A DNA stretch of 29,348 nt from a virus (IMGVR_UViG_3300005077_000007:79249-108596); one strand, 5' to 3'. Counted from the first letter of the stretch, positions 1-29,348 are shown. Translations and numbers: made by a program. Notes: a model not told the origin generated them from the letters alone.

Positions 1-198
1 CTTGCCATTTCTAAGGTAATTGGAAAATTGAAGAATCCCAAAGTTGTTCGGGAACTCAAGCGAATGCTTGCAAAGAACCGCGAGCGAGAGCAACTAAGGG
101 AAATCGGAATGTCCAAGTACAGAATGATGAAAAGGAATCCACGGTTTCGGGAATATATGATGAAAAAAGCAAGAAGCGGGAGTGAGAATGGAGAGTAA
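1..198 (+). CDS. 3' part of a basic hypothetical protein (truncated by window start)
   Basis: Frame 1 is open from base 1 to TAA at 196-198 (LAISKVIGKLKNPKVVRELKRMLAKNRERE...) and overlaps the next gene's ATG at 188. Confidence 0.6.
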   Translation, partial: LAISKVIGKLKNPKVVRELKRMLAKNREREQLREIGMSKYRMMKRNPRFREYMMKKARSGSENGE

Positions 199-385
199 CA
201 AGGTTGATCCTTTTATCGTATTCCTCATTAAGGAAGCCGTGAATAGCCTCGATACCTTAGATGGGATGAGGGCCTCATTGTATATTCGCGCAGCAAATGA
301 TTATCTTTGCGGCACAAAGAGCAATAGACTCGACGTGTGTAAGGATACTTATTCAATGAGTAAAGGCGAGAAGGTCGAATCGTGA
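188..385 (+). CDS. hypothetical protein
   Basis: ORF 182-385, likely ATG at 188; GTGA overlap with the next gene. Confidence 0.55.
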   Translation: MESNKVDPFIVFLIKEAVNSLDTLDGMRASLYIRAANDYLCGTKSNRLDVCKDTYSMSKGEKVES

Positions 386-627
386 ATCTCGAGTTTGCTC
401 CAATCATTTGCGAGGAAAGCGAAATTGATATTGCAATCGATCTTGCCTGTATCCCGCAAAAACACATTGACATTATTGTCAAAAACATTAGGGCTGGGAA
501 AGCTCCACACGAGCTACACCCAATTTACGAGCTTTCCCGAAAGCACGTTGCGTTTATTTTGAAACTTGATGCAACGGCAAAGGGGTGGGAACGTCGAATG
601 ATTGACAAACCTCGGAAAGGGGAATAA
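382..627 (+). CDS. hypothetical protein
   Basis: 81-aa ORF in a tightly packed co-directional array. Confidence 0.65.
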   Translation: MNLEFAPIICEESEIDIAIDLACIPQKHIDIIVKNIRAGKAPHELHPIYELSRKHVAFILKLDATAKGWERRMIDKPRKGE

Positions 628-629
628 TT

Positions 630-851
630 ATGAAAGTCTTTGTGGTGCTTGCGGCGGCAGCGGTTCCCGCATATGGTTGGATTGATGTTCGAGCGGAAAC
701 GGCTGAGGAAGCGATGGAAAAGGTTCGGGCTGACATTAAAAATAAAAAATGGGATTCGGATATTTGGGTAAAGGGTAAATGGGAAACGCAATGGGAGAAT
801 GTCGAAAAACTCCCGGTAGTGGTATCTGCTGAACCATTCGCTGAGATTTAA
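630..851 (+). CDS. hypothetical protein with small-phage-protein 'V(R/E)AxxxEEAxxK' motif
   Basis: 73 aa; IDVRAETAEEAMEKV; AAGGGG upstream. Confidence 0.7.
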   Translation: MKVFVVLAAAAVPAYGWIDVRAETAEEAMEKVRADIKNKKWDSDIWVKGKWETQWENVEKLPVVVSAEPFAEI

Positions 852-863
852 AAGGACAAAACG

Positions 864-1079
864 ATGAAAGTAACTATTAACGAAATTCTTTCTTCTTCTC
901 CAGAAAGTAAACTGGCTATTGTCGCTATCAATCGGAGAGAGGCAGTAATGATTATCCAGAGTTTGACTAATCAGCTTTTAGCAAAGAGTTGCAATGTCGG
1001 TCGAGCGGAGTTTATTACAGAAAAATGCAGCGACGTCAATGAATTAACTATTTGCATTACGGAGAATTGCGATGCGTGA
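864..1079 (+). CDS. hypothetical protein
   Basis: 71 aa; AAGGA RBS. Confidence 0.65.
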   Translation: MKVTINEILSSSPESKLAIVAINRREAVMIIQSLTNQLLAKSCNVGRAEFITEKCSDVNELTICITENCDA

Positions 1080-1578
1080 TATGGATGATATTCCATTGCA
1101 CATACGCGGAAAAGCGTTCATAACAAAACGCGAGGATGCTTCAGAGGTTTTAAAAGACCCAAGGGATTTTGGCGCAATCGAAGAAACAGAAACTGGCATT
1201 TACGAATCGTCGGGATACAAGAAATCCCTCTCCGTATTGGAGAGTTGGGACGATAATGTTCTTGATATTACGAAAGTCAGAACAGAAACCCCAATCGTTG
1301 CCGTGGCAAGGGCAATTTTATTCCAAGCATTTTGCGATATTGGGCTTGGAGAAGGCGGAACAAACCTAAACGATTGGAGCGATGCGCGTTCCTGGTTTTT
1401 CTCGCCAAATGAAAACTTCGATTTAGTAACCGAATTGTTTCATATCGATACCTCATGGCTCAGAGGAATGATATCGAAACGTCGATGTCGATGTGGTCGA
1501 AAAATGCTAGCACTTGATTTCTGTGATTGCCTTACGAGGGCTTCCAGTAGAAGGACGTATAAGGAAAGTTACATATGA
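1072..1578 (+). CDS. conserved phage hypothetical protein
   Basis: 168 aa; pattern AILFQAFCD...DARSWFFS...FDLVTELFHIDTSWLR resembles an uncharacterised helical phage family; C-terminal Cys cluster. Confidence 0.7.
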   Translation: MRDMDDIPLHIRGKAFITKREDASEVLKDPRDFGAIEETETGIYESSGYKKSLSVLESWDDNVLDITKVRTETPIVAVARAILFQAFCDIGLGEGGTNLNDWSDARSWFFSPNENFDLVTELFHIDTSWLRGMISKRRCRCGRKMLALDFCDCLTRASSRRTYKESYI

Positions 1579-1856
1579 TTCCTATGAGAAGAGCGAAAAA
1601 TATCGAGAATCTCTTGGAGAGATACGCACAAGAGCTTGGTTTGAGTTCCTTAACCGTCGAAGCGTTGATTGCTTCGCATCGCCACCTTCGGACACTGAAT
1701 TTGACAAAATCGAATAAGGAAAGTGAACAGAGAAAAAAGATTCATCTTGATGAATATCGTAAGGCCACAAAGGAAGCTTTGAAAAAGGGATACTTCTCAA
1801 AAGATGATTTATTGAAAATGTCGCTCGAAGAATTGCTCCATTGCCTTCTTGACTAA
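1575..1856 (+). CDS. hypothetical protein
   Basis: 93 aa; ATGA overlap; AAGGA RBS. Confidence 0.7.
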   Translation: MIPMRRAKNIENLLERYAQELGLSSLTVEALIASHRHLRTLNLTKSNKESEQRKKIHLDEYRKATKEALKKGYFSKDDLLKMSLEELLHCLLD

Positions 1857-1870
1857 GAAAGGATTATAAT

Positions 1871-2233
1871 ATGAAACTCTACTCTGTTGGAATTAAGGAA
1901 CATAATACATTCTTTACTACGTATTATCTAGTAGAATGTCATCGTGAGTTGCTGACTTTGCTGGATTTTGCCGTGAATAATGAGTCAAACGATCCAGACA
2001 TTACTATTCATAGTGTTATGGAAGTTCCCGGTTTCCAGGGAAACGGAAAACTGGTGTTTACCATTGATGTTCGTGATCCAATCAAAACGTCAATTCCACA
2101 GTCAAGGCCACGCCAAGAAAATATCAAAACGGTAACTTTCCTTTGCTCGCGGTATTGTGAACTTGGCGATTTCCTCGAAAATAATCGATGGGTATCGTTT
2201 CGGCAGTCCGGCGTTGTGTCGAATTACTCATAA
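1871..2233 (+). CDS. hypothetical protein
   Basis: 120 aa; GAAAGGA RBS. Confidence 0.7.
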   Translation: MKLYSVGIKEHNTFFTTYYLVECHRELLTLLDFAVNNESNDPDITIHSVMEVPGFQGNGKLVFTIDVRDPIKTSIPQSRPRQENIKTVTFLCSRYCELGDFLENNRWVSFRQSGVVSNYS

Positions 2234-2242
2234 GGAGAAAGA

Positions 2243-2608
2243 ATGTTTTTTACATATAATCAAAACAATAGCGGTGGTGGTTTCGCCTACGATGAGAAGC
2301 GTGGTATCTCTCATTATGTCATTATCGAAGCGGACGATGCCGTCGAAGCAAACGATAAGGCAGAGGGAATTGGACTATACTTCGACGGAGATGGCGATTG
2401 CCCATGCTGCGGAGATAGGTGGTGCGCGTCAGACAAAACAGATGGAACCGAATTTCCATCCGTATATGATGAAATTATCGAATGGGGAGAAAATGTGCAA
2501 GAGACAATGCCCGGAGGGCAATTTATGATAAAATGGATGAATGGATATGAAGGTTTCGTCCATTATAAAAACGGAGATATTGCTGGTTTCTGGAAGAATC
2601 AAGCATGA
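2243..2608 (+). CDS. conserved phage protein (QNNSGG...DCPCCGDRW family)
   Basis: FFTYNQNNSGG, GIGLYFDG, DCPCCGDRW motifs typical of a widespread uncharacterised phage family; TAAGGAG RBS. Confidence 0.8.
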   Translation: MFFTYNQNNSGGGFAYDEKRGISHYVIIEADDAVEANDKAEGIGLYFDGDGDCPCCGDRWCASDKTDGTEFPSVYDEIIEWGENVQETMPGGQFMIKWMNGYEGFVHYKNGDIAGFWKNQA

Positions 2609-2883
2609 AGAAAATCTCATACCCCCCGCATGGGGTATTCCGAAGCGTAAATATGATAACTAATCGTATTCTTTCGTATTATACTTTTAAGTATAAAGGA
2701 TATACAGCTTATGCCGAATTAAGCACCGGCGATTCTCCATTAGATAGGGATAGGAAGCTGTTTGGAGTAACGGTGCACGCAAGTAATGGTACTAATTTTA
2801 ACCCAAGCCTATCGAAATGTTTCGATTCGCTAGAGAAAGCCAAGGCGTATATTTTCGATATCGCTGAACCAGACGAAGCGTAA
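2605..2883 (+). CDS. hypothetical protein
   Basis: 92 aa; ATGA overlap. Confidence 0.65.
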   Translation: MKKISYPPHGVFRSVNMITNRILSYYTFKYKGYTAYAELSTGDSPLDRDRKLFGVTVHASNGTNFNPSLSKCFDSLEKAKAYIFDIAEPDEA

Positions 2884-2965
2884 AGACGATGGGGGCGGGG
2901 AAACCCCCCGCCTTAAGTCTACATCCCGAATATCCAAAGTATCGGGAACGCGAAAGGAGATAATA

Positions 2966-3145
2966 ATGCTTAATGTTCGATATTGGTATGACGTTGAAAT
3001 AGCCTTGAGTATTCGACGAGAACTCGCCGAACTGTATTGTGATAGATACAGTTCGGAAGAAAGAAATGAAAGAATTAACCATATCTTTTGCCTTCTCAAC
3101 CAGGGCGTTGAGGAAACAACCGTAACGATGGATTCAAATGAATAG
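2966..3145 (+). CDS. small hypothetical protein (59 aa, below ORF-track cutoff)
   Basis: GAAAGGAG RBS; MLNVRYWYDVEIALSIRRELAELYCDRY...DSNE*. Confidence 0.65.
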   Translation: MLNVRYWYDVEIALSIRRELAELYCDRYSSEERNERINHIFCLLNQGVEETTVTMDSNE

Positions 3146-3299
3146 AGGAACTATGGCGGCAATTTTGTTATCCCCTCTTTTGGGGAAAGTTTTGCATATG
3201 ACCTATAATAAACCAACAGGGTTTTCTTTTGTGCTAACGTCGCTTGTTATTTCAGCGGGTATATTGCTTATTGCCATCGGAACGAAACCGATGAGGTAA
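3138..3299 (+). CDS. small membrane protein (53 aa)
   Basis: MNRGTMAAILLSPLLGKVL...FSFVLTSLVISAGILLIAIGTKPMR*; hydrophobic segments; fills the gap between neighbours. Confidence 0.55.
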   Translation: MNRGTMAAILLSPLLGKVLHMTYNKPTGFSFVLTSLVISAGILLIAIGTKPMR

Positions 3300-3311
3300 A
3301 TAGGGGAAAAT

Positions 3312-3485
3312 ATGAAAGCCTTAACGATTAGCGAACCAGAGTTTCGGTCTATGTTGAACTTTTGGGTAAGCGCGGACCCGTTTTGGGGTTCTGACGGGGC
3401 GCGTTGCGAAATGTATAATTTACTAGATCGTTTATCTAAGGAAATGGGATACAAAAATCCAGCGGACGCCTATCGTAACCTTTAG
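3312..3485 (+). CDS. small hypothetical protein (57 aa)
   Basis: AGGGG RBS; MKALTISEPEFRSMLNFWVSADPF...ADAYRNL*. Confidence 0.6.
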   Translation: MKALTISEPEFRSMLNFWVSADPFWGSDGARCEMYNLLDRLSKEMGYKNPADAYRNL

Positions 3486-3500
3486 CGAAAGGAAAAATTC

Positions 3501-3962
3501 ATGTGCCTTGTTGGTAAAATAGAGGTTCCACTTCCACGGAAACTCACCGCATGGAAGGTGTTGGGGCAAAGTGGCAATACTTTCATAACGCCGATTCTCT
3601 TGAATCAAGTTTCCAGTACTGCCCCAAATGTCTCCAGCGCAACTCCGGTTCCATTTCTATTGACACCGGCATATTATCATGGCGGATTTCATATATTTCC
3701 TGTCTACGAGGATGCAAGGGAGTATCTCGAAACGTTAGTAAAAGCAGACAGCAAAACAAAGATATTCAGTAACTACTTCGACGCTCTCGTTATTGTCAAA
3801 GTAGAGGCTAAGTTAATCCGGAGTGCCGGATGGGAAGGAACCGATTCGCTTTTCGGCCCATCGGTAAATCGGAATATCCCAGTTTGCGTCGCGGAAATTA
3901 TGTCAATCGTTGGAATTGAAACGGGCTTCCATCTCAAGAAGGGATATACAATATGTGCCTAA
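3501..3962 (+). CDS. hypothetical protein, MCL/GFH family, paralog A
   Basis: 153 aa; MCLVGKI..WKVLG..YHGGFHIF..YEDA..SAGWE; clear paralog of 3953-4390. Confidence 0.8.
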   Translation: MCLVGKIEVPLPRKLTAWKVLGQSGNTFITPILLNQVSSTAPNVSSATPVPFLLTPAYYHGGFHIFPVYEDAREYLETLVKADSKTKIFSNYFDALVIVKVEAKLIRSAGWEGTDSLFGPSVNRNIPVCVAEIMSIVGIETGFHLKKGYTICA

Positions 3963-4390
3963 ACGGCAAAATTGATATTGAATTTCCAGAAAGAACCATC
4001 GGATGGAAAATACTCGGAAAGAGAGGAGAAACGTTCTTTACTCCATTTTTTGGAGAATTATTGCTAGGGGATCGTCGAAATTATTCACGCGGCGATGCAA
4101 TTCCATTCTCCACTCTCGAGGGTTCTCAGTATTACCCTGGCGGATTTCATATTTACGGAGCATACGAAGATGCAAAATATTGCATCAAAAGGTGGGTAAG
4201 GGAGAGGCTATTTAGTTATGACTATGAAAAACTAGTTCTTGTCAGCGTTGAAATTTCCAATATTTGTTCCGCTGGATGGGAACATTACGAAATGGCTCAA
4301 CACAAGTTTCCAATTTATGTTGCCGGAGATATGAAAATTCTCGAGGAATTGATCGTTTATCAACTCAGGGGAAAAAGCTATCTACAGTAA
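3953..4390 (+). CDS. hypothetical protein, MCL/GFH family, paralog B
   Basis: 145 aa; MCLNGKI..WKILG..YPGGFHIY..YEDA..SAGWE. Confidence 0.8.
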   Translation: MCLNGKIDIEFPERTIGWKILGKRGETFFTPFFGELLLGDRRNYSRGDAIPFSTLEGSQYYPGGFHIYGAYEDAKYCIKRWVRERLFSYDYEKLVLVSVEISNICSAGWEHYEMAQHKFPIYVAGDMKILEELIVYQLRGKSYLQ

Positions 4391-4412
4391 GAAAGGATGG
4401 TAAAATACTTTA

Positions 4413-4598
4413 ATGATTTCAATTGAATATTTAGTCGTTTTATGGGCCGCTTTTGGAACGATTGCGGCCATGATCGCTGACAAAAAAGGTCGCAATACGG
4501 TCGCATGGTGGTTTATTGGCGCGGCCAGTGGGTTGTTTGGAATTGGCGTGCTGTTGATTTTGCCGCGTATTGAAAAGGAATCAAATGAAGAAATGTGA
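4413..4598 (+). CDS. small two-TM membrane protein (IAxxKGR..WW family)
   Basis: 61 aa; hydrophobic helix, IADKKGRNTVAWWF, second hydrophobic helix. Confidence 0.7.
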   Translation: MISIEYLVVLWAAFGTIAAMIADKKGRNTVAWWFIGAASGLFGIGVLLILPRIEKESNEEM

Positions 4599-4782
4599 TG
4601 TATTCATCAAGGTAGCATCCGGAACCGGAAACCACGGAACGGATCATTTGTTGGTTCATTCTAATATCATACCATCAGCCGCCAAGAAACTCGCAAAGCA
4701 ACTATCGCTCGAAGGGCATCGAGCGTTAGTGTTAACTCACGGAAATGTAGGGAAATTTGTTGCGGCGTATGCGCCGAAATGA
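4585..4782 (+). CDS. hypothetical protein
   Basis: ORF 4570-4782, likely ATG at 4585 after AAGGA. Confidence 0.55.
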   Translation: MKKCDVFIKVASGTGNHGTDHLLVHSNIIPSAAKKLAKQLSLEGHRALVLTHGNVGKFVAAYAPK

Positions 4783-4800
4783 ATACTGGAGAAGTATGCG

Positions 4801-4839
4801 AAAAAAAAACGGTTGCTGGGTAATTCCAGCAACCGTTTT
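4801..4839. terminator. bidirectional intrinsic terminator between convergent genes
   Basis: 14-bp perfect inverted repeat AAAACGGTTGCTGG-gtaatt-CCAGCAACCGTTTT; 9-T tail on - strand, 4-T tail on + strand. Confidence 0.85.
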
Positions 4840-4853
4840 CGCATTGCTCCTGG

Positions 4854-7043
4854 CTAATCACTAATCACTTCACCAAAGAAGGCTTTTTCCCATATCCGAA
4901 TTAAATCCTCTCGGCTCGCAAGCAAGTATGGTTTTCTGTCGAAGTATACATAGTAATTATCATCCCCTTTCAGCTTTGCGATTTTCTTCGTGGACAATCC
5001 TTGACATGGCTGTAAGGAAAGTTCCGGATTCACCTTGGGCAATGGAATTTCAATTTTCTTCTTAAACCGAGTCCTAACTAGCAATTTCCATTCTTTCCTA
5101 TCCTTTTCCCATATCAACCAAACTGACAATGGAAATGAAATTATTGAAGCAAATCTATGCTCTCTCATTTCCTGAAATAGCGGATTAATGCTCATCCCGT
5201 TTATCCCGGCATCTATGATAGAAAAAACTGCATTCATGAACCCAAGATGTCCATGAATATCTCTTAGGGCAACGTAATCGAAATAGGTTTCAGGGACGAA
5301 CTTTGTCAACATTCGCCCGTTATTATGACAAATATTTACAACATTATTGAGCTTCCCAATCATACTTCCCCAGGTATCGTAATTCGGGTTCTTGATGAAC
5401 GCATCGATCGATTTTAATAGAAAGCTCGTTGACGCAGCGCATATACGCCACTTATAGCCACCGAATCCACCTTCCCATTCTGAGGAAGAAAATGCGTGAA
5501 GCGATTCAATGAACATTTCCATAATAGCGTCTTGCGATTCCCCCTCAAGGTGTCGATAGATTGTATCTCTTGACAAGGGATATCGAGGATCTTTGCATTT
5601 TTTATATATCTGTAATTTACCGGCCGCTCGCCAGTGGCGCGATTCCCCAATGCAAGCCTCAATGCCACGCAATGCTATTGCTCCGACCCCAACACCAACA
5701 AGGAACGCCCCTTCGCTCGTAAGACACATTCTATCAGCGTGGTGTGCCGCAAAGATTCCGATAATAGTAGAAGGATCATTCTCACCAACATTACTCCGTG
5801 TTGAAAACGAAATCCCACGAACAATCGAATCGTAGCATATTTCGCGCGTGGTGTTTCTTTTTAACCGTTCGCCAATATTGACCTTTCTAGTAATAATAAC
5901 AGCCGGAACACCATGACATTTCGCCTGCATAGCGACGTGCGACGTTGGGGAACCATCGATGATATTCACGCAAAGGTTTCTTTTATCCAACTTAGACAAA
6001 GAAGCCATTCGCCGCTCCCATTCCATATTGTCAATATCTTCATTTACCGTAATGATTCGCTTAACAACGAAATCCTTTGCGATATAATCAAGATGGTCGC
6101 CTGGGGATATGCATGGACGAAGTTGTACCGGAATTGCTCCAACAGCCCCAAGGGAATTAAGTGACTTATCCGTCACGGTAGAAGTATTTCCTTTTCTATA
6201 AACCGTTTCTATGAAAGGTATTTCGGATTTCTCGTTAGAGAATCGTGCCGCAATTTTAATCCTAGCGGGCAAGACGATGGGATGAATGAGAATATTAATG
6301 GTTTTTCCCATCCCGGTTGCCCCGTCCGTTCCGTGCCCAATCGATATGATATTCGATATGACCGAGGAGAATTGCGCGTTAATATATGGCATCAACAACA
6401 TTTCACCCTCGGGCGATTCATCCTGAATCATCTTCAGTAAGTTTACCAACTCTTTCCTTGTGTGAACTACCCGCGATTCAAAATATCCGTGCCGGGGGCG
6501 AATCGGGCATGGACGTGCCATGACAAGAATTTTCTTTTTTCTGAAAAGTGGAACCGATTTTTTCATGAACTCATCAATGCCTGACTCGTCCTGAATGACA
6601 AATGCAAATTTGGCTAGCACATAGGAGCCGTGCGAAGCTCCTCGTAGTATCGAGGGAAGTAATTTTACGCCAGCGGCCTTTTGTGTGCGAATTTGATCCA
6701 TCGCTATTGTATCGATTGCGTGCCGATTATCGAATCTGGCCATGCTCAACCCCCCAGACATTGATTCAACATGAACGACCTTTGAGAATGCCTTAATGGC
6801 ATAATGACCGAATTTGCCAATTTTGAATTTTGATCCCTTGCGAGGAGTGGTGCTCGTCGTGTTTCCATCATCGCTTAATACAGTAATTTTCAAACAATCA
6901 TTTTCTATCTCTTTGGCAACTTCCTTAACAAGGGTATCGAACGTTCCATTTTCGACCTGGCAAATCTGGTCAAACTTCTCGATAAGCTGCCCTAATGGAT
7001 GGATAATCTCGGCCTTATACTGAATGATCTTAGGATTTGACAA
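4854..7043 (-). CDS. PEP-utilizing-enzyme/dikinase-like protein: ATP-grasp domain + phospho-histidine swivel domain + unassigned C-terminal domain
   Basis: 729 aa, TTG start with GGGAGG RBS; swivel motif GSPTSHVAMQAKCHGVPAV (His369); PPDK/PEPS N-domain-like segments TQKAAG, VMARPCP..HG, LLMPYINAQFSSVI, IGHGTDGATG, PFIETVY, PVQLRP; no recognisable pyruvate-binding TIM barrel. Confidence 0.8.
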   Translation of the reverse strand: MSNPKIIQYKAEIIHPLGQLIEKFDQICQVENGTFDTLVKEVAKEIENDCLKITVLSDDGNTTSTTPRKGSKFKIGKFGHYAIKAFSKVVHVESMSGGLSMARFDNRHAIDTIAMDQIRTQKAAGVKLLPSILRGASHGSYVLAKFAFVIQDESGIDEFMKKSVPLFRKKKILVMARPCPIRPRHGYFESRVVHTRKELVNLLKMIQDESPEGEMLLMPYINAQFSSVISNIISIGHGTDGATGMGKTINILIHPIVLPARIKIAARFSNEKSEIPFIETVYRKGNTSTVTDKSLNSLGAVGAIPVQLRPCISPGDHLDYIAKDFVVKRIITVNEDIDNMEWERRMASLSKLDKRNLCVNIIDGSPTSHVAMQAKCHGVPAVIITRKVNIGERLKRNTTREICYDSIVRGISFSTRSNVGENDPSTIIGIFAAHHADRMCLTSEGAFLVGVGVGAIALRGIEACIGESRHWRAAGKLQIYKKCKDPRYPLSRDTIYRHLEGESQDAIMEMFIESLHAFSSSEWEGGFGGYKWRICAASTSFLLKSIDAFIKNPNYDTWGSMIGKLNNVVNICHNNGRMLTKFVPETYFDYVALRDIHGHLGFMNAVFSIIDAGINGMSINPLFQEMREHRFASIISFPLSVWLIWEKDRKEWKLLVRTRFKKKIEIPLPKVNPELSLQPCQGLSTKKIAKLKGDDNYYVYFDRKPYLLASREDLIRIWEKAFFGEVISD

Positions 7044-7077
7044 CCCGTTTCCTCCCTGCTACACTAGGATGATAAGC

Positions 7078-7106
7078 AGTCTACCATGCCCAACCGCGCT
7101 TGGCAA
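7078..7106 (-). promoter_or_regulatory. sigma70-type promoter for the dikinase-like gene
   Basis: On - strand: TTGCCA-17 nt-TAGACT with TG extended -10, ending 35 nt upstream of the start codon. Confidence 0.7.
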
Positions 7107-7132
7107 GGTTGGATTAACCAAGGAAAGGCATT

Positions 7133-7345
7133 ATGAGAAAGCCGAAAGTTTACAGGAAGAATAGTAAGGGAATGTTCACGGTTTACACCTCTAGAAAAGA
7201 AATTTATGCAATCCCAGAGGAAAGATTAGCGAAAATTGCCAGCATGTTGCATGAGAATATGCCACCACGCGAGGCATCTCCGCTATTTCCGCTCGATAAG
7301 TCCGACGTGGCTTTTCTAAAGAAAACTTTTCCAAGAGGCGTATAA
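7133..7345 (+). CDS. hypothetical protein
   Basis: 70 aa; AAGGAAAGG RBS; TAATG coupling to the next gene. Confidence 0.65.
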   Translation: MRKPKVYRKNSKGMFTVYTSRKEIYAIPEERLAKIASMLHENMPPREASPLFPLDKSDVAFLKKTFPRGV

Positions 7346-7650
7346 TGCTTGAAGCACATCTCATTGATAAAGCGTTTTTTGCAATTATTGATAGTCAGCA
7401 ATCCCCCGGGAAGAAGTATTATATGTGCGTCGAACCGGATGGGCTAACTGCGACTTGCACTTGCCCCGATTATCGTTTTAGACGCTCAGAGGCAACGAAG
7501 GAATGTAAACATCTCGTCGAGCTTCGAAAAGTTATCTCTCGATACGAGAATCTTATTCTTCATGAATATGAAGATTTTACCATTCGCACCAAACAAGACT
7601 TTGAAAAGGAAAGCCATGCAGGATTTCGCCAAGACAATTCAAGCACTTGA
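7345..7650 (+). CDS. SWIM zinc-finger protein
   Basis: CTCPDYRFRRSEATKECKH fits the CxC...CxH SWIM signature, preceded by SQQSPGKKYYM beta strands. Confidence 0.8.
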   Translation: MLEAHLIDKAFFAIIDSQQSPGKKYYMCVEPDGLTATCTCPDYRFRRSEATKECKHLVELRKVISRYENLILHEYEDFTIRTKQDFEKESHAGFRQDNSST

Positions 7651-7852
7651 AAAAAATAAACCCCGTCAATCCGGACAAGAATATCTCATTCTTGCATTCA
7701 ACGAAATTGCCAATGGGTACAAAGAGGAAATGAAAATTCTTCGTCCATATGACCAATCGACGTCCATGCTGGTCGATGTTGCGTTTCATATGGAGAAACG
7801 CGCAAATGGTATTGCAGCAATCCTCCTTCTTCCCCGTCCAGTAGAGAAGTGA
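7616..7852 (+). CDS. hypothetical protein
   Basis: ORF 7562-7852, likely ATG at 7616 after AAGGA. Confidence 0.6.
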   Translation: MQDFAKTIQALEKNKPRQSGQEYLILAFNEIANGYKEEMKILRPYDQSTSMLVDVAFHMEKRANGIAAILLLPRPVEK

Positions 7853-8274
7853 ATATGAAATTTTTCATTGCTGCACAAGATAACGGGGAGGATGTTGCTG
7901 GCGTTATCGTCGATATGAATTCAGAAGTTGCAGCATATTACGCTGAACTCATATGGCTCGTTGACGAAATGGCAAAGCAATATGGAATATTCATGGTCGA
8001 GGCGCGAGCTGTTGACCAAAAGCATCCAACCAATGAGGTTTGGATTTTGAACAATAAAGAAACCGAAGCTTACATCAAGTCGTCAATTGGCGTACCGATT
8101 GACGATAAGGAATATTATGAATTTCTTCAGCATTCCATTGGAAAAGCTGAGGAGAAAACCTTATGCGTAGAGAAGGATGGAGTTTTCTTTACGATGTCTG
8201 GCTACTCGGAAAGCGTGTGGTCAATGAAATTAACAGCAGAACAAATACAATGGGCATCAAAAAAGAGTCTATGA
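7849..8274 (+). CDS. hypothetical protein
   Basis: 141 aa; overlaps both neighbours by 4 nt. Confidence 0.7.
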   Translation: MNMKFFIAAQDNGEDVAGVIVDMNSEVAAYYAELIWLVDEMAKQYGIFMVEARAVDQKHPTNEVWILNNKETEAYIKSSIGVPIDDKEYYEFLQHSIGKAEEKTLCVEKDGVFFTMSGYSESVWSMKLTAEQIQWASKKSL

Positions 8275-9272
8275 AATATAGCATGAAAAAGAAGCAAACA
8301 AAACATTCGAAAAAACAGCACCATCCGTCCTCTGACTCACGTTACTCTCCAACAAAAAAGAGTACCGTCGCCGTCAAGGGTGGATATGTTTCTGGATTTC
8401 TCAGCACTTGTAAGCATTACATTGAACCAACGATTACATTCGATGGTTTGACTATTTGTGCTGGAAGCGCAACGATGTCGTCATATAAAGATATTGTTGA
8501 TTCCGGCGCGGAGGTCATGATTGATCTTACCGGTGACACTCACAAGCCTCTCCATTCGCACGGTTTCGTAAAGTGCGCAAATTCAGAAATCTCCGATCGT
8601 CTCAATAGGAAAATGAAAAGGAGTATCGAGTTCATTTATCTTGATTGGGATGATTATACAGCCCCTCCGGTTGGTCTTGATTTCTGGCAGGAACTGAAAA
8701 CGCTCATTAAGGAAAAGCAGTGGAAAACCATTGCCCTTGGGTGCGTCGGTGGTCATGGCCGTACTGGCACAGCTATTTGTGCGCTTATGATCGCACATGG
8801 TTATTCAGCAGAATCGGCCATCAAGAATGTTCGGGAAATTTACTGCAAGAAATGTGTAGAGAACGAATCGCAACGGCGGTACCTCTATGAACTTTCCGGT
8901 GAAGAATATGTTCCACCGGCAATAAAGATTACGCCAGAAGAGAGAAGCACTAATCCGTATTCCCGAGAACTTGAGTTTACTTCTGATTTCGAAATCGATG
9001 ATCTCCCTGATTTTTCTGATATCTTTGCTCGTGAAATCATCGATTATCTTGAAGCAACCGATGAATTTGACATTGTTCAATCGAAGAGTGGGTATAAGGT
9101 AACTGCAAGAAATAATCACATTTTCTTTGAGTTACCAATCGGCACACAGTATCTTAGTGAGGATGACCTGGAAAATGCTTTGAAAAAAATCGCCATCGTC
9201 ATGAAAATGAGTGACGCACAGGTGTATAACGAAATTATATCTGCGCCCTTCTCTAAGGAAGGGGAACTATAA
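8271..9272 (+). CDS. CX5R (PTP/dual-specificity-type) phosphatase 1 with extra C-terminal domain
   Basis: P-loop GCVGGHGRTGT (Cys codon 8742), acid loop LDWDDYTAP, Q-loop region AIKNVREIYCKKCVENESQ; start placed at the ATGA overlap at 8271 (ORF is open from 8163). Confidence 0.85.
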   Translation: MKYSMKKKQTKHSKKQHHPSSDSRYSPTKKSTVAVKGGYVSGFLSTCKHYIEPTITFDGLTICAGSATMSSYKDIVDSGAEVMIDLTGDTHKPLHSHGFVKCANSEISDRLNRKMKRSIEFIYLDWDDYTAPPVGLDFWQELKTLIKEKQWKTIALGCVGGHGRTGTAICALMIAHGYSAESAIKNVREIYCKKCVENESQRRYLYELSGEEYVPPAIKITPEERSTNPYSRELEFTSDFEIDDLPDFSDIFAREIIDYLEATDEFDIVQSKSGYKVTARNNHIFFELPIGTQYLSEDDLENALKKIAIVMKMSDAQVYNEIISAPFSKEGEL

Positions 9273-10132
9273 TGTTGGGCGTTGGTGTCCCATATGAAAG
9301 CAGTGGGCTATGCACCCATGTTCCGAAGTTTGTTCTACTACTAACCCATATGGGGAAGGAATTCCAAATTTGGACTTCACGAAAGCACGCAATTCGGAAT
9401 GATAACTGTCCGGTTGATTTGATTATCGATTGTTCGGGTTATTCTGGCAGTAGTATGAATAAGATCGTTTCCTGCCCCGATCTGCCAGAATTAGAGAAAA
9501 TCTTCGTACCTCAAGGTGCGATTATCGCTCATTTCGATTGGCCCGATCATCGAAGCATTAAAATATCCCTTTCCCAATGGAAAGAATTGCTCGATTTGTG
9601 CCATGCGCGAGATATTCGCAAGATTCTATTCTGTTGCCTCGGAGCGCACGGACGAACCGGAACGGCAATGGCTACTTTTCTTGTTGCGGCGGGGGTTGCC
9701 CCAAAGGAAGCGATTGAGCTTGTTCGTAAGCATCATTGCTCAAAAGCTATCGAATCGCGTGACCAGGTTGAATATATCCTTACAGCCTGTGGTAGCGTGG
9801 ATGTTGACGATGCTGTCATAGAGCAATACGACACAAACTCGTTCTATCGCTCTGCGGCAACTCCACTGTTTCCGTATGTTCCGCAGGATAGCACGAAGTT
9901 GCTTCCTAAGAAAACAATAAATGGTTCAGATATCCGACGGTATCTTCTCAAAAGAGGGTATGATTGTAGATACCAAATGGGTCGATCGTGGCACTGGAAA
10001 GACAGGCAAGGAGAAGAAAGGGAAGAGATTTTCATTCCCCCATACCCAACGGAACTCGAATGTCAAGAAATTATCAAAACCATTGCGAAACTCGAAGATG
10101 CTTCAATTGATTTACTAAAAGAAGAAATCTAA
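9272..10132 (+). CDS. CX5R (PTP/dual-specificity-type) phosphatase 2 with extra C-terminal domain
   Basis: P-loop CCLGAHGRTGT (Cys codon 9635), WPD loop FDWPDH, AIELVRKHHCSKAIESRDQ; TAATG coupling to phosphatase 1. Confidence 0.85.
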   Translation: MLGVGVPYESSGLCTHVPKFVLLLTHMGKEFQIWTSRKHAIRNDNCPVDLIIDCSGYSGSSMNKIVSCPDLPELEKIFVPQGAIIAHFDWPDHRSIKISLSQWKELLDLCHARDIRKILFCCLGAHGRTGTAMATFLVAAGVAPKEAIELVRKHHCSKAIESRDQVEYILTACGSVDVDDAVIEQYDTNSFYRSAATPLFPYVPQDSTKLLPKKTINGSDIRRYLLKRGYDCRYQMGRSWHWKDRQGEEREEIFIPPYPTELECQEIIKTIAKLEDASIDLLKEEI

Positions 10133-10154
10133 AAATTCATCCACGGTTAATGCA

Positions 10155-10388
10155 ATGTTTAACCCAAAAGTAGCGATTTGTAAAATCTGTGGCAAGGAAA
10201 TTCCATACGTTTATGAATTTTACCATCAATCATCAATGCATATCGAGTGTGGCACCACGGACGCCACTTTTTTGACGGTCCATGAATCGATAGAAACCCT
10301 CGTTCGACTGCTGCGTGTTTCTGGCTCCGCGCATGATCTATACGCACGGCTTGAGCGGGAAAATGTCCGTCTTGTGCGGAGGAAATAA
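10155..10388 (+). CDS. small putative Zn-binding protein
   Basis: CKICG...HIEC. Confidence 0.6.
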   Translation: MFNPKVAICKICGKEIPYVYEFYHQSSMHIECGTTDATFLTVHESIETLVRLLRVSGSAHDLYARLERENVRLVRRK

Positions 10389-10425
10389 TCCTTCTCGCGG
10401 CGAGCAAAGAAAAAATAAAAGGTGC

Positions 10426-10453
10426 TTGCCAACCCCATCTGGCGTGGTACACT
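10426..10453 (+). promoter_or_regulatory. sigma70-type promoter
   Basis: TTGCCA-16 nt-TACACT with TG extended -10 and an A-rich UP-like tract upstream; intergenic. Confidence 0.65.
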
Positions 10454-10530
10454 AGGGTCATAGTGGTGATGTGTCGTTCGGGGGGTGTCATTTAACGCCC
10501 CATCTCACACAAGAAAGGAAAAAACAGTAT

Positions 10531-10959
10531 ATGGCTCGACACAAGGAATTGGGAACAATCAATATCAACGGTAAGTCTACCAAGGTCTATGTTCGGACTG
10601 AGGGAAACAGTATGGTCTTTTGGGCGCGGATTGGGGAAATCGTGGTCGAATCCACGAATCCTCAGGAATTGGCTAATCAGGCCGAGCAGGTTTCTCTGGC
10701 TCTGGCAAAGGCCACGTTCGAACCCGCCCGTTTGGTTCGTATCACCAACAAGGTTTCTGGTATTTCTATCGAAACCTTGGATGTCCAAACGGCAAAGGTC
10801 GGCGACTACGATCTCGTGAAGATTAACGAGAATATTCGCCGTCTCGAAACTGGAATGGTTTCCGAGAACCTGTTTCAGACCGTTAAGGAAGCGGGATATA
10901 CTCCCGATCTCACGGCGCTTGATGAGGCATTCAATGGCCTCGTTGAGGCAATTCAGTAA
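10531..10959 (+). CDS. hypothetical protein
   Basis: ORF 10471-10959, likely ATG at 10531 (MARHKELG) after GAAAGGA. Confidence 0.75.
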   Translation: MARHKELGTININGKSTKVYVRTEGNSMVFWARIGEIVVESTNPQELANQAEQVSLALAKATFEPARLVRITNKVSGISIETLDVQTAKVGDYDLVKINENIRRLETGMVSENLFQTVKEAGYTPDLTALDEAFNGLVEAIQ

Positions 10960-10967
10960 GTTCCCCC

Positions 10968-11174
10968 ATGCGACACATCACACTAAGAATTACCCGAGAG
11001 GAGGCGAGGCAAATTATTGCCTCGCTTTCTCTTGATTATTCCATGTCTATTTCTCAAGAAAAAATCGAAAGAATTAGCAAGCTGAAAACCAAGGTCAGAA
11101 AACAACTTGAACAAATTTTCCGAGATAATCACCTTGTTGCGGTAAGGAATGGAGAAAAAGTTGAATCACAATAA
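10968..11174 (+). CDS. hypothetical protein
   Basis: 68-aa ORF in the array. Confidence 0.6.
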   Translation: MRHITLRITREEARQIIASLSLDYSMSISQEKIERISKLKTKVRKQLEQIFRDNHLVAVRNGEKVESQ

Positions 11175-11586
11175 CTTTATCCCCACCATTACGCAAGACA
11201 CGCGAACAACGGTTATCGTTAATTGCCCTACGGGAGACTTTCGTTTTGAAAGTCTCCCTTCTGCGCTTGTGGCAATCTATCGTCACGCTGAACAGCGGGC
11301 ATCGTATAAATACCCAATAACGGTATCGGTATTTTTGGATAAATCTATCTCAATAAATTTATTTCGTGAATCCTGGGTTTCCGTCATTGGGCCGATTGAT
11401 TACATTCAATGTTCAAGAATGGAAGCGACGGGCGCGGTCGTGAACGACCAGATGAAGATTGAATCACTACCATCATGCTGGTTTATTTCACAGACGTTCA
11501 GGCGGATTCCAGAATATCCAGAGGGAACACCGGATGTTCCAAGCGTCCTTGGGATTTTGGAGCTATGCAGCATCTACCATACCTAA
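11149..11586 (+). CDS. hypothetical protein
   Basis: 145-aa ORF in the array. Confidence 0.65.
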   Translation: MEKKLNHNNFIPTITQDTRTTVIVNCPTGDFRFESLPSALVAIYRHAEQRASYKYPITVSVFLDKSISINLFRESWVSVIGPIDYIQCSRMEATGAVVNDQMKIESLPSCWFISQTFRRIPEYPEGTPDVPSVLGILELCSIYHT

Positions 11587-11598
11587 AAGGAAAAAGCT

Positions 11599-12054
11599 AT
11601 GAGCAAAGATAAAGAGAATTCACTTTCGTTTGGATTTAAATATGTCAATCTTTCGCAAGCGCCAATCATGACTGTTGGAGCACTCTGCGATGATGCGAAT
11701 GATCGAATTGATCTGATTATGAAGGATGTTCTGGAGACTATCCAGAACGATGGCAAGGCCGGGGATCTTGTTGAGAGAATTGTTTACGAAATTGGGGAAA
11801 TCGGTATTCAGCTTCTCCGATCTCGCGTTCTTCTCTTGGAATCAACGAACCTCAGACCAAATGGATTTGAAAAAGTTCTCGATGATACTGTGAACGAGAT
11901 ACGAAATCGCTCCGCTTTGCTTATTAAATCCTGCCCATCCCGAAGCGAGAGAATTCAAGTCATCCTTGACGATCTCAATGAATACGCTACGATGAAGAAA
12001 GAGATGTACGATGCGCTCAATGAAAAATCGGAAAGTGAAAATGTAGAAAAATGA
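11599..12054 (+). CDS. hypothetical helical protein
   Basis: 151 aa; AAGGA RBS. Confidence 0.7.
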   Translation: MSKDKENSLSFGFKYVNLSQAPIMTVGALCDDANDRIDLIMKDVLETIQNDGKAGDLVERIVYEIGEIGIQLLRSRVLLLESTNLRPNGFEKVLDDTVNEIRNRSALLIKSCPSRSERIQVILDDLNEYATMKKEMYDALNEKSESENVEK

Positions 12055-12581
12055 GGAGAACCTATTTCATAATAGACGTAGAAGCGGACGGGCCATATCC
12101 ACCGCAATTCAGTATGGTATCGCTTGGTGCGGTGAAATTGACTCGATCGCTTGATACGCTCTTTTTCGGAAGCTGCGCGCCAATCAGCGATACCTATTGC
12201 CAAAAAAGCCTGAACGTATGCCAACTCCCGAGAGAGCTTACCTTGAAATACGAACATCCGTATGTCACAATGAACGCATTTCGTATGTGGCTAGAGGATC
12301 ATACGGATGGGATTCCGGTATTTGTCACGGATAATCTTGCTTTTGATTGGCAATTTATGAATTACTACCTGTATACCTATACGGGTAGTAATCCTTTTGG
12401 GTATTCGGGCGTTCGTATCAACGATTTGTGGAGCGGCCTGAATAGAAAAATGGGCATCAAGTGGAAGCATCTTCGACGAACAAAGCATACCCATAATCCG
12501 GTAGATGACGCCAAGGGCAATGCGGAAGCTTTGATGCATATGATCGATAAATATTCGCTCAACATTGATATTCCGCTATGA
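12051..12581 (+). CDS. DEDDh 3'-5' exonuclease (DnaQ-like; RNase AS/Rv2179c-like)
   Basis: ExoI IDVEADG, ExoII DNLAFDW, ExoIII HNPVDDA. Confidence 0.88.
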   Translation: MRRTYFIIDVEADGPYPPQFSMVSLGAVKLTRSLDTLFFGSCAPISDTYCQKSLNVCQLPRELTLKYEHPYVTMNAFRMWLEDHTDGIPVFVTDNLAFDWQFMNYYLYTYTGSNPFGYSGVRINDLWSGLNRKMGIKWKHLRRTKHTHNPVDDAKGNAEALMHMIDKYSLNIDIPL

Positions 12582-12760
12582 AACACGATCCCAATATACA
12601 GTTAACGTATCTACCAAACCAGAAAGCGTACGCCGTGCGCTTTCATAAGAAATACCTTGGCCTTATTCGGTTTCAGCCACCGCAGTATCCATTTTCAAAG
12701 GAAACCGCAGAAAGGAAATCCAATGCGTGTCCTCGGGGAGACAACCCTCATCGCAAATAG
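12578..12760 (+). CDS. hypothetical protein
   Basis: 60 aa; ATGA overlap. Confidence 0.5.
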   Translation: MKHDPNIQLTYLPNQKAYAVRFHKKYLGLIRFQPPQYPFSKETAERKSNACPRGDNPHRK

Positions 12761-12972
12761 ATATTAGCCTATTGAAAATCGCCATTACGCTCGGCTGCAT
12801 CGTGCTCGCTGGCCTCATAGCCGCAGCGCAAATCTTCGTTGCGTCTTGCATTAAGGAATGGCGTAAATATAAGATTAGAAAAGAGCAGGAAAATAAAGGT
12901 AATGACGATGAAATCGTAATCGAAGAGCCACCAGACGACGATAATTGGAATTTTCGTATGCCATACAAATGA
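12727..12972 (+). CDS. single-pass membrane protein
   Basis: Hydrophobic IAITLGCIVLAGLIAAAQIFV followed by basic then acidic tail. Confidence 0.6.
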   Translation: MSSGRQPSSQIDISLLKIAITLGCIVLAGLIAAAQIFVASCIKEWRKYKIRKEQENKGNDDEIVIEEPPDDDNWNFRMPYK

Positions 12973-12982
12973 AAGGAATATC

Positions 12983-13129
12983 ATGGTTAAGGTTCTCAAG
13001 TGTTCATGCAGTCACGCTTTCCAAGATGAAGAATACGGGAAGTCGAATCGTGTCCATAATTCACGCGTGAAGAAGGGTGAATACCGTTGCACGGTTTGTG
13101 GAAATATCAAGAAGTTGAATGAAGAGTAG
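12983..13129 (+). CDS. 48-aa Zn-binding phage protein
   Basis: GAAAGGA RBS; MVKVLKCSCSHAFQDEEYGKSNRVHN...YRCTVCG; absent from the ORF track because of size. Confidence 0.75.
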   Translation: MVKVLKCSCSHAFQDEEYGKSNRVHNSRVKKGEYRCTVCGNIKKLNEE

Positions 13130-13131
13130 TA

Positions 13132-13326
13132 ATGGCAAAGGAAATAAAGAATAGTACCGAGGCGGATCGTCAGTTGATCCGTAAGCTGAATGGCCTCTAC
13201 GTTGGTCAATTAGACGACGACGAAATGGAATCATTCAGAAGGTGTGTAAAGGATAGAGTCGCCGTGAATGATTATGGACACCCCGGCGGGCTATTCAATC
13301 TAGCGAAGATACGGTACACGGGTTGA
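13132..13326 (+). CDS. hypothetical protein
   Basis: 64-aa ORF in the array. Confidence 0.6.
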   Translation: MAKEIKNSTEADRQLIRKLNGLYVGQLDDDEMESFRRCVKDRVAVNDYGHPGGLFNLAKIRYTG

Positions 13327-13477
13327 ATTGAGCAACAGAGCAGTTTGGCAAGACTTAGGGTATGGAAAGACAAAAATGAAGTCTAACCCAACTTCATATA
13401 CAAATCTTTCGCCCTTGCTAGAGGGAACGCGGAGTGATTATCTTCGCCTTGCCAAAACCTTTTCGGATTTAAAATGA

Positions 13478-13552
13478 GCACCCGTACCTCAATTCAGGTA
13501 GAGGAGGCCCCTTATAAGGGCTCAGTTGCGGGTTCGAATCCCGCCGGGTGCA
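13478..13552 (+). tRNA. trnI: tRNA-Ile, anticodon TAT (UAU); CCA not encoded
   Basis: Cloverleaf: acceptor GCACCCG/CGGGTGC, D-stem CCTC/GAGG, anticodon stem GGCCC/GGGCT with loop CTTATAA (TAT at 13513-13515), T-arm GCGGG-TTCGAAT-CCCGC, discriminator A. Confidence 0.92.
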
Positions 13553-13648
13553 TTATTAAGCAAAAAAGAAAACGGGAAAGAGTCGCTAGCGATATGCAAG
13601 TAATTATTGAAGCAATAGGGAAACGAAAGAAAAAAAAAGGAAAGAAAA

Positions 13649-13819
13649 ATGACGCTATTGCGAGTTGTGAAAGCTATCTTCCTTAACGAAAATATCAGCG
13701 ATAAAGATTTAGCAGAAACAATAGAATGGCTATCGAAGGGCATTACTGATCCAGCGGTATTTTGTCGTGTCGCAAAAAAGCTCGAGAAACAACGAAAATA
13801 CGAAGAAAAATTCGTATAG
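13649..13819 (+). CDS. small hypothetical protein (56 aa)
   Basis: AAGGA RBS; MTLLRVVKAIFLNENISDKDLAETIEWL...EEKFV*. Confidence 0.6.
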   Translation: MTLLRVVKAIFLNENISDKDLAETIEWLSKGITDPAVFCRVAKKLEKQRKYEEKFV

Positions 13820-13829
13820 AAAGGACCAC

Positions 13830-14303
13830 ATGAAAGCGCAGGAAATGTATACACGAACGGATGGTAAGTTTCAGGAAATCCTTGATGGTTTCAATGGAAT
13901 CATTGAGCCTGGGATTGAGTTTAGTTGGGACGATGGATACGGACGGTGGTTAAAAAACTTTCATCATTACGAATATCCCGTTCTGGCGATTCATCCAGAA
14001 TTTGTGATTCTCGCGGCCGGTTCCAAGAGAATCCGGGTTCATGCGGCCGATGTTGAAATTGTCACAGTCGAACAGAGGGAGGAATTGTTAATTTTTCTCT
14101 CTCAGAATCTTTGTTGTGACGATGAAATTTCGGATGAAGAAATGCATCAATATTTCGCTGACCATCGGTACGGCATTGTTGCTTGGAAGAGGGCAAGCAA
14201 ATATTTTGTGAATAACGTTCCAACTTCATGGGGGTGCGGTACGTACCGATGGGACGGTACTCTCTGGAAGCGTATTGCTGAAAACTATGACTCAAGTGAC
14301 TGA
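13830..14303 (+). CDS. hypothetical protein
   Basis: ORF 13767-14303, likely ATG at 13830 after GAAAGGA. Confidence 0.7.
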   Translation: MKAQEMYTRTDGKFQEILDGFNGIIEPGIEFSWDDGYGRWLKNFHHYEYPVLAIHPEFVILAAGSKRIRVHAADVEIVTVEQREELLIFLSQNLCCDDEISDEEMHQYFADHRYGIVAWKRASKYFVNNVPTSWGCGTYRWDGTLWKRIAENYDSSD

Positions 14304-14315
14304 TGACTGAGAAAG

Positions 14316-14768
14316 GTGCATATGGAATATATCGAACGAGCGCAATTCCCCGATAATCTGATACCGCCTTTGCGCGTAGCGTCCGATCGGGTTAGTCAAC
14401 GGTTGGATTTTTATGTAGACTATTTTCTTTCAGGTTCGAAAATCGAACGATCACATATCGTCGGTGAGGGTATCATTCGGCCGAGGTATGATCCAGATGG
14501 AATCGACCTTTGCGGAATAATTATTACTCCACGATTCTACGATCTCGTTCCGACTCTTACGGGGAAAAAGCGTATTATACTTTTCGATATTTTTATCCCT
14601 AAGGGCATATGGGAACCGGAACCAACCAGTGCCTGCATGTCGAACCATCCGTATAAAACATACTATAGTGGGTTGACCGAGTATGCGGTCCCGCAAAAAG
14701 CGATGTTGGCTCTCGTTGAATTGTCCATGAGTAAACTCGAGGCATGGAAAGATCACGTATCGAAATAA
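14316..14768 (+). CDS. hypothetical protein
   Basis: 150 aa; alternative start at ATG 14322. Confidence 0.65.
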   Translation: MHMEYIERAQFPDNLIPPLRVASDRVSQRLDFYVDYFLSGSKIERSHIVGEGIIRPRYDPDGIDLCGIIITPRFYDLVPTLTGKKRIILFDIFIPKGIWEPEPTSACMSNHPYKTYYSGLTEYAVPQKAMLALVELSMSKLEAWKDHVSK

Positions 14769-14783
14769 AGGAAGAAAAAAAAA

Positions 14784-15074
14784 ATGAAGATGATTTGGAA
14801 ATTCCCCTTGGAGTTCCGTAAGTATCAAGAAATAGAAGTGCCGGTTGGTGCAAGATTTCTGAGCGTTCAGAATCAGAGAAACACGCCGACAATTTGGGCA
14901 GAAGTTTCACCAAACAAGGGCGGGGCAGGAATGGAATTGAGCACTGAGCGGTGGAGAATCGCTATGTACGATACTGGATCGAGTTTCGACTGGGAAAATC
15001 AAATGTATCTTGGCACGGTGCAGTTGTATAACGGCGAGAGCGTCGTTCATGTATACGAGATTCCGTATGAGTGA
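14784..15074 (+). CDS. conserved phage protein (IWKFPL...VQNQ...IWAEV...TG...YLGTVQ...VHVYE family)
   Basis: Motif pattern of a common uncharacterised phage family. Confidence 0.78.
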   Translation: MKMIWKFPLEFRKYQEIEVPVGARFLSVQNQRNTPTIWAEVSPNKGGAGMELSTERWRIAMYDTGSSFDWENQMYLGTVQLYNGESVVHVYEIPYE

Positions 15075-15087
15075 GAGGTAAAATAAA

Positions 15088-15522
15088 ATGCATTATCACG
15101 TCAAAAATGCCCTATTGAGTATCAGTAGAACCGTCAACGTTCCATTTGGCTTAAGGAATGGTATAGCCGTAGAAAATCCAGATGGGGTAGAATTTAGGCT
15201 TGAATTGATCTGTAGTATTCGAGCCTATTCTTCACCTGGAAAACTATACGGCCCGCCCGAGAATTGTTATCCATCAGAAAAAGATATTGAAATTGAGGCA
15301 CTTTCCGCAAAAATCTACGCAAACGACGTTCCGATTCCGTGGGCCTTTGTGAACTTTCCTCCAGATATATATAAGGATTTGTCAGCAGAGGAAATTCTCG
15401 AATTGGAGGAAAAGGCGTGGGAGGCGGTTGATACACAATGTGAAATCAATGATGCTAAAAGAGACGACGCTGAATATGAACGACTCCAAGAACTATATGC
15501 CTACCAAGATTCTATCGAATGA
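15088..15522 (+). CDS. hypothetical protein
   Basis: 144 aa; PGKLYGPPENCYP motif; GAGGT RBS. Confidence 0.7.
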   Translation: MHYHVKNALLSISRTVNVPFGLRNGIAVENPDGVEFRLELICSIRAYSSPGKLYGPPENCYPSEKDIEIEALSAKIYANDVPIPWAFVNFPPDIYKDLSAEEILELEEKAWEAVDTQCEINDAKRDDAEYERLQELYAYQDSIE

Positions 15523-15694
15523 AGAGGGCGGTACCCTTCAGGGCGCACTTAAAAGACTTGGCCGTGGCGCTGATTCGGGGATTGGTGCCTCGCTATCTAG
15601 CGAAGAATGTCTCTGCCTTCTCAATCTCATTGTGGATTTAAGTATGTTTCGTGATCTTTATCACGCAAGAAAAGAAAAGGAGAAAAAAACATAA
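15428..15694 (+). CDS. hypothetical protein (start uncertain, possibly 15497)
   Basis: ORF fills the gap; TAATG coupling to the next gene. Confidence 0.5.
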   Translation: MIHNVKSMMLKETTLNMNDSKNYMPTKILSNEEGGTLQGALKRLGRGADSGIGASLSSEECLCLLNLIVDLSMFRDLYHARKEKEKKT

Positions 15695-15903
15695 TGGATT
15701 TTTGCCGTGAATGTGGCACAATGGCGCCCGAAGAAAACTCTTGCTGTGAGCTGGTTTCGGAGTTGCAAGCCGAAATCATAAGGCAACGGGAAGTCATTGC
15801 CAGTCTACGGGAAATGGTTCGTCGTCTGACGTGCGATGATTTGCATACCGAAGAGGTTATTAAAATGTTTCAATTAGTTTTTGGTCATAAAACTGGAGGA
15901 TAA
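15694..15903 (+). CDS. small Cys-rich/coiled-coil protein
   Basis: CRECG...CC followed by a heptad-like helix. Confidence 0.6.
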   Translation: MDFCRECGTMAPEENSCCELVSELQAEIIRQREVIASLREMVRRLTCDDLHTEEVIKMFQLVFGHKTGG

Positions 15904-15904
15904 T

Positions 15905-16156
15905 ATGGGAACGCAACAGGATCTCGCGCTCGAGATTTTCCGTTACTTAGAAAGTATGGGTGGGTGCAGGCTCGGTGAAATTAAAGAAAAATTCAAAGAT
16001 ACCGAAAAGGATGGAATTGATATTATGCATTTTGTCAATGGTATGGTAAAATCCGGCTCTGTTATTGAAATCGAATTTGTCATACCACTCGACAATGAAC
16101 AAACGATTTTTAAAACTGGCTCGTTTTTCTTGCCGGGCCATGCTAGAATTCTTTAA
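15905..16156 (+). CDS. hypothetical protein, possibly winged helix
   Basis: GGAGG RBS before ATG 15905; helix-helix-helix then LV..G.V beta pattern. Confidence 0.6.
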   Translation: MGTQQDLALEIFRYLESMGGCRLGEIKEKFKDTEKDGIDIMHFVNGMVKSGSVIEIEFVIPLDNEQTIFKTGSFFLPGHARIL

Positions 16157-16171
16157 CGAAAGGAATATCGT

Positions 16172-16399
16172 ATGCCTACATCAGAAAATCTCTTCTTCTG
16201 CGGCCCCGTTATCGAGGGTACTGCTTACGTTTTTGCAAGTGAAATTGAACTCTATATTGACGATAAGACCCTAGAACACGCCGTTGATTTTCCACTAGAT
16301 AAATGCCTTCGGCTCAGATGTGGTTCGAGGTATGCATGGTTCTCCTTGAATGATATTGCAATGGGGATTTTCGCAGGAGGCGGGAATGAATCGGCTTAA
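16172..16399 (+). CDS. hypothetical protein, paralog A
   Basis: IELYIDDKTLEHA..P.DKC...WFSLNDIAMGIF; paralog of 16447-16746. Confidence 0.75.
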   Translation: MPTSENLFFCGPVIEGTAYVFASEIELYIDDKTLEHAVDFPLDKCLRLRCGSRYAWFSLNDIAMGIFAGGGNESA

Positions 16400-16446
16400 T
16401 CCCGATCATTCCAATACATGCGATCAATGTTCATAAGGAATATGAT

Positions 16447-16746
16447 ATGACCACATCAGAATCACAGGAAAAGCCTCAGCTATATATTCCGTTCACATCT
16501 TACGCTTGCGCTAAGGATATTGAGCTAAACATTCTTGACAAAACATTAGAATACGCCATCGCTTATCCGTCCGATCAATGCATTCATCTTCAACACGGAA
16601 GGGGAAAATGGGGGTGGTTTTCTCTTAAGGATATTGCAATGGCAATTTTTGAGGATCAATCATACTTTACTGTCAGAGACACATCGGGCATAATCAGCAC
16701 CAGTGAGTGGACCATCCGATACTGGCGTTGGGTGATGAATAAGTAG
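16447..16746 (+). CDS. hypothetical protein, paralog B
   Basis: IELNILDKTLEYA..P.DQC...WFSLKDIAMAIF; TAAGGA RBS. Confidence 0.75.
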   Translation: MTTSESQEKPQLYIPFTSYACAKDIELNILDKTLEYAIAYPSDQCIHLQHGRGKWGWFSLKDIAMAIFEDQSYFTVRDTSGIISTSEWTIRYWRWVMNK

Positions 16747-16758
16747 ATGTTTTCCAAC

Positions 16759-16787
16759 AAAAAGGGGGGCTTATGCTCCCCTTTTTT
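16759..16787 (+). terminator. intrinsic terminator (potentially bidirectional)
   Basis: AAAAA-GGGGGGC-ttat-GCTCCCC-TTTTTT. Confidence 0.85.
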
Positions 16788-16791
16788 ATCC

Positions 16792-16820
16792 TTGCCACTC
16801 CAGTAAAGACGTGCTATCAT
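16792..16820 (+). promoter_or_regulatory. sigma70-type promoter for the helicase operon
   Basis: TTGCCA-17 nt-TATCAT with TG extended -10, immediately after the terminator. Confidence 0.75.
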
Positions 16821-16825
16821 AAGAT

Positions 16826-17359
16826 ATGATCTACTTACTTTTTACGAATTGGTGCGCTAGGTGCGGTAAGTCACTGACGCCAACGTCGAGATTTGCGATT
16901 TCATCGAGTCCAGTTATTTTCCTCTCCCATGCTGATTGTCTCGCTGGGCATCGCGCTATTGATGTCCCGATTGGGGAGAATCCGCAATTGTCTAGATTTC
17001 TTGATGAGACGCCAGTCCATATTCCACCGAGACTCGTTGGGTATCAAAAGGATTTTGATTCTTTTATTCGATGCTCGATATTATCGGATGATTCGTACCG
17101 CATTGGGTTTGGGGCAACTGGAGAAATAGAATTATGGCCCTTATCGGCTATTCAGAGGATTCCGCTCGGCGGAAGCTTCCTCTACAGCAATGGTCCATTT
17201 TATCGCATTATCCCATTTCAGGAAATTCGTGAAAGGCTCTTTGCGAAAGAAACATATTTCTTATCATTCAATGAATCGACTCCACCAAGTGTATTTACAA
17301 AAGCATATGGAGTGAATCTTCCAGATTCAATCCAAAGACTCACTAAGGAAACGGAATGA
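16826..17359 (+). CDS. hypothetical protein with N-terminal CxxC...HxxC
   Basis: 177 aa; CARCG...HADC; ATGA overlap with the helicase. Confidence 0.7.
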   Translation: MIYLLFTNWCARCGKSLTPTSRFAISSSPVIFLSHADCLAGHRAIDVPIGENPQLSRFLDETPVHIPPRLVGYQKDFDSFIRCSILSDDSYRIGFGATGEIELWPLSAIQRIPLGGSFLYSNGPFYRIIPFQEIRERLFAKETYFLSFNESTPPSVFTKAYGVNLPDSIQRLTKETE

Positions 17360-19074
17360 AGAGAAGTCGTCCATATCAAGACGAATTCGTCGCCAATATT
17401 ACCGATCATCACTGGAATCGAACCCCTCCCGCTCGGCTCTTAGCTGTTTCGCCGGTTGGGAGCGGGAAAACATTCATGATGGGTAATACACTCATGCGCT
17501 TACGGCACAAGAACGCATTGGTACTTGCCCATACGGATGAACTGATAGAACAATTAGTGACATCACTATCTGAGACGAACGCTGGAAGATCGATTGGTAT
17601 CGAAAAGGCCGATTTGTACGCGAATGCTGATGATGAAATTGTTGTCGCATCAGTGCAGACATTGGGTCCGAAATCGCAAAATGATCGCCTGTGTCGATTC
17701 CCCCAGGATCGATTTGGCATTGTTGTGATTGATGAGGCGCATCATGCGGTTGCGCCAACGTACATTAATATTCTTCGGCATTTTAAGCCTGATCTTTTGC
17801 TTGGCATTACCGCAACTCCGCGTCGGGCGGATAAGGTGCAGCTCTCGAATGTATTTGATGATATCGTTTTCGAGCGAACTCTTTTTGATTTGATCGAAGA
17901 GGGAGATAAGGACGCCGAGTTTGGTCCGTATCTTTCGCACGCACGCTCCGTTCGTGTTTCAACGGACGTTGATCTCGATTCCGTTACGGCTGTTGCTGGT
18001 GAATTCAATCTTCAAGAGCTTGCTAATGCCATTAACGTAGACGTTCGCAATTCGCTCATCGTTTCTTCTATCGAGAAATACGCAGATGATCGTAAGAGTA
18101 TCCTTGTATTCGTTACGAACATCGCTCATACGGAGCAATTCGCTCAACTACTGCAACAGCGTGGGCATAGCGCCGACTTCGTGCATGGCAAAATGCCAAA
18201 GGACGATCGACGTAAACGTCTCATTAAATTCAAAGATGGCTTAACGCGCATCATGGTCAATTGCCAATTACTTCGAGAAGGGTATGATAATCCCCGCATC
18301 GATACCGTTGTCATGGCGCGTCCGATCATTTCACCAACGCTCTACGAACAGGTTATTGGACGTGGATTGAGGACATTTCCCGGCAAGACGGACTGCCTCA
18401 TTATCGATCTCCATGATAATTGCTCAAAGTATACTCCAATGACTATCTCGAAAGCCTTTGGTATTCGAGAGCTTGATTATCTTGGTTCGGATATCATCGA
18501 AGCACAGAAGGCTATGAAGAAGGCGGATGAGCTTGGTATTCCGGAAAATGAAACCGATACCGTCGATTCCCTCTTAAGGAAAATTAGCACTCTCGAGAAA
18601 GTTGTTTCTGGAGTTATGCCAATTAATACGAAAGCTGAAATCGTTGATCTCATGTCGATTATCGAACCAGATCATCGACCAGTAAAGAAGGGATCGATTT
18701 TTGCTTTTACGAAAATCAATGATTCGCTTTTCGTTATGTCGTTTGTTGATAAACCGCCAATGATTGTTCGTGGCAATCCACTCGGTCAGTGGCGTATAAC
18801 CGGGAATAATCTTGATGTCGTTGCGCCGATAACCTCAAACGAACCGCCGTGGAAGGTTATTGATGAATGGGTAAAAAGCTATGCGCCGGATTCGTGGCGC
18901 ATTAATCGAAAAGCGGCGAAGTGGCGAGATAGGAAGCCAACGCCAAAGCAGATTGCTCTCCTAAAGAAAAAGTATAATATCATGAATGCTGAACACTTGA
19001 CGAGAGGAACCGTTTGTGGTTTAATGGAAAAGGTGAACTACTTAAAGTGGGTCAAGAGAGGAAAGGATGTCTAA
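17356..19074 (+). CDS. superfamily 2 DEAH-box helicase (Irc3/RadD-like)
   Basis: RPYQ, SPVGSGKT, LAHTDEL, DEAHH, GITATP, VNCQLLREGYD, EQVIGRGLR; C-terminal WRDRKPTPKQ. Confidence 0.93.
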   Translation: MKRSRPYQDEFVANITDHHWNRTPPARLLAVSPVGSGKTFMMGNTLMRLRHKNALVLAHTDELIEQLVTSLSETNAGRSIGIEKADLYANADDEIVVASVQTLGPKSQNDRLCRFPQDRFGIVVIDEAHHAVAPTYINILRHFKPDLLLGITATPRRADKVQLSNVFDDIVFERTLFDLIEEGDKDAEFGPYLSHARSVRVSTDVDLDSVTAVAGEFNLQELANAINVDVRNSLIVSSIEKYADDRKSILVFVTNIAHTEQFAQLLQQRGHSADFVHGKMPKDDRRKRLIKFKDGLTRIMVNCQLLREGYDNPRIDTVVMARPIISPTLYEQVIGRGLRTFPGKTDCLIIDLHDNCSKYTPMTISKAFGIRELDYLGSDIIEAQKAMKKADELGIPENETDTVDSLLRKISTLEKVVSGVMPINTKAEIVDLMSIIEPDHRPVKKGSIFAFTKINDSLFVMSFVDKPPMIVRGNPLGQWRITGNNLDVVAPITSNEPPWKVIDEWVKSYAPDSWRINRKAAKWRDRKPTPKQIALLKKKYNIMNAEHLTRGTVCGLMEKVNYLKWVKRGKDV

Positions 19075-19285
19075 AGAGATGGAAAGATTTTTACTACAGC
19101 AGGGATGGAAGATTGTGCGAGAAGAGGCCCCCCGGAGCAATCCCAAGGAAGTTTATGCGGTTTGGCAAAGCCCAAGCGGTCGTTCCGAAATACGGATCAA
19201 GCAACGAGCTTTCGCATCGGAAGTTGCAGTTGCTGAACCTCGCTTTATTTTAAAAAGGGAAGTAAGGAAGTTTCGCGTCAAGTGA
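19067..19285 (+). CDS. small protein, possibly HicA-like fold
   Basis: MSKEMERFLLQQGWKIVRE...VYAVWQSPSGRSEIRI; GAGG RBS. Confidence 0.6.
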   Translation: MSKEMERFLLQQGWKIVREEAPRSNPKEVYAVWQSPSGRSEIRIKQRAFASEVAVAEPRFILKREVRKFRVK

Positions 19286-19305
19286 TAAATTAAGGTCATA
19301 TCAGT

Positions 19306-19944
19306 ATGCCACGCTTAATGAAGATTGGGATTAACGATAGGGAGATTTCCCTTTTACATGACCGTATATTGCTTGTTGGATTGGGTCACAAAGCTCGGAA
19401 CGGAAAACATTACTTTGCTCGTCGCGTCCAGCGATACCTGACCGTTCCCTCTGGAATATACGCCTTTGCGGATTCGCTAAAAGCCATGTGTCGCCTAACG
19501 TATGGCATGAAAAAGAAGAATCCGGCAATACTCCTTAGCGTTGGGGATCGTTATCGTCGAATTGATCCATGCATATTCGTCGAAGCCCTATCGGATGCTC
19601 TTGAGGAATCAGCGGACGATATAGGTCCGCACGTTGCCCTTATCGCTGATGTCCGTTATCCAGAAGAAGCAGATTTTATCCAACGTCACGGACTATTGTT
19701 AAAAGTGACTCTCGCGGAACATGGAAAACCAATTATTACCAGCGATGGGCGCGCGGACCATACATCGGAAAATTCCCTAAATGATTATCGGGGTTGGGAC
19801 TATACGTTCTCTTTTGAAAAAGAGAATCCACTTATCATTGGTTTAGATGCTATCTGCATGGCGAAGAAATTTTCCGAAATGCTACGGAGCGTCATAAGGC
19901 CATGCACATTGTGGGAATGGGATCAGTTATATAAACGGGGGTAA
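19306..19944 (+). CDS. deoxynucleoside monophosphate kinase (T4 gp1-like P-loop kinase)
   Basis: GLGHKARNGK P-loop, AFADSLK, IADVRYPEEADFI, HTSENSL. Confidence 0.85.
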   Translation: MPRLMKIGINDREISLLHDRILLVGLGHKARNGKHYFARRVQRYLTVPSGIYAFADSLKAMCRLTYGMKKKNPAILLSVGDRYRRIDPCIFVEALSDALEESADDIGPHVALIADVRYPEEADFIQRHGLLLKVTLAEHGKPIITSDGRADHTSENSLNDYRGWDYTFSFEKENPLIIGLDAICMAKKFSEMLRSVIRPCTLWEWDQLYKRG

Positions 19945-19946
19945 AT

Positions 19947-20891
19947 ATGTCGGATATTGTAGTGCAGCAAGGCGAGTTTACTCGCGCAGAAGTCCTCGAT
20001 ACGATACGGAATTTCTCGAAATTCAACGTAAATCTTGCATTTATGTTTGGGAAAATCCACCGCAACGAATTATATAAACAGTGGGGGTTTTCCTCGTTCA
20101 ATACGTGGGTGCAGGAAGATGTTTGTTCAACAAAAAACGCCATTATCTCAAAATCATACGCCTATATGCTCAAGAGAATTGGGTATATATTTTTTGATTA
20201 CCAGAATGAAATCACGTTATCTATGGCAGGATCGGGGTGGGCAACAATCACGCGCCTCGACTCTCTCGCAAAGGCCGTCGAACGTGGACAAATTACAATC
20301 CCCGAAGCGATTCGCATTGTGGAAACAATGGATAATGCGAAAATGGAAGAAATTGCAGAATCTACCAAGGAAGTAGACTCTGAGGGGTTGACGTCAATCA
20401 AGACTATTATCAAAGTTGGCGATGAACCCATTTATCGTTATGCCCTGATGCTCTATGCCCTCCTCAATGGATTATCGTCCCTATCAGACGCGGCTATCGA
20501 AATGATTATTGGTGAAATTCCAGAACTAGAATCGCACGTAATGGATAAATCAATGGGGAAATTTCTTCCATTGCTTCGCAATAATACTTTCTATTGTAAG
20601 CTTTGCAACAAGATTCCGAATAGGCCAACTGTACATCATATGGTTCCACGATCGCTCGGAAAGGGGTACGGACCATTAGCCTTACTATGTTGGGAGCCAT
20701 GTCATGAGCAGATTGTACAACCAAACTGGAAAAAGTATCTCGAGGAATGGACAGGGGAAGGTTACGAAACCCATCAGCAGAGAATAGATGCTACTATCGG
20801 TAGTAACAACTCAACCCCACCATCTGAGGTTAGTGAATCAAATATTACCGAGGTAGTTCAATATGTCGGATGCAGTCAAGAACCAATCTGA
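19947..20891 (+). CDS. HNH-fold (Zn-finger) nuclease domain protein with long helical N-terminus
   Basis: C-terminal CKLC..TVHHMVPRSLGKG...LLCWEPCH; N-terminal LYKQWGFSSFNTWV motif. Confidence 0.72.
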   Translation: MSDIVVQQGEFTRAEVLDTIRNFSKFNVNLAFMFGKIHRNELYKQWGFSSFNTWVQEDVCSTKNAIISKSYAYMLKRIGYIFFDYQNEITLSMAGSGWATITRLDSLAKAVERGQITIPEAIRIVETMDNAKMEEIAESTKEVDSEGLTSIKTIIKVGDEPIYRYALMLYALLNGLSSLSDAAIEMIIGEIPELESHVMDKSMGKFLPLLRNNTFYCKLCNKIPNRPTVHHMVPRSLGKGYGPLALLCWEPCHEQIVQPNWKKYLEEWTGEGYETHQQRIDATIGSNNSTPPSEVSESNITEVVQYVGCSQEPI

Positions 20892-21333
20892 CGACGATCA
20901 AACAGCCGTAACTGTTCTCGAATCCGATCGTTTACAGAACATCAAGCGCGCTCTTCAAAATAGAGGTATTGCGCTTCTCACGAACGATACGCCAGAGGGT
21001 CGTGTTATTAACGACCTTCTGGCTCGCGTAGAAAGCATAGCGCACCCTACCGTCCCGCCAATCGTGCGGGCCATGATCGCGGAAAATATCGTTTCTGCAT
21101 TACTCATGAGCCGATCGGCCATGTCATTCTTTCTTAAGCACAGCTCTATCCCGGATGGACATTCCAATCAAGATAGATCCATCCGTCAAGCACTTCAATT
21201 AGCAATGCAGATATTTTCCAAATCAAACGATAGCCTCGTGAGAAATTTACGAATGCTTGGGCTAACCGCAGAAGAATCGGAAACAAAAATTTCAAGCTTG
21301 AATAAGCTGCTCGATGAAATAAGGAGTGAATAA
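20863..21333 (+). CDS. hypothetical helical protein (weak resemblance to small terminase C-terminus)
   Basis: 156 aa; GAGGT RBS; SLVRNLRMLGLT. Confidence 0.6.
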   Translation: MSDAVKNQSDDDQTAVTVLESDRLQNIKRALQNRGIALLTNDTPEGRVINDLLARVESIAHPTVPPIVRAMIAENIVSALLMSRSAMSFFLKHSSIPDGHSNQDRSIRQALQLAMQIFSKSNDSLVRNLRMLGLTAEESETKISSLNKLLDEIRSE

Positions 21334-21491
21334 TGGGGGTTTGGTTGCAGTGCAGGGTGTGCGGAGAGAACACGAATGTATGCGATAGCGTACCGTATAA
21401 TACCTCCGAGGATGAAACAATCTATGTTTGTCTAAACTGTTGGAGTTCTTTTGATCCACGGATTCTTGACGAGGAAGAGATATTATCATGA
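21333..21491 (+). CDS. 52-aa Zn-ribbon protein
   Basis: MGVWLQCRVCGEN...YVCLNCW; TAAGGAG RBS; TAATG and ATGA couplings on both sides. Confidence 0.7.
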   Translation: MGVWLQCRVCGENTNVCDSVPYNTSEDETIYVCLNCWSSFDPRILDEEEILS

Positions 21492-22042
21492 AACCAACAT
21501 TTATTTCAACTGGAGATATTCTATTTTTCCAATCGCGGACACTTCTAGGAAGATGTATTCGATTTTTTACTCAAGTGCCGTTTTTCGAGTCTCGCACCGT
21601 TATTAATCACGTTGCTATTGCCGTAGAGGGCGGATATGCACCAAACATAGAAATCGTCGAGGCATTACATACCGTCAAGCAACATAAGCTTTCTAAGGCT
21701 TATCCTGATTATGACGGTAAGATATTTGTCGCAACTATCAATCACTTACCAATAGATTACCCCCATATTGCCGCGAAGAGAGCGAAATCATACGTTGGAC
21801 GTAAGTATGGATACGCGAAGCTCGTCGCCCACTTCCTAGATTGGTGCCTGCTTGGGGCGAACGTGTTCCGTCGTTTATGCTTTATGGACATCTACCCGAT
21901 CTGTTCGTGGGTCGTGGCATATGCGTATGAACCCCTAATCGGTATACGGGCATTTGGAGTAGAAAATTCGGCCGCAAGCCCAGATGATATTTGGGATTGG
22001 TGTCAGAAAAACTGCGCGAGTGAATGCATCCGCGAATTGTGA
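21488..22042 (+). CDS. permuted papain-like NlpC/P60 enzyme (YiiX/YaeF type)
   Basis: GDILFF, NHVAI (His before Cys), YVGRKYG, ICSWVVAYAY, SPDDIW. Confidence 0.85.
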   Translation: MKPTFISTGDILFFQSRTLLGRCIRFFTQVPFFESRTVINHVAIAVEGGYAPNIEIVEALHTVKQHKLSKAYPDYDGKIFVATINHLPIDYPHIAAKRAKSYVGRKYGYAKLVAHFLDWCLLGANVFRRLCFMDIYPICSWVVAYAYEPLIGIRAFGVENSAASPDDIWDWCQKNCASECIREL

Positions 22043-22110
22043 TATGCCGTATTATACTGGCCTATGCATAGTCAACGAACACGATCAATGCTTTTGCGAG
22101 GATTGCGCCT

Positions 22111-22365
22111 GTGAATGCCATAAACAAAACAAAAAAAAGATTCCACGTTCACGTTTATCAGAGTCCGCGGTTCCTGCACGCCCTGGAAATCGAGGCAAAT
22201 ACAAAGGAGGAAGCAGTGGCGAAAGCGTTCGATCACGCAAAGGCGAATCCGCACGAACGAAAGCTTCCTGATATTGATGCCGTTGTATTTGTATTCACGA
22301 ATAACGCAAAACGTAATATCATACACAACGATTTAACAAAATATACCATTTTGGAAGAAATTTAA
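22111..22365 (+). CDS. hypothetical protein with 'IEAxxxEEAxxK' motif
   Basis: LEIEANTKEEAVAKA; last + gene before the strand switch. Confidence 0.6.
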   Translation: MNAINKTKKRFHVHVYQSPRFLHALEIEANTKEEAVAKAFDHAKANPHERKLPDIDAVVFVFTNNAKRNIIHNDLTKYTILEEI

Positions 22366-22658
22366 TTCATCGATGGTTCGGTATTGCACGCCTGAACGCA
22401 CGCGCTGGCGGCGCTTACCGCTGGCCCAACTGGCACAAACAACGATACAACGGCCTGTATAGCGGCCCTTACCACGCTGGAACCAAACTCCGATAGCGTA
22501 GAACCTTCGATTTTCACACACCGTACTTCATTCCAATCTTCTACGCACTCGATCAACGTCGCCTTTCCGAGGGACGTCACGGAAACCCTTTCCGTTCGCG
22601 CAATCGTACATCCTTGAGTAAATATCGTAAACAAAACTAGAGCAATCAACTTTTTCAT
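22362..22658 (-). CDS. putative lipoprotein
   Basis: MKKLIALVLFTIFTQG-C signal peptide/lipobox-like; AAGGAGG RBS. Confidence 0.65.
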   Translation of the reverse strand: MKKLIALVLFTIFTQGCTIARTERVSVTSLGKATLIECVEDWNEVRCVKIEGSTLSEFGSSVVRAAIQAVVSLFVPVGPAVSAASACVQACNTEPSMN

Positions 22659-22667
22659 AAAGCCTCC

Positions 22668-25600
22668 TTAGCTAATAGCGCATTGTTCGCCATTGCAGTA
22701 CGCATCGGTTACCTCATGCGCCGTGAGGGCGCTCGAATGCACTGAACTGACATTGCTCATTATTTGAGTATACTTTTCTTCGTCGATGGCGATATACGGG
22801 GCTTGCTCGTACTGGTGATCGGTAAGCGGCAGGAAGCTCACGCTCTTTATCCGATCTTCGAAGATTGATAAAACTCTTTCTATATCGTGGGCTTCTTGTT
22901 CCTTGAAGGTTATGGTCGCACTGACTTGATTATCCGCCCAATGCCATTGCAGAGCTTCGAGGAGAAGCAACTGATCCTGCATGGAGACATCATTCTTTCC
23001 GCATCGATAATCTGATTCTTTTACTGGAATGGAGACGACTACGGTATTATCGCCATACACGGATTTTTCGGTTGGGTACCCGGCCTTCATTAAAGCCTCC
23101 GCGATTGGTGATCCGTCCTGGAAGCGAATGTTTCGAATATAATATTCCGAATGCGGGAAATGTATCCCGGGCGTTGATCCAGATAACAAGCTCACTGAAT
23201 TATGCGAAATATACCCATTGCCAATGTATTGATGCACGCACTCTACTTCCACGTCCATCGTTACGCACTCGCCATTCTCAATGGCAACAATCGCGTCCAA
23301 CCATTCATTTCGAGAAACCGCCCGCTCCTTTAACGATCGAGCGATATATCTTGATTGTTCTTCGTTATACATTGCGTCACGCGATGAAATAACCCAACGG
23401 TCCCTACTCCCCCACTCGCCGGGGCCAGCGCATTTAATTTTGACATTATACCCGACGAGACGCATGAGAACCGCCATCTTTTGAGCAAAGCTCTTAGACA
23501 CGGTGCATACTGACCACGTAGAAGCATTATGAATACCGCCATCGGCCCGCCAGAATCCGGCAATAAACGCACGAATACTCTCAGCGGAAGCATGTCGAAT
23601 AATGGCAGGAACTTCGATATTTTCAGCAAAATCCTTCAGACATCCATTCATCCTCAACCATTCAATCAAATGAACAGAGTTGATTTGATAACTTACCCCG
23701 CTGGAACTTTTCTTATGCTCAATTGTGACGTTGAGACCAAATGTATCCTGACAAAATGACCTGAGCCACTGGTATACCGCCGGATGCTTTCCGTTTCCGG
23801 CGATACGAATTCCATTCGCATGAACACTTCCATTTCCATAAAATAGACCAAGAAACCACGCAATGTCGGGGTTCATATTTTCGGGAGAACGAAGGCCGTA
23901 TGTTCTTTTATTTTCTTCAACATCGAGCTTCAGGAGAGCAGGTTCATCTTCTTTTGTATATATATTCAGTTTCGCAATGAGCGAATCTCCAACCCGCAAC
24001 TGCGATGCCTCAAGAAAAAGCCGTGAATCACCACGCAAAACTTCCATCTTATGATTATTAGTCATTTCGAGCTCGAAACCATCTTGAGTAAGAATTCTCC
24101 TTGTTTTTGCCATTCCGTTATTGAAAAGTTTTGTAATTCGACGTTTTCCGAACTGCGTATCTGCGTATAATTCTTCATGGATGTTTTGCCAACCGGGAAT
24201 TTTCATATCAATGAGTTCTTTGAACTCATATATGCCATTTGACGTGGAAATGAGACTATTTTCGCTCCAACACCCGCTGGGCTTAACGGTTGACACCTTA
24301 ATGGAGTTTGGCACACAGAGCCACCGAGAGTATAACTTATCCAATTCGCGCAAATACCGATATCCCTTATCGAGCGCAACCATAGTTGCGCGGAATCCCC
24401 ATCGATTAATGGCCTGCACCACACCGGTTACTCCAACGCCAATGCGTCTATTTCTGCCAACGACCGCGTTAACGTATACATCGTGCGTAGGGATAAGTGT
24501 AACGGTCTTATTGTATAAGTATGCAAATTTCAATGCGTAGCTTAATTCATCAAGCGAGCTTAATCTATTTAACGGTATCTCGCTGAGATTACAGAGTTCG
24601 CCATCCGATAGCGCAATTTCACCGCAATTGGTTGTGCATACTCCCGTCATGTTCCCGCTGTCTGAATTCATCGTAACGATGACATAATTATGATACGTAT
24701 CCACCGTAATATTGTACACATCCTCGGCATCGTCTAGCTGCCTGACGGATTTAACGCGACAATTATGTAGTTCCGCGCGAGATTGCAAATCAGAAAAGCT
24801 TCTTAATGCATATGGATTATATACTGGCGTTTCGTTACACCGAAAACGATAAGGAACCCCGTCTTTCCGACATTGGAAAATCCATTCTTTTTGCATTGGG
24901 TCACGACCGAGTTGAAACTTCAAGTCGTTGTATATACGCAATTGGGATTCTAAGGTTTCCTTCTGCCTATTCTTTAGGCTTTCTAGTTGACGCCCTTTCC
25001 TGAGTGGCAATTGGGCAAGACGTTGGTAGTGCTTGGACCGCATGGCGGATTGACACTCGCTTGAGCAATAAGCAATCTCCCGTCGATGCCATCGAACCTC
25101 AAATGGCGTTCCGCACTCCTCGCACGCCCTTTTAACATAAAGCTTCCCACCGACCATTACTACAGGGAGATCGGTTGTGTCGATAATCTCTAGGTACTTC
25201 CTTTGCCATTTATCTCTTGCGACCTTCGACATTCGTTTTCGGGAATCATCGGTTATAACCTTTTTCTGTGCGTCACTCATTCTCTCTATATAGAAAGGAT
25301 CGGCGCATCGCTCGATAGCTTTCTGACGAATCTTTTCCTTCCGCTCCTCGGAACACGGAACCCCAAACGATGGATTTTTCGCACCGCTCACGTCTCTTTG
25401 GGAATTATGGTAACGAATGTGTTCAATAGCATCCATGATCTCGAGGTTCCCAACAGAGTTGTCCAATGTATTATGATTTTTATGGTGGACAACCAGGTTC
25501 CCGATACTTCTCCCTACCGTAACGGACCCATCGTAAGAGGATTCCCACCTCTCCTTATTATGAAACCTCGCTATCATGCGATGTTCCATCTCGAACCGTA

Positions 25601-27032
25601 ACGGAACGGTACTAATAAGAATCTTGGCGTACTTGTCACAACTTTTTTGATTATATTTCTCAATGGACTTTCTAAACTGTACGACCGCATCGCCGTTGGC
25701 TAGCTCATCTGCACGCTTCTCGGTTCCGTCTCGCATCTTGAATTTATGGTTCGGGGTAACGCGGGTTTTTCCTCCATTGGTAAATTCTACTTCGACTATC
25801 CGCTGATTATACCCAGTTATCCTCGGGTTCCTCCCCGTCGAGATTGTCATTCGACCTTCGTTATCAATGCAATAGACGGGCACATCCTTCCCTTCCGCAG
25901 CTAATTGCTCAATCGGCACGGCACCCCTACCGTCAGCTACCGCAATAAGGGTATCGCCAGTTACGCATGGATTAGTTCCCCTTACTTCTATATCATGCTC
26001 CCCGTATCCATCCTTTGTTCTTCCGTAATGGCGTGCATTGCCCAACCAGAATAATCCAGGCTCTCCATTTTGTCGAATTAAATCGGCAATAGCCTTATAG
26101 TCCATACCGACTTCTGCAAAGATGGAATTATTACTGGCGAATCGATGAGAGAGGAGTTCTTTTTTGTATTTTTGTGGATTTTTGAGTTCAATAAATTCAT
26201 CACAGAATGGCCCTAATGCTAATTGCGCGGACCTGCGGCTGGCGCCGGAAACAATGCAACGCCCAATCCAGTTAAAAATATCAACGATTGCCGTAATAGT
26301 AATAGGCTTTCCAATCAGATTACTGAGTATAACGCTGATCGCTTCGTGCATTTCCTTTAATGGACCTGGGCCACTTGATGTCCCGCCAAGGCCATGCAGC
26401 TTCATTCCCGCCGGACGGACCATGGAGTAATCAAACTGCGGAAGTGGCCTGCCATACGCATACGCTTCGAGCAGTATCTTAAGTGATTCCACCCATCCCT
26501 CACGGCTATCTGGAACTTGGAAAGATATTACGCCGTTGGGTTTCTTAATGACAATCTTCCCCTCCCCTCTGACATCAAACCCAACGCCAACGCCAAGCGC
26601 CGACATATCCATCATGTATGTAAATGGACGGGCGAAATCTTCCTTGATGTTTTCTGTAGAGTGAAACGAGCAGTTGATAAGGATGGCAGATTGCTTTAAT
26701 TCTAATGATTTTGCTCCCATATGCTCAAGGCCGCGACCGGGGGGCAAGAACTTCATGTTGAAGATAAGATCATACATTCTTTGAGCAGAAAATTGCGCCT
26801 TCTGCATATTGAATGGTAGTCCGTGCATCTTACAGTGTGTTAACTGTGCGTTATACGTACCCTCAACGACACGCTGGCAAGTCTGCCACCATTCCTCAAA
26901 TTTACCATTTTCTAATTCACGAGAATAGGTTCTTTTGTATGTGACTAGCCCAACAACACCATACCCCCAATGCACCTTTCGCTTTTTATATCCATCTAGG
27001 AAATTACTTGTCAATACAAACTGCTTCACCAT
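22668..27032 (-). CDS. nrdJ: class II adenosylcobalamin-dependent ribonucleotide reductase (monomeric RTPR type) with two inteins; about 649 aa after splicing
   Basis: TYKRTYSR, FLPPGRGL, INC, PDSREGW, RRSAQ, NGEPG, GTNP|CGE, LCNLSE, NRRIGVG, TVKPSG|SVS, DNQVSATI, QAPY, C-terminal CNGEQC. Confidence 0.95.
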   Translation of the reverse strand: MVKQFVLTSNFLDGYKKRKVHWGYGVVGLVTYKRTYSRELENGKFEEWWQTCQRVVEGTYNAQLTHCKMHGLPFNMQKAQFSAQRMYDLIFNMKFLPPGRGLEHMGAKSLELKQSAILINCSFHSTENIKEDFARPFTYMMDMSALGVGVGFDVRGEGKIVIKKPNGVISFQVPDSREGWVESLKILLEAYAYGRPLPQFDYSMVRPAGMKLHGLGGTSSGPGPLKEMHEAISVILSNLIGKPITITAIVDIFNWIGRCIVSGASRRSAQLALGPFCDEFIELKNPQKYKKELLSHRFASNNSIFAEVGMDYKAIADLIRQNGEPGLFWLGNARHYGRTKDGYGEHDIEVRGTNPCVTGDTLIAVADGRGAVPIEQLAAEGKDVPVYCIDNEGRMTISTGRNPRITGYNQRIVEVEFTNGGKTRVTPNHKFKMRDGTEKRADELANGDAVVQFRKSIEKYNQKSCDKYAKILISTVPLRFEMEHRMIARFHNKERWESSYDGSVTVGRSIGNLVVHHKNHNTLDNSVGNLEIMDAIEHIRYHNSQRDVSGAKNPSFGVPCSEERKEKIRQKAIERCADPFYIERMSDAQKKVITDDSRKRMSKVARDKWQRKYLEIIDTTDLPVVMVGGKLYVKRACEECGTPFEVRWHRREIAYCSSECQSAMRSKHYQRLAQLPLRKGRQLESLKNRQKETLESQLRIYNDLKFQLGRDPMQKEWIFQCRKDGVPYRFRCNETPVYNPYALRSFSDLQSRAELHNCRVKSVRQLDDAEDVYNITVDTYHNYVIVTMNSDSGNMTGVCTTNCGEIALSDGELCNLSEIPLNRLSSLDELSYALKFAYLYNKTVTLIPTHDVYVNAVVGRNRRIGVGVTGVVQAINRWGFRATMVALDKGYRYLRELDKLYSRWLCVPNSIKVSTVKPSGCWSENSLISTSNGIYEFKELIDMKIPGWQNIHEELYADTQFGKRRITKLFNNGMAKTRRILTQDGFELEMTNNHKMEVLRGDSRLFLEASQLRVGDSLIAKLNIYTKEDEPALLKLDVEENKRTYGLRSPENMNPDIAWFLGLFYGNGSVHANGIRIAGNGKHPAVYQWLRSFCQDTFGLNVTIEHKKSSSGVSYQINSVHLIEWLRMNGCLKDFAENIEVPAIIRHASAESIRAFIAGFWRADGGIHNASTWSVCTVSKSFAQKMAVLMRLVGYNVKIKCAGPGEWGSRDRWVISSRDAMYNEEQSRYIARSLKERAVSRNEWLDAIVAIENGECVTMDVEVECVHQYIGNGYISHNSVSLLSGSTPGIHFPHSEYYIRNIRFQDGSPIAEALMKAGYPTEKSVYGDNTVVVSIPVKESDYRCGKNDVSMQDQLLLLEALQWHWADNQVSATITFKEQEAHDIERVLSIFEDRIKSVSFLPLTDHQYEQAPYIAIDEEKYTQIMSNVSSVHSSALTAHEVTDAYCNGEQCAIS
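23199..24272 (-). mobile_element. intein 2 (358 aa, residues 921-1278) with LAGLIDADG homing endonuclease
   Basis: Starts CWSENSLISTSNG; block B EMTNNHKM; LGLFYGNG and FIAGFWRADG motifs; ends TMDVEVE..HQYIGNGYISHN then S+1. Confidence 0.92.
24627..25967 (-). mobile_element. intein 1 (447 aa, residues 356-802) with HNH homing endonuclease
   Basis: Starts CVTGDTLIAVADG; block B RVTPNHKF; ends VYNITVDTYHNY...GVCTTN then C+1; internal EHRMIA..VVHHKNHNTLDNSVGNLE (HNH) and NUMOD3-like NPSFGVPCSEERKEKI. Confidence 0.9.
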
Positions 27033-27042
27033 GCCTCACCCC

Positions 27043-27071
27043 TTGACAGCCATTGTAATAACGGATACTAT
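27043..27071 (+). promoter_or_regulatory. sigma70-type promoter for 27090-27371
   Basis: TTGACA-17 nt-TACTAT followed by GGAGG RBS. Confidence 0.7.
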
Positions 27072-27089
27072 AAATCGGAGGGTCGAACA

Positions 27090-27371
27090 ATGAAACCAGG
27101 AATTCGTAGCACTGAATTTTGGCTCACGCTTGCCGTAACTGCTGCACTCATTATTGCTATCATAGCAGACTCAGTAAAGGAAGTCCTTCCTGAAGGTTTT
27201 GCTGCTATTGCTATTTCAGTTGCAACGGCTGGGTATGCCATCTCTCGTGGGCTTGCAAAGATTAACATACTTCTTCAAACTGGAAAACTTCCAGATGAGC
27301 CACCCGTGCGTTCCGACTCTTCGGAACCCAAAATCCCTACCACCCCGTCCTCGGTTGACAAAGTGCTATAG
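27090..27371 (+). CDS. two-TM membrane protein, putative holin-like (KPG..STEFW...YxISRG family)
   Basis: MKPGIRSTEFWLTLAVTAALIIAII...IAISVATAGYAISRGLAK; own promoter and RBS. Confidence 0.7.
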   Translation: MKPGIRSTEFWLTLAVTAALIIAIIADSVKEVLPEGFAAIAISVATAGYAISRGLAKINILLQTGKLPDEPPVRSDSSEPKIPTTPSSVDKVL

Positions 27372-27631
27372 TTCGCTATAGCACTTCCCGCCTTTTCCTG
27401 CGTTGGGCCAATTGAAAGAATATCACATTCAGGGAAAATATCTTTTACCATTGCGCATAGTCTAATAGTTTCCGTATCTTTTCCCCTTAATATCTCTTTC
27501 TCTAGGTATGTAATAACAAGATCGCTTGCTGGAATATCGGGGCAGGCCTTCTTTGCTAGATGGCATTGCGGCACTTCAACGGCCGTAACATAACGACCAT
27601 CCAGCGCGGACGATGACCAACGAAGTCTCAT
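27275..27631 (-). CDS. hypothetical protein
   Basis: 118 aa; GGAGG RBS; ATGA overlap with the upstream gene; tail overlaps the convergent + gene by 97 nt. Confidence 0.6.
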   Translation of the reverse strand: MRLRWSSSALDGRYVTAVEVPQCHLAKKACPDIPASDLVITYLEKEILRGKDTETIRLCAMVKDIFPECDILSIGPTQEKAGSAIANYSTLSTEDGVVGILGSEESERTGGSSGSFPV

Positions 27632-27990
27632 TGCGGAATTTCCTCCGTCGTTGCTTCGGCAATTTCATGGACCGCTCCACCGACCATGAATACTAAAAAC
27701 GGGACAAACCCGCTAGATCCAATACTAACATCCGCATAGTATTGGCCAGTCTCATACAAATATCGTAATAGAACATAAATATCGTAAACACCGGGATTGT
27801 TGGCATTGAGGAACCGAAGAGCAGCGAGAGCGTTGTGCATCTCGCTTTCGAGAGTTGAACCATTATGGCTATCACTATCCGCTCGTTCAGCTTCAGTAAC
27901 GTGCTTACTGGCCATTTCCTCTGAAAATTTCCAAACTTGAGCATACCACGCCTCGGCGTGTAGTTCAAATAACAACTCCCCATGCTTCAT
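27628..27990 (-). CDS. hypothetical protein
   Basis: 120 aa; AGGAG RBS. Confidence 0.7.
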   Translation of the reverse strand: MKHGELLFELHAEAWYAQVWKFSEEMASKHVTEAERADSDSHNGSTLESEMHNALAALRFLNANNPGVYDIYVLLRYLYETGQYYADVSIGSSGFVPFLVFMVGGAVHEIAEATTEEIPQ

Positions 27991-27998
27991 ATATACTC

Positions 27999-29063
27999 CT
28001 AAGCCAAATCATTTTCCCACAACCATATTGCCCTATCGTTAGCCTTTTTAAGTCCCCTACGATTCATCAGCACATTGAGCGTTGGGAAGTTCCACGCAAA
28101 TCGCAGTGATGATAAGATTGACTCCATATCGTTCGGGTCGCACGTAGACAAGGAAGATGCCCAATCTATATCTACAGAGGCAACGATAGGAACACCCATC
28201 CATGTGTGATCCGCCGCGACGATATTGTAAGACTCTGATAATGAAACTTGCATTCCGATGTCCATTGACTGCGCAAGATTCAAGAAGTCGCCATGACTAA
28301 GCCAACCATGCTCTACAAGTCTATGGCGCGAGTTGGATACATCGTTAAAAATAGCGTGCAGATTATTTAATGGCTCTTGGCCGCCACGCTCAATGCGAGT
28401 TCCATTGATATGAAAAAATAAGTTTTTATTTTTCTCGTTCGAAAAAACAATTGCCGCCATAGCCTGCATAACATGATTCTTCATCGGTCGCAATGCCCCA
28501 AAGCAACTAATATGCAAGCTATTTTTTGATGGAAAAACCTCAGGGAAACGATATAATTGAACAGCATCCACTTGCTCATATATATTAGGCAGATACTTTA
28601 CCAGCTTCCCGCCGTCGCCGAAACACTTATTCACATCATCAGCGCCTTCCTGACTATTGAACGATACCGAGAAGTTTTGATAATGTGGCTGTATGTCTCG
28701 TAAGTATTGGAGTAACCACGAAAAAGCAATACCCTCTGTGGCTAAAAATGGAATTTTGCTGTGGACCCGAATATTCCATTTTATATTGGGATACTTCGAC
28801 AAAAGTACATGAAATTTTTCGGGAACGACCCATAGCGCATGAATAAAAACGTGCGTTGGTTTATAGTCATGGACGACTCGATCTATGCAATTATTATCGT
28901 GAACAACCGCAACGCTCGTATCGTATCCGCGACGTCCCAGGGCGCTGGCAACGAACTGAGCAGAATTTTTCAACCCATACGTTCCCTTACCGTAGTCGAT
29001 TGAAGAACGTTTTTTGCAGATAAAAAGAATCCGAGCTTTATTCCCATATCGTTTTTGCTCCAT
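27999..29063 (-). CDS. GT-B fold glycosyltransferase (GT4-like)
   Basis: CFGALRPMKNH and MDIGMQVSLSESYNIVAADHTWMGVPIVAS match the GT-B nucleotide-sugar-binding domain; AGGAG RBS. Confidence 0.8.
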   Translation of the reverse strand: MEQKRYGNKARILFICKKRSSIDYGKGTYGLKNSAQFVASALGRRGYDTSVAVVHDNNCIDRVVHDYKPTHVFIHALWVVPEKFHVLLSKYPNIKWNIRVHSKIPFLATEGIAFSWLLQYLRDIQPHYQNFSVSFNSQEGADDVNKCFGDGGKLVKYLPNIYEQVDAVQLYRFPEVFPSKNSLHISCFGALRPMKNHVMQAMAAIVFSNEKNKNLFFHINGTRIERGGQEPLNNLHAIFNDVSNSRHRLVEHGWLSHGDFLNLAQSMDIGMQVSLSESYNIVAADHTWMGVPIVASVDIDWASSLSTCDPNDMESILSSLRFAWNFPTLNVLMNRRGLKKANDRAIWLWENDLA

Positions 29064-29072
29064 TTCGCACTC

Positions 29073-29348
29073 CTATGTGTCCAATAGTCTACTCTCTCCT
29101 GTTTGTTTTCGTATCTCATCGATGTGGGTTCTTCCGGTCAATAACATACGCTTAACGATAGCGCGACCATGGTATATCTCTATTGGAACAATTTGAAAAT
29201 CACCATCGCTAGTATAATCTACATAAGCAAAACCATTTTGCCAATTTGGATACGGGAGGTACTTAGGGCACGGACCATTAATTCTCGCAAGCGTTCCGGG
29301 GCACACGACTGTTCGCGTTTTATAACCCATATACCCATGAGTTGTCCT
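29073..29348 (-). CDS. C-terminal part of a probable phage metallophosphoesterase-like protein (truncated by window end)
   Basis: Frame is open to the window edge; CPGTLA...NWQNGFAYVDY resembles the C-terminus of phage calcineurin-like phosphoesterases; catalytic motifs lie outside the window. Confidence 0.55.
   Translation of the reverse strand, partial: RTTHGYMGYKTRTVVCPGTLARINGPCPKYLPYPNWQNGFAYVDYTSDGDFQIVPIEIYHGRAIVKRMLLTGRTHIDEIRKQTGESRLLDT

Follow-up and report, generated by a model that had tools for sequence, protein, structure and literature searches.

Glucan water dikinase and the phosphatases SEX4/LSF2 both act on one substrate, plant starch, where a His-swivel dikinase is combined with CX5R dual-specificity phosphatases. 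T4 polynucleotide kinase-phosphatase (Pnkp) similarly brings an early phage kinase and a phosphatase to one substrate (nucleic-acid ends), in sequence rather than in opposition. PPDK and PEP synthase (PDB 1DIK, 2OLS) contain a PEP/pyruvate TIM-barrel, and rifampin phosphotransferase (RPH; RPH-Lm, PDB 5HV1/5HV2) carries its swivel domain at the C-terminus (PMC4844700). The RPH-like enzymes form a large group of unknown substrates in which the catalytic Arg-Glu-Lys set persists, and the phosphorylation of HPr in PTS enzyme I is likewise performed by a swivel-domain fold (PMC4844700). Many phages carry a self-contained two-enzyme module, and the locus described here, located in a window of 29,348 nucleotides of viral DNA, is the second copy of it in this phage, in rearranged form. 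Its dikinase and phosphatases probably form a functional unit that serves one target or pathway, with an acceptor other than pyruvate. The interpretation given in the first-pass annotation, a reversible phosphorylation circuit likened to the plant system, is partly supported. The plant parallel itself is an analogy only. Carbohydrate-binding modules are absent from the system, the domain order of the dikinase is unlike that of glucan water dikinase and SEX4/LSF2 are not the nearest structures to the window phosphatases. The module also differs from T4 Pnkp, which is built from unrelated folds (P-loop kinase, HAD phosphatase), and has no consistent ligase partner.

The dikinase, P0001, is a 729-aa protein whose AF2 model (pLDDT 76 overall, core >90) gives a two-domain structural match, ATP-grasp plus swivel, over residues 109–397, followed by a helical domain (Table 1). 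The swivel domain bears the T-S-H motif, where H369 is invariant across 60 homologues and aligns by hhalign to His421 of E. coli PpsA, in keeping with the phospho-His enzyme that had been proposed. Twenty-four residues are invariant in these homologues, all of which are kept by P0001, and 8 of the 24 cluster in the helical domain. The family, with 938 representatives at E<=1e-3, has a core that begins near residue 118; the N-terminal extension found no match in the family search, and the C-terminal tail is not conserved among the homologues and has no match in Pfam.

Table 1. Features of the dikinase–phosphatase locus (positions in the window).
Feature	Position	Strand	Basis or remarks
Bidirectional intrinsic terminator	4802..4842	.	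A9, 10-bp stem, 6-nt loop, T4; direct sequence reading
P0001, His-swivel dikinase-like enzyme	4854..7043	-	ORF, translation, homologues, AF2 model
P0001 C-terminal tail, residues 616–729, beta-rich plus helix	4857..5198	-	Model secondary structure; low pLDDT
P0001 helical acceptor domain, residues ~398–615, no recognised family	5199..5852	-	Invariant E467, R469, G528, G529, W532, H573, N574, K581
P0001 swivel phosphohistidine domain, residues ~316–397	5853..6098	-	G-S-P-T-S-H369 and G-V-P
P0001 predicted ATP-grasp nucleotide-binding domain, residues ~110–315	6099..6716	-	Invariant Q121, K122, R177, E279, Q307, R309
P0001 N-terminal extension, residues 1–109, peculiar to this copy	6717..7043	-	pLDDT 31–58
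Divergent intergenic region, two interleaved sigma-70-like sites	7037..7106	.	Consensus scan only
Four small ORFs: 70, 101 (SWIM-type), 96 and 141 aa	7133..8274	+	Translations
P0002	8163..9272	+	Lys-rich N-terminus; DSP/PTP domain ~95–250; C-terminal HicA-like domain ~280–360
P0003	9272..10132	+	DSP/PTP domain ~11–180; C-terminal alpha-beta-beta-alpha domain ~215–286

When P0001 alone or the 60-sequence profile was compared with Pfam, PHROGs, NCBIfam, PADLOC and PDB sequences, only a sub-threshold swivel match was obtained; Pfam PEP-utilizers (PF00391) reached E 0.066 on residues 363–388, below the cut-off. The ATP-grasp domain, predicted to be of the PPDK/PEPS/RPH type, gave no signal in Pfam, NCBIfam or PHROGs, and its assignment, which had also been made beforehand, rests on the predicted fold. 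A word-indexed homologue search returned P0001 itself as the sole match and the acceptor-domain profile one match, and the region yielded no match by megablast against phage records. Pfam searches of 47 long dikinase relatives and 52 phosphatases revealed no informative fusions except rare Zn ribbons.

As anticipated for a dikinase lacking the pyruvate barrel, residues 395–729 of P0001 have no Pfam or NCBIfam match, residues 404–613 are all-helical in the AF2 model, and this helical domain stands in place of the PEP/pyruvate TIM-barrel of PPDK and PEP synthase; similarity in sequence to those enzymes can be detected only near the His. The best single structural relatives include RPH, and a language-model comparison places the helical domain next to clusters that carry Rph_4th (Pfam PF27448, the RIF-binding-type acceptor domain; score 0.84). 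Together with the size of the RPH-like group, its conserved catalytic set and the self-contained two-gene layout, as found for many counter-defence genes, this would fit a small-molecule dikinase that, in the manner of RPH, would inactivate or make a metabolite (a host immune signal, an antibiotic-like compound or a cofactor), with the phosphatase as a proofreader or second step. However, the Atlas score of 0.84 is under the level at which chance matches become rare, the acceptor domain has no demonstrable homology to RPH, and the RIF-binding domain has no sequence or structure counterpart among the matches listed, in which the acceptor domain lay inside a longer query. The swivel domain is central in P0001 but C-terminal in RPH, and an obligatory phosphatase, which RPH lacks, is left unexplained; we regard a small-molecule substrate as conceivable and on balance unlikely.

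The phosphatases P0002 and P0003 have the PTP fold and an intact C-X5-R(S/T) loop together with a general-acid Asp, in agreement with the first-pass annotation, with LGCVGGHGRTGT and DWDD in P0002 (D163 in WDD, C194, R200) and CCLGAHGRTGT and DWPD in P0003 (W90-P91-D92, C122, R128, E161, Q165). Among 52 phosphatase sequences from the family with the pattern CxH...WPD...CxGGHGRTG...VRxxYCxxAVE, C122, R128 and D92 are invariant and T129 is nearly so, and both window proteins keep all four. P0002 gives matches to phrog_17568 (E 3e-16), to Pfam Y_phosphatase, where its 22.1 bits exceed the cut-off of 20.9, and to PTP-SAK (E 3e-5); the PTP-SAK scores are 24.6 and 25.4, below the cut-off of 27, and the third phosphatase of the genome has a Pfam score of 34.7. 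The true start of P0002 is more likely ATG 8250 or ATG 8271 than 8163, with the latter ATG creating an ATGA overlap with the upstream stop. The stop of P0002 and the start of P0003 overlap by 1 nt and the proteins share 33% identity over 110 aa (E 5e-17), as expected for the tandem paralogues previously described; the phosphatase tree has long branches and poor resolution, and P0002 and P0003 are not demonstrable sisters within it.

The structures closest to the phosphatases, namely VHZ, DUSP28, Tk-PTP, SsoPTP, KAP and VH1, are protein phosphatases. This, the HPr precedent for the swivel fold (PMC4844700) and the early-gene position of the module are consistent with a dikinase that phosphorylates Tyr, Ser, Thr or His of a conserved bacterial protein, or of a phage protein, for host takeover, with the PTP-fold enzymes resetting the mark, although we consider such a protein target rather improbable. 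A complex prediction for residues 110–729 of P0001 with P0003 scored 0.00, counting neither for nor against pairing. Translational coupling of the dikinase and phosphatase genes in most loci, as well as the swivel domain common to PTS enzyme I, would also fit a phosphorelay in which the phospho-His passes its phosphoryl group to the CX5R cysteine as a carrier, as in PTS EIIB. However, because the phosphatases retain the general-acid Asp, the Ser/Thr after the Arg and the invariant E161 and Q165, at a site that appears to recall a water-positioning Q-loop, hydrolysis is favoured and a relay is very unlikely.

Across 75 viral loci and this genome (76 sources), the dikinase, defined by a helical domain with ExRH / GGxxW / HNGG motifs, is present in 72 and the phosphatase in 71. 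The phosphatase gene usually follows that of the dikinase directly, with the same orientation and in most cases overlapping it, and the 76 sources have no third gene in common. By tblastn, the phosphatase family occurs in 16 of 50,697 phage records, as against these 71 of 76 dikinase-bearing sources. Linkage across genomes, the check that had been named beforehand, was therefore passed, being far beyond chance, and the gene pair is carried by roughly a thousand sequence clusters, almost all of them from viruses. This genome encodes two dikinases and three phosphatases. The other dikinase copy, 7 kb away upstream, has the canonical layout with its own overlapping phosphatase, whereas the window copy is atypical, comprising an inverted single-gene dikinase that is divergent from, and 1.1 kb apart from, two phosphatases. 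The presence of two diverged copies in one phage suggests more than one target or specificity. The opposite strand, promoter-like site and strong terminator of P0001, with another dikinase only 7 kb off, could instead mean that the neighbourhood is coincidental, P0001 being an independent inverted moron and P0002/P0003 serving the upstream canonical dikinase or acting alone. We find this hard to credit, given that the upstream dikinase already has a phosphatase, that the family is so rare in phages and that, in the phages DLP5 and RcZahn, a single dikinase and a single acceptor are likewise found with two phosphatases.

A split version of the module is found in cultured phages of Vibrio, Stenotrophomonas, Rhizobium and Rhodobacter. 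In Stenotrophomonas DLP5/DLP3, Rhodobacter RcZahn and the Vibrio SIO-2/Virtus/J26 group, a ‘PPDK’, two PTPs and a ~340-aa protein lie upstream of DNA polymerase I. The 645-aa ‘PPDK’ of DLP5 corresponds to the N-terminal and central part of a true PPDK (NF004531, 464 bits, above cut-off) and has no significant similarity to the profile of P0001 and its homologues; its neighbours are a free-standing acceptor-domain homologue and two phosphatases of the same family (phosphatase HMM 1e-20 to 1e-28). The cultured-phage sets share with the window the phosphatase family, the acceptor-domain family and the presence of two phosphatases, but their acceptor domain is a separate protein and their dikinase a PPDK-derived fragment, whereas the window has the acceptor domain fused to a dikinase that is very divergent. 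The acceptor domain and the phosphatase define the function, since they are found with two dikinase engines that are unrelated to each other, and the biology is to be placed in those two parts. The published labels ‘PPDK’ metabolic gene and ‘thymidylate synthase’ (for one phosphatase) do not fit. Annotation of the cultured relatives as ‘pyruvate phosphate dikinase’, and the metabolic reading argued in one paper (PMC12038007), would mean that the phage carries an auxiliary metabolic gene for a genuine PPDK or PEP synthase and thereby enhances glycolysis or gluconeogenesis in the host. This reading is already contradicted by the architecture of P0001, where residues 398–615 are helical; moreover, even the DLP5 protein covers only two of the PPDK parts, and PEP metabolism has no place for the obligate partners, the phosphatase and the acceptor domain, making it extremely improbable.

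The folds, the catalytic motifs, the gene linkage and the equivalence of split and fused forms are shown by the analysis, and the chemistry, the common target and its class are inferred. By analogy with PPDK, PEP synthase and RPH, the ATP-grasp domain would load a phosphate of ATP onto His369, yielding AMP and Pi, and the swivel domain would ferry the phosphoryl group to the helical C-terminal domain, where E467, R469 and K581, together with the near-invariant H470, may hand it to a non-pyruvate acceptor bound by H573, N574 and W532. P0002 and P0003, which by their motifs look like active cysteine phosphatases, would hydrolyse phosphomonoesters through a phospho-Cys intermediate. Both kinds of enzyme would share one target or pathway that many bacteria have, where they would either oppose each other, by setting and resetting or by proofreading, or follow each other, one phosphate being added and another removed.

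The target class that we tentatively favour, with roughly a third of our credence, is nucleic-acid-linked, namely RNA or DNA ends, or nucleotides. Hints in this direction are the Lys-rich N-terminus of P0002 and its small C-terminal domain (TM 0.58/0.73 to a HicA cluster, Atlas structure), as well as Zn-ribbon fusions in some relatives. In addition, most of the records with a family A DNA polymerase have it on the same strand and 5–16 kb downstream, in cultured phages it is 1–2 kb away, and an RNA ligase lies ~1 kb downstream in one Chloroflexi locus. Phage-encoded ligases are inconsistent, with PF09414 in 11/49 records, PF01068 in 10/49 and neither in this genome, and a Pnkp-type end-healing link was rejected on this ground. 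A link to pyrimidine hypermodification was rejected at the genome level (ThyA in 2/49 records, ThyX in 8/49), and for a deazaguanine link, neither TGT nor QueC was found in this genome, DLP5 or RcZahn.

It is a long shot that the module is the first dikinase-type system editing macromolecule phosphates in phage–host conflict. For example, it would phosphorylate 5′ ends while the dsRBD/HicA-tagged cysteine phosphatase removes 3′ or 5′ phosphates from RNA or tRNA, so that damage inflicted by host nucleases or tRNA-modifying toxins would be reversed or hidden. Alternatively, the module would underlie the heavy DNA modification reported for Stenotrophomonas phages DLP5 and DLP3. An NAR 2026 paper was rejected as an explanation of the modified DLP3 DNA, as it concerns a different phage, Acinetobacter DLP3. 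Once the acceptor is identified, the few chemistries listed for His-swivel dikinases would gain a new reaction, and a new strategy of host takeover, counter-defence or nucleic-acid modification would probably come to light.

The gap between the dikinase start and the first phosphatase measures 1.1–1.2 kb, matching the ~1.2 kb reported earlier, and contains four small ORFs that lie upstream of the phosphatases and share their direction of transcription. These ORFs have no family matches and no homologues across the 75 related loci. The first-pass annotation left it open whether they belong to the system; they are not conserved parts of it, and the SWIM protein, with a CxC-x15-CxH motif in the 101-aa ORF, was rejected as a module component, the motif occurring near modules in 3/772 versus 4/1266 cases, with no enrichment.

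Encoded on the minus strand, P0001 is divergent from the plus-strand P0002 and P0003, an orientation that was absent from the first-pass annotation. P0001 initiates with TTG, with GGGAGGA positioned 7 nt 5′ of the start. No sigma-54 promoters were found within the window; the consensus scan placed candidate sigma-70-like sites on the plus strand (TTGACA-17-TACACT, with TG) and the minus strand (TTGCCA-17-TAGACT, with TG), both being consensus matches and no proof of function. P0001 has a promoter-like site, a Shine-Dalgarno sequence and a terminator of its own and is apparently monocistronic. The terminator separates the dikinase stop from convergent plus-strand genes and, in the minus-strand reading, its hairpin is followed by nine T.

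The dikinase and CX5R phosphatase genes travel together. Viral contigs scanned with a profile of the dikinase yielded 75 distinct loci, and tblastn with P0002 or P0003, the tandem phosphatases of the window, gave matches in nearly all of them, usually 0–2 kb downstream of the dikinase. When the ORFs of these loci were clustered together with those of the window's own genome (76 sources), the dikinase was present in 72 sources and the phosphatase in 71, the next most common ORF family being found in 22, all from a single phage clade. In nearly every locus the phosphatase directly follows the dikinase on the same strand, often with overlapping reading frames, and just 16 of 50,697 phage records contain the phosphatase family by tblastn. 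Thus, the linkage across genomes on which the first-pass annotation had made its reading depend held. The dikinase and phosphatase form a genuine, self-contained module that is widespread and mislabelled. Among four cellular dikinase loci, a phosphatase comes after the dikinase in three, from Chloroflexi, Salinarimonas and one Acidobacteria. The Chloroflexi copy, which is cellular or integrated, has an integrase-like ORF upstream and an RNA ligase (PF09414, 32.5 bits) ~1 kb downstream. In both Acidobacteria loci, which come from two genomes, we also observed a conserved ~185-aa ORF just upstream of the dikinase, which matches no known family.

Against Pfam, P0001, the His-swivel dikinase-like protein of the window, gave only a sub-threshold PEP-utilizers match around the histidine (E 0.066), and no match was found in PHROGs, NCBIfam, PADLOC or PDB sequences. 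An exhaustive HMMER search recovered 938 representative homologues (810 with E < 1e-10), with a common core spanning residues 118–611. An alignment of 60 sequences has 24 invariant residues, among them K122, R177, E279, Q307 and R309 from the N-terminal half, H369 within the motif G-x-x-T-S-H...G-[IV]-P, and E467, R469, G528, G529, W532, H573, N574 and K581 in the C-terminal half; H470 is kept in at least 90% of sequences and is not strictly invariant. The AlphaFold model built from this alignment is confident over residues 110–612 and was compared by VIA-align with the best PDB chains from Foldseek. By analogy with pyruvate phosphate dikinase (PPDK), PEP synthase and rifampin phosphotransferase (RPH; PMC4844700), the ATP-grasp domain would load His369, yielding AMP and Pi, and the swivel domain would convey the phosphoryl group onward to the helical domain (residues ~398–615). 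RPH employs a catalytic Arg-Glu pair (PMC4844700), a role that E467 and R469 may play here, assisted by K581, H470, H573 and N574. Near the C-terminus, residues ~695–723 resemble a Pyrococcus horikoshii 'hypothetical protein' (PDB 2dla) at 15 of 26 positions, a short local match that is striking but non-significant (E 0.24).

P0002 and P0003 are 33% identical across 110 aa and match DSP/PTP families weakly and PHROG 17568 clearly. We consider the name of the latter, 'thymidylate synthase', a propagated misannotation, since the gene so named in Stenotrophomonas phage DLP5 is a CX5R phosphatase of the P0002/P0003 family. Across 52 family members, D92 (in W-P-D), C122, G127, R128, G130, E161 and Q165 are invariant, and judged by sequence both P0002 and P0003 look catalytically competent. 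They would hydrolyse a phosphomonoester, hydrolysis being favoured over relay by the WPD Asp, the Thr after the Arg and, we infer, the invariant Glu/Gln that follow the P-loop. Each carries a small extra C-terminal domain. Residues 280–360 of the P0002 Atlas model superpose on HicA-family clusters (TM 0.58/0.73), as well as on a viral cluster in which this domain is coupled with an HD_4 hydrolase, which hints that this very short domain is HicA-like. The P0003 domain models as alpha-beta-beta-alpha; a weak match (E 0.0035) of this domain to the N-terminus of the PADLOC candidate defence protein PDC-M02B was also observed.

A split form of the module occurs in cultured phages. In DLP5 and Rhodobacter phage RcZahn, a 'pyruvate phosphate dikinase' is followed by small genes, a phosphatase, a ~340-aa protein, a second phosphatase, a few genes and DNA polymerase I, an order that is also found in Vibrio phage Virtus. 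Both phosphatases are members of the P0002/P0003 family (1e-20 to 1e-28). The ~340-aa protein (HMM E-values 1e-10 and 9e-9) is a free-standing homologue of the P0001 helical domain (hhalign probability 97%, E 4e-11), with which it shares GG-x2-W and HNGG...NK motifs. The DLP5 dikinase comprises the N-terminal and central portions of a true PPDK (NF004531, 464 bits, exceeding the cut-off), with no significant similarity to the family profile built on P0001. The fused and split forms are therefore equivalent and the phosphohistidine engine is exchangeable. Since two different engines work with one and the same acceptor domain and phosphatase family, the specific function is located in the latter two. 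Published papers assign the cultured-phage dikinase an auxiliary role in glycolysis (PMC12038007, PMC9229204), which this architecture does not support.

The window's own genome encodes two dikinases, only 32% identical, and three phosphatases, a canonical overlapping pair lying ~2–4 kb before the window. Two modules also occur in a related 112-kb phage, but there they share 55% identity and are both canonical. In the window copy, the dikinase is inverted and four ORFan genes separate it from two phosphatases; this rearranged, dual-phosphatase copy is a description added here, a new variant arrangement of a module that belongs within known enzyme superfamilies. The first-pass annotation had proposed a reversible phosphorylation circuit, possibly including the small genes and their SWIM protein. 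Every motif it cited is present in the window, which confirms the observation, and its reading is supported in part. The small genes have no homologues in other module loci, and SWIM-type motifs are not enriched close to modules (3/772 small ORFs versus 4/1266 elsewhere). P0001 starts at TTG, with a strong Shine-Dalgarno (GGGAGGA) 7 nt upstream and a sigma-70-like site within the 89-bp divergent intergenic region; together with the terminator that closes the inverted unit, these make it an apparent single-gene unit. The two opposed sigma-70-like sites match by consensus only and interleave, placing predicted start sites ~1 nt apart, so that occupancy of one could perhaps exclude the other. A P0002 start at 8271 would create an ATGA overlap.

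Features of the window and of compared loci
Feature	Coordinates	Strand	Details
Tandem paralogous small genes	3501-3962, 3953-4390	plus	153 and 145 aa; both begin MCL.GKI
Strong bidirectional terminator	4802-4842		A9, 10-bp GC-rich stem, T4; past P0001 stop, between convergent genes
P0001	4854-7043	minus	729 aa
2dla-like segment of P0001	4857-4940		
Sigma-70-like sites	7037-7106	both	two matches
Four small ORFs	7133-8274	plus	upstream of both phosphatase genes
P0002	8163-9272	plus	likelier start 8250 or 8271
P0003	9272-10132	plus	start shares one base with P0002 stop
PDC-M02B-like segment of P0003	9914-10126		residues 215-285
tRNA-Ile	13478-13552	plus	anticodon TAT; ARAGORN
Class II (B12-dependent) ribonucleotide reductase	22668-27032	minus	1454 aa
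ThyX-like ORF, outside window	G000:C1:2005-2676	minus	283 aa
Chloroflexi MAG module (L078, JACPOP010000015.1)	6999-12686		882-aa dikinase, 431-aa phosphatase
Acidobacteria ~185-aa ORFs	L080 7231-7791, L081 6203-6760		
DLP5 phosphatase (L083, MG189906.1)	5629-6417		annotated 'thymidylate synthase ThyX'

The obligatory pairing may reflect opposition at one phosphosite, as reset or proofreading, or a sequential edit in which one phosphate is added and another removed, in the manner of T4 Pnkp at nucleic-acid ends. Genome-level searches of 49 module-bearing viral records found RNA ligase (PF09414) in 11, ATP-dependent DNA ligase (PF01068) in 10, ThyA (PF00303) in 2 and ThyX (PF02511) in 8, none being a consistent partner, and neither ligase family is represented in the window's own genome; no co-occurrence of the module with its expected pathway partners was seen. 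Of 26 near-complete records, 20 encode a family A DNA polymerase, usually 5–16 kb downstream on the same strand, placing the module at the head of a replication/early block, which is no proof of a DNA role. Given this setting, together with the phosphatase appendages (HicA-like, Zn-ribbon and basic), we lean weakly towards a nucleic-acid-linked target; a protein is rather unlikely, and a small molecule equally so. DLP5 DNA is reportedly heavily modified (4/36 enzymes cut; PMC5834331) and that of Stenotrophomonas phage DLP3 resisted 15/15 enzymes (PMC7326821), which we treat as a lead and not as evidence; TGT, QueC and ThyA are absent from both DLP5 and RcZahn. A 2026 'DLP3' paper was set aside, its phage being an unrelated Acinetobacter phage. 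Separately, the window's own genome carries a divergent ThyX-like ORF (E 2e-15, Pfam model partly covered), with a similar ORF in the 112-kb phage and a weak one in DLP5.

The window covers the final 29.3 kb of a viral record that is 108.6 kb long and bears direct terminal repeats; the window also codes for a helicase and a dNMP kinase. The tandem small genes before the terminator have no family match and no homologues at related loci. The tRNA-Ile gene is the sole tRNA gene, and the ribonucleotide reductase contains two intein-like insertions, one with an HNH endonuclease domain and one with LAGLIDADG.
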